DNA from: Lepidodermella squamata
Lineage: Eukaryota > Animalia > Gastrotricha
Assembly (NCBI GenBank): GCA_047495785.1
Contig: JBLDXI010000009.1
Span: 310,001-374,000, forward strand
DNA length: 64,000 nucleotides
Direction: 5' to 3'
Shown here: in pieces, positions 1 to 64,000 of the stretch
Numbering within the stretch: the first letter of the stretch is position 1
How the letters are laid out: each line of letters opens with the position of its first letter
Position numbers and translations under genes: made by a program
The notes under the pieces: model-generated
Seen by the model: the letters and a program-made list of their open reading frames with translations, nothing else
What the model was told of the DNA's origin: nothing
The model's database searches: none

Positions 1-335
1 TGATGGGCTTGCCCATGGAAAATTGTCACGAGCTTCTTTATGCCTGTTGGGCTGATGACCCTAATGACCGGCCCCGTTTCGCAGACATTATCACTTCTTT
101 GGAAAAGTTGTCTCCCCTATTGGCCTCAGCCGCGGCTGTTGGCATTTCCGGCGGTGGAATCGCGGCCAACTCGCACAGTCGGACGAACCGTTCACACCTC
201 GGCTCGTCTCATCGGTTCGCCCATCACCCTATCCGCTCACCCTCGCAGCCGCTTCGAGGCGGTTCCGCCCGCGGCCCTCGCGGGAATATTTATGGCATGG
301 AAACTCTCACCGTCGATGATCACTCGCAAAAATAA
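1..335 (+). CDS. KSR: 3' terminal exon of a Raf-family/TKL protein kinase, most like kinase suppressor of Ras (5' part outside window)
   Basis: Kinase subdomain XI 'LLYACWADDPNDRPRFADIITSLEKL' followed by 'RSPSQP', resembling the KSR C-terminal 'RSPSHP' motif. Confidence 0.6.
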   Translation, partial: MGLPMENCHELLYACWADDPNDRPRFADIITSLEKLSPLLASAAAVGISGGGIAANSHSRTNRSHLGSSHRFAHHPIRSPSQPLRGGSARGPRGNIYGMETLTVDDHSQK

Positions 336-1429
336 CAAAGAATGACCTATGATTTCCCCTCAAGGCATCGAATATTTGTATTCATATGAAATATACTTAT
401 TGTATGTGTGCGTTGTTAGCCAATGGATTCCATTGAATCGTTACGGGAAACATTGTTTTGTGTTCTCCGATGCTTATCCTGCTAATATAAATATTATTAA
501 TCGAGCTGGTATTACCACTGCTATCACAATAACTTATTCTTCTACGCTGCATTCTTTCGACGTCTCGCCTTTTTTGCTGCTAATTCGGCACAAAAACCCG
601 GCCTTCAGCTTCAAAGAAAAACTCGCTGCTTATTCCTACCAACACGAAACTGTTGTTTTCGCTGACTGACAACTGATGATACCTTGAACCAGTAATTACC
701 TATGTCTCTATCTTTTGTGCGAAAGTAACCCGCAAAACGTGCCATATCATAGGATCGAATCTTGTGGTTGTTGAACGATTATTTTCTCATTTTTATTCAC
801 TTGTCTGTATCGACTTGATGGAAAACATGCTTATTTAGTGCCACAAAACTACTTTATGTATGCTGATTCTTGTGCGACACCTGTGCTGATTCTTTGGGAC
901 GAATTTTCTCTTGAAGCGGTCCATCGCCGATGAAGTTGACGCTGCCTGATAACATCTACTAGCTGTTACTATGTTGTTATATATAAGTTTTGCTGATTCA
1001 ATTTTGTGATCCACTCATATTTTAGAATCCGAGAATATCTTTTTAGAGTATGTTCTGACTGCTGGTAGGCTTATTGTAATTTTATGTGCTTGACTTTTAC
1101 ATGAATATTTTATTTGTATCGGGTGATGGAGAAATTCCTAACGGTGGTGTTTTACCTAAACTCATAACTGCTTGAATCAATTTATCTGCCTGAAACAACG
1201 ATTTCCCAGTTAATTTAATATTAATCGGATTCAATAATATTTCCACAAGATTTTGGCTTATTTTGTTGTATGAAATGATATAACGATAAATTGTTGATAA
1301 TTTAACTGAAAGGGTTGAATAAAGTTCTAGAATGATAACAAGAATCGGAATTATCCATCACCATTTTATTCAAAAATAGCTTAGTTCATAGTGGTATAAA
1401 ACAGATGCAACACACCAAACGAGATGACA

Positions 1430-2751
1430 TTAATCAGTCGGTTTCAATTTGAGAGGTGAATAAGGTATTGGTAGAACTTGACCAGACGCTAAATGACTGT
1501 TGTCAAATTTTCGACAAATGTGGGAGCAGCCGACAAGGAAAGGGATCGAAGCTACCAGTATGATAGAGGTCATCAACAGGCGATAGCTGATCAGTCGACA
1601 TGTCTCCTGCATAAAATAAGGATTGGCAAATTATTATCGTAGTCAACGATATATTAGTGAAGTTAACGCACCGGAGCAAGGTAAGGCGAGTACTTATCAC
1701 CGTCGGATATGAATGTTGGAGAAGCCAATACGCCACCATCCTTGCATACGCGGCGCTCAGAGCCAGCACTTAATTCACCGAGAACACCATCTTTCACGAC
1801 GTGCGGAGCAATAATTGGCCGCAAAACCCTATAAGTAGTGTTTACATCAGCAAACATTTCGACCGGATCTTGATCGTTGAGACACTGTTCATGATGCCTA
1901 AAACGAAAGTTTGCGAGGGCGGTTATAGCGAAGCGCAATATCCTCACCCCTTTGTTGGAAGGAAAGTGCTCGAACCCGAAATGTGAACGCATGTTGATAG
2001 GGTAAAGTTACGACGCTCAGTAACATTAGAGTAGCATGAAAGCTCGAATTGATTTCGCGTCAAAATAAAGCCAACCCGCAAATCACGTGACCTTGACTCG
2101 GCTAGTAAAAAATTACGTTCTCCCAATTAAATTGTGCTCTTCCATAATCGGAAACTTACTTAATAAACCGATCATTTTTGGAGCAACCTCGAAAGAAAGC
2201 ACAAATATGGACGTGTTTTGTGAGCAAAACCTATAATAGTTGATTGGTAAAGGATTATATACATATGTAGTTGATCATTGAAATTCATGTTTACCAGTCA
2301 ATGTTATGCATTTCAAATCTGAGAAACAACGATATCGCTCTAGGAAAGAGAATATTTAGGTGAGCTATAGCCAAGAAAAACTAAATTACATGTGATCGGA
2401 ATCGTTCGTTAGAGCCGGCTTCAAAATAGCCAAATCTCGGAACTTTCCATCCAATGCTGATTTTTGATAACCTTTGCTATTACTGCCCAGACAAATTTCC
2501 AACCTGCGAAAATGATCTAAGAAGCTGTTCCAATCCTAATAAAGGATAAATGATAAATCTTGAACCGCACACCGTTCATTAATTATAGTTACCTTGACTT
2601 GCGGGTCTGGAATAGGAACGAACATGACGTAGTAGGAGAGACAACCGCAAGTGATAGCAATCAAGACCAAAGTTATGATGAAAACCACAAAAGGTGCGTC
2701 GTCAATAGCCCGATACGATCGTCTGTTAACTGGTTTCGACGAGGGCCACAT
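1430..2751 (-). CDS. TMEM248: TMEM248-like two-pass membrane protein (multi-exon)
   Basis: N-terminal TM 'PFVVFIITLVLIAITCGCLSYYV' is spliced to 'DWNSFLDHFRRLEICLG' (TMEM248 DWNTFLLRFNDLDLCV). It continues with 'TCVHISGSSTFLP' and ends 'LISYRLLMTSIILV' plus a TM. A 50-nt GT-AG intron near 1900-1947 joins the frames. Confidence 0.8.
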
Positions 2752-4006
2752 TCAAAAGGAAATTGAAGAAAATATCATCTATATCATCTAATTGGCGAAA
2801 TGTATTCGATCAGAATAGTCTTTATGATAATAATGACGGCTTTCCACATAGTTCTTTAAGAATAAATGCTGTAAGTGAACCCTACCACCGTCTACTGGCA
2901 GTGACAAAAAAATGGAGTGGAATGTCAAGAATGGCGACCACGAAATAGTGATCCAAATACTCAATTACCAATGGGTCCCTAATAGTTGTTACTTCCAACA
3001 CACGCCTCCCTCTTTGGCGGAAAACTTGGCTGAGACTGTTAACTGTAGCCAATATTTGATACTAGTTTAGAAGCAAAATTAAAGAGCTTGGATACCATTT
3101 TCCTCTATAGGCTCATCACGGTTAACGGCAGATTGAAATCGGTCTTGAAATCAGCAACGCAGTAACACACCGTATTACGAGGTATCCAATTCTCAATTAA
3201 AAGCTCCGAAGGCAGAATTCCCAAGTATTTATGAGTCCCTACTTAGTCCTGCTTATGCAGGAGCATGAGCACAACGTTAGAAAAGGATTAGAAACATTCA
3301 AGCCAAAGTTCCCCTTGACCGCTGTCATGCGACGATGATGGGTGAATGGATGGATGAATTGGCAAGCCCCAGTCACCAATCTCCGGTGACGCAACTGCTT
3401 CAGACTGAAAGAACCCGAGTCACCGTGATGCTGACGATGTTCCGCACGGGCCAAAGATGGATCCCGCCTTTACGCGGTAAATCTGAGAATCGACCTTGAG
3501 AAATTATTTGAATTAAAATTGCTACGCATAAAGATTCGAATAAATTTCCTCGAGTGGCACCCATATTGGGCCTTTAAATGCAGAAATGTTAATGACAAAG
3601 GCTTCAGGAGCTGGACTTTTTCCAGGGTATAGTTTTGCGGCTTTACGTTGAGAAACTTGATGCCGGCGAATCCCGTTAGGTCGTACCTGTTTACCCTTTT
3701 CGATTGCTGATGGAACTAATCTCATCCTCTGAATAAAACTTTTATCCATTTTTGTCCCCTTTATCGTAAAAACTTATATGGGTTTTTGGTTCTTGCTTCC
3801 TTGCACATCTGTGCATTATCAACTTTCCTCCCCCGCCCATTTTTCCCATTGGCTTCTAACTAGAAACAAAATCGTATGGCTTGCGTATCCTAATTTTACG
3901 GCTTTGTTAATCTAGCATGCAACTTCCGAACCGTCGACTATCTTGATCATTAGTTACGAGCCCTGAGGTTCTTGAACTGGAACCGAGCCCTGAGGGGTGG
4001 CGGAAT

Positions 4007-6335
4007 ATGGCGAAGCCCCACGGCTTGTCAACTCTCATTGAAGCTGCTCGATTTCTTGAAGTTGGCGAATCGCTATCCACCAATGGAGATGCCGCGAAAA
4101 GCTCGGAAGGTTCGAAATTCGTAAAATTATAATTTGTTGCATGTACGTTTGGTTACAGAGACATCATCACTTGAAGGTTCAGGTGTGCTGTCGGAAGGTG
4201 AAGCAAAGCTCAAGAGGGGCTGCTTGCGACGAGAACTGCAGGCTACGAATGAGTCTGGCTCTTTGAGATCTCGTTCCTGTCACAGTGAAGAAGTCAGGCA
4301 AGACCACAACCGAATGGAGAAAATGAGGTAATTAGAGGACTTTAAACATGATAATTTACGCACAAGTTTTTCTTGTAGACGTCGAGACATGCGAAAAGAA
4401 TTTGATGATTTGAAGAATCGAATTCCTTCTCTTCAAAAGGGCAAACACTCGAGCGTTGCAGTTCTAACGTCGGCAGTGGAATATATTGGAGTATGACACG
4501 ACTGTTGATTTCAATGCCATGTTTATAACGATATTTTTAGGAATTGAAAGAGCTCGAGAGCTCCCTTAAATCGAAGCATCAGTTTTTATCTGATAAGCAT
4601 CGATCATTAAGCGTGCAACTAGCAGCTTTGCAGCAAAACCATAGGCCGTGTTCATGCGTGAGACAGGAAACGACTGAAAAGTGCGAAACATCGCTGCCTA
4701 GTGAAACGCAAATGATCGACACTGACACAGAGCCTGATATTTGCAAAAGAAGAAGAACCGAATCTGACTCTTCCACCATTTCGGCTGATTCTCCCAAGGC
4801 TTTTATTGGGAACCGTGATGGTGATGTCTCGAATCAAGGTGACGAGAAATTCATCGCATTGTGCGAAAAAAGATGCCGCAGCAGTAAATTTTGAATGTAT
4901 TTTTCGCAGCACTGCTGCTAACTGCTTCCTTTACAGATGATTTGTGCTTATCGCCACCGCTATCTACTTCGAATGCTTCTTCATCCTCGTGCCTAACGGT
5001 TTCCACTTCAGCTCAGCCACATCAGACTCCCAGCAATCACATTTCTCCCAACTCTGAAACGACTTCTTCTTTGGTCGAATCTGGACTTATGTCGCCACCA
5101 GAAAGTGTGGCCAGCTGTGCTTCAGGAATGTCCACTCGTACTAAAACTATCAGCACAAGCAGCAACGCCACTGATTTTTCGAGTCCATCTTTACCAGCGA
5201 AAGACGCCGAGGAAACCATTAATCAACAGCATATCGAGACGACACCAAAGGCACCACACTTAGTAATGCCTTCCAAGGGCCTACTATTCAGGTCACCAAA
5301 GGCTGATACGCCTGTCATTGCATCGTCATTCCAGCCACCAAAAAAGTTGAACGTGACCAATTCCGCTACTCCGGTGCCAACCATTGGCGAAAAAGCAGCG
5401 TCGAAAGGTGAGAAAACGACCCCTGTCTCCCGCCCATCCATTGTCGTTGGTAAGCAATTGGCTGCCACGTTCGCAAGTGAGCGACAGGGTGGGATGAAGC
5501 GCAAGGCGACAAGTCAATTAATCAATGACAGCTCGAAAATGATGCGACAGCAGATGTTAACAGCGCCGAGCATAAACCTGTCTACTGTTTCCCATCATCA
5601 GAGCGCACCCGCTCGACCTCAACCGATTCAGGCTAGATTGCGACCCATTTCAGGACCCACTCCTGCCGATCGTGTCGTGGCAATCACAAAAAAGGCAGAG
5701 AATCAGCCTTCCGAACGTCCAGCGGGCCGATTTTGCGTCGTAACATGTGGCACCACAACGGCTACGGTGACTCCAATCACGATAGTGACAGCCCCCGTCG
5801 AGCCCACCAAGGTTGTGTTTCTGCAGCCAGTCGAGGCGACGAAATTGTGCCAACCCGTTGTTCTCCTCCCTGCTGGCAACGGTGCAAAGCAGATCGGGTT
5901 TTCGCCTAATAAAGCCATTCGACTCATTCCTGCTAACCAATTCGGTACGCGTTTAGTTTCTCTTAATATTACTGTGGGACTTCATATGGTTCTTAATGGC
6001 TAAAGTTTTGTTTTGTGTTTTTTTCATCAGGCCAAGCACCACCTGCGCAAATAGTGCGGAGGACTATCGTACCGGTCTCAACCCTGGTGCCCAGTGGCGG
6101 CTCTGTGCGTGAATCTCAAGCGCCGCGTCGGTCCAATGGAAGCCCGCCTCAAATTTTGGTTCTAAACCCTAATCGCGAAGCATCATCGGCTGGTTCGATC
6201 GGCAAACATGCGTACCCATCGACGCCGACCGCTGCAACAAGCAATGCGACAATAACGGTTCTGTCGCCGCCAGCTACACCGAACGGTGTTTTTTACGCGT
6301 CTTCTGCTGCCAGCAACGGACAATCACAGGCGTGA
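4007..6335 (+). CDS. MNT: Max-interacting bHLH-Zip repressor, MNT/MXD family
   Basis: N-terminal Sin3-interaction domain 'LSTLIEAARFLE' (MNT: ETLLEAARFLE). Spliced bHLH-Zip 'RQDHNRMEKMR|RRDMRKEFDDLKNRIP...VLTSAVEYIG|ELKELE...L', then a long S/P/T-rich tail typical of MNT. Confidence 0.8.
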
Positions 6336-7164
6336 AGGCGTCGTTCACATCTGCGTATTTACTTGTCGAGTATTACCGTCACGTATCGTTCAATTTGGTA
6401 TTTGTCGGTGCATCGTCGTGAAGCCGTCTCGACTCGGTTGACTACTTGTTGTTCTCTCGCTGCTGTAACGTGGCACATCTGCAACACATTTTACTTCTCC
6501 TGACGCAATAATAATAATAATGTTAATTATTTGATATGTTACTGCTATGAAACTGAAATCTGAATTCCGCATGATGTAAATACAAATTTCTTATGCTAAT
6601 AATGTATAAAACGATACGCGCGCATTACTACTAATCACTAATATTGATACGTAATATTTAATTTTGGATATTTTTTCATGTTACATCACGCGCTGTTTTT
6701 AGCATAAACGATTATTATCGCTGATGACACTTGCTTGAGCACGCAACGGTGTCACACTTGCCTTGATGTGCGCGATGAGTTACTAGTTGTTGCCGCCGAA
6801 TTTCATGATTCCTTCGTCCCTTGTTCTTATCACTAAGTTTTAAACTTGCGAAACTCAATACGGTTGTTTTATCTGATTGAAATGAGCGAAAACGAAAGCT
6901 CGACAAGCGTTGTGTATCTACTGGAAACTGTCACGTAAGAGGATTCCGGGGCGCTTCTTGGTTGATCATCACATGCTAATTCTTTTCTCACCCGATGTCC
7001 TGATGATAGTATTCCATTCAAAGCGTCATTTTTTTTGCGCATCGGTTGAAACTAGAGCGAAACGAGGAATGTAACGCCGTAAAAAATACCCTGTGCACAA
7101 TTCGAGTTTTTTAGGCGTTGTGTAGTTTTTACTTGATTACAGTAGAGTTCTAACAATGCTATAT

Positions 7165-7212
7165 AATATTAATATTATTATTACTATTATTATGATTATT
7201 ATTATAATTATT
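7165..7212. repeat. imperfect (ATT)n microsatellite
   Basis: Visible attattatt run. Confidence 0.8.
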
Positions 7213-7693
7213 GAAAAAGTGAATCCTTGATATGCTATTATTTTGTCGTCTTGCGATTGTGCCTCAAATTTGGTATGAAAGAGTAAATGATAATGATTCG
7301 ACATGATTTTCGTTTTTACGACGTTGTTCGTCCTGCTGTGACTGATCGCTTTGTTTCTGTTTTGGTTTTGTCTCATCTTGCAAAATATTGCATTTTCTCC
7401 CCTGCCATTTGTCGACTGGAAAATTCGCGCCGGGTACTGCGCAGCATGTAACACCTATTTTGTTCGATTTTGCATGATGAATGATGAGTTGAATGCTATT
7501 TAGCGCCGCTTTAAAGACTGCGGTCGAGTGGCATCGTTAAACTAGAGAGTTATTTACGGATGAGCGTGTGCCATATGAGGAGTGCAAAACACCCTGACGA
7601 TCAGATTGAACAATTGAACGATGATGACGAGAAAGAATGATTTCTCATTTTCATGAAAACTAAGCGTCTTGGTTTTTTTTAGGAATTTTTAAT

Positions 7694-8557
7694 ATGGCTA
7701 ATAATCAGCCTCGAATTTTGAATCCGGAATGTGTTCGTCGGCTGGTCTCCACTAAATCGTCAGCTAATGCTGATTGCGCCGGATGGCTAGTGCGGGTTCG
7801 GCCTGCTGCCCGAGGCGCTGTTCCAAGTATGGAATGCTGCTGGTTCGTTTTGCGTGGAAATCTGCTATTCTTCTGCGACGATCCAGAGTCTGGACCTAAA
7901 GGCCTGGTTATTCTCGAGAAGCATTGCGTTGAACTGTTTGACAACTTCGAAGAGTATGAATCAGCATTTCTAGCTCCGGCAGAGAGCGCTTTGTCGAAAA
8001 CTTCCCCCAAGAAAGTCAACGAGTCCATATCGTCCCTGAAAGACTACTTCGCCTTTTTGAATCTCACAACTCATGCAGGCATGTTTATTTGAAATTATTT
8101 CTATCTATAAGTGATGGTGTTTGGCATTGCAGGTGACCATGTAAAGAAAGACAAGAAAATGCTATTGTCAGACATATCCCTAGCGGCGAGTGCTATGCAA
8201 TACGCTTTCCGGATTTTCTTCCTCGAATCGCCTACTCAGGAGCCTTTTGTTTTCATCGCGGATAGCGACCATTCGCTTCAAATGTGAGCAACCTTATTTT
8301 GACACGAATTGTTTGAATTGACATTCAACTTTTTAAGGTGGATGCGAGCGTTGGCATTGGCGTCGCACGAAGCTCGGCAAATTCTCGCTTCATCTCAACA
8401 GGTGGTGCTGGATGATGCTGTCGATAGCGCAGGGAAATCAGGGGCATCGGTTTCATCGAAACAGTCCTTTGCGCAAATTCACGACACCATCCGTGCCATA
8501 GTCCTCGAAAAAAGCCACGCGACGTCTGGTCAACTTCCTATAGCTTCTTCCTCGTGA
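7694..8557 (+). CDS. PHETA: Sesquipedalian/IPIP27 (FAM109/PHETA) PH-domain endocytic adaptor, 3 exons
   Basis: PH domain 'AGWL...WFVLRGNLLFF...PKGLVILEKHCVEL...YAFRIFF...FVFIADS...WMRALALAS' and a C-terminal F&H motif 'FAQIH' (OCRL-binding). Confidence 0.85.
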
Positions 8558-9115
8558 CATATGTGATATCTTAAAAAAATTTAACCATTCCTTCGATCAT
8601 TATGCATATTGTTGGGTAAATCTCATTGTGCAATTATGAACTACTGCAACATGAATGTTCAAATTTTATCAATTTATTTGCGAATCGATGCAGCATATTA
8701 GTCGTTCTATATATGTGATCTTGAATGGTAATCGGATTAGTCGGGTGTTTTGCTTCAAGCATGCTTCTTTCTCTAACGTATTCTCGTTTTAAAGACACCA
8801 TAAAGCTTTGCTGTCTTGTTATTAAAGTTTAATAAATGTATCATAAATCAATGGTTTCGTGGAAAAGCTAATAAAAGATGCAAATAGCGCTTCAAAAGTT
8901 TCTTAAAATCAATGTTATTTCACGAAAAAGACAAGAAAGACGGGCTTTATAGAACAAAATTCGTAAAAATTAATATCTGACTGCCGAAGTTGTTTCTGTG
9001 GCTTTTGATAACTGAAGACCAGTAGACGGCATTGACGGTAATCGGTGATCATGACGGGACAAACAAAATTTGTAAGCTGTTAATCGAACTGTACAAGCGT
9101 ATTCTCGCAATCAAT

Positions 9116-9985
9116 CTAAGCCGTGTGCAAAGTAGCGTGGGTGTGCGCCTGCGGAGCCTTCTCCTTCGGCTTCAGCAAAATTGCTTGGATGTCGTTGTTC
9201 TGATATTATAAGTTACAGTTACATCAAGTTGAATGAAGATTCATTACACTGGAACTTACGCGATGGAAGCAAAGGAAAACGTTCCAAACAACTGTCGCCA
9301 TGGACACGTAGGCGACGCGATACTTTGCTGGGACATACTTGAAGTTGATGGCTTGAGCAGGAACCCAGAAAACGATGTCCGATAGGTACAGGAACAGGTA
9401 TTTAGCACTCATCTCGTTGGCGCACTGCTCAGGCGTCTTGCCTTCAAAGAAACCACAGGTCATAAAAAAGCCAGCGTTCGTCAAATTCGAAGCGACTATT
9501 TGGTCGAGCAGCACCTTGAGGGCTACAATTTTCCCGGTGGTCCCATGAAGGCGTCCGTCAAGCACGGCATACCAGTAATGATTGAGCGTGCCAATAATAA
9601 CACCAGACTTGAATACGCAACCAAGTTTATGAAGCAAGCCGTTATCCTCTGAACTGTCAGACTGCTGAACCAAAGCTTTCGATTCGGCAGCCTGCTGCTG
9701 CTTTACGTTATGCGGATGCTGATGGTGATGATGAACGAAGTGATCAGGCAGCGGCACTTGGACCGCCGCCTTGCTGTTAAAAGCCAAGCTATCGTGATGT
9801 TGGGTACGGTGGACGGGGTGATGTCTTGGCTTTTCGTTCAGCTTTCGTTCAAGCTGAATCGCTAAATAGTCGCCGACGGTCAGGAAGCCTGCGAACATTA
9901 CGCTGTTGGTTATCAGAGGCCTGCCTGATTCCTTCATCCATCTCGCAGCTGAGACGGCGTATTTCCGCATTAAATTTTGATACAT
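9116..9985 (-). CDS. Mpv17/PMP22-family membrane protein (MPV17L2-like), 2 exons
   Basis: 'RPLITN...GDYLAIQLE', 'HYWYAVLD', 'KVLLDQIVAS', 'WVPAQAINFKYVPAKYRVAYVSMATVVWNVFLC'. Short last exon at 9116-9202. Confidence 0.9.
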
Positions 9986-11953
9986 TATTACTGTTTTCAG
10001 GCTGAGGATCCAATGGATTATAGATCTGTAACGATATTTCATCGGAAAAATTAGAAACCTGCGCTTCAAAATGCTCCAATACTTACCGTTACACTAGTCG
10101 AAGGGCGAAATTCGTAGAAGTCAGAATTGTTTTGGAATCCTTGCATCGACCCGAATGCAAAGTTCTGTGTAAATTTAGCTGATTTAAAAGTTGTTGGGTA
10201 TCCGAAGATGTTGAGTTAGCGTTCTGCGAACGTCGAAGACTCGGAAATGTGAAACTGTCAAATAACAAACGATTATTCGTGAATAAACGAAAGCGGGGTT
10301 TTATAGGCAGTAGAACAATAAAGATAACAACAGCCGATTATTAATGACAAGAAAATGACCGATAAGACTATCATTATCTCTCCTTACATCATGGTTGCTA
10401 AGTCGGCGAAAATTCGCGAAGCGTCAAGAATTCATATCGCTTGCTGTCCTCTTATCAATCAAAGTTGTCGCATGCTTGACTATAGCAAAACCAGCCTTCT
10501 CATATAATATAGTGGTTAGAACGGACTTGGCAAAGTCACGCGGTAAGGCCTAGGTTAGGACAAAATGACGTGCTGGGGCGTCGAGATAAACGCTTTGGCG
10601 CAATAACAGTTGCAACTATGAAACAAGAATGCACTCACGAGAATTGCGGGGCGTTTGACAGTAACGCCCCACTGACCTTTCCAAGGAGCCGCTCCTCGTC
10701 CTCTTTCAGGGAATTATTTTTGTTATCTCTCGTTTCAGACGGTGTGGCAGACGCGTAGACTCGTCATGCCTAAACAAATAATTCAACTGCCAGAGAGCAC
10801 TACATTAACACCTAATATGAATCAAAAGAAATTTATAAGTAAAAAGTGGCAAAATTTCCATATATCTGGCAATATTTCCGAAAAAATGAGAATGATTTTC
10901 GTGAGTTGATTTTCACTTTTTGGCTGGGATTTTTCTCTGTGCAATGTGGTTAGTATTTTATTATTGCGAATGAAAGCAAAAAACAGGGAGAACTAGAAGG
11001 TCCAAACCACATGGCGCATTATACCTGCATTATCATGAAAAAATCAGCGCACCAGTAAAAATAGTGTATTGCATTATTCTATAGTTAACTGTAGTACTGA
11101 TCTAACAATGGATGAAGTCATAACCCCGCCAGTTTTTTCCTGGTAGGTGCGTATACGGTGCGGTCTCTGACGTCAATGGCTTGCAAGCTTCTTCTTCTAA
11201 GTGAATATCAGCAGCCATCATTCATCTTTGCATACCAGCCTGCCCTGTGAAAATTGAATGCTTCATTTATTTTACGCATTATCACGGTGCAACACTAAAA
11301 ATTGATGAAACATGCTAACGGAGAGTGAATATCATTCGAACCTGGTCTCGCTTACGTCAGAACGTCAAACAGAGAATTACATAAGTTCCACCAAACCTGT
11401 ATGAAGCAATGCACACAGCCAATGAACATCGCGAAAATTAAATACGGTACTTGCGACTTGCGAATTAGCAGAAGTAATTAAAAATGATCCTGTCGATAAT
11501 GACGCGTGGAGAGAATAGCGAGTGCGCTTCGAATAACGCAAATTAGTGGTAGGTCACTTTCTGTGACTCACCATTTTCATCAGTTTCGGACAGGAATTTC
11601 CAAGGATTTCTGTGCATTCCGCTAAATCATACAGTCAGAAGTTGTCGAGTGGAAGCAAGCAGGTGTTCCAGCAGTTTATCGTCGCCCGTCCTTTTCTCGT
11701 GCCAACACCCTCGCGAATCGCCAACGCATCGCGATAAAAATGCTCTTTAATTGTTAACCTCAATCGCACTTCAGACAATTTTTTATCGGTTATCACGAAA
11801 TATTGCTCGCGTTAGTCACTCAATCGTTGTTTGATATAACACGAAGTGGGTTGAACCTGAGCCATCATGTGGGCTATATGCCGAATGCACTCATTCTTCA
11901 ATTTCCATTCGGAAACATTTTACAGTTACATTCAATCTTCAATCTTTGCTAGG

Positions 11954-12409
11954 ATGAAAGGCATTATTGCTCTCGTTGGTTTTATTTCAGCAATTTTAAT
12001 CATCTCCAGCGCCGATGGTCGATTAATATGCCCGACTCCAGAATTTACCGATAAATCAACACATACAAGGTCTGGAAAAACCTTCATTCAGTGGCTTTGC
12101 AAGTTGGCTTCCGATGAAGAAAATCGCACCGAAACCAATGATGTCGAAGACGGGGCTTCGAATTTTGAGGCGCTGATATACCGCCACGCAAATCCATCGA
12201 AACGAATGGTCAGTTCGACCTGGAGAAGCGCAGTGTCAGCGCCATCGGAGCACATAGTTGTGAGCAGCAACAGCATAGCTCGAAAGCACAGAAGTGAAGC
12301 CGAATCAGTCGGAACTTGCGAGAAACGAGTGGTTCGCGGCGAAATTAGAACCTGTTGCGTCAAACGAAAGCGGGCCCCTAACACAGTCGCATATTGGTCA
12401 TGCGCATGA
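11954..12409 (+). CDS. Secreted Cys-containing prepropeptide, possibly a divergent insulin/relaxin-like peptide
   Basis: Signal peptide MKGIIALVGFISAILIISSADG, six Cys including a CC pair near the C-terminus, and dibasic KR/RK sites. Intronless 151 aa. Confidence 0.6.
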   Translation: MKGIIALVGFISAILIISSADGRLICPTPEFTDKSTHTRSGKTFIQWLCKLASDEENRTETNDVEDGASNFEALIYRHANPSKRMVSSTWRSAVSAPSEHIVVSSNSIARKHRSEAESVGTCEKRVVRGEIRTCCVKRKRAPNTVAYWSCA

Positions 12410-12594
12410 AATTGCTTAAAATTCCAAATGGTTTCACATTCCTTTCATTCGATCTTCTGGCACATTGTCATCCAATAAAGAAAACAGCATAAAATAGATG
12501 AAATAAAAAAATTATGTAAAATCACTGAATTTGGCGATACATTTAATTGGCCTCACGTAAGGATTTGAGTAGGCATTGTTCAGCAAAAAAATAG

Positions 12595-14953
12595 TTAACT
12601 CGGCGGCGTAATTTGGCCATCACCACCATTAGAGATTCCGCGAGACGAAGCAGTAGTCAAACTTTCCAAGTTTTTGCGCAGCTCATCATATTGTGAGGTT
12701 ATCTTTTTCATCAATCGCCGAGCATTCCTGTACATTTTCGGATTGCGAGAACGGCCATCGTGAAGAACAGAACCAAGAGCGGCTTCAGCAACGGTTTCCC
12801 GACTTTTTTGCTCGGTTACTATTGTATTCACTAGCTGGCCATACGTTCTTGTCTGCCTCGGACCTAGCGCGGTTTTGTGGACGTAAGGCTCGTATCGGAT
12901 CGGCTCGCGTTCATTCACCCGGCCAGCGGCACTTTGAATAGTCGAAGTCGACACCTTTTTGCGATTGGCCATCTGACGATTTGCCCAAGCCTCGATAGCA
13001 GCTACTGGTCTTCGAGAGACATGAGGTAAGTCTAAGATGTTCCGCAACATGTGAACCGATGCTTGGAGGGTCGCGGGGATCTCGAGCACTTCACCAGCAA
13101 CTTTCTCTTCGTCCTCTTCCAACGTAAGTAGTTCCTCGAATCCTTTGAATCGAGGGTCAAATACAGCGACAGTTCGGCATTTGCTTTGCTCGCTAAGCTC
13201 TTTGGACTTTGGTTTATCGCTGCCTAGGGCTTTCTCACACTCAGCTCGCATCTGTTCGCCATCAATATCGGGTGCTAATTCTGTCATGAAGAATTGAACG
13301 TTGGGTTCAGCTGGAGTTTCAGTCGCTTGGCGCGATCGCTGCTGGTCGTCTTCTCGGAAAGAGGGCGGTCCCAGATCAGCCTCTTCCTCTTCGTTAATAG
13401 GAGCAGGTGGTAGAGCCGGCCTTTCAAATTCAGCTGGTGGAGCGCATAGTGCAAGCAATTTATCCACATCACATTTCGGCACCTTTGGAACTTTAGCTTC
13501 GAGATTAGGATATTTTTCAAGGACACTTGGTGCGCTTGGCGGCTTCCGATCGGCAGCGCTTTTGCTTTCCCAAGCTTTCTTCGAACGAACAACATCGATT
13601 CCAAGGGACTGCTCTAAGAATTCACATATCGAAGAAGCAGAGTCAATGTGATGGGGTTTGCTGGTGTCGACTTGCGCCTTCTTCATCGCCCGCCTTCTTA
13701 TTTTTTCGTCTCGTCTAGCCAACGGATTGCCATCCAATATAACCTATATTAGGGAGATATTTCATAGTAACATTCACTCAATTCAATGCAAGCCATACCT
13801 GTTTGAGAGACGGCCACGCCAATATTCCCGCGAGTGCGATGTCACTAGAAATCAAGTTCCTGGACAAGTCCGCGACACTTAGTTCTGGAAACGGAGGGAG
13901 AAGAAGTAAGGCTGGCGAAGATCTCTCGCTTGTTGTCTCTGCGATTGTCGACAGTGCTCTCGCACTTTCATCACCTTCATCTAACTTGGAATCCTCATTT
14001 TGTGGCTCGCGAGAGGTGTCGAAGTTATGCCGACTAGGTATAATAGCATACCTATGGCCCGTGAAATGAATAGAGGGCACGCCTTTCAACCCGTTGCCAG
14101 AAATGATAAGCTCTTGCAGTTTCGGCATGCCACACAAATAGAGGAAATCTGAATCCAAACACAAGCTGTTGTCTGATACATCAAGAGAAAGAAGACTAGG
14201 AAAGAACATGTTTGCCTCCAATCGCTGATAATCTGGAGGAGGAAACATTTGCAATCTGTTACCAATAACAGATAATTTCTCTAGATGTGTTAGGTAGGAA
14301 AGCGTGTCGAAGTCGGCAGCTCCAAGATCATTGTAATCGAGGTTTAGAGTGCGCAGATTGGGATAGACGTCACCAAAGCCCAGTGAACTGCTATCGAAAG
14401 CAATTAAAGAATTGGCGATACTCGACACGCTCCCGATACTATTCATTTGTAGTTCCAATGTCTCAAGGCTGGGAAACTTGGCAAATGCATCAATGGGTAA
14501 GATGTTATCCGCGGCCTTCACATGGACGACATTTTCGAAAGCCTCCAGTTCTGAGTCATCAACTCGAGCAAGATCACAAGACTCAAGGCGCACAACCGCG
14601 CATTCTTTCGGATCATTCATTTTCAAGTGCCGAAGAAGCCATGCCTTCGACAAAACTTTTCCCATCTGAGCGCGAGTTGAAGTTGCCAACAGGGCGTCTT
14701 TTGCAAGTTTGACGTCCTTAATAGCTATTCCATGGGCGTCCGCAATCTCACGTTGCTTCTTGATGTCCTCGTATGTTTTTGATTTGCTACATAGAACAGC
14801 TTTCAATTCTTTCTTCTGATTGTTCCTGTAAACAACCATCCACGCGCCGCCTGTAGTCTGAGCCGTGTTTCGTATCCTCATGTTATATCGAACAGGAAAG
14901 CAGTTACTGACGAAAGAATCTGGCTGCCCATTGTTTGTATGAATGCCATTCAT
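12595..14953 (-). CDS. XRRA1: X-ray radiation resistance-associated protein 1 (LRR protein), 2 exons
   Basis: N-terminal 'NCFPVR...GAWMVVYR' motif, a series of LRRs, then '...WPSLKQ|VILDGNPL' across an intron at ~13746-13797 and a C-terminal 'FFMTEL' block. Confidence 0.85.
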
Positions 14954-15445
14954 TATATTTGTCTAAGAAGAAACAAACTATTAGCATTATTTCAAGATGG
15001 TATGGAATCGTATGCAAATTGAGAGGTGGCAAGTTAGATAAAATTCATCTTATTGTCCTTTCGAGATTATCGGAGCAGCAGCTGCCACAGCAAATATACA
15101 GAAGTAAAGCAACGAATCAAATTCAATCACGCTGTTATTTAAACCGAGGAACAGCCATATCCCATATCACCAGATCATCAATAGCCAAGTTGAAAGTCAT
15201 ACAGGCAACCCGAGCATCATGCCATCAAATCATTGGGGAACTATTCTTCCATGTCTCAAGTGCTTAGATGAATAACGATCTGCAAAATGGCAAAAATAAC
15301 TCTTATTGCTGCAAACTTCAGATCGTCGAGAATACGGCAAACCAAATTACCAAAGATCAGCCCCAAGCGTCCGCTGTGTGCAGGGTAAAAGATGGCAAGC
15401 GGTCATCGATTTGCTGCTCACCGCGGATGGAATCAGGGTCACAAC

Positions 15446-15459
15446 ATAGCCATGGCAAC
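15446..15459 (-). promoter_or_regulatory. candidate RFX X-box upstream of XRRA1
   Basis: Minus strand GTTGCCATGGCTAT is a 12/14 match to the palindrome GTTGCCATGGCAAC, ~490 bp upstream of the XRRA1 ATG. Confidence 0.4.
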
Positions 15460-16057
15460 AGCAATTTATTATTTGTGTATATTATTTAGTTCAAACATAT
15501 ATCACGTGTTCAATTCTTGACTTTTATTTTGTGTGAAAAGCAAGTTGTGTTTGAGCGCGTTTCGCATTTTTTCTTTGGGTCGAAAGGGCGCCGAGGCTGG
15601 GAATGGGAAAGAGGCCAATAGTTATTCGAACTGGAAGTTGATGTTGTACTTTGCTAACCGCAATACGTGAAATTCGATACGATTAGATTTTTTAAGTTTA
15701 GAAAAGTAGTTATCGACATTTTTATGGCTATTACGGGAATGGCCCTAAGATGCTCATTTAGAATCTTGAGATTTTACCCGGGCTTGTTTTTTTTTTGATA
15801 AAATAGATCCTTTCTAATCAATCAAATGTTTGTGGTTAAAGGTAAAAGCCTGCAAAGAGCTAATAACACTACGTATTTTTGCAAAATCTGATTCAACATA
15901 TCAACAGTGCATAGTCCCCATATCAACACTCTTTAATCATGTAACCACAAATGGGCCATGACTACTGCAACTGACAGCTCTTCCCAACAGATTTTCACAC
16001 TAATGAAATATCAGTTATATTTTTATATATAATTTAATTGATAGATATGATAATTTA

Positions 16058-17264
16058 ATGCATGCTGTGCTGCTATACGGGCGCGTTCTAGCTCGTACTG
16101 TCCTCACGAGCGGCGCTGTTGAAGCGAAAATCTTAGCTCGAGTGAAGCCTGACTTGAAGCTGTTAGCTGCATCTTCAGGATTCGCCAAGACGTTGACTCG
16201 TTCTCAGTTACTCGGGCAGTTTAACGCCGCAGCAATTTCCCGATGGAAATACGGAGATGATGCGTGTTTCATTTCCAGAAACACTGTAGCTGATGTGATT
16301 GGTATGTATATAGCTTGCGCTCTCGAAATAGTCAATTACAAAGATTTTTTGAACATGATAGGCGTTGCCGATGGTGTTGGTGGTTGGCATTCTTACGGAA
16401 TCGATCCCTCGCAATTCTCTTGTACTCTAATGTCAAACTGTGCTAGAATCGTCGAAGAAAGTCAACGGTTCCTCCCTCAAGATAAAGCTCAAGACCCTCA
16501 ATTTATATTATCCCAAGCTTACCGAGATTTACTTGAAGAGAAAGCGCCTCTAATCGGTAGTGCCACAGCGTGCATAGTCTCGCTATCTCGAAAGAGTCGC
16601 ATTCTTCATACGGTGAATCTTGGAGACAGTGGCTACATCGTCGTTCGAAATGTTTGTTGCTATTCATAAATCCCGTTAATTTCATTTAAAAATGTTGCTA
16701 TTTCAAGGGAAAAGTCGTCGCCCGGTCTGAAGCTCTGCTGCACTACTTCAACACGCCTTTCCAGCTATCGAACGTTCCTCCCACCCAAGAGGGTCAAGCC
16801 ATTCGAGATAGCCCCGAAACTGGCCTCAAGACTACTGTTGCCGTCGAAGAGGGCGATCTCATAGTTGTTGCTACCGATGGGCTGTTCGACAATATGCACG
16901 AAGACATGATCCTCGAACAATTATCAAAGCTTAAAGTATGATCATTTCATTTGAACATACATCATAGTATAATTAAATTTCTCGAATTTAGTCGATGTCC
17001 GTCGAGAACATTCAGAGGGTAGCTAATAGTTTAGCTTCCACTGCTCGACGCTTGTCATTCGACCCCGACTACATGTCGCCATTCGCAGTTGCTGCCAAAG
17101 AAGCTGGTCTCGATATATGCGGCGGAAAGCCTGACGATGTTACTGTCGTGGTTGCCGTAGTTTTACCCGTCGAATGTGACGAGCAGAGCGGAGAAGTTAT
17201 TGCATCAGCGGCATCTTCATCGAACATTACTGATTCTTCAGACACCTCGCAAAGTCACAGATGA
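16058..17264 (+). CDS. PPTC7: PP2C-family protein phosphatase PTC7 homolog, 4 exons
   Basis: 'YGDDACFI', 'GVADGVGGW', 'GSATAC', 'NLGDSG', 'HYFNTPFQL', 'ATDGLFDN', 'SPFA...GGKPDDVTVV'. N-terminus resembles a mitochondrial presequence. Confidence 0.95.
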
Positions 17265-18745
17265 GCATTTTATTTGTGGATTTATAAGTTTCTTCTTACC
17301 ACCGTTGATAATCTTTTTTGGTATCATTTGATATAACTACATGCATTTGAGAAGTTTGAAGCATTGTGAAATGATCAGTTGTCGGCACAGTCCTTGTTTC
17401 ATATCTTGATTTTGTTGCAAATAACTTCTTTATAGACTCAGATGGCTTTTCTTCACAGTATCAATTTTCCAAACTAGTGGGAGCTTATCCTGATTCGTGA
17501 ATCGATAGGATGATCTTCAACCAGCGAGAAATTTATCTGTAAGATGAAATCTCTACTAAAATTTGCTCGCATATTCTGACCCATACCTAAAAATTTTCAT
17601 TTTTCTGCATTTCCTTTTTCGCTCGACTTTCGACGTTTAGCTTTCAATGGCTTAGAAACCGGGTTATAAGACGTAACCGGCCATAGGAGAATAGATTACA
17701 CTGGCACTAAATTGCTAGGCTTCCTTTACTAACTTTGTTTGGTTCGTTCTTGTGATCTGTTTGCCACGCAAACCTTTAGAACAAAATTTTAAACTTAGCA
17801 AAAGATGTGGCGGGCATAATTGTTTGTTTCCGTCGCTGTGCTGGATTTGCTCCCGTTTGTCATATCTGTCCTTATATAGCGACGTTTTCCCGACAGCAGT
17901 CCGTCCAATTGGGATATAAAATTTTATCAGTATCATTTTTTACCGTAAGATCGTATAATATGTGCCATATGTGCGCTCCGGCTCTATTGCTATGACAGGA
18001 GCGTACCTTGGCATGACGCGTTTCCCACCATCATGCCCATGTAGTAATTCTGCATCAATTGACTTTCTGTTGCATTGCGATCGATACTGATAAAAATGCG
18101 ACTACTGATGTAGATAATATTGTATATTTATGAAAATATTTATCATTTAATCTTATGATTCTTTCCCTCGGGCGTCATCAGAAACACTCTAGTGAGATTC
18201 GCTTTCCTCCTAATTAAAATCGAACGAATATCTCTGAAATTGTTGTTCGGCTCGATAAGAGAGTGATGAAATGGACGAAAATGAAGAAAAACAATAAAAA
18301 ACCACCTTGTAACCTCTAGTTGAGTTTTTCATGCACTTTGCTTGCGTCATTCACGATACACGCAAGCATGCTTATGGTTGTTTTTTCATTGGATCCCAAG
18401 GACTTAGAAACTGGGGCGCTGTAGAGGTCATTTGAAAAAAACAGGGCTGTTGTAGAGGCCATTTAACGTCCAGTTTCGTGTTATGCCTGTGTTCTACAAA
18501 ATTACGAGACGTAATATGTCAGATTTGAAAGCAAAACATGTATTTAATTTTCGAGAAATTGCAGCAGTTGGTAAGTGTCAGGTAAAAAGGCAATATAAAA
18601 TATCGCTGCAGTGGCGTCATCATCCATAATTTTTCTAAAAATAATGCCATGTACAGCATGGCTCAGTAACATTCTGTACCTAGTACACGCTCGAAATCAA
18701 CACAAACGTAAGCGAGTAACATCCGGATTTCGCGTTAGCATCGTA

Positions 18746-19514
18746 TTAAAGCAGCATTGCGGCAATGGCCAAGGCAAGGAAAGCTCCCGTGCTGATGTGG
18801 GTCATGATAGCCACCGAACTTGCCGACTTCGCTTCTGCGGTGTTACCTGAGGGCGCGAATGAAAACAGCAGACGCATTAATTATAACGCATAGCTCATCG
18901 TTCCATATGAATAAATAATAATAAACAAAATCGTTGATTTGTTACCTGATGGTCCAGCCAGAGAACGAGGCGCCGTTTCCACGATTGAATCTTCGGCCTG
19001 GCCGCATTTCGCGAGGCATTCCTCTACAGTACGGAAATTATTGGTGTTGCCTGAAAAATAAACGAGCTTATGGACTTGCATAACAAATTATGCTAATCAG
19101 GGGGTAACTCTCTACTTGGCAACCTAGGGTATGCCGAGTGGCCTAAAATTATAACGGTCCAACTTTGGGAGAAACTAATACGGAGTCAACATGAATATTA
19201 AATTGCTTACCCCCACAGCCACCGTATACAAACTCTTCGCAATTTTTGGACGTTGCGTTGTAGAAAAAACGAGGTATTAACGCCTTGCACAGCCCTACAT
19301 TCTGAAAGAATTGTTATTAAAATTAATTATCATATAATGGCTTGCAAGTAGAATGACTTACGGACTCGAGCCCGCAGTTGACTTCGGCTCCCGAGGACTC
19401 TGGATTTTCAGCATCCTCCAGTTGCACCTCTTCTTGCTGGGCGATCGTGCTAACCACTGATAGCAAAAACAAGGCTAGAACGCTGAGAGCTATCGGCTGT
19501 AGAGATAAAGCCAT
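18746..19514 (-). CDS. Single-domain Kunitz/BPTI protease inhibitor with signal peptide and probable GPI-anchor signal, 4 exons
   Basis: Spliced 'CGLES|[30 protein letters not shown]|[16 protein letters not shown]' has all 6 Cys and P1 = Lys. C-terminus is '[27 protein letters not shown]'. Confidence 0.9.
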
Positions 19515-20836
19515 TTAAATGAAAAATTTCAAAAATTTCTGGAAGAAATAAAGACGAAGTTGAAATGAGAGGGAATGAAAATAATGCACAGCGCAAATGA
19601 GAATTGGATGCCTTCCATGATCGCTTCGTATGCGCTAGCATCTTATATTTCTGGAGCGCACCTCAACAAGCGCTAGAGAGGCGCTCAAAAATGACGCATT
19701 ACTGATGTGTGATACCGCGGACGTATTATTCACCTCAGTGAAACCAAGCGCAGGAAGATTTTTTGCGTGTCGTCGCGGGCACGGATCATCGAATACTATA
19801 CGCCTCTGCCCACGTCCCGTCAAGCACGATTGTCGAAGATACTTTTACTATACATTGCTGTGCGAGTGAAGGCGGCAATAAAAGGTCGAATGGATACGCT
19901 CACTTTGGTTGGGAACATATTATTGTTATAAAACTGGCCATTGCACCGTTGCCGTAAAAACAGGCCGTAGTAATTGATGACTCAGAACGCGCTAAATGAC
20001 AGCGGTTGCGTTTTTTTCCAATCGGGATCTCGTTCTTCCTATTCTCGGACGACCGGCTTTCTTGTTTTGTTTATATGGCACAAGGCGCGATTCGGGGATA
20101 CACGCGTGCGCGCGAAACGAGTATTTTATTACAACCTAGGCCGGCCATAAAACGTATCGCGTCGGACACTGCGCGCATCAGGCCGTTACGTGCAAAAATC
20201 GAAGCTAAACATTAAATGCGATATAGTTAGGTAAGAAGTATATCTTGCGGCAACTTATTCGGACGCCAAGCCGAATGGAAGTCTTCATTGTTTTAACCTC
20301 CGACACAACTGCATCATCGGAGAAGCACTTTTCAAACATCTTGCGGCGAGACGATTTATCTGGAGCACTATCATATAATATAACGTTGTTTTTTAACAAT
20401 CATCATCGCGGTAGCGCGTGTTAAAAAAAATGGCTGCGCTCACGGGTGTATGTGGTCTACGGCATGTCTGCGAGGTTCCGCTTCAAGCAAGTGGATAATA
20501 ACACCGATCAACAGCCTATAGCGCACGGAGCTTTCCAAGCATCTATCCATCTATCCCAAATGCAGTTTTGTTGTGGCTCAAGTTGATTTACCCACGCATA
20601 ACCATCGTCGGAAGTGAGGGAGGTAAATTAACTTGATGAATTTAAATGCGATAAATAATGAGAAAATTCATAAAACAAATGCACGATTTTAATCATGCCC
20701 CTTATTCATTGTCGAGTCATTTATTGAGGTGCAGGAAACTAAACTACGGTAGGGTCGGTAAAAACTCAAGTACACCAAATCCACCTTGACCAAACAGCAA
20801 ACACCGGGCGGGAAAAATTGACATCAGGATGGAATG

Positions 20837-21444
20837 TTTGGGGTGACGTTGACATTTCAAAAAGGGGGGACTTTGTACCGCCACTCAAAAATCGAATGGA
20901 AGGTAAAGACCCCATGAATGGAATACCGCTGGATAGCCAAATGAAAGCCAGGTCTAGATGTGTACAATGTACCCAATCCGACTTATTACTGACTATTTTA
21001 AATGACAGGTAAAGTTGGGGGGAATTTTTTTGTATAAGTTCGATTTCTGGTAGAATTTGGGTGACAAACCGAAGGCATCGATGCGATCAAAATCAAAATC
21101 GAGTGGCATTTTAACCACTCTGCTAGCAGGCTATCCAACGGTATCTCACTCATGGGGTCTTTACGTTGTCGGCTTCGATATTTGAGTGGTACAAAGTCAT
21201 CCCATCAGCATCTAACATTTGTTTCGGGTGACTTCGACCACCGTTACCTGTCCACTTCAATTCATGCTTGTACCCGACAGTTACTTTGACTGCACTATAT
21301 GTTTCTACTCGTTACTGGCTTTCCGGCGACATCCATATTCAGGGGGTTTGTTATCGATTTGCCAAGATTTTATTGAATGAAATTCGATCGCAAAAACCTA
21401 TGCCAATGTCACCCCACTAACCAAAGTCACCCCAAATTACGGTA
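20837..21444. mobile_element. degenerate non-autonomous DNA transposon (MITE-like, Tc1/pogo-type end)
   Basis: Imperfect inverted repeat 20869-20938 / 21129-21198 and several GGGGTGAC motifs in both orientations. The right end reads TA-CCGTAATTTGGGGTGACTTTG on the minus strand. Confidence 0.55.
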
Positions 21445-23625
21445 CCTTCGAAATCTATTGTCAACGTGGAATCCCAATGTTTCGCAATATGACATGATTT
21501 ATCGGTGATTGCCATCAGAATAGTTTTTCAAAAGAATCCAAAACTTCGCATCCGTATAAAACTGGCTTTATTTTCTGACCGCATTCAAACAATTATATAC
21601 TTCGAAATTCGAAATGACACATATCAATAGTAAATATATCAACCATGACATTATATTATAATAAGCAAATATCTCATGTTTATATTGGTGGTCATCAAGA
21701 GTCGTGCTAGCAAGGCTTAACGCAGTTTTTCAAAAGAAAAAGTATTAATTCTTAGCCAGCAATGCATGAAGGCGCATATGTGTTTCCCGAACGGCGTAAT
21801 ATTTATAAAGACAGCAGTTGCCAACCTCTGTAATCATAATCTAGCAAGCATATCACGCGGCGTGACATGGTTGTTTTCACTCAGTCGCCACCTGAGCAGC
21901 AATCAAAGGTGTGCGACGCCGGTTCAACGTGTTCAGAACAACATCCATTTTAGCTAGACAGGGCGTGAGCTCAACAATTAGGCAGAATTCAGCCGCATGA
22001 AAAATTAATAACGGCGAAAAAATGACTGAATTGAAGCTCAAGAACTGAAGTTTTGCAGTCGGAATGGCCTTATAAATGAAAAAACTGTGTAATTAACAGC
22101 GTTTAAAAACACCGATAGAGTAGAAGGCAGAGAAAAACCGAATGGGACATCAAGGCTTAGCAGAAAGGTGAACGATAAGGGCTGAAAAATTCTACCATAA
22201 GACATGAAGTTGATTATTTGACACGGGGTAGTGAGAAAATTGGCGCTTGCCAACAGCATTGTAACAATAAATAACACAGGCAATGGGTTCACACGGCGGG
22301 ATACACAAAATTTAGCCATTGCGCGATTACGAATTGAAGGGCGAGTTATATAGCATCATAGGTATATGGTAACAAATTGAATAGCTAATTTTCAAATATA
22401 AATCGGTGACAATAGCAGCCATTGAATTGTGTTCAGTACTTTTTGGGCTTGGTAGAAACGGTTGGGAGACGAACAGCGAGAAAATGAATTAGTTCAACAA
22501 AATCAAAGCCAACAAAATATAATTAACAACAATTTTCCAAGCGTTAGATGAAGAATCAGTACCAATTGCTCAAAATTGCAGCTATGACAGATTTGTTTAC
22601 GGATCCTATAGCAGCGAACCATCATCGCAAAAATACTATTTATCATGCATTGCCATTTATAAAAAAAACGAACGAACGAAAAGGCTTGACATGCTTTGCA
22701 CGCGACCGGTTTTCCAGTGAGGTGTCGTCGACTCGAATAATTTTTGTAAGGCTAAAGCGGTAGAAGACGCAAAGCTGCTGGAAACCTCTATGTCAGCGAA
22801 AGGGTGGCGGATGTAGGAGCTTTTATACGTAAGATAAGTAATGTCATAGTTCGGTCGTATAACCACTAATGCAGAAAAACTAGTAAGTGAAGATCTGTAC
22901 AGCTGATATAGCATAATGCCAGTTACGGCGCGTTATCACACAGGTAGCCCGAGTCAGGACGTCGGCGTGCTGAACTGCGTTTGATTAACATGAGAGAAGG
23001 TGTTGTTCAAAAAACGCTCAAATCCTCATTTCGCCTCGGCAGCAACGAGTCGGCTAATGAGGACGCGACTGTGATCAAAAATTCCTCTCGAGGCAAGTTT
23101 AGTTGTAAATCCGAAACAAACGGGCGTATTTGCATAAGATTGAAAGAAAATTCCTGAGAAACATGAACGCACAAAACCGCGTTCGATTCTCCGCATCATC
23201 GCCAAGGGCCGTATTATAAGGCTAGCTCAGATATATCGCATGTAGAAAACAGAGATTGCAGGCGCTATCGTTCAATATATAGGTACAGCTATATATGTAG
23301 GTAGGTAGAATTTTCACGATTTCGATCGCATCGATTTGTCCAAGATTCTTCGACCGCAAAATATAGGTATAGCAATATAACATAATATATAGTAGATATC
23401 ATCAATTTTCAAGTAAGCAGTAATCAGTCACTTTCGAATAAATGTAAGAATATTAAAAAATATGCAGTAATTCAAGCTAAATATATTTGTCTATGGCGGG
23501 CACAAAATAGTGGTAGATAAGCGCTATGAAATAAAGGACTCGAGAACTTGTTGTCAAAAACACGCCGGCCTCCTCGTATAAAGGGTTAGGATGAGCTGCT
23601 TCGTTGATGAGTTGACAGTGGCAAA

Positions 23626-25214
23626 TCACGCTCGGCCTTCTTGCGCGTGGCGTCTCGTCAGCGTTGCAGCAGCATTGCCGTTCAGCGAGCTTGCAACAAC
23701 GCCGTTGTGCTTGTGATGAAGACTTCCATTCGTGTGATTGCCATTGGTCTGTTTGGTCGCAGCACCACTGGTTTTCGAAGCCTCTGAAGACTGCGGGACG
23801 TAGGGCTCAGCGACCACGTAGCTGTTGGCAGGGTCGTCCTTCAGCTTACCGCGCCACATCTTGATATCGGCGCGGGCGAGGCGGTACAGCAGAACCGGGT
23901 TGATGGCCCACAGGACCACCATGCAGCTCGATATGCACGTGATGTAGACAGTGGTCACACGCGTGTACTCAGTCGCGATGGCGTATGTGATTTGAATCAT
24001 AGACCCGAACCGGCAAATGACGAAGGTGACGAAATTTGCGAATGTATTCACGGTGTATAGCCGGCTGTTCTTGAAATTTAGACCGGCCATTTGCATAAGT
24101 TTCCTAGAGCGAAAATAAATATTCAACTTCTGAATTCGTAAATTTACTAAAAATGGTACCGGGAGTGCAGGAAAAATGAGTTGACTTCTGCCAACAAGGC
24201 AACTACGTTGTAACCAAGGCATTGATTTGCCATCATGTGGTAGACGAACATGAATGTGATTGAGACATGATGCGCGACTAGCTCCCACAGCTCACCAGCC
24301 TGTCGGTAGAAGTTTACACAAAAAAGCAGTATTAGTGGAGTTGCATGAATGCTGCGAATCAGCAGACAAAAGAAACCAAGCAGAATTTCGAACATAATTC
24401 AGAAGTTGACTATTAATGCGTCGCTAATTTCTATAAAAAGCAGGCACTTTATATCGGATAGTCCCGAGGAGACACGCACACCAAGCCTGCTTTACAGGTG
24501 GGAGAGAAACTGCCGACATATCCTTTCGAATGCTAAAGGCACTGATTGAAAGTGGTGAGTTTGGGCCTGTGTTAGTTAGTGTGATGAAGTGGTGGGGTGA
24601 AGCCAAAACAAAAGCACAAACACCGAGCAGGCAGGAAAAGGGTAGGTATGTTAAAAGCTACTGAAATGGCAAAACTTGGCAAATTTCAGGCAGTTAGCTG
24701 CAATCACCTCGGCCCTTACATGGCGGTAAATCCACATGTCGTACAGATCGAATAGGAAGTAGCCAGACGAGAAGGCAACCAGCAGGTAAGACGCCATCGA
24801 CTGGAATTTGATCATGTCTTGGGTTAACACGTTGTACGATATCACGTAAATCGTCAGGTCCCAACTGCCGCACACGAATGCATGGGTCCAAGAGACGAGC
24901 AGATTTCGCCACCGCCAGTAATTACTCCAGTGCTGAAATCACAAGAAAAATCATCATTACATTCATAAGCAAAGGAAATATCAACGAAAAACCAAGCCAA
25001 AGACTAATGAAATGATGATTTGAATTACCGCTTTGTGGCGTGTGACGTGAAGAATGATTTGGTTCAAAACGTAGAATGCGAAGAAGAAGAACGAGATGGC
25101 CGAAATGCCGATCCAGCAGTCAATCGGATATCTCTGGTCGAACATGTAAGAGTAGCTGAAAAAACTCGCGTCTTTGCCAGTGTTCGAATCGGTTATTTTC
25201 GAATCGGATGCCAT
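23626..25214 (-). CDS. TLCD2: TLC (TRAM/LAG1/CLN8) domain protein, TLCD1/TLCD2-like, 4 exons
   Basis: 'WRWRNLLVSWTHA', 'FSSGYFLFDLYDM', 'WELVAHH', 'ALLAEVNSFFLHSR|KLMQM', 'TFVICRF'. Confidence 0.85.
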
Positions 25215-26728
25215 GATATCGAATTCGAAATATGGATTTTTTTTACGATGGAGCACAGATACGTGGAGAGATCTCGGATTGTTGAAGCAAACGAGAAGCA
25301 AACGAGGAAACCCACCGACAACAGCTAATCACCCTATAAGCAACCAATATGGCGTCACTCTCTACAAAAATAATTCCTACAAAAAGAAAACAAAAATGTC
25401 AAGTCAATAAAAATAACATTCATTCAAGATTTTTTGGATAATGACCATCATCATATTATTTCTTCAACCCGCGATGAAATGAGAAAAAATCGTTATTCGC
25501 GAAAATATGACAGCAATAATGTGTATATTGGTATTGATATTACAAGAAATGCGTAATTTTTTAAGTAACATGGTCGATATTCCGGATTCAGAGACGATCA
25601 TACATGCAGTATGGAAGAAAGGCCTCACGTTACTCCAACGCAGCAAAAATAAATGCAAAATTTCACAATAACTCGTGATGAGTTTTCTCGCTCGCAGACA
25701 CCATTGCACAAAAAGTACGAAGACACAACTAACGAGGCTTTGATATGCAGAAGCGCATTTTCTCCCCAGATACTAATTTCCACATCGAGGAGCACCCATG
25801 ATACTGGTAAGATTCATTTATAAACCAATTTTTTTCTACACAAGTCGAGTGCTATCGGGATCGATGACACAAAATAACATCATGATTATATTATGTGGTG
25901 TCAACGTCGTTAAGGAGGATCCGAAATAGCAGCAGCAGCAGTATTGATCATAAATTGGCGCGAGGTTAGAACTTTCGACCGCAAAAGAGTAACTCAGCTT
26001 AAAACAATAAATTGAGTCGCATACAAAAGTAGCAGTCTTACATCGGGACGTACATCAGTTCCGTGTACAAAATACCCAACAAAAAGAAGGATTAGTGTTT
26101 AGTAAATAATTATTAGCTGGTGTCACCGATACCGAAGAAAAGAGAGCCAAAAATGGAAAATAAGCTTGAAATAACCCATTTTACCACGTAATGGCGGCGG
26201 GAAGATGATAGCTCAATTGTAAGGTGAAGATTTCGCAACCCTGAAAAAAGTCGACAACAATTAAGCTTAGCCAGCAAGAAGAAGGGTGTGGGTTTTTGGC
26301 TGGTAATCTACGTGTTGTCACTGGGCAAACAACGAATCATTGAATGCCAACAAACACATCACCATATAAAAAACACGCCTAAGAAGGACCGGCGAACAAG
26401 CTAACACTTGTATGTAGTGAATATACATTAATACATGAACACCGTATCAGAAAGCATATCTAAAACAGAAAATAGGTTTTTTTCGTTTACATTTATTAAT
26501 TTCCCATTATCAACCCGGGGCCGAGCTGTATTAATATTGCTTGCGTTAAGAACGTGTATTATACGCTATTTTGATGATGATGGAAATGCGTGGGTACACT
26601 ACTCACGCAACAAATATTAGGCCAGGCAGATGATAGACAAGTATTTCAATATATTATAGCGTAGCAGTAGTTATGTGAGAATAAAAAATGCATTTGCTGC
26701 GCAGCTTCACGCCATCTCGGTGGTAACA

Positions 26729-29700
26729 TCACCGTTTGATTGATTGCTGGACGAGAAAGGCCGGTAGCATTTCCGGAGCCCCGAGTATTGGACTCGTCCG
26801 TGCCAGCTCCAGCAGCAACTGGCTCGACGCCTGGCGGAGCGCAGGCAACGAGCAGGACTGAGCGATCCACTCTCGTAGCGACGCCAGGTCGGTGACAACT
26901 GTGCGTGCTTTCGAAGGATTCGCGGGTGTGATTATGTCGATTTGGACGATGTCGAGGAAGGCGGGGAACAGCGGCTTGAATATGTTGCTCAGCAGCACGA
27001 ACCGCCACGAGTCTTGCGATTTCCGGCTTATGAAGGCGTCGAACCGCGATATCACTCGCGCCCGTTGACCAGCTGGCGTGCCGAAACGGCCAGACGAGGA
27101 AGCCCCTGAGAGAGGGCCAGTTTTACAGGCACCCACTGAGGGCAGGGAGCTTTGCAACCTGGTCACGTCCAGAGAGATTTCGTCGATTTCGTCGCGAAAA
27201 ACATTTACATTTGCGGAGAGTTGGTTCACTTCGCCAGTCAGTTGATCCAGAAATCTTGCAACTAAACAGTGAATACATACAAAAAACCCTTCAGTATCAA
27301 TCAGAATCACGAGTTCAATTTAAATCAAGAGTTCGTTAAATTTTTCAAGGCGGTGATACGAGATGAATAAAATGTTGCTGAGTAATTTTTATTAGAGAAA
27401 AATTATATATCCCTCGCCCTATCCTGAAGAAAACATAATTAGAATCCACTCCAAAAAGGATTATCAAGCTAATACAATTCCATTAAAGAATGAATAAGAA
27501 GTAAATACAAAGATAAGATTGCATACCAGATAGCAGAAGAGCTGCTTGACTAAGCCCAGCGCGACGACCACGACCACCGCCGACACCTCCGCTTTTGTTC
27601 TGGGGTACGAAAGACTCGGGCAACAGCTCATTGAGTCTTTCCATGGCTGAGGTGATGGCGCTGCGTCGCCGAGATTCGCAAACTATGTGCACGATGCGCC
27701 GCCGAGCGCTGTTCGCGGATGTCGACGGGGTCAAGTCGGCCGCCGCGTAACTTCCAGCTTGATCCTGCTTCTGAACAGCGAAAAGTTGCTGCTGTTGTTG
27801 TTGCTGTTGCTGCTGCGATTGCGGCGGCATCGTATCACTGCCGTACTTCAATCGCTGGTGTAAGACCGAATTCGATGACGATGCTGGCATCAAATTCGAC
27901 GAAGATGAGCTCAAATCACCGGCAATTGACGACGATAATTTAACAGGGTATAGAGGTAAATGAGCGGGGGCAGGGTTGACTTTCGCCATTTCCTGCACTT
28001 GCACCGGCTCGCCGCGAGGTCGCTTTTTCGGCGGAAGGCCGGACGAAATCTGATCAGCTGACATGGGCGTCAAAGGCCCCGTGCTGTTGTCAGGATTCAT
28101 CCACGACCTCCGCGACTGAACATTCGATAACACGACAGGTACGTCGTTATTTTGACTCGGCATCATCATCGCCGGTTGCTTGGCGCTGTTTAGCCGAACG
28201 ATTTGCCCGGGTTTTTGGTTCTGCACCGGTTTAGCCGGTTCTTGGTTTGAACTTAACAAATGAGGAGCGGCAGCAGTCGACGACATGCTATCGACATAGC
28301 TCGATGGCATGGTCACAGACGAGCAAACCGAGGCAGCAGCTGACAGCAGCATGAGGTTGTTGTTATTGTGGTTCATCGACGAGAAAGAAGCGACTGAATC
28401 CGGGGTACTTTGCAGTAAGCTCGCGACAGTTGGATTGTAGCGGGCTAGCGTTGACGAGCTGCCAGAATTCGAATTCGAACTGAAATTATTAGTAACAACT
28501 TGCTGATTGCGTTGTTGCTGCTGTTGGCGTTCGTCCAGGCCGCTGAGGTGTCGGCGTCTTGTCGTCACGGGCATATCGCCCCGTGCGTTTGTCTGCGGTA
28601 CAAACGCTGGCTGCTGGTCGACGGGGGCGCCGGCGGACGCGGTCATAAAAAACTGCTGTTGAGGTCTGCGGTTTTGCGGCGCCTGTTGTTGTTGTTGTTG
28701 CTGCTGTTGTTGTTGGTAGGGATCGCTTTGCGCTGCAAAACGAACACATGCGAGCAATTAGACAGTGAAGCACAAAAACTGGCGGGGATTGTTTTCACAG
28801 GCACGCATCGTTGGTGCTAGGGTAGGGCGGCCTTATCACCAGCAGCAGTATGCATGCAAGAGTGCACAGTGCGCGGAGATAAAGCTAGAGCAGATAGCAA
28901 TATAAAGGATAAAGTAGGTACCTGCTGCCATGTACGGCTGTTGAGCCTGCGAAGTGCCAAAAGCTGACATCTGCGGTGCCATTTGCTGCTGGTGTGGCTG
29001 GTACATCAATGACGTGTCATTGAATGCAGGCCGGATGCTGATCGCCGGCGCTGCCTGCATCGACTGAACAGGTGGATCTTGCGCGAGAAAAATATCGTCG
29101 TCTGCTTGCTGCACTTGTCGGGTCGGCGCTTGCGCTTGTTGAGGCTGAGCAGCGCTCGTGCCCTGAAACGGACCCGATGACATGATGGGAGGGTGGTGAG
29201 CTGCACGAAAATTGAGTCTGCCGTTGTAACTGGCAAGGAACGGCGAAGGCGTATCAGTTTCATACTGCCAAGAGGTTGAGGCGCCAAAATTCGTCGACTG
29301 CAGGTCAGACAGAAATGCTGTAAAACAATCATAGTCAGCAAAACTGTGAACCGATTCTCGTCACCGGGATATTAATAGCGATGAAAGAGTATTGATCGCA
29401 AGTGCATAGCAACGGTGCGCAAAAGGGCGCGCCGGAATAGCGGAAGCGAGCCAATGAATCTACGCAATAGGAAAAGGTAAGAAAACTAACGCGGAGTTTT
29501 AGGCGACAACTCCGTCACTGGCTGCAGTTGCATTAGGCCAGGCTGTATCAAATCTGCGTTTCCCAGGCCACCTTAACGAGATAAAGCGGAAGTAAATAGC
29601 TGTGTTTTTAAAGCAAGCTGTCTCAGAAATATACCGAGCGTCTTCGGATCAGGGAATTCGAACATGCTGTTGCATAGATTCGTAAACAGCGTGTCTGAAA

Positions 29701-30610
29701 AGTCAGCGACCCACATATCGTTATCGTCGTCATAATCACAGAAATTAGACAAAGGCGTAGGAGGACCCATTGCTGACGTGATATTGGTAGGGACGGTGAG
29801 CGAATTACTGGTTGTTGTAGCATTTCCGGCGCTAGAAGTAGGAATGTGCCCAAAGTTGGCACTGCCAGTATTAGGCCTACTCTCCGGGGTTCGCTGGACA
29901 GCTTTGAACGAGAAATGTCTGCCCCTGCATTTGCGTGCAATCACGGCTGGCAGTCGCCAACGCCGGTACTCCTCCTGAATACTCTGTTGGCTCCTCTTCC
30001 AGTACTTTCCCTCAAGTATAACATTATCGGGGCGGCGATCGTTAAACATTTTCGTCGGGACGTACAAATTGCAAACAACAGGTTTGTGTCCGAGTAATGC
30101 TAGTAAAAATGATTGCATATCTCACAATAATCTGAATTCACGCAGCAAACTTTGTTTAAACCATTCTCTCCATATCAAATTGTTGAGTCGGATGCAGTCT
30201 TTCATTGTCAATTTCAAATCTTTGTAGATGTTCCATCGCGGAGAAGGTATTTTTCCGCTGAAATCATGTCAGTGAAAACAATATGATAATGATATTGAAT
30301 ATCGTGAAATACCTATAGGCTAAATCCAGACATCGAAACAGATTATTCAGCGTTCGATCGATGAAAAATGTGACATTGCCGCGGACGTATTTGTAAACGC
30401 TATTGCGGCGCCTTCTGAATTGCGGATTATCTTCGCTTGATTCAAATTCTTCATTATTTTCCTATGATCCGGAAAAAGAATCTCAATCTGAAATTCGAAA
30501 ACAAGGTTTAGCTTGCATACCTGATCTTTGTGGACTTCGCTCAGCATGAAGTGTCCACTGTGTATGGGGCCTTCTGATTGCTGCACCATATTTGGTTTGC
30601 AAAATGTCAT
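26729..30610 (-). CDS. MLXIP: Mondo (MondoA/ChREBP) glucose-sensing bHLH-Zip transcription factor, multi-exon
   Basis: Mondo conserved regions 'IHSGHFMLSEVH', 'SGKIPSPRW', 'IRLNNLIWREW', 'LEGKYWKR...EYRRWR', 'FSDTLF...FEFPDP', 'NADLIQPGLMQLQP'. bHLH 'RRIVHIVCESRRR' and C-terminal DCD/WMC 'WRFVLLSNIFKPLFPAF'. Start could instead be 30589. Confidence 0.92.
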
Positions 30611-32228
30611 CCGTTTAAAATGTTGAAGAAACTCATTCAAAGTCTAAGCAAAAATTGGCAAAGAATTAGATCTCTATTCTAGAAGTTAGTTATAAATACA
30701 AATCCTAATGATTAGAAATAACGAAAAAAAAGCCTCACATGTGAATATATTTTGTTGATTTTCTCGCAAGGAAATGATAATTTAAAGCTAATATCAAGAT
30801 TGTAAAGAGTTCTTGCATTTTGAAGAAGATTCAAAAGGGATTTCCATGACATCGCAATTGATTGGCAGGATCAATTCTTGATTTATAAATACGATTAATA
30901 AAATTCTTCCAAGTGATATAATATCCTTTTCTTATATATTTAGAGTGTAACGCGAGTCTACTCTCATTGAAAATGGAAACAACAAAAAACAAAATTACAG
31001 CTAGGAATGTAGAATTAATTGTCCTGCAAGCAGGGTAAATGATAGGTTCGCATGATGATATGCAATATGGTATGATATGGTATGAGACGGAGGAACTTGG
31101 AGGAAACCATTATTACCCAGTTTCTTGCAATATAATATTCATTCAAAACGAAAGCTAATACATGCGAGAGAATCCCAATCCCTTTTTCAACATTCCGATT
31201 TTCGAAACGTCTTTCAAAATTTTCGAAAACGCAAAGCGTCTTTCGAATAAAGACGGGCAGGTACGATTGGGTTAAACATATTTATTTATCAACAGTAAAA
31301 TTTACAATTATTCAATGCTACTACTAACGTTTCAATGATAATGAACACGTTAGTGTAGAGGACTATGGGAGAAAATAGGGAATATTACATGCTAAGGGTG
31401 TGGCATAGCTTGGTTTGATCCTGATGAACGCAGTGTTAATTAGCATTTCAGGCGGTGTGCAAACTGGAAATTGAACTTTGGACTACGTGAAACGCTAGCT
31501 AAATTCTGTTTAAAAAATACGATCCACAGCTAAAGCTGCGATTGGCATAACGATCATCGCCGAAGAATTATTCATTGTGAGTAATAAACATTGTATGATG
31601 CCACATTATCCAGCTCGCGCCTCCCAGATTCCAGATTCCAGTCACATCAACAATCAAGACGGAATTAAGGTCATCTTGAAAAGATGTGCCATATAATACT
31701 GCCCAAATGACGTCATTGGCAATACATCTTCACATGTATCAAAACTAATAATCAAGGATAATGTATTGCTAACTAAAAAAATGTCAACCAATAATCACAT
31801 TTTTTATTTTGAATTTCAAACTTTCGCGCTTGAACTCAGCTGACTGACTATGGCAGCGCCCGCGTCTGTGTTCGGCGTTTGCGTTCAAAAGCTTCCTCCA
31901 CAACCGCAAACTCGGTTCCTCTAAACCCGTCAAGGTCATACCGCCAATATTTTCGAGTTCGTCAAGGAGCAACTGGATCAATGGATCGAGCCCTGAACCA
32001 TATAGTTATTTTCTGCTCGCTGTTCCGCATTCCGTACCGAAAGTAGAACCATCAATAATTGTGATGGCTGGGATGCTTAATAATTGTGACGCCCAAAACC
32101 TTGAGCGAAGATACAATCAGAAATGTTGATTGGGCTATACTTTATATATAATTCCCTCCAATCAATCTAGCCAAGTACTTGGGCTGCGAACACTATCACC
32201 GACAACTACATCGATGATGATTACGGCT

Positions 32229-32700
32229 TTACACTCTTTGCGAGGGTTTTGCCGCCTTCAACGCGGAGGCACAAATTCGGGCAGTCAGTCGCCGCCACCC
32301 ATTGTGGTCGCTGGCGAGATCTCGGAGCATCGCCATGTCTTTTTCACTAGCCACATCAGGGTACGAAAGCTTCCCGTAGTTGTGATCTTCATATGTTACT
32401 TTCAGGTGATTGTGTGCTTCCCTTATTTCCTTGGCAAGCACTTTTGGCAGTTTGGTCAGGCCTAAGCCTAGGTAGGGTTGGTCACCAACTCGGAAATACA
32501 GATCCATCGCGGCTTGCACTGGTGTCGTCGCCGGTAGACGTAGAATGTGGCCGACACAACTACATCATTTTCTAAAAATACGTGGAAATCGTCCTTGCCA
32601 GTGCTATAACATATATTGGGCCATTTATCTTGTATGACAGGTGTAAGTAATTGGGACGGTTGAATGTGTACGCTGTACACTGCACACTTGATCATATCAA
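32229..32700 (-). mobile_element. decayed 3' fragment of an RTE-like non-LTR retrotransposon ORF
   Basis: Frameshifted reading 'KWPNI...GHILRLPATTPVQAAMDLYF...LRDLASDHNGWRRLTARI' matches the post-RT C-terminal region of RTE-clade LINEs. Confidence 0.65.
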
Positions 32701-32865
32701 AGCTTAAAGCTTGGTAAAATAGGTAACAGAAAAATCGTTCCTATAGTAAATGAGAAAATTAATGGTTCATGGAAGAAAAGCAAAAATCGTAGCTTTCGCA
32801 ATCTTACTACTAGTTTACCGCCAATCAGTAAATCATTGCATTTGTCGATTCAAGTAGACTGTAAA

Positions 32866-34489
32866 ATGCGTAGATACTTCAATAGTCCACCGAGCACACG
32901 AGCTCATCGAGATCGCGATGATCGAGGCAGCTATTCTGGTGAGCCCTGCTTAATATATAATCACCTTCAAGCTTCAAGACATCTTGCGCTATTATGTTCA
33001 GCTTCCAGACTAAGGACAAATGATTATGACCGCGATCGGGACAGAGACCGAGAGAGAGATCGCGAGCGAGACCGCCAACGGGAACGAGAGCGCGGCAATG
33101 ATCGCTTCCCTCGTCTTGAACGCACCATCAATATCAGCGTAAGTTCTACCCTGGGTTTTATTCAAGAATGGCTTAGTTGTTGAATCTTGATGTTTGGGGT
33201 AAATTGCTGCATCGAAGCTTTTCGGAACATTTACCGCCTTCTTGTTACATTTTAGCATGTGTGATTACTCGACAAGGACCTTCTATTTATGAAACTATCG
33301 GCTGGGCACAACTAAAAGTTTGTAGTCACAAAACTTGACAGCCTTAATAATCGTAGCACTAATATTTTTGAGTCTTAGATCTTGGTCTTAGTGGGTTAAA
33401 AAATCCTTATAATTAAATGCATTGTATTTGCATAATAAATTTTCCTTTCTGCAGACGTCTAGGAGATCGCGCTCTCCTCGACGCCCGGACCATTCACCTC
33501 GCCGAAGCTCATCATCAAGTAAGCCTCGCGTACCAGCGACTTCTGCTTCCCGATTATCAACTACTAGATTGCGCAGTCGAAGTCGTAGCCCTGGTAAACA
33601 TTGTTAATTGTTCCTATCCTACCCTATCATATATATTTTGCTAACCAGTGGCAAAACCTGTCCTTAAGCCTAGATCCGCCGATGACTTGAGGAATCAGCT
33701 GGAAAATCCGAGTTTGCTGCGAAAGCCGTAAGTATTTATAGCTATGATTTTTTCAAAGCTTAAGTGTTATCATGTGACAGGGTTGCCAATGGCACGGAGA
33801 ATGTCCCTTGCAGGGTCTGTGGTGAAATATACATTCCGATATACCGTCACGTGAAAACAGCTGCCCATATTGTGAGCGTCTCTTAATGAAACCTTCTTAA
33901 ATCTTCAAATTTGTTCGTTTAGAGGCGAGTAAAGCTTTGCAATGCTGGTTGTCGCAAATGTGAAATCGAGAAGTAGGTTGCCTTTCGAAGGAATTGCAAG
34001 ACAATTTGATAATTTATTTACGGTAGATTTGCTTCGTTTAAAGAACAACGTGACCATATGGCCGAATTTCACGCAAATGAGTCACCTGAGAAAAAAGTAA
34101 CTAATGGTGGAGAATTCAAAACGGTTGACTCGGCCGGAGTTTTCGACGGATCAGATAACGAGAAGAAGGCGGAAAAAGCAGATAAGAAAGTTGCGCCGCT
34201 CCCAAAACCTGTTATTCCGAAAGAGGCCCCGGAATTTCAAGAACCGGATACAGCATACGCTGTTGACTTTATCACGCCAATTAAAGGTTTTTACTGTCAA
34301 ATATGTAAAAAGTTTTTCACGACTGAAAAAGCGGCTCGAGAGCTGCACGCCAAGTCAGCCAGTCATTTCACGGCCTTCAAGCAACTTGTTGAGCGAGAGA
34401 ATCTGAAAAATCTGACTGAAACTAAAGCAGACACCGATCAGAAGAGCAGCGAGCAGACTGCGAGCAATAACGCTTTGGAGCTAATGTGA
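32866..34489 (+). CDS. RS/RD-rich nuclear protein with three zinc fingers, the last of matrin/U1C type (CIZ1/ZNF318/Pep-like)
   Basis: RD/RE and RS repeats. Spliced fingers 'CRVC...HVKTAAH', 'CRKC...HMAEFH' and 'YAVDFITPIKGFYCQICKKFF...HAKSASH'. Confidence 0.8.
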
Positions 34490-37400
34490 TTGTAAAATTT
34501 TCATTGTTCTTTTTGATCTGCCGTTGATTTGCCGACCGCTGGTTTTTTGCGCGTCTGCGATCGATTTTGAGTACAATAAAACTGAATACTATTTGCTCAT
34601 TTTTACGGGCGTTTTCGTTTTAAGTATGTCCGTCACTCAGTGTCCACTGACTTGACAGTTATCAGCCGAGGATGCGTTCCCACTAAATCACTGCGATGAA
34701 AGCAATTTTTATTGCGTGATCGTACTTGGCCCTGTATGAATTGGAAACCCGTTGCGCTCCGGCGAGAATGTAAACGACCCAGATTACCAGAGGCGGCTCA
34801 CTTCAATTGCATTTTCACAGCGCTCAACTGATGCATGGTGCTTGGCATGAATATTATTGCATTTTTATTATTGCACAGATGTTAGTGGTAAATTGAGCTT
34901 AATGCATAAGCGCTGTCACGAATGCAGCACGCTGGTCAAAATTTGGTTTATTTTCGAAACAAGCCCTTCTCGCGTTATTTTTTCATCGTTGTTCGTTAGC
35001 GATGAGTTCTAACTACTTCGAAGCTGATGGCTGCTGACATAGCCGATAGAGCACAGAACTTCAACAAATGCTCTATTATTCTTTTCTTAGTTACAATTCA
35101 TAATAGCGGAAAAATGTTCTTTTATGGTAAACACTGGCTACATTTTCGCACGTAACGTTATAGCTTCATTAGAGGGCGGGTGTTTGAGTGTCATATTAGG
35201 AATGCATGACCAAAAAACATACCTGTATATAAGCAGTTGTTCACTTTTGTCGTCAGAAGTCTGAGTCATCACTGCTATTTACGATAAACACATATCATTA
35301 GATAGCACGCAACGCAATTTTCCGTTTTATTTGCCATAAATTTCGAATACTTTTCCTCCATGCTGTTACGACTTATTCTATTTGCCTAGTAGACTATAAT
35401 TTGATACTAATGAAACGTTATATTATGGTACACGGGCAAGTACCTTGAGGCGCCCTTTCATTTGTATTCTTGTTACTTCGCGCTAGAACACACTACCTTA
35501 AGGAAAAAGTGTCTATTATTGTGGGACCATGATGATGTTTCACAAGTATAGATCTAATTTCGCTATGGAAAATGACTGACCACAGCATCACGCAGGGTAA
35601 AAATCGGTGCTCATCGGTGCGAAACGTCCATAGGCTATTAGATTACTCAGATGTGCGCTATTTTTCTTTCTGTTGTAGAGCGCGTTCGTGTTTTGCTGTT
35701 GCATTGTTATTTTGCATCTATCTGTAGAAAATAATTATTTCAGGCATCAACCATCATTGCTTGCTTCTAGTAAAAAGTTCAGCGAAAAAGCAGCACTTTT
35801 TTCGATAATTTGACTGCTGAAGCATGATTGACCTTTTACAAATTGAAGCTGAAGTTGTCAAGTAACATGCGCAGGTGTAGGTGTTTGTGCACCATCAACT
35901 ATATATTACCTGACAATTTCTATTCCTAATACATGCTAATCAACAGGAATCTGCCTGTTGTACAACCAGCACAAGTAGTATTATTTTGACCGAAGTTTGT
36001 CTTGTGCAATTTACTGAACGTGAAGTGCTGCCTCAATTTGTGCGTGTTCTACTTGGGCCAAGAATTCGGCCCAGATGACGATGAGAGGGGCACACAACAA
36101 ATAATATATCCTATTTTCAGCGCCATGATCCTTATTTTATGAGTACTACACATTGGCGATGATGAGGAAATGTAATATAATGATGAGCGCGCGCGGTAAT
36201 AGCATACGCGTTGCAACAGACTTCGGGCGTTGCCCGGCCCTTGTCAAATAGCAAGAGCATACTACTTGTCGCTAGTGAGTGTTAGTTTTTCGCGTGTTCT
36301 GTTATTTTCACATCGTTAGCTTTTTGCGCTTTTTGACAACTGCCGCCGCTTGAGGTATTTGTTAACGACAGCCCCAACGCAGGTCTTGTGCCAGACGCGC
36401 GCTTTTTGTTAGACGGCATGCGCCTACTTGCGCAAAAATAATGAGGATGATATATTATTGTAATGTGGCGTCAAATAGCATATGATTGTATTGTTCCTCA
36501 GTCGGCATCGTCGCAGGTGGTACCCATGTTTTGTACGCTTGACATGGCATCGCGTCTCCTTCTCATCTTTTTCGAAAGCGGCTCCCTATCTTTCATCCGC
36601 ATTCGCGATTATTCATCTTTCCTGTGCCTTCACTCGCTTGTGTCTTGAACCACTCCATGCGCTTGCATATTATGTTCCCTGACAATGGGAATACCTAGTG
36701 CGATGAGGAAGCTGATAGGTTTGATTGCTGGCCTTTTTTAAGCTGACATGATATGAGCGATAGGCTGCAGCATGAGTATACTTAACACTCATTACACGGC
36801 ATCCTTCATCCATCATCCTGATATCCAAAAGGCCTTTCCTCTAAACGAAGCGAAATTTCTATTCATCCTACTTCAAATATTTTCAAATATCCACACTGTC
36901 TGATTTCTTAAAAAAAATCACTTTAAACTTTTAGAAATCCAACTGCAGAGAAAGTTTTCTAAAAATCGGACTATTTTTGGCTCTAGTTCAATCCGAACGT
37001 TTTATGTGCTAAATCTGACTCTTAAAACCGTACTGTTTGTGGGCGATATTGTTAAGGTGCGACGACACCTCAAAATTCGCTACATTTTTGAATTGGCCTA
37101 TCATCCTGATCTAGTCTGGCATTTCAATTATTTATATGGAAAGGTATGAATTTCATGCCAGATTATGACAACAGCTTGTAAAAAATTAGTACAATTATGC
37201 ATTTTACGCTAAATTTCCTCGCTAACCGTCCATTTCCGCAACCTTATTCCGGTTTTTAGACAGCTTCAACTTTACCAATACTCGATCTGTCGCCTCTTTC
37301 CACATGCCATCCCAAAAGTCATCCCATTGCTGTTTAGGAAAATCGTTTTTTTTAATGTCGTAAAAAAACTCAGGTCCAACTTCTTATCCTATCGAGATGT

Positions 37401-40400
37401 ATTGTTTCAATCAACTTCAAAATTGTCCTATTCACAATTATTCCTACTGCTTTAACGGCAGCTGAAAGGGTCTCACTTCTTCTTGATTTATTCCGATGAT
37501 TTAATTATGAACACCGGAACTTTTTCCAAGTTGCCAAAGTACGAACATGGTAATATATTCCTGATTAGAATATGAAGCGCGTGGTTGATTATTTTAACGC
37601 CATTGCAGCGTCGCAGATTTGCGTCCTATCGCGAGTCATTTTTGTTTACTCGAGAAAACCACTGCTTCTGTTAATAAATAATCTTCTCATAATAATAAAA
37701 CGATCAAGAAGCGACGGCGAAAGGGTGATGATGATGATGATGACAATTCAAAGAAATGCAATGTATATTTCGCTTGAGATGAGTTTCGCATTATTAGGAC
37801 ATAAGAAATAGCGATAAATAATAAATAGCAATAAATAAAACGAAGAAAGCATACACAAGTAAGTATGCGACGTTTCGCGTTTTATTTTGCGCTCAGCTCA
37901 CTTGTACAATCAGGAGGAGGCCAATCGCAGCGACTACGAGTAATGCTACTACTGCTACTACTACTACTACTGCCGCGGTCATCATCATAATCATCGCGAA
38001 GTTCCACGCACGGCATGACTCCAATAATTTTATTAGCATCGAAAATGATCGGCATTTATTTGCGGCTCGGCGCGTCTAAGACCGCCGCTGTTGTTGATGC
38101 GGCGCGCTTAACACTGTCTAACAAAGTCGCGCGTCAACGACGTGCCTAAAATAAACATCAACCATCATCAACTTCGAACAAGTCTCGCATGACACAGCTG
38201 ATGCCACAAAACGCGGAAGAGCAACTTGCAAGACATTTATGCTATATCATAAAAATTTAACGAGCATTTGCTATTCAGCGCAAAATCTTACTCTACGAAT
38301 TTTTTGTATAGATTTTTTTAAAGAATTGATTTTTGCGTCGTCGCTCCTTTTTCCGACTACTTCGCTCGCCCATGCTGTTGCTCCTCTAGGGGTGTAATTT
38401 GGCATGGCTATTTGCAAATATACAAATTGTTTAATGCGACTGCGCTGACCGCTCTGCCATTTTGCACCAGTCGCGCAAGCTTTTTCATGCTATTTTTAAT
38501 ATTATAATATTTGTCGCGCATTCGAACTATTAGCTGGTTTTTTTTATAGCAACCGCAACTTACTCACGTTTGACACACTGTCGCCGTTAGAATATGCTGT
38601 GTCGTCGAAGGCGCCGTGCTAAAAACGCGCCGCACTCTCAATTTGCAATTGAACCGGATAGCCGGTGCATTCCTAGCTTTTTTCGATTTCTCAATCTCAA
38701 AATGAACTTTGTTTTCTTCAAGAGTTTCCCATCAACGCATAATTTTTTCAGAATTTATTGATCCCTTATATAGGTACTATTCGAAGACTTTATTTCTGAA
38801 CCAATATTTTAATTCTTAATTGAATAGAAAAGAAACTTTATGCCGTCTCATTTGTGTCGGAACTTGCCAGCGGGAGACCAATGCTGGAATCCCCAATATT
38901 ATTCTTGCTTTGTGATGTGATGTTTTCCAAAGCTACTTTCGCGCCCAGATTGACACTTGGTATATTTCACGCATGCGTTGCTATCGCATGGCGTGAAGCG
39001 CACCGGCCAGCCCTGGTTGCGGGTCGTCATTGCTCACGGTGTCGCCCGTCGCTTGTTGGCGAAGCATCCGGCGCGTTATATTGGACTGCCAACATCAGCG
39101 CCAAAGCTACTGTTCGTTTCGCCAATCTTGCACCGAACGCAAACAGCCGTGTCCAAGCTGTGAAGCACGATAAAGGCGGCAATTGGCTCTCTCTATCTCT
39201 CTCTGCTCTTTCTCGCCCACTCTCGTTGTTGTGCTGTCGCGCGCCGCGGCGCCGTCTCAACTCTATGTTATCTGTCGGCAATAACCGCCTCTCCCGTGTT
39301 AACTTCCTGCGTCAAGGTCAGCGGCGAGGTCGTACGACGCGCTCAGATAGCAGCCTATACCTGCCTTTTTGCGCGCCATATTCCTGTTTACTCGCCGCCG
39401 CCGTCGCCACCACCGCCGCTGTCTGCGCCGCAATCACTTGCGCCCACTACGCACTCGCCATGCTCAATCTCATCCAAGCCAGTCGTTATCATCTACTAAT
39501 CAACACAGTGATGCGCTTAGTCTTATTGGCGTGTGTTGGTTCAGGACTGGAGGATGCCCTTTTTTTACAACTGGTGCCGCAGAAACGTGGCGTGCCATCA
39601 CACCTATTGCAACTCTCTAATTATCTAGTTGCGCCACGTGCAACCGGTTATTTTACCGGCATTAATTGCCGCCGAGTGACGCGTGTCAACTTCCCTGAAG
39701 CCGTCTTCAACTTTGCACCCAACTGAACGCTGTTTAGTATGCTAAGACAAACATCTTAGCTCAACGCCTCATTTGAATAAATACCTGGCTAATTTCGAGA
39801 AATTTCACCTGTAGAGTGCGCCTTTTATAGCTTTGTTGCTCATAAGCTGGCGTGGCATGGCCGTGCATGCCAATCCGCGGAGACCGCTACTTTTGCCGCA
39901 AAAGCTGCCGCTAGTGACCCCGAGCATAATATGCGTATAATTTCTGCTTAATTGTTATCAAATGACATCATTATTTCTCGCTAAACTTTCGTACAACAGC
40001 TCAAGGTGTGAGCGCTTGTGAGCTGTAAAAATAGTACCCGAGTATCATCAACATCAGAGAAAGAGAGAGAAAGCGGCTTATGAGCTATTGGTTGATATTC
40101 GCAAGGCCGTCTAGCGCAGCTGCAGCAGCAGCGTTTACAGGTATCACAGCTTGAAATTGCCGCGTACGGTGGCTCGAGCCAAAACAGCGCGTCGTGCCAA
40201 AAGCGCGCCAGAAATGAACGTTTTTCGCATCTTTTTTCGCTCGAAGATTCAACAACAGAATTGTACAAGTGTCACGCGCGCTGTTTGCAGCCACGCATCG
40301 CCTCGGTCTAAATAAACAGCGTAACTGTTGACGCAGGCTATTTAATAATATTTTTACACCAGTATCCATTTCTGCTGTATTTTAGCTTAATATCAACAAA

Positions 40401-42215
40401 ATAATAATTTCTGCAAATTGTAGCCAGCATAAATGCGCTAATATGCTCGCACTTTCTTCATCGACTACGTACGTGTCTGCTGATATGGAGATTGTCGGCG
40501 TGTGTGCGGGTTTGCAGGTATAACCATCTCAGAATTCGTAGTTCATTTTTGTCGTCTCTCAGAAACCATCATCATCATCGGCAGCCAAGTTGCCAACTCG
40601 AGTTCTGATGATGAGGAATGTCTTGACGTTGGCCACTTCACGCGCTAGCCATTGTTGCTGCGCTTCTATCTCGGTTCATCGGTCTCGAGCGCTCGTTTAT
40701 AATGAGCCGATATTTTCGAAACTTTTTCATTTTCTCGCACATTTTACATTATTCTTTTGTGCTGACCGCCTGCCTTTTGCTTCAATAGGTGTGTTCTCGC
40801 CGGTGGGGCGCATCTTTTATTTGACAGAGCGCAAAAACAGGCGCGCATTTAATAAATGTTATTATTATTTTTGAGGCGTGGCCCATTAATTTTAGGGCTA
40901 TAGTTTTAATTTTATAAAAGAAGCCTCGTTTATTCAGGGAAAATATGGTGAGAGAAATGCCGCGTTTGAAATATGAAATTTCTTTTCATCGCCATCTCCA
41001 CAATCATCGTCGTCATCACCATCATCATCATTAAAAATGTTCGCCCGTCTTTTTCAATTTTAAATAAATTGCGCCGTGCTTTGTCACCAGTATATAGCCG
41101 CAGGTAGTAAGGTCTGCATACTTATACACATGTAAAAAGACAAAGCGAGAGCGTGCGAAAAAGAGGTCGCGCCATTTTGCGCAGCGCCCCTCATTAAAGC
41201 GCGCTAATACCTGTGCTTTTAAAGTTACGCGCTACACAGTTGTTGTTCTTGGCTCCTTTTTTCACGAAGTTATGCTATCTTTATCCACTAATCGCCGTTT
41301 TGCACAGTGTATTGCGACTTCGACAGCGGCTTTGAACGCGGAACGTCAACATGATTACATTATATACCTCGAAAAATATTATTCTCCATTTTATTGAAAA
41401 TACCGTAGTGATATCGCTCGCGAGTTTCTAAAAAAGAAAATATCACGCTATCGAAAGTTTAAGGCGCTGTAAAAAGCAACAGGTTAATTTATCGCGAGTA
41501 GTTGCCTTGCGGTGGCTTCAAGTATCTAGGTAGTAGTCGGCGTGTTGAATTTCATCGCAAGTCAACAATATCAACAAAAATGTAAACAGAATTACGCACG
41601 TCGGTGTTATTAAAACACAGCGATGGTCCTTGATATATAGGCATCTTTTAGCGTGTTGTTATTTGCAAGTGTCAAACCCGTGTTCACGGAAGAAGACGCT
41701 CTTGTATGCGCGCGCGCTTGCAAAAATTTTGCGCAAAAATTCGCCATAGTCGACGAGCCTACGTTCTTTCGAGAGGCATAAACATCATCGGTGTTGGCGC
41801 CTCAAGTGCCCAAGCGATTTAGAGACACACGATGAGTGAGTGCTACAGAAGCAGGTAAAGGGGAACAGCAATCTTGGCTACGTTTGAATGACGATTTTGG
41901 CGTCGAGAAATTAGCATGCTGTCCTCAACATTTCCGTCCTGCCTGTTTGTTGGAACACGAACGCGCATCGAGAGGCGCGCTTCAGCTTGTTTTCTTATTA
42001 TATTACAAGTTATTACTATGTCACAATTGCTATTTATCGCCATCGCCGCACTTTGCCCTGTATATTACGTGTGTGTATTTTATTTATGTTGTCACTTGGC
42101 ATATCTTCTGGGACGCCGTTGATATTTTTCGATTATTTCTGTTCTAGTTTTAACGCTCGCCTATCGGAGGCGATTTTTGTTATTTAACACGAATGATCTG
42201 CTGACATCGATCAAT

Positions 42216-45200
42216 ATGGCGACAAGCATGGACCAAATAGCACTCGCCTTTGAGCACCACGATCATCATCATCATCACCACAGTTTGAACCTTGGCTCGT
42301 CATCGCTGGCTGAATCCTCGTCGTCGTCTTCCAGCTCGTCCAACCTCATCTTGAGCGTCCTTGCGTCGACGCAGCCCGCATCGCCCGGTCCGTTGCCCAG
42401 CGATGGCGTCATGGCCCTGGCGGCGAGTATGTTGGCGAGCAGTACCAGCAGCGCCTCGTCGTGCTTATCAACGTCGACGCCTCTGCCACCGCCGCCTCCG
42501 CCTCGCCACGGCCTCTCCATAAAATCGTTCGCATCGCGCGAGGAGTACCTACAGGCGATGCTTGAAGATATATCGTACTGGGTCAGCGAGTTGGTGTTTC
42601 TCAGCGTTAACCCCGATTCGCCGGCCGATGCGTGCTGTACTGCTGACAACTTTTTCAATGTGATAGAAACCGGAGAGGTGCTGTGCGAACTTGCGAACCG
42701 CATATGCGAGTATATAGTCCGCGAATCGGGCGACGCTGTGCCGGCCGCTTTCGCCGCTTTCCAGCCGCTCACATTTCGCCGACGAGTCAAGCCGGAGTCG
42801 TTTTTCGCCCGCGACAACATATCGACTTTCCTCAACTGGGCCTCCAACACATGGCATATAAAGTCCTGTCTGAGTAAGTGCTGCCAATTTTTTTCATAAA
42901 TTCTTTGATACACGCTCACACAAGTCCCATTTTTTGTTATCAAATGATCGGAGGGCTGCGCTATAATATTCCCTTCCTAAATCCTTTCCCACGCATACCA
43001 CCAGATTAATGTCTCTCCTGTAACCATGCTCTTTCTTTAAGACACTCGCCATAGATCTTCGGTTGCGCGAAGGCTATGTTGGTGTGCCAAGTTAATTTTC
43101 AGTACCAATCAAGGATAACCCGAATGCTGAACTGAATTGCCAATTCTTAGTTCCAATTAGGCCTATTCCATAACTTCTGGGAAGTGTCCATTATACCGAA
43201 GCCAGTAGATCTTACTCGAATTCATCAGTTTAAAAGTTAACTGCGGGGATAAACGTTCTCGAGGAATGTAACGATATAGGAAATCCTTCAATTACCAGAT
43301 TATAATTGATCTTTGATTTCGGTCAATATTCGATATTGTTTATAGGACTTGAACTCAAAAACCCTCTTCAGCTTTGGTCGGTCTAGGTCTAATAAGCTCA
43401 AAATAGCGGGAACCAAGGTTATTTCCGAAACGAGATTGGACATTTTAGTGACAAACATTAATATGAATTAAGCATGTATCGTCTGAGTGTTTGCCCTGTT
43501 TTAAATTGCTTTCAGAGAAGCCCAAAACCGTGTTACTCATGATGTTTAAGCCGGTGCAATTCAGCGCTTTAGCTCCGGCAACTCGCGCTTTATACCAGTG
43601 CTTGCTTTGAAAAAGCAATAAATCCAGGTTATATAGTATTGGTAGTTTCTCTCTCACTCAAACACTCAGCAAAATGATTTGTCGACACGCGGAAGCGCTT
43701 TCAAGTGCGGAAGCAATGTGCTAAAAGTTGCGCCATAAAAAACGCGATTTTACAGACGCGCGCACACATACTGCTGGCGTGCATCGACCGGCGTGTTTTT
43801 TATACCCTCTCTTAATCCCATTTTTGCGCGAGGCGAATAGTTAATCGCAATGAAAGCGCTTGATCGTACACCCTAAATCAACCCCCATGCGAATTCGATA
43901 CATTTTTTTCTTGTGTGTATGCGTGTTGTTATACAGCTTGTAGTTTTTTCGATGCTTAATGCCAGTGTTTTTAATCGACAGTGTTCGAAAGCGACGACTT
44001 GGTCCTTCGCAAAAGTGAGAAAAACGTCGTGCTGTGCCTTCTCGAGGTTTGTTTGAACGTTCTTTTTTATTTCATATGTTATTCTAAGCTTAAATATTAT
44101 ACGCTTAAATATGCAGTGTAAATGTTAGCCAGTATTTCGCATGTTTTAGTTTCCGCAACAACAAATTCGGCAAGAGTGGCACCTGTGCTGCTCGGAATTT
44201 TAATCAGCCCAACATTTTTCACGTTTTTCTAGTCACCGTAGTTGTTGTTGTTGTTTTTAGCGTTTTAGAGTTCCAATTTCAGTGGCTGTAATTAATGCTA
44301 TTGTAATTGCGATGCTGTAATGGCAATCGGCAGCTTTTCTCCGGATTTCTGCGGGTTATTTTTGCGACAGGGCTGGTCAAGTGATAACTCGTAGCACTTT
44401 AACCTCATCGCGAGTAATTAGCCGGCTGCTTGGTGATAATATACTCGGGTCGAGTCGTCTGTTGCCCGGTGCCGGCAACAACACACGCCTCATTCGCAGT
44501 CATTATCAGCATTGCCACCTGCCGCCATAAAAGCGCATTGTTGGCGCGCGGCCTCGAGGCGCCTTCCATTGTACCTTGCGTTGTTGTTTTGCCGCTTCGC
44601 TTGTCGTCTACTCCAACACTGCCGTCGCCGACTTGCTCATTAAAATAACGCGCGACGTCGCAGAACAAAACAGCCGTATCATTGCCGGCTCAGAATCACG
44701 ATGATGCTGATGCGGCAGCGATAAATATAGCCAATGACCACAATTAATTGCGATATTAGGCCGGCCTAATTTGCCACCTCATACGAGCACCTTGTTTTTC
44801 GCGCCGATCATCTTTTAATGTTTAATGACACTACAAGGCGGAGCGATACGCCTCATCGATGCATGTATTTTTGCCGCGTTTATCGTTTCAGCTGTTTACT
44901 TTCGTTTGTCGAGCCGTGGGAAGCGAGCTCGTGTATTATTTCTTGTTTTATTTCCTCATTTTTCGCTACTCGAATTATACTATTATATTGCCGTAATGCC
45001 GCATCGTTTTGTTGTCCATCACGACGATCCAATGAGTATCATTTGTCACATCAATAAAGTAATGCTTTACATTGATTTTTATTAGTTTTTTCCCTACCTG
45101 CTACAAAACTAGCGCGATTTATTTTTCGTTATTATTTACCGTTTGTCGCGCGTCGCCATGGCTTACTCGAAAAAATCGTGTCAGTGACATTTTGCAGTCG

Positions 45201-47252
45201 TGCTAGCAAGTCACACCGGCTGCGAATATTTGCTGAATATTAGCTGCTGTTGTATCCCTGATTTGCGTGCGTTCATTTCCCGCTTTACGACCGCAAAGTC
45301 AGTGAAAGAATGAACTCAGCAATTTAGTTTTTTATTGAAATTTATTGCTTTTGCTCTTCCTGAGCCGATGTCAGCAGTTCGCTAGAGTGATCGAATTCCC
45401 AAAACATGGTGTGTAGTTTTACTTTCTCCGAAATTAATTCGATCTCGATTTGTTAATATGCTGTCTCTCAATGTTTTCGTTGCTCAGGTCGCGAGGAAAG
45501 CCTACGCGAGTGGTCTGAAAGTGGCGCCGATGCTCGTGCACATGGAGGCTGAAATCGACAAGGAGCTGTCGAATAGCGGCCAACTGCATGCTACGACACC
45601 GCGCATCGACCCAATCGGTGCGGTCAGCACCGCCTTCCAACAGATCTCTTTCAATAACCTCATCAGCTTGGATGAACTCGTTCGCAACCAGTTGAGCCAA
45701 TGCGCGTGTCCCGTTCAATTTCCGATGATTAAGGTGGCCGATGGCAAGTACCGTATCGGCAATTCAAGCGTGCTCATTTTCGTTCGCGTTCTTCGGTCGC
45801 ACGTAATGGTTCGGGTAGGTGGGGGCTGGGACACCCTCGAGGCCTATCTCAACAGACATGATCCCTGCCGCTGCCAATCCGGGGGGCATGGCACGAGATA
45901 CGCGGAGTCCGGAAGTTATTACTTGTACCATCAGCAACAACAACAGCAACAACAACAACAAGCCTCGATTTCTGCGTACAGTGCTGCTCATTCCAGCGAT
46001 TTCCCTTCCTTAGCTACGTCGCTCGCCGATGACTCCCATTCCCAACCAAACACAACCAGCTCTTTCACTACAAACATCGCTACAACCAATACCACAATCA
46101 AGGCAGGCGCTGCAACGCTGATGCCGCCCACCCCTCCACTTTCATTCGGCGACAGTAATAGCAACAGCGGCGGCGAGGCGTCGCCCCTTGCTCCCTCGCC
46201 AAGCCTGCAAGCCGCTCGCAATCGCTCAACTTCGCGCCACCGGAACGAGACGCCTAGTAGTGGCGTTCCCGAACCGGGGCTTGCAGCCAATCGCAATCTT
46301 ACAGAAGCTGCTGCTATTATTAAAGCCAAGGCTTCCAACACTGGCGCTTCAAAACGCCTCAAATCTGCGCCACCCGCTGCGCCAACTTTGTCAATATCAG
46401 CGCCACAAGACAGTGTTCAACGGCGGAGGTATTTTACCTGTTATTGAAACGAATCATGACTTCATTAATTGTAAAATATTTTGCAGGAAAAAGCAGCCAG
46501 TAGCTGTTATCCAGTCGACGAACTTGCCAAGCAGTCGAATAAAAAGTGCGCCTACCTCGAGAAGCCTAGACCGCAAGTCGGCCGTGACTGCCAGTCAGGA
46601 GCGGCTAATTGTGACGCGGACGTCTAGCGGGAAGCACTCAGTTAGCATGAGCCAGCGCAGTGGCAGCCGAAGTAACCTCAACGAAGTCACATCGGTGAAA
46701 CGGCAAGCCATGTCGCCAATCATGAAAGTCGCTCCGGCTACGGCCCCTGTTCCTCTTCTGCAGCCGCCGCGGTCTCGGCTGATGCCGAAGCCTCGGAAAG
46801 ACCCGCTGGCCGGCGTCACAGGTTCACCGTCTAAAATACCCCTGCCGGTTGTGGCCGCAAGCCTGCTTGCTTCGGCAAACCTCGTCTCAGTGCCACCGTC
46901 ATCATCAATAGCCCAACTCAGCCCTTCTCCGCGCCCGAAGCCTGTCGAGACTGACCACAACGAATTCGCGTGTGTGCGCGCTACAATGGTCATGACTGTT
47001 CTCGAAGAGGAAGAGGACGCGAACGGGCTTCAAAGTCAAGCGCCCAGTGTCGTTGACGCCGCGCTTATACGCAGCCGGCGAGACACCGGCCTCGGCTCGT
47101 CGTCCATCTCTTGCGCGTCCTTCCTAGGCGACTCGTCTTCGGCGTCAAACTTGTTAATTTCGTCACCGCCCGACGACGACGTGCTGTTGAATGACTTTAT
47201 CGCTATGGAGAAACTTGTCGAAAATGAAATGATGGCTGCTTTGACTAACTAA
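42216..47252 (+). CDS. GAS2L: GAS2-like actin-microtubule crosslinker (CH + GAR domains), 4 exons
   Basis: CH domain 'EEYLQAMLEDI...ETGEVLCELAN...FFARDNISTFLNW|LFESDDLVLRKSEKNVVLCLLE|VAR' (exon 2 ~43982-44046). GAR domain 'CACPVQFPMIKVADGKYRIG...RVLRSHVMVRVGGGWDTLEAYLNRHDPC'. SxIP motif 'SKIP'. Confidence 0.93.
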
Positions 47253-47931
47253 GATTTTACTCTAACAATTAGAGGAACTCTTGTATTTTACATCTCTCAT
47301 AATAGCTATCACGCACAGTTTTTTTTGGTTTCATCTCAAAAAGATACCACACCGATCTTCTCGCACCAGTTACATATTATTACCTTGGCGCTTCTGATAC
47401 GGCTTCAATTTTTCCGATGAACAACTCAATTTTATTGTTGCCATGATTTTTTTCCAGCCATGTTTAGAAAGTAGTTAGTAAACCAGGCCAATCGTTGTAA
47501 AATTTAGAATTATGTCAATATAATTTCAGCAGTTTATAATAGAATAATGAAAATTATCAACATTGATATCACTCAACCTTCGAGCAATATAGTTACGCGC
47601 CAGTTATATAGAATTTAGCAAAAGACACAAGTTTTAAAACATCGAGAAAAAGATATCATTGTAGAAATATCCTGAAAATGTGCAATTCAATTATTTGTAA
47701 AATTCGTTTATAAAGCCGTGATTCTTGAAGGCGCAGATGAAATATATACTATTCATCAATTATTCGTGTTCACAGAGAAAATGTTATTATTTGTTTCAAA
47801 AACTCAGACGATGATTATATAATATCATGCTAATTGCATCAAATTGAAAAAGAAAATTCGGCATAAAGAATTATGAGTAAAATAAAAATTGAAAAAGTTG
47901 GCATAACGAGTGGTGTTTTTTTTACTGTGTT

Positions 47932-50019
47932 TTAGTAGAAAGCCCGGCCGCCGATAGCTTCTTCGTCGTAGTGTGGAATGTATATCGGACTGTTTGGAAT
48001 GTCTGGCGATGACAAGGCTCCGGACAGTACGCCGCGGGCGTTGTGATACTGATGGTACTGCCGGTTCGCAGGTGTTCGCGGATTGCCGACCATTGCGCTG
48101 CGACCGTGACGAGTCACATTGCCGCCATCTTCATTGATCTGCCGCATTGACTGCTTACGCGACAGCGGCAAAGTATTGAACCCTGAAAATATACAAGACA
48201 ATTTCAGCTATTAGATCAGCCATTTTTGAAAGAGGGGTTCCGAGCAGTTTTCAGAAAAGTCGCGGGAGGGTTCTGGGGTCATTGGATACTAGAGCAGCCC
48301 TATCTTCCAAATGTTCAGGGAATTTATACCTAAACACCTCATTTCGAAACTATTTTCAGCCAAAAGTATGATAAAAGATGCCTTCTATTCCAGATGTTAG
48401 ACTATTGCCAAGAAGGGATGGGTCACACGGATGGGTCAAGGTTCATTTTGGGGTTGAGGCAAATTTTCGTCAAGTTTAGACTTTTCCTACAGAGATGTCA
48501 AATTACCATAGTCGTCCTCGTAAGGCGTGGGCCTGTAGTTGTTTGTGGTGCTTGGGCTGTAGAGAATGTTCGAGTCATCTTCACTGTTCAGAGGAACCGA
48601 TGTGCCCAGAGCTCGCAAGCTGCAAAACTGTTTGCCACAGCGAGCGTGGCCGCAGGGGTTTCGCATGCTGATGCGCCGGATGATGTCATTTTGCGTGCTG
48701 TAGACGTTTCCGCGGTGGCTGCGGATCGCCTCAAGCCGCGCCGCATCGATGGCGCGTTTGCGGTCTCGCTTCGACGCCACCGTGTGAAGCAGCGTGACGA
48801 GAAACAGCCACGCGTCACAACTGCCCATAGCCACAAGGCCAAGCCAGCACATGCCCATGTGGGTAATAACGCCGTTCTGAGAGCGCCATTCGGCTGGCCA
48901 TTGCGAATTAGTGTGCCAGCGGAACGTTACCAAGGCTCCGGCTATACCGCACAAAGTCATCGCCTTGATCAGCATGAGGACAGCGCCTGAAATCGGTTCA
49001 GGGATGTAACCGGCTGGGTCGCCGCTCTTCAAACTGCGATGGCGATAGTCGTAGGTGCGAGGTCGTCGCCTGTTGCCGCGGCTGAACCTGATGAAGCGGT
49101 ACGCAGCGATCGCCAACCACATGAGTTCGGTGACGCCGATGCCGATGATGCAGATGTAACGGCAGATGAACAGCCACCACGTAGATTGATCGAGGTCGAG
49201 AAACAGTTTGAAAAACGAGCCGTAGTAGAAGCATTGCCCAAGCTGGCAAGTTTGCCATAGCCCTATGTCGGCGCTGACGTATCGCCTCAGCACTTTGATT
49301 GAACCATTAGCAGCTCCAGATTCGGCATCAGGTCGCGTCAATACGAAAGACGAATCGTTGGATCCGCCGCCGTGAGGTACAACCAACGGCGATTTGGGCG
49401 ACTCTGGCTCTGTTCGGCGCCGGGATTTTCCCGGCGAAGAAACGGCTGTCGCTGTTGTCGTAGTCGTCTTCTTCACCCTCTTTCGCGTAGTTGATAAAGA
49501 TTCAGTTTCGTTGGCCTCCGCCAAGTCATCATCGTCAACTAATAAGGTTGGCGTCGTTGCCTCGTCTGTTTCAGTCTCATTTTGAGTAAGACCGGCGAAG
49601 CTCACGAGGTCCTTGAACACAACGGAGTAAGGGTTGTGAGGCTGGAGCAAGAAGAAATCCTAATGCGAAATGCGGAGGGAAATTAAACCAGGGCAATGTG
49701 GAAAAAGCAACTAACTGGAAATGAGCCGTTGATAGTTTCTGGTGTAAGAACAAAAAAGTGGCTTCGCATCCAGTAAGGCGTCAGAACAATAGCGACACCA
49801 GCTCCGATGATGACTAGTTGGAGCAATAAATAAGAGAAGGTGGCTGATCTTTTCAGGAATTTGTTTCCAGCCCGCCGGGTCTCATATTCGCGATGGGAAC
49901 TTGAGGAAAATACATTATAAAATTTGAAACGGAAAAGAAATGGCTGACCTTGGAATTGGTTCCAGAAGGTCCATGTGCGGAGCTTTGCCTTTAACAGATA
50001 TGTCTGAGGATTCATCCAT
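47932..50019 (-). CDS. Claudin/PMP22-superfamily-like tetraspan membrane protein, 4 exons
   Basis: TM1 followed by 'TPYW', signature 'GLWQTCQLGQC', and three further hydrophobic segments. Splice phases are consistent with a start at 50019 (MDESSDIS...). Confidence 0.7.
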
Positions 50020-50942
50020 TTGAAGCTAAAATATGGAATCGCCTGCTATGCAAACCTGTGACAGGCAAAGTCAAAGCAGGACGTTTGGGCCGGCGATGCT
50101 GCGGTTTGCTTGTATGTAGATTGCTTTCAGGTCGGTTACTAGTATGGGGCTGGCTTCTTGTTGGACGTGTAAAAAAATTTAGCGTGCTCTGTTTTGTTTG
50201 AACGACTGCACTATTCGCACGCGATCACCAACGATTTGAGAAACAATCCACGCGACTAGGCGACACGCGCGAAAAACCATGTGCCGCCATTGAGGATTCT
50301 GAGTCACATCGCGAGAGCAAAACACCTCTTTGATTAAAGTATCTCTTTTGGATTTATTATAGCATATTTCTTTATCAATAACAACATGTTCCAATATCCG
50401 TGATATTACAATAATTATCATCATTTCAATACAAAACAACAAAGCGCAAATAATCAAAATTAAGGAATAATAGATATCTCTCACAAAATTCAGAAACCAA
50501 TAACGAGAAACTTTCAATCCTCTTATCAAGTTATAAATTGATATTTGTTGTGACATGGAAAGTCAAGCAATGTCAGTAAACAGTGTCGATGTAACATATG
50601 TAGTAGAAAACGCGCCGAAATTTCTCCAGGGATTAGCGCCGCTCAATCGCACACCGCGGAGTTGCGGTGCCTGTATTACGACTATCACACAGTCAATCGA
50701 TAAAGCGTGCTTGTGAGGAGGGTCATAGAAATTTGACCAGAAAACAAAATGTCGTCGGCATATGTACCCGGAAACCGCTGCTCAAGGCAAGACTCAAATA
50801 AAAATCGCTCACAACAAATCTTGGGTGAACACAAACGAGTGATTTGCAAAATATACTTCAGGGAGAGATAGGGAGTATTTGAATGAAAACTATAGCACGG
50901 TGACAATACAGCAGGTGAATTTTTGAAAATATTATGACAAAA

Positions 50943-52230
50943 CTAAAACCGGCCGTATCCCGAGCCGCCGCCACCGCCGTTCGACGTATTGGCAAGCTCG
51001 TCGTCGTCCAGGAGCGGCGCTTGTCCGGCGGATGTCAAATTACTCTTGGCATCGGGTAGGCCAGTTCCAGTTGACTTTTTGCTCAGACCCTTGCGTGAGA
51101 AAAATTTCTTCGCCAACTTAGCAAGTTTCACTTTAGTGGAGTGACCCATGTGCTTTGTCATCTCCGGGTTCAGCCGGCGGTGACCTGACCCCGAGCTTCG
51201 AGTTGGCGAGTACGGGAAACTTCCAGCATCCGGCATTCGCTGCAACTCTTCCCTGCGAGATTCTGCGGAAAAAAAAGACATTCAAGCCATGATCGACAAA
51301 GGCGAGAAAGTTATATACCATGAAAATTGGGATGATCAACTGGTAAAGTCGAATACTGGCGACCAGATCCGCCTTGAAAGTTCGAGATTCCTTGTTCTAT
51401 ATCAAAATATTAAAAAAATTGGCGCTCAAAATATGGAAGCAGACCTCTATTCACTGCGTCCATAAAGTCTTCATCTTGGCTCAGCATTTTGAGAAATTCT
51501 TCATTTTGAAGCATAATAGCGATTCGTTCGTCTTCTAGGAATGCATGCAAGTCGCCATCTTCCATTCCAGCATTGGCAGCATTCGCACGGAGTTCTTCAT
51601 TTTCTCTCAGACGTTTCGTCAGCGTGTCAGAATTAAGATCGCGAAGCATTTTTGAGCCAGCAACTGAATCGGCTCCCTGGTAACTTGACGTACCAGGATT
51701 GCCCGGAATTACTAAAAAGTCTGCGGGCAGAGGACGCAACATAGCGGGTTTCCATCGCGAATTCGTTGAAAGCTCTACGAGAACAGTATTAATATAGATA
51801 AGTTAGAAACGAAATGTTTGCAACACACCGTCAGTGAAGCTAATATGAACCAAAGAATCGCTAACATCTTCAACAGCGTCAGAACTGCCGCTTGGATATG
51901 GCCGCTGATTGCGATGAGATGCGGCATTCTTTGAAAACAATTACTGAAGTAAAGAAATTGTTGTGTACATGAAAGTATAAGAAATACCGAAGGTTTGTTT
52001 GAAGCTGGTTGAGAGGGAGAAGATGATATTTTCAATAAGCTGTCTATCGTTGAGTCAACTGATCCGCCATGAGAACGTAATACTTGTTCAATAACCTCAT
52101 CTTCGAGGTTCGGAAACATCGCTCGGAAAGTCTGCATTGCTTCCATGAAGTCAAGAACCATTCTGCTGTCAGCAGATGCATTATGCGAATCCTGCCACCG
52201 GTTTTCAGCTGGTAATGCTGACCAAGACAT
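50943..52230 (-). CDS. CUEDC1: CUE domain-containing protein 1
   Basis: CUE domain 'AMQTFRAMFPNLEDEVIEQVLRSHGGSVDSTIDSLL', then 'WKPAMLRPLPADFL', 'LEDERIAIMLQNEEF', 'KHMGHSTKVKLAKLAKKF'. Confidence 0.9.
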
Positions 52231-52315
52231 TTTTAATTAAATATCATTCTACAAATCAAAATTTTGAAGCATGAACGCATTCAGACACCTTTAATTTGAG
52301 CACCAACAACAATTT

Positions 52316-53185
52316 TCAGGCTAAGAAAGTTCTCTTTTTCGTCGTATTCATGTACGGCCGGAAGACCCATTCGATATCAGCAGCTTCGGCAGTATCCACT
52401 GTGCCTAATATGATCTTGTAAAGCTGAAGATTAAAACGCGGTCCCACTTCTTTCAGCTCAACCTTCGTTCCGTTTTCAACTTTGTAAGTGTGGTGTCGAA
52501 ACACAATCGTATCGTCTTTATTCACGAAAGACACAACACGACGGCTCTCAGATCGAGGAACGGGAAACAAGTATTTTAAAATCGATTTCACTCGCAAGCC
52601 AAGTCGCGATGAAAAATTGTCAAAAACAAGATGTGGATATTCTTCAGAGGCGGTACCAATGTCAGGAATGTCATGTCGCATGACGCAGTCGGAAATCGTA
52701 AAATAAGCCGTTGGGCCTAACGGTAAATGGCAAACAACCATACCATCAGGCACACCGCGATGCTCGTGTAACACAATGACATCCGTAACATCGTTGGCTC
52801 GACACGCATTCATTAGCTGAGACAGCTCGTAACTACCGCGATTAATTCTTTGGCTATTAGGGAATAACAGCTTCACTTCTTTCGCGAACTGCTTCAGTTT
52901 AGAGCTCGGGTCTCGAGATGTGGTGACAACGATTTTAGGGTCAGCTACTCCTGCCCAGCGATATTCATCATCCTCATGAACTGTAACATTAGCAGCTCCA
53001 TCGGCTTCCCATTCAACTTGATCCTGTAAGGCCAGTGCTTCACGGCGAAGTTCAGTTGGAATAAGTTTATTTTCATCCAAGGCATGTTTCAACTTCTCCT
53101 TTTTAGCGAGAATTTTAATTTGCTCTGATTCCTTGGTTTTCCGAGCCAAATATTCTCTTCTCAGGCGGGCCTGGCGCCGAAACAT
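52316..53185 (-). CDS. IMP4: U3 snoRNP protein IMP4 (Brix domain), intronless
   Basis: 'MFRRQARLRREYL', 'DDEYRWAG..DPKIVVTTSRDPSSKL', 'HEHRGVPDG...HLPLGPTAYF', 'EVGPRF'. Confidence 0.97.
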   Translation of the reverse strand: MFRRQARLRREYLARKTKESEQIKILAKKEKLKHALDENKLIPTELRREALALQDQVEWEADGAANVTVHEDDEYRWAGVADPKIVVTTSRDPSSKLKQFAKEVKLLFPNSQRINRGSYELSQLMNACRANDVTDVIVLHEHRGVPDGMVVCHLPLGPTAYFTISDCVMRHDIPDIGTASEEYPHLVFDNFSSRLGLRVKSILKYLFPVPRSESRRVVSFVNKDDTIVFRHHTYKVENGTKVELKEVGPRFNLQLYKIILGTVDTAEAADIEWVFRPYMNTTKKRTFLA

Positions 53186-53563
53186 TTGACTGATGGAGCG
53201 TAAATGGTAATAAAACTCCTAAAAGATAACATCTGCATTGTGCATCTCTGGCAACTGGCAATGATTGATGATAATGGTGAGGTATATAACGCGCAAGACG
53301 AGCGATCGATAAGTACTTATAAGTACCGAGGATCGAACCCATGCTTTGAACTTTCAACTTGGAGCTAAGCTTTTAAGAGTGATGGTAGAGATAGCCCTGT
53401 GAAGATATTCGGGTTCTAGAGAATTATGGTTGATAGCAGTACATTTTTCTAATTGCCAACAGCACGAAACCCAACAACCGGAGACTAAGATCTGAAACGG
53501 GAGACAGCGAGCTCTATGCGCACACATACACACGGGATCGCAAAACCCTGCCCAGATGAAAAC

Positions 53564-54205
53564 GCCGTAAGGTATTCCGGGATAGCCCCAATGTATAGTA
53601 TACATCGTGTATAGCGCGCACTTGTATACTATACAACCGTATACTATACAGCGTGTATACTATACATGTATACTATACAAGCTGCGGATGCGCGCGCGCA
53701 CTTGTATACCATACAAGTACGTCAAAATTACGGCCGTTTTCAAACCTAAAATGCAGATCAAGTTGGTAGAAGCATGACCCCCTGCTTAACATTCGAATTT
53801 AGATAAATCGGTAGTTGCTCTAGGCTCTATGAACAAGCGTTTAGCATTCAGCTTCGGGAAAATTAGGTATGAATTTTACAGCCAAATTGAATTGTGGCCA
53901 GACTGTGGAATGAGGGACATGTCTAGAAGAGTAATAATTTGATTGGCTCGAAAATAGTTGATTACAGGATCTTTAAAAAGCTGTTTCTTGTGTAGAGTGC
54001 GCGTAGATTGCATAGAAGCGCGCTCAAGAAGTTGCAACTTGTATAGTATACATGTATGGTATACAAGCACCTAGTGCGCACTCCATGGTTGAATAGTATA
54101 CATGTATAGTATACACGCTGTATAGTATACGGTTGTATAGTATACAAGTGCGCGCTATACACGATGTATACTATACATTGGGGCTATCCCGGAATACCTT
54201 ACGGC
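53564..54205. mobile_element. 642-bp MITE with perfect 113-bp terminal inverted repeats and 8-bp target-site duplication
   Basis: 53564-53676 is the exact reverse complement of 54093-54205. Flanked by ATGAAAAC at 53556-53563 and 54206-54213. TIRs are built of TATACTATACA sub-repeats. Confidence 0.93.
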
Positions 54206-54396
54206 ATGAAAACCCTGATGCAGCAAGCTCATTAAATAACCCCGCCACTTTTCATTCGATCATTCTTCAGAATCAACTTTTTATGAAAACCACTTAATTA
54301 TTTATCAAGTACAAAATAATAAAATTTGATGAGAAGATAGAATAATTTTAAAATACATAATTTCTGTTTTAATCGAGGGTAAGAGAGAAAACTGCA

Positions 54397-54415
54397 GTGG
54401 CTGTCGCACAGCCAC
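54397..54415 (-). other. candidate Helitron 3' terminal stem-loop
   Basis: GTGGCTGT-CGC-ACAGCCAC is an 8-bp perfect stem with a 3-nt loop, followed on the minus strand by TGCAGTTTT. Confidence 0.6.
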
Positions 54416-54562
54416 AATCCGGGAGGGTTGGAAGTTGGTTGGGGCCGTGGCGATCGGAGGTAAAGTTAGGGAAGGTTAATAACTGAATAACTGTTAGCAT
54501 TCGTGGATTGAGATGCTTCTATTAGTTCTTGTGGTGTACCAAAAATATCTACAAGAAAATAC

Positions 54563-54594
54563 GATGGATGGGTGGATGGATGGATGGATGGATG
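54563..54594. repeat. (GATG)n tetranucleotide microsatellite
   Basis: gatggatgggtggatggatggatggatggatg. Confidence 0.9.
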
Positions 54595-55246
54595 TTAGAC
54601 CCTGACACCAATTCTGGTGATTTAACAGGGCTTGGGTTTATAAGTTAAAACCTGTCACCGATGACCGAATCCGATTCGATGACCAGGGCTTTCGAGCTAG
54701 TCAGCTTACGAATGAAGGGGTCGGTCTGACTCTATCAATAATTGAAAATAAGGTTACAGCTGCTGCTTTATCTTGCTCTTAGCTTGTTAATTTTATGTTT
54801 GTGTCTCTTGCGTGCTTCGCAACATCATTTATTTCAGCGCCAGAACTTTAGTTTTGATTTATGATTACTTGAGACGTGCGTCCTTATTAGCTTCTATTGC
54901 GTCATACAATTGGGATGACTACCCACTAATACATATATTTTTATCTAGCCTATCATCAATCAATCAGGATTGTTACGGAAAATTGCCCACAAAGATATGC
55001 TGTTGTTCGCCATTCAAGCTCCAACTAAGTGTTGCTAAAGTTGGCAAAAAAATTAGCTTCTACTGGCTTCCGGAAATAATAAAAGTTGGGTTGAATTGAC
55101 ACTCAGACGCGTTTTATTGTTAAAGTTTGTTGAATGAGCAGTAAAGAAAAAGTTGTACTTCAATTGAAAAGTTTCACAATAAAACTGATGTAATGAAATG
55201 AAATGAGATGATGAAAAAAGAATGATCAAAATGAGTAAAAACAGTG

Positions 55247-56349
55247 TTATTTTCGCATTGGTACAAGTTGGCGGCGAAGGACCATGGCCTCTTCGAAGTC
55301 GGGATTGACTTGCAGGTTCCTTGTGCAGGAAACCTGAAGGCCGAAACGCTCCGAGCGTTGAATCGTAGCATGCTTGAACGCTACTATTTTCGGCTTGGTT
55401 GCTCGTTTGAGGGCAGGAATTTGGTCCTCCCATACGCACATCTTCACGCTGACGAGAGGAGAAAGCTTCAGCGTGAAATCCATTTTTGTCAACGGACGAT
55501 TCTGAAAAATTGAAAAATAAAAAAAAACCAGGAGTAATAAAAATACATACGATGCCGCTTTTTGTAGGCGTTACAGGCGCTGGCGCTTCTTCTTGGCTGA
55601 CGAAACCAAGCAGGTCAGTGAAGCGCCTGGTTTCGTTGAGCTGAATAGCCGCAAAATCCGTCGGCGAAATAACGTTCCACGTCAGCTGAGGAACGAGGAT
55701 ATCGTCGACGGGCACTGCTGTGAACGAAGATTCAGCTCTGAAACTTGTTGCCCCGAAAACTGGGTCGGTGTCCTGTTGGGAAATAGATTAAATTAAATGA
55801 CCGGTAAAGAATTGATGAATGAATGGCAAATTATATAATGTCAAGAAATTTCTCACCTTTTCGGCCTTGAAGCCGAAAATTTTGAAAGTTCTGTTGAAGA
55901 GCAGCTTGCCGGCTATCAGCTCAGCTTGCGTGGTGCATTTGAGCTTCCGGTTGTCCTTGCCGTCGTAAATGACGAAGGTGACCATTGCGCCGTTGGAGTA
56001 GTGACTAGGAACAAATAACTAGGTATAAAAAACTCAAGCGTAGAAATTCAAATTACGCAATGCCGCTGGAGCTAGCGACTCGAATTATCACTGCGGCGTC
56101 ATGGACTGGCGTTGTCAATGTCCAGAGCGAGAGCGGCTTAACTGGCGTTGTCGACATGACGTCAGTTAGATCGAAGTCATAGTCGACCGAATCCTCGTTT
56201 ATCAAATCTGGAAAAATACGAGTCACCAGAATTAACTAATTGCAGTAAAAATTACTGGGTGAATCGATCCTTGCCCTCGATTCAGGGCGTTCGCCCTCCG
56301 ACATCTCATTAAGATTGAGCCCGTGTTTTATTCCGCGACCACGAGACAT
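55247..56349 (-). CDS. RPA70-like ssDNA-binding protein containing only OB-folds DBD-A and DBD-B, 5 exons, ~290 aa
   Basis: Phase-consistent GT-AG splicing gives 'AAVIIRVASSSGIAHYSNGAMVTFVIYDG...VPQLTWNVI...FTDLLGFV...VSVKMCVWED...IVAFKHATI...LQVNPDFEEAMVLRRQL'. This parallels RPA1 'WTICARV...LPTVQFDF...VDIIGIC...VTATLWGE...VLAIKGARV...IIANPDIPEAYKLRGWF'. Confidence 0.8.
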
Positions 56350-56790
56350 GTCAGATTGAAATGAGATTAAAAAACGATAAGAATAATAACAAGGAATAAT
56401 AATAGGATAATAATGAAGAACAATAGTACACGAAAATGTTGAGAAAGCTGTGAATGATGTTGATGACCACAGAAGGGAGGTTTAAGTAGCCAAAAAGGCG
56501 GTAAAATGGTGGCAGATTTACTTTTTAAAGCACGCGACGTTTTGGCGCGTAGTATTGCGCAACAATTGAATTACAAATGGGCGTGAAGCAGCCTGACAGA
56601 GTAATCGGAAATTCATAGGAGAGCACGTTGGAAATGTCAAACAACTAGCTACTCCTTAGAATATCGGATTTCATTAGTCAGTGAAATGTTGATCGAAAAT
56701 TGCTAAAATTGTTTACAACCACCTTTACGTCCAAGTTCCAATGGAGAAGTTTTATTGCTAATCAACTAAAGACGTAATAATGGCTCATAA

Positions 56791-59700
56791 TTACGAAGGC
56801 TGTGAAGGAAAGGCGAAGTCGTAGCGTGACTTGGTGTTACGATGAAGCACACTTAAACGTTCCATTTCCTTGCATAGTGCCGGGCACGGCTTGCATAGAC
56901 TCATGAGAGACTCTGGGAGGTCGATGATGCCGATGCTGCTCAGGCCCCGCTTTCCGCGTGAAATTTGGACGTAAAAATGCCTTGGGGACGTTTCGGCAAT
57001 AATATACCGATCAAATTGGCAACCTGAAGACACGAGATTTTGACTTTGCTAAATAAAATTATCACAACATTAAACCTTGCGTGCAGTGAGTGGTCATTAC
57101 ATCTGCTTGCCTCAGCTGAACGGCCGTAATGGTGATGGATACGGTTTTCCGTTGGTTGTGCTTGCTGTTCGCGATTTTAACGCGATTTCGCAATTTATGT
57201 TGCATTGGAGGCAACGCAATAACGTTATCGGGAAGGCCTGGGGGTTGGTTCGGCGGCTTATACCTCAACTTCCCCGACGCGAGTTCCACTAAGACATATT
57301 CAATGGTTGCGCGCTTCTTAGTTGACGGATCGATCGGAATACGGAATCGCATTCCTTCAAATTCTCGCTGAAATTTAGGAAAAATAATTAAACATTTCGG
57401 GATGTATGAAATATTACAAGAACGTATTGCGTATTTTCGGGAAACTTCCAACCAACAATTCGTCCCCTTGTGCCGTTCGCCAAACCTAAATAATTCAAGG
57501 ATGATTCATCTAAAGAACAATTTGAACAGGACTAAAATTGTTATCATGCTGAAATTTAAAAAATCCTTTTAGAATTTCATATCAAATTTATGGTTTATCG
57601 GATATACGTAATCACAATCCCTAAAACTGAAATAATCGAATGAATTTTCAAGGACAATCATGCTTTCTTATAAAAATTGACAAATAATTTGGTTTCGCTT
57701 AAAGTATGTCTTAAGTTTTAAAGTCTTAAGTAACGGATATCGGATAAAAATACCCATCGGAACGTTAAGGCTCGTTGAAATTAGCACATTGGCACCCAAG
57801 TACAACGGCAGGAATGTTTGAATTCTCTCCAATTTCTCATCGCCCAGTGTTTTCAAGAAATCAATTTCATGTTTGGAGAGCGGTTCTGCCTTATCGGAAG
57901 AGATTTTGAAATCAGCTTCGAGCATAATTGGTTCTTTCTCGCCTTTTTCGGCCAACTCAAGACAAACTGAACGAAGATGTTGTTTCGCCAATCGATGCCG
58001 TGTTTCATTTTGGGTGACTATTTTCGGACAAAACCCGTCTCCATCGGGGATTTTTCCAATTCGGTCGCGTAGAAGGTTCCAAATTTCGTCATCCCACAAG
58101 CCCTGGCGTATTTTCTCCTGTAAGGCTGCGTAATCAGGAGCGTCAGTACGGAGATTTTTCGTGAGCAACACAGTGTTTTGAGTGATCGTTCGATAGCATC
58201 GGAAACCCTCAGATTGGCCTTTTTCAGAATATAATAGGGACCCATTGACAGGGGGTAGTTGGAAGAAGTCGCCAGCAAGAACAACATTGGCACAGCCGAA
58301 AAAATTGCCTTTCCTCTTGTCGTCAAACACTTCTTGTATCCACTTTTCAAGAGCTTCGAGCTGATTTTGAGCTGTATTAATATGACATGAAAAAAATTAA
58401 AACTAGCGCACTTTTAAATAATCTACTTAATTAAAATTTAACATAGAGTCGATTCCATCATTTATTTGTCCGTCTAAAAATCCTTCCTAAGAATATTGAG
58501 CTACTAAAATAGTAATTACCCAACATTGAGAGTTCGTCAATGATGATCAATTTGAGGCCGCCGAAGCGTTGTCTGATGTTATCAGAAATGCTTTTGCAAT
58601 CGCTCTGGACGAATCCGCAAATTGCCGAGGCTAGAGTACAGCCGTTAACATTGATCGCAGCTACTCCCGAGACTGCCATTGTTGCAATGGAGCCCGGTCG
58701 TTGCCAGCTAGCAGCAAGAGCCAGCCATCCGCGGATTACCTATATGGTGTAAATAAATTGCTACAGCGTTAATAAATCGAGGTTATACTTACGGTGGATT
58801 TCCCAGCGCCTCCTAGGCCATGTAGCAGCAACACCTGCTGATGGTCAAGCAAAGTCTCAATTGACATATCGTCAACCTCGTCATCCAGAAGGCGTTGCAA
58901 AAAAGCTCTTCCTTGTACGATGAATGCCCTGTGCTGATCCTCGGTGTAGTTGAAAGCCTTCGAAATCTCATTTAAAGACGCAAAAATTGGAATTCGAATT
59001 TCAGGCTGGCCAGGGCTTCCCGGGACATTGACAAAAGCGTCTATTTGGTTTCGGGTCTGAGATTTACGTGCGTCACAGTAGGTGCTACTGCTTGATTGAT
59101 ACAAGCAATCATCACGCGCCAATTTGCCCAGAACAAGCACTTCAGTGACTGATAATGGCCGGTATTTACCTTCAGGCTTCGGCAATACATCGTTCAAAGC
59201 AACGGGAGACTCGCCATTTTCGATTTCGGTAGGCTTTTGCTTGATTCCGCTCTCCAAATCTTTCTGGCTAACGTGGCTCAGATGGCTCGGCAAATTTAGA
59301 TCAGCGAGAAATGACGTGTTATTTGAACCATCGACTTCAACTTCATCCGCGAGCCAGTTGTCTTCGTCGGCGTCCGAATAGATTTCAGAATCGACATTTT
59401 CCATACTTTCAAAGGAATAGTCGAATTCAGCTTGATTTTCTTCGTTTTCTCCCACGATTTCTGAAGCATTCAGGTCGCTCCGATTTGGCATGTTCTGAAA
59501 GTTCAGAAAATTTGAAGTTTAATATTAATTTACACATGATTAATTTTGATTATTACCTTCTCCATTTCTTTGAGGTGTTCATAATAAGCCTCGGTCATTT
59601 GCTGGCCTTTAAGCAGCATGTCCCAGCGATCTTGATTATACTTAATATATTTCAGGCCGTTATCCGACACGTCTCCGGACGTTAAGGCGTCTCTCCACGC

Positions 59701-62700
59701 TTCAGTCCAAGTGTTTTTAGAGCGTTTCAAATCGCCGATGCTTCGGGGTAACGGCACGAACATCAGTAAACAGGATAATGCGAAATCTTCCATCTGTTTA
59801 TCGTTTTCTATTCTTTGGGTAGGCAACAAGCCTGGGCCAACGACTACTACGACAGCTGGTTGCTCGCGTTGACGATATGCCATTTTTCTGAATTGAGCGT
59901 GCTCAGGTTGGAATCTGTAGCAATCGTCATTTTTCCCCAGGGCACATTTCTCGAAATGCATGGTGATATCATACCAGCACAAATTTTCAAATTCTTCAGG
60001 TCGCAATATGATATCGGAAATCGCATGGTACCCCTTGAAAGAACCGTCATTTTGTCGCTCGAGATTAACATTAACGTCTCGATTGTTCAAAAGAGCCAAG
60101 GCTGAGTTCAGGTACAGTCGACTGGAAACGTGGGACTCGTAAAACGCGATATCGTTCCTCAACAAATACAGTGCTGCCATTGGAGTGCAGATCTCTTGCC
60201 GGTGGGTCAAGTTGTACAGGAGACTGCGCAATCGCCCAGCGCCTCGTTGAGCTTCAGGGATGGTTTCAGTTTCTCTGTCTATTCGGCGCTTGATTGATTT
60301 CTCCAATCCTTCGGAGTACGCTTGGATAGCAGCTTTTGAATCGACATCTTCCTGAGGTTTCGTCACATACTTCACAGAATAGGTAATCGAACAGCCTCGC
60401 AAATGTCGTATGTCGTGATTCGATCTAATCAGCGAGAAAAGTTCAGACGAGAATCCATTCAGCCATTCACACCCTAGGGTTCGCCTTAACTTGACCTCTT
60501 CATCGATACGAACTCCAGCGGTATTATTGGACCCGATTGTAGTTTCAGCGGTACGATCTGCGGGCTTTCCAAAACGGCAGTAACAGTGCTTCATTCCTCG
60601 TTTTGGCCCTATGGTACATAAAAATTTAATTCAATTTCGTCATTGTAAAATATTTACTAATACCTTTTTTGAAACAACTGCTATAATGCATGTATGCATG
60701 TTCCTGGACAGCAGCAATGCCTTCGGTCAAGAAAATTGAATCGAAAATGAGTTTTCTTTCCTCCTCTGAAATTAAGCCGACCAAGCTTTCACCTGACAGG
60801 TGTCTGATGATCTTTTCATTGCATGCAATTACAGTCGCGTCGTCGATAGTGGCGGGGAGCGGAAAAGGCTGCGGAGTTGCCAGTCTCAAGCGAACTGAAG
60901 GTTTTAAATTCGTGAGGTCAAGACCAAAAGTTTCGGTCAGAGCGGTGAAACACTTTTCACGCAAAGAGCAAGCCGTAAAATTCGTGCTACAGCCAGGACA
61001 CGAAGCTATCGAGTAGGGGCAACGATTTGCATTCTTCATCTTTAAAAATAGCTCCAGCTTGCGCATAGACAAATTAGCTTTTCCGCAACAAGGACATATA
61101 AAATTCGGATGACCCTCTGCGTCGGTACCGTTGTGAAAAAATTTGAAAATCGGATACTCAGCTGAAGTTGCCGAATCAGCGAAATCCTTCAGAGCTGTTT
61201 CAAAATGTGGATCTTCGGCCTCTTCGAGGGATGTACGAGGCCCATCCAACCATAACAACGCATGCCAGTGTAGCGTTCCCGATCCTTGGCTTTCAATTCC
61301 GGCTGTCCAAGCTCGTACTCGGCCGAAATACCCACCGTCTGGGGTGGAACACTTTTTTTCACGATCCCAGCCGAGAAACGGGCCGAAAATGAATGCGGAC
61401 AGCTTGTCGAAATAAGCAGCAGCCGCAACAGGGTCCAATCCTGCATGTTTCTGGATCCAGTTCAGAGGTGGCAACGATTTCCCAGAATAAAAATCGTCTA
61501 AGGTTATTGCTGAGTCGGCGATTTCTGACTTATCTGGGTCAGACAATGTGAGCAGCCAATTGTTGTGATCGGTAGGTGATACCGTGACCATTAAATGGGG
61601 TTTGCCAAAACGACCGTAGTAGCCATACACACGGTTCCTCATTTCTTCGCGCTCGAACTTATTCCCAAATGTATTGCCGGCGGCCTTCTCAATACACTTG
61701 AGGACACGTGATGCAGAGCGAAGAGACTCGGGGATATCGCTCGGCTTTTGGTTTCGGCTTATTGCAGCTCTGGCCCCAATTTGGTACTGAAGCAGTTCAG
61801 AAAAATTTTCGGGTGAAACGCTTACAGCTTCCGCCGCAATATTCGGATCACATTTTAATCGCACAGACAGCTGCAAGTGCGCTCGTTTCCGAGCTATCAT
61901 ATCAAACGCCAGCAAAACGAAATTCGCATCTATCGCAAATCTTCGATCGGCTATTCGCATCAAATGTTTCACCGCTTTTTCTAACGAGACATGCACCGGC
62001 CGTGGGCATAAAGGCGAGCCAACCCCGTACGGGAACAAATTAGGAAAAGCCTTGATAAAAAATTCGGCGTCACGTTCATTTTGGAAGACGTTCGATGATG
62101 TCACACGAAAACGTTTTAGATTTTCGCCGTCTTTGATTTCATCAACTTTTTCGACATCAGGTTGCCGGCCTTGCGATGTGTTGACATCAAATAAACCAGA
62201 ATGAGTTTCTAACAATCCACCTTCATCTAAACCGCTATTCACGCGAATCGATTCTGCGCTGATGTCACCCATGATTTCTTCGCCATCATTCAAAATCGTA
62301 GTCAAATCCAACCTTTCATCATCTTCAGGTAATGCATTGAGCGCAACATCATCAATGGGAATCATTTTGAACGATTTGTTGTTTTGTTTCAAGAACATCA
62401 TGAAGTCACGCACCAATTCTCGCCGAACACGAACGTATTTTTGTTTGGCAATCTAACCATACAAGTCAAATATGAAATAAATCTCCAAAATTTCACAAAT
62501 TTTACCTTCATGTCATCGTCAGTAGCATTCGCGAAAACAACAAGGTAATCTTTATCTTCCAAAGCCATGGGCATTTGTGTAGCAGCAGGACCGGGAGTAG
62601 CGACAAGAGCAATCGTGTGGCTACGTAATTGTCTGCGTAAATTTCGACCGATTATTTGAATGTTCGCAGCAATTTGAACGAGCGATGTCATCTTTCGTTC

Positions 62701-64000
62701 CGCCCAAGACAATGACGAAAATTGTTCCGGCAATCTCCCAAACGCCCATCCATTTGCTATTGCCATCACAGGCGGCGTTTTTATGCTAGAAGAGCAAAGC
62801 GAGTCGTAACAATGCTTGCAAAACTGCATGGAAGTTCCTTCTGCACTGTTCGAAACGCCTGCAGGATTCAAAGCGAGGCCGGCTAATCGTTCGTCAATAT
62901 CCTTCGCGCAGTATTCCTGACGCACACTGCTAGGAATGGAATCGGCCCAACGCAATCGAGACAATCGGTTGTAGATAAACGACTGCTCCAGGATTTTCGT
63001 AATGATGTCTCGTTTTGGTACTAGTTCCTGACAGACAGCGCACACCGTTTCAGTCAAATTATCCGCCGAGAAGAAGTCCTTGATTTTGTTGACTGCATTT
63101 TCTTTCTTGAAATCAGAGATTGCTTCGAACACTCGCATGCTTGAATCGACATCGGCATCGGGTAAATCCTCCGGCTGAACCGTTTCCTATGAATAATTTT
63201 GTTTTCCCTTAAACGTTTCTCCAATTGTTCAAGCTGATTACCTTGACCTCGTATATATCTTCACTATAACAAGGTGTATCCTCGGCAATAAATAAATTGC
63301 GTGATTGAGACTTAGAGCCTGATTGTGCTTTTGGCGTCGTTGTCCCTGTCACTGTAGATTGTGAAGACTGCGGATGTTTTCCTACATAATAGTGAATAGC
63401 GAATGTGTATGCAGCACCATGGAGTAAATAGCCTACTTATTTCAGCGTCAACATCTTCGGCTTTCACCATTAAAGGTGTTTTCTTTATTTGATTCTCTGT
63501 TAGCAAGCCGCGCTCAATCAATCTCTTTGATTGCAAAGCAGATAAATGCAGCAATTCCATTCTTCCAAAGCACTGCTCTTTAAATTTGGACAGGGTTTCA
63601 AAACCGAACAATTTCATGGCAAAACAGGCGTGAAAATAAGCACCGATGCCTTCGACTTCGATTCGATTTGCATCCAATTGATCAATCTATCCGAATAATG
63701 TTAAATCAAGTTATTTTGCACTAAAGCCTACCATTTTCAATTTTAGAGGTGTCAAGCGCATTTCTGGCATAGCCTCTATTCTAGCAGGCCCAGACGGCGT
63801 TGAATGTCCAGTTGCGGATGATGAAGTCATAGGTCTTTTTACAACAAGGCTACCTCCTTCTACAAAACAACCACAGAATTAGAATAATTGTATCAATTAT
63901 AAAATGCATGCCTACCATTGTTAAAATCAAGCTGTCTTTTGCCACCCAAAACAGCTGGGCTTGCAAGGTCGATTCGCACAGGGAGTTTCGGAGGGGTCGA
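56791..64000 (-). CDS. Helitron Rep/helicase (DUF6570-like + HUH Rep + PIF1 SF1B helicase), multi-exon, 5' truncated by window
   Basis: 'PPVMAIANGWAFGRLP', 'KAFPNLFPYGVG', Rep motif 1 'HLMVTVSP', HUH 'ESQGSGTLHWHALLW', catalytic 'YSVKYVTK'. Helicase motifs 'GLGGAGKS', 'SGVAAINVNGCT', 'IIIDELSM', 'GDFFQLPPV', 'GLANGTRG', 'TTHCTQG', 'YVQISR'. Confidence 0.93.

Follow-up and report, generated by a model that had tools for sequence, protein, structure and literature searches.

An RPA70-like gene carried by a Helitron2-type element in the gastrotrich Lepidodermella squamata

The window analysed here, a 64,000-nucleotide stretch of the Lepidodermella squamata genome, holds a RepHel transposase gene and, a short way downstream on the same strand, a much smaller gene with similarity to RPA70, the large subunit of RPA. 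The locus raises the question of whether this small gene belongs to the transposon or to its host, and what it could be used for. The preliminary description had read it as a five-exon gene starting about 440 bp past the RepHel stop, and this model was borne out by the window sequence. The gene occupies 56349-55247 of the minus strand. All four introns (48, 52, 84 and 49 nt) have GT..AG borders, the joined frame is uninterrupted over 870 nt (289 aa), and 441 nt separate its ATG from the RepHel stop (56791-56793). The parts of the two genes are as follows.

56791-63677, minus strand: RepHel transposase gene, in intron-split ORF pieces; its 5′ exons extend past the window
56751-56756, minus strand: AATAAA, 35 nt past the RepHel stop
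56256-56349, minus strand: exon 1 of the RPA-like gene, with the ATG at 56349 and a basic 31-residue leader
56057-56207, minus strand: exon 2 (151 nt), drawn from frame and GT-AG borders; an acidic stretch, then the presumed first strand of OB-A
55857-56004, minus strand: exon 3 (148 nt, phase 2 to 0); presumed core of OB-A
55551-55772, minus strand: exon 4 (74 codons, phase 0/0); presumed end of OB-A, linker and first strand of OB-B
55247-55501, minus strand: exon 5 (84 aa and stop); strands 2-5 and C-terminal helix of a DBD-B-like OB fold of RPA70
55113-55118, minus strand: AATAAA, 129 nt past the stop of the RPA-like gene and its candidate poly(A) signal

The gene itself can be taken as confirmed, with the joining of its exons predicted from sequence. 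None of the runs recorded as RNA contains the gene, none of its splice joints occurs in the sequencing-run contigs examined, and in one run presumed to be RNA coverage is limited to 54699-55429. Exons 2-5 could also belong to the RepHel transcript as an alternative to its 3′ end, producing a RepHel-OB fusion or a bicistronic RNA; the shared strand, the spacing of just 441 nt and the fact that RepHel is intron-split as well fit such an arrangement. We give it a slim chance, because the AATAAA 35 nt past the RepHel stop argues for two separate transcription units, exon 1 brings its own ATG, which is retained in a decayed copy at C9:5.008 Mb, and published Helentron RPAs are separate ORFs (PMC4067079).

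Comparison of copies allowed us to place the gene relative to the ends of the element, whose terminal features in the window are listed below.

54391-64000, minus strand: Helitron2/HLE2-type element; 3′ end at 54391/54392, continuing past the window to about 65024 (C9:375024)
54397-54415, minus strand: 3′ terminal hairpin (8-bp stem, 3-nt loop), after which come TGCAG(T) and the end of the element
54416-54433, minus strand: right arm of an 18-bp perfect inverted repeat
54563-54735, no strand assigned: (CCAT)n microsatellite, together with two fragments of a small dispersed repeat, in the 3′ untranslated part of the element

Three copies, one on contig C9 (that of the present window) and a pair on C54, share the sequence from 54391 to about 65024 (approximately 10.63 kb) with 99.2-100% identity, the C9 copy being 99.2% identical to the two C54 copies, and have different flanks on both sides. 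A contig assembled from a DNA run switches to different flanks exactly at 54390. In all three copies the RPA-like gene is within the element, 857 nt from the common 3′ boundary. RepHel and the RPA-like gene thus occur together in three copies with shared ends, the co-occurrence that the preliminary description had proposed to look for; its placement of the gene inside the 3′ terminus also proved correct, as the hairpin (54397-54415) and (CCAT)n (about 54565-54600) are both downstream of the gene. Across the 121-Mb genome all matches to exons 4 and 5 fall within this element family, and in the decayed old copy at C9:5.008 Mb exons 1-2 again come after remnants of the helicase C-terminus. The RPA-like gene is part of the mobile element.

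A host RPA1 paralog that happens to adjoin a Helitron insertion would look similar at a single locus. This reading is ruled out by the copy boundaries, since the gene sits 857 nt within the shared end in three differently flanked copies, is absent outside the element family, and host RPA1 lies elsewhere, on C13; no point in its favour was left after the copy comparison, and we consider its probability close to nil. The element is low-copy and recently active; its copies are 99-100% identical. The small dispersed repeat in the 3′ untranslated part has at least 40 copies, and the 54563-54735 segment shows an approximately 10-fold depth excess in DNA run X2.

The element was classified from its transposase and its termini. 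Pfam identified DUF6570 (PF20209; 35.2 bits, cut-off 24.3), Helitron_like_N (E = 2.9e-12) and PIF1 in RepHel, the PIF1 pieces being weak on account of the introns that interrupt the gene. The RepHel ORFs display HUH (HxH), YxxKY and Walker A motifs, and no stops are found in any of the RepHel ORF pieces of the C54 copies. A word-indexed protein search with the 596-aa Rep ORF returned nothing at E <= 1e-10. No RepHel ORF piece has a Pfam match to Exo_endo_phos, the AP endonuclease domain, which makes the element Helitron2-like rather than a member of the endonuclease-bearing Helentron subgroup. The left arm of the 18-bp inverted repeat occupies element bases 5-22, beyond the window end; the 3′ hairpin, 6-7 nt from the element 3′ end, has a DNA folding energy of -8.6 kcal/mol. 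DUF6570 upstream of Rep is a marker of HLE2 elements, which have short terminal inverted repeats and a stem-loop beyond the right repeat (PMC11417382). On the basis of DUF6570, the terminal inverted repeat followed by a stem-loop, and the lack of an endonuclease, the element is of Helitron2/HLE2 type.

A canonical Helitron (TC...CTRR) is ruled out by the termini, with their 18-bp inverted repeat and subsequent 3′ stem-loop. The earlier label ‘Helitron’, in its canonical sense, should therefore give way to HLE2, as DUF6570 and the 18-bp repeat require. No target-site duplication is present at the insertions, and an empty insertion site was not found. At the C9 copy and on the outer sides of the C54 pair the flanks read T|T; on the inner sides of the pair they are G and A. 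HLE2/Helitron2 elements target T|T; here all three copies are equally compatible with an A|T reading.

How closely is the gene related to RPA70? Protein searches and structure predictions were run with single exons as queries, and the strongest evidence comes from exon 5. Its comparison with the corresponding exon of host RPA1 (exon Z) gave a BLASTP E-value of 3e-4 and a shuffle-test z of 7.2, with the score reached in 0 of 1500 shuffles. Exon-by-exon Pfam analysis yielded a single match, REPA_OB_2 in exon 5, at 13.4 bits under a family cut-off of 27 bits; the protein-language-model neighbours of this exon are likewise REPA_OB_2 clusters (0.95). Its Trp (residue 24) aligns with a host Trp and human W361, and its Phe (residue 53) is at most one position away from a host Phe and human F386. 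An AlphaFold model of exon 5 alone (pLDDT 57) has RPA70, SSB and other OB chains as its best, non-significant fold matches (Foldseek E ~0.5, VIA-align Z <=4.6). Among 1.84 billion representative proteins phmmer gave three matches to exon 5, all of them spurious repeat proteins (Sushi, SdrD and similar); the word-indexed search with exon 5 produced zero candidates, and the PDB sequence search with exons 5 and 4 no relevant match. The same word-indexed search with host exon Z recovered just 7 short RPA1 fragments without DBD-A, which gave no useful profile. By sequence comparison, the last exon is a significant but distant homologue of RPA70 DBD-B, with approximately 26-30% identity to host RPA1.

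The preceding exons point to DBD-A through their architecture. Comparisons of exons 2, 3 and 4 with host RPA1 exons by BLASTP, shuffle tests and hhalign were all non-significant. Exon 4 equals host exon Y in length (222 nt) and in phase (0/0), while exon 3 (148 nt) and host exon X (160 nt), an OB fold by Pfam, both go from phase 2 to 0. The mirroring of exon lengths and intron phases suggests that exons 2-4 encode DBD-A. Two further observations were listed in the analysis as DBD-A support: the predicted strand-strand-helix-strand secondary structure of exon 3, and its language-model neighbours in DUF223 and tRNA_anti-codon OB clusters (0.85-0.90), which serve as a lead only. The AlphaFold fragment of exon 3 (pLDDT 69) is a generic strand-strand-helix-strand arrangement, for which the fold search gave no OB match.

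Host RPA1 is a gene of its own, complete with the domains Rep-A_N, OB, REPA_OB_2 and Rep_fac-A_C. Its DBD-F and DBD-C had zero tblastn matches in the whole element. The RPA-like frame terminates just past the DBD-B helix, at a point within an RPA1 exon that continues into DBD-C, and the remaining 857 nt to the element end are devoid of ORFs. Absence of DBD-F and of the DBD-C zinc part makes the gene an RPA70 derivative and not an ortholog. It resembles the cellular RPA70 core (PDB 1JMC, 1FGU) in DBD-B homology, in the stacking Trp and Phe residues, and in exon lengths and intron phases over three exons; unlike cellular RPA70 it lacks DBD-F and the DBD-C zinc/trimerisation domain, is only ~26-30% identical in DBD-B, and is multi-copy and mobile. 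Derivation from RPA70 is thus supported. Of the initial proposal that the gene encodes DBD-A and DBD-B alone, the DBD-B part and the absence of DBD-F and DBD-C stood, while DBD-A had no significant match and is read from exon architecture.

The introns bear on how the gene entered the element. Exon 5 and host exon Z enter the REPA_OB_2 profile alike (positions 35-81 from residue 2 of exon 5 and 35-98 from residue 2 of exon Z), which puts an intron at the same profile position. Because its last three introns have RPA1 phases and spacing, the most likely origin of the gene is that RPA1 was captured as genomic DNA. If the RPA1 intron positions are confirmed across animals, they would be direct evidence of DNA-level capture as opposed to a retro-copy, and the retained introns could help to date the event.

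Entry as genomic DNA, indicated by introns at RPA1 positions, would also be expected if the gene were a passenger, a piece of RPA1 that is carried along and plays no part in transposition; gene capture by Helitron-like elements is a repeated event (PMC11417382), and the truncation within an RPA1 exon that continues into DBD-C fits this reading. Sequence evolution of the frame speaks against this. The frame is intact, with its own ATG, in all three copies, and the 5 coding differences between the C9 and C54 copies are all synonymous (0 non-synonymous). Relative to an old fragment on C21, dN/dS is 0.05 at a near-saturated dS of 0.95 (0.09 for exon 4), and exon 2 retains 62% amino acid identity with the decayed copy at C9:5.008 Mb, where RepHel already precedes the RPA-like gene. 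The frame is under strong purifying selection. Since Helentron and Helitron lineages independent of each other carry similar cargo as well (PMC4067079, PMC4683698), we regard the passenger explanation as improbable. The locus offers a clean example of an autonomous Helitron2-type element in an animal: it is apparently still active, its ends are resolved to the base, RepHel is intact, and selection maintains the accessory SSB.

The best explanation, which we consider probable, is that the gene is a transposon-owned accessory gene encoding a 289-aa derivative of the RPA large subunit, a short leader followed by DBD-A/B, the paired OB folds that bind ssDNA with high affinity, in a recently active Helitron2/HLE2 element. 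A dedicated SSB is the natural reading of its role, in which the protein would bind ssDNA and take part in transposition. RepHel would nick the element at the left end, and the PIF1-type helicase would peel off the transposon strand; mini-RPA could then coat the displaced strand and prevent its re-annealing, folding and degradation up to the point where the 3′ hairpin end is cleaved and the strand is circularised and integrated. Going by the missing DBD-C, the protein should not join RPA32/RPA14; the lack of DBD-F should leave the checkpoint partners of cellular RPA unrecruited. A fuller scenario, in which an HLE2 lineage captured animal RPA1 independently, kept three introns and trimmed the gene to DBD-A/B, leaving a checkpoint-silent SSB that coats the transposon strand without RPA32/14 and without DBD-F, the platform by which cellular RPA signals exposed ssDNA, is possible and in our view rather unlikely as a whole.

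A functional OB protein need not be a plain SSB. It could be a decoy or adaptor that engages host RPA partners or RepHel via its acidic leader, or a shield of the element from host surveillance. The acidic-hydrophobic onset of exon 2 and basic exon 1, neither with a counterpart in host RPA1, would suit such a protein, as would the missing DBD-F and DBD-C and the strong divergence from RPA1 (~26-30% identity even in DBD-B). Yet both aromatic ssDNA-stacking positions of DBD-B are kept, and ssDNA binding is the simplest use for a DBD-A/B pair, so a decoy or adaptor has little probability. An SSB role in rolling-circle transposition has been proposed since 2001, and we know of no experimental demonstration in the literature searched; the element is a workable substrate for studying it.

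RPA genes in animal elements are better documented than the preliminary description, which called them sporadic, had allowed: they are published for zebrafish, sea anemone and Drosophila elements (PMC4683698), for a mite Helentron (PMC4067079), and across HLE1 and HLE2 (PMC11417382). DBD-A/B-only RPA cargo of animal Helentrons is already published, and the gene is not new in kind. The closest parallel is the Helentron RPA ORF of mite and Drosophila (Thomas, Vadnagara and Pritham 2014, PMC4067079), likewise RPA70-derived, likewise a second gene beside RepHel, and likewise in HLE2-type elements with subterminal inverted repeats and a 3′ palindrome. The mite ORF is 358 aa long with DBD-A and DBD-B only, both detected (CDD E 1e-12 to 1e-15), and is intronless, whereas the gene described here encodes 289 aa, has four introns and only its DBD-B is detectable; in contrast to those Helentrons, RepHel here shows no AP-endonuclease domain. 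With HLE2/Helitron2 elements (Bao and Jurka 2013, PMC3627910; HELIANO 2024, PMC11417382) the present element has in common DUF6570, Rep and PIF1, as well as short inverted repeats at its ends, the right one of which precedes a stem-loop. The plant Helitron gene PHRPA (PMC4683698) is also RPA70-derived, spliced, downstream of RepHel and thought to bind the displaced strand; it belongs to canonical HLE1 elements and a separate plant clade, whereas ours is in HLE2, and our analysis found no sequence link between the two. RPA domains of HELIANO HLE2 elements lie mostly upstream of RepHel (PMC11417382). The new details are the downstream position found here and the presence of four introns, of which three apparently occupy the same positions as in host RPA1.

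RepHel and, downstream of it, the RPA-like gene are both read on the minus strand. When the five-exon GT..AG frame was re-read, the coordinates and description of the gene given in the preliminary description proved accurate. A Walker A box and, in the Rep part, HxH and YxxKY motifs can be seen in the RepHel translations.

Features of RepHel and the RPA-like gene
63677 down to 56791, minus strand: RepHel ORF pieces (Pfam DUF6570, Helitron_like_N, PIF1)
56791-56793, minus strand: RepHel stop
56756-56751, minus strand: AATAAA after the RepHel stop
56349, minus strand: ATG of the RPA-like gene, 441 nt beyond the RepHel stop
56349-56256, minus strand: predicted exon E1
56207-56057, minus strand: predicted exon E2
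56004-55857, minus strand: predicted exon E3
55772-55551, minus strand: predicted exon E4
55501-55247, minus strand: predicted exon E5

The introns (48, 52, 84, and 49 nt, phases 1, 2, 0, and 0) are GT..AG in four cases out of four, and the predicted coding sequence of 870 nt corresponds to 289 amino acids. The only run presumed to be RNA, from 2015, matched at 100% identity just 54699-55429, which comprises 3′ untranslated sequence and a portion of E5, and spanned no junction; this stretch may be a 3′-biased transcript with a longer UTR. The same run extends past the AATAAA at 55118-55113, and its contigs have odd strand-switch joints. The leader of the predicted protein has a basic N-terminus (exon 1, 56256-56349) followed by an acidic-hydrophobic stretch (start of exon 2, 56150-56207). 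Comparison with host RPA1 revealed no counterpart for E1 or the acidic start of E2, and the leader may serve in localisation or in binding a partner.

That the RPA-like gene is carried by the transposon is confirmed by the distribution of copies. Three full copies were found in the genome, one in the window (contig C9, G000:C9:310001-374000) and two on contig C54; they have the segment from 54391 to ~65024 (past the window end) in common at 99.2% identity, while their flanks are unlike on both sides, and contigs of a DNA run change flank exactly at 54390. RepHel and the RPA-like gene occur together in three copies with common ends, and the gene ends 857 nt within the element's 3′ boundary. Outside the full copies, the only match to E4 and E5 in the 121-Mb genome is a decayed, 5′-truncated fragment on contig C21; an older remnant at 5.008 Mb of C9 retains parts of the helicase C-terminus and, after them, exons 1-2, with order preserved. 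The alternative, a host paralog of RPA1 lying beside an insertion, is refuted by these shared copies with differing flanks, by the confinement of E4 and E5 to the element family, and by the host RPA1 itself, a separate complete gene on contig C13 (Rep-A_N, OB, REPA_OB_2, Rep_fac-A_C). The neighbouring IMP4 gene scores 406 bits against human IMP4 versus 277 bits against yeast IMP4, in keeping with an animal host.

Between the two C54 copies identity is 100%. They lie in the same orientation (G000:C54:3271108-3292406; loci L008, L013, and L009) around a unique 299-bp spacer, an arrangement that might reflect a single composite insertion, two local hops, or an error of assembly. The C9 copy is ~134 bp longer, mostly owing to a ~124-bp duplication near the 5′ end (window-equivalent 64600-64850, locus L012).

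We compared the gene with RPA70 by homology searches and fold predictions run on single exons. The score of E5 against Pfam REPA_OB_2 was under the cut-off (13.4 bits, E = 0.075). BLASTP aligned E5 with the host RPA1 exon containing most of DBD-B (77 aa, 30% identity, E = 3e-4), and their semi-global score of 36 was reached by none of 1500 shuffles (7.7 ± 3.9). The language-model clusters nearest to E5 are REPA_OB_2 families (0.95), and E5 retains a Trp and a Phe aligned with human W361 and F386. The fold predicted for E5 alone is of low confidence (pLDDT 57), with a strand-strand-helix-strand-strand order; its top matches are OB domains of RPA70, SSB, Teb1, and CST, at non-significant levels (Foldseek E ~0.5, VIA-align Z ≤ 4.6). 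No significant similarity between E2-E4 and host DBD-A exons was detected by BLASTP, shuffling, or hhalign, and the fold predicted for the E3 fragment was uninformative. Thus, of the DBD-A/B pair originally proposed, DBD-B is borne out by the BLASTP match and the shuffling test, and DBD-A is suggested by exon architecture. The proposed absence of DBD-F and DBD-C holds: neither left a trace within the element, and the frame ends just past the DBD-B helix, inside a stretch that is continuous exon in the host.

Exons of host RPA1 over DBD-A and DBD-B and their counterparts in the RPA-like gene
Host exon X, 160 nt, phase 2 to 0: E3, 148 nt, phase 2 to 0
Host exon Y, 222 nt, phase 0 to 0: E4, 222 nt, phase 0 to 0
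Host exon Z, start phase 0: E5, start phase 0

In the Pfam REPA_OB_2 profile, E5 and host exon Z each have their second residue at position 35, and host exon Y ends at position 32; irrespective of our own alignment, this puts the E4/E5 intron where RPA1 has it. Pfam identifies host exon X as the OB fold of DBD-A. The exon structure provides good evidence that E3-E5 descended from RPA1 exons X-Z, in which case the protein would be a DBD-A/B pair and would have entered the element as genomic DNA. RPA1 of a relative (metagenome contig, L028 5738/5739; 65-85% amino acid identity) is without the X/Y intron, so the shared introns are not all universal, and this one was gained or lost within the lineage.

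The coding sequences of the C9 and C54 copies differ at five positions, all in E5 and all synonymous; for RepHel, this comparison gives 11 synonymous codon changes and 10 non-synonymous ones. When E4 and the first 59 codons of E5 are compared with the C21 fragment, dS is 0.95, dN 0.046, and dN/dS 0.05. The synonymous-only differences and the low ratio indicate long-lasting strong purifying selection on the modelled frame. The short introns are conserved above third codon positions between C9 and C21 (G000:C21:161130-161710): identity is 84% over intron 4 (55502-55550) and 90% over the last part of intron 3 (55773-55792), with synonymous sites near saturation at this dS.

The initial observation is upheld, and the interpretation offered for the gene is partly supported. 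Judging by the established behaviour of Helitrons and RPA, RepHel would nick and unwind the element, and the DBD-A/B protein would cover the strand so displaced until processing of the 3′ end, which the hairpin marks. Without DBD-C it would presumably form no trimer with RPA32/14, and without DBD-F it would not recruit RPA70N partners.

The element had been described as an animal Helitron; it is a rolling-circle element, but not a canonical Helitron. Its actual ends rule out TC...CTRR termini. A perfect 18-bp inverted repeat pairs element bases 5-22 with window 54433-54416, directly followed by a hairpin with an 8-bp stem (54415-54397) and TGCAG(T). Inverted repeat, hairpin, and DUF6570 constitute the HLE2 (Helitron2/Helentron) layout (PMC11417382); since no endonuclease domain was found in it, it is Helitron2-like. 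RPA cargo, initially described as only sporadic in animals, was already known: RPA homologs have been reported from Helitrons of zebrafish and sea anemone and from Helentrons of Drosophila (PMC4683698), an RPA ORF with DBD-A and DBD-B only is present in a mite Helentron (PMC4067079), and HELIANO reported RPA domains in HLE1 and HLE2, arguing for repeated captures (PMC11417382). A mini-RPA70 in an animal Helitron is thus a known kind of cargo. The mite ORF is intronless and 358 aa long, whereas the gene predicted here has four introns and 289 aa; in HLE2, RPA lies mostly upstream of RepHel (PMC11417382), whereas here it is downstream. Particular to this case are the gene's extreme divergence, its four introns, three of them matching RPA1 in phase and spacing, its location downstream of RepHel within an HLE2, and very young, intact copies.

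The target dinucleotide is ambiguous: T-T agrees with the C9 copy and with the flanks on the outside of the C54 pair (spacer-facing flanks are G and A), and an A-T parse fits all three copies. Elsewhere in the genome, the only match to either terminus is a lone 50-bp segment, 94% identical to the 5′ end (G000:C7:687884-687933), which might represent a solitary terminus or a related element; the family is therefore without abundant non-autonomous derivatives. Two pieces of a dispersed small repeat, present in the genome in at least 40 copies of 87-98% identity, lie in the 3′ untranslated region at 54563-54664 and 54687-54735, beside a (CCAT)n run, and may represent a MITE- or SINE-like element that was nested or captured. 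Just beyond the element's 3′ end, a 158-bp inverted repeat (91.8%; 53564-53719 and 54049-54205, ~330 bp apart) resembles a small TIR element in its own right.
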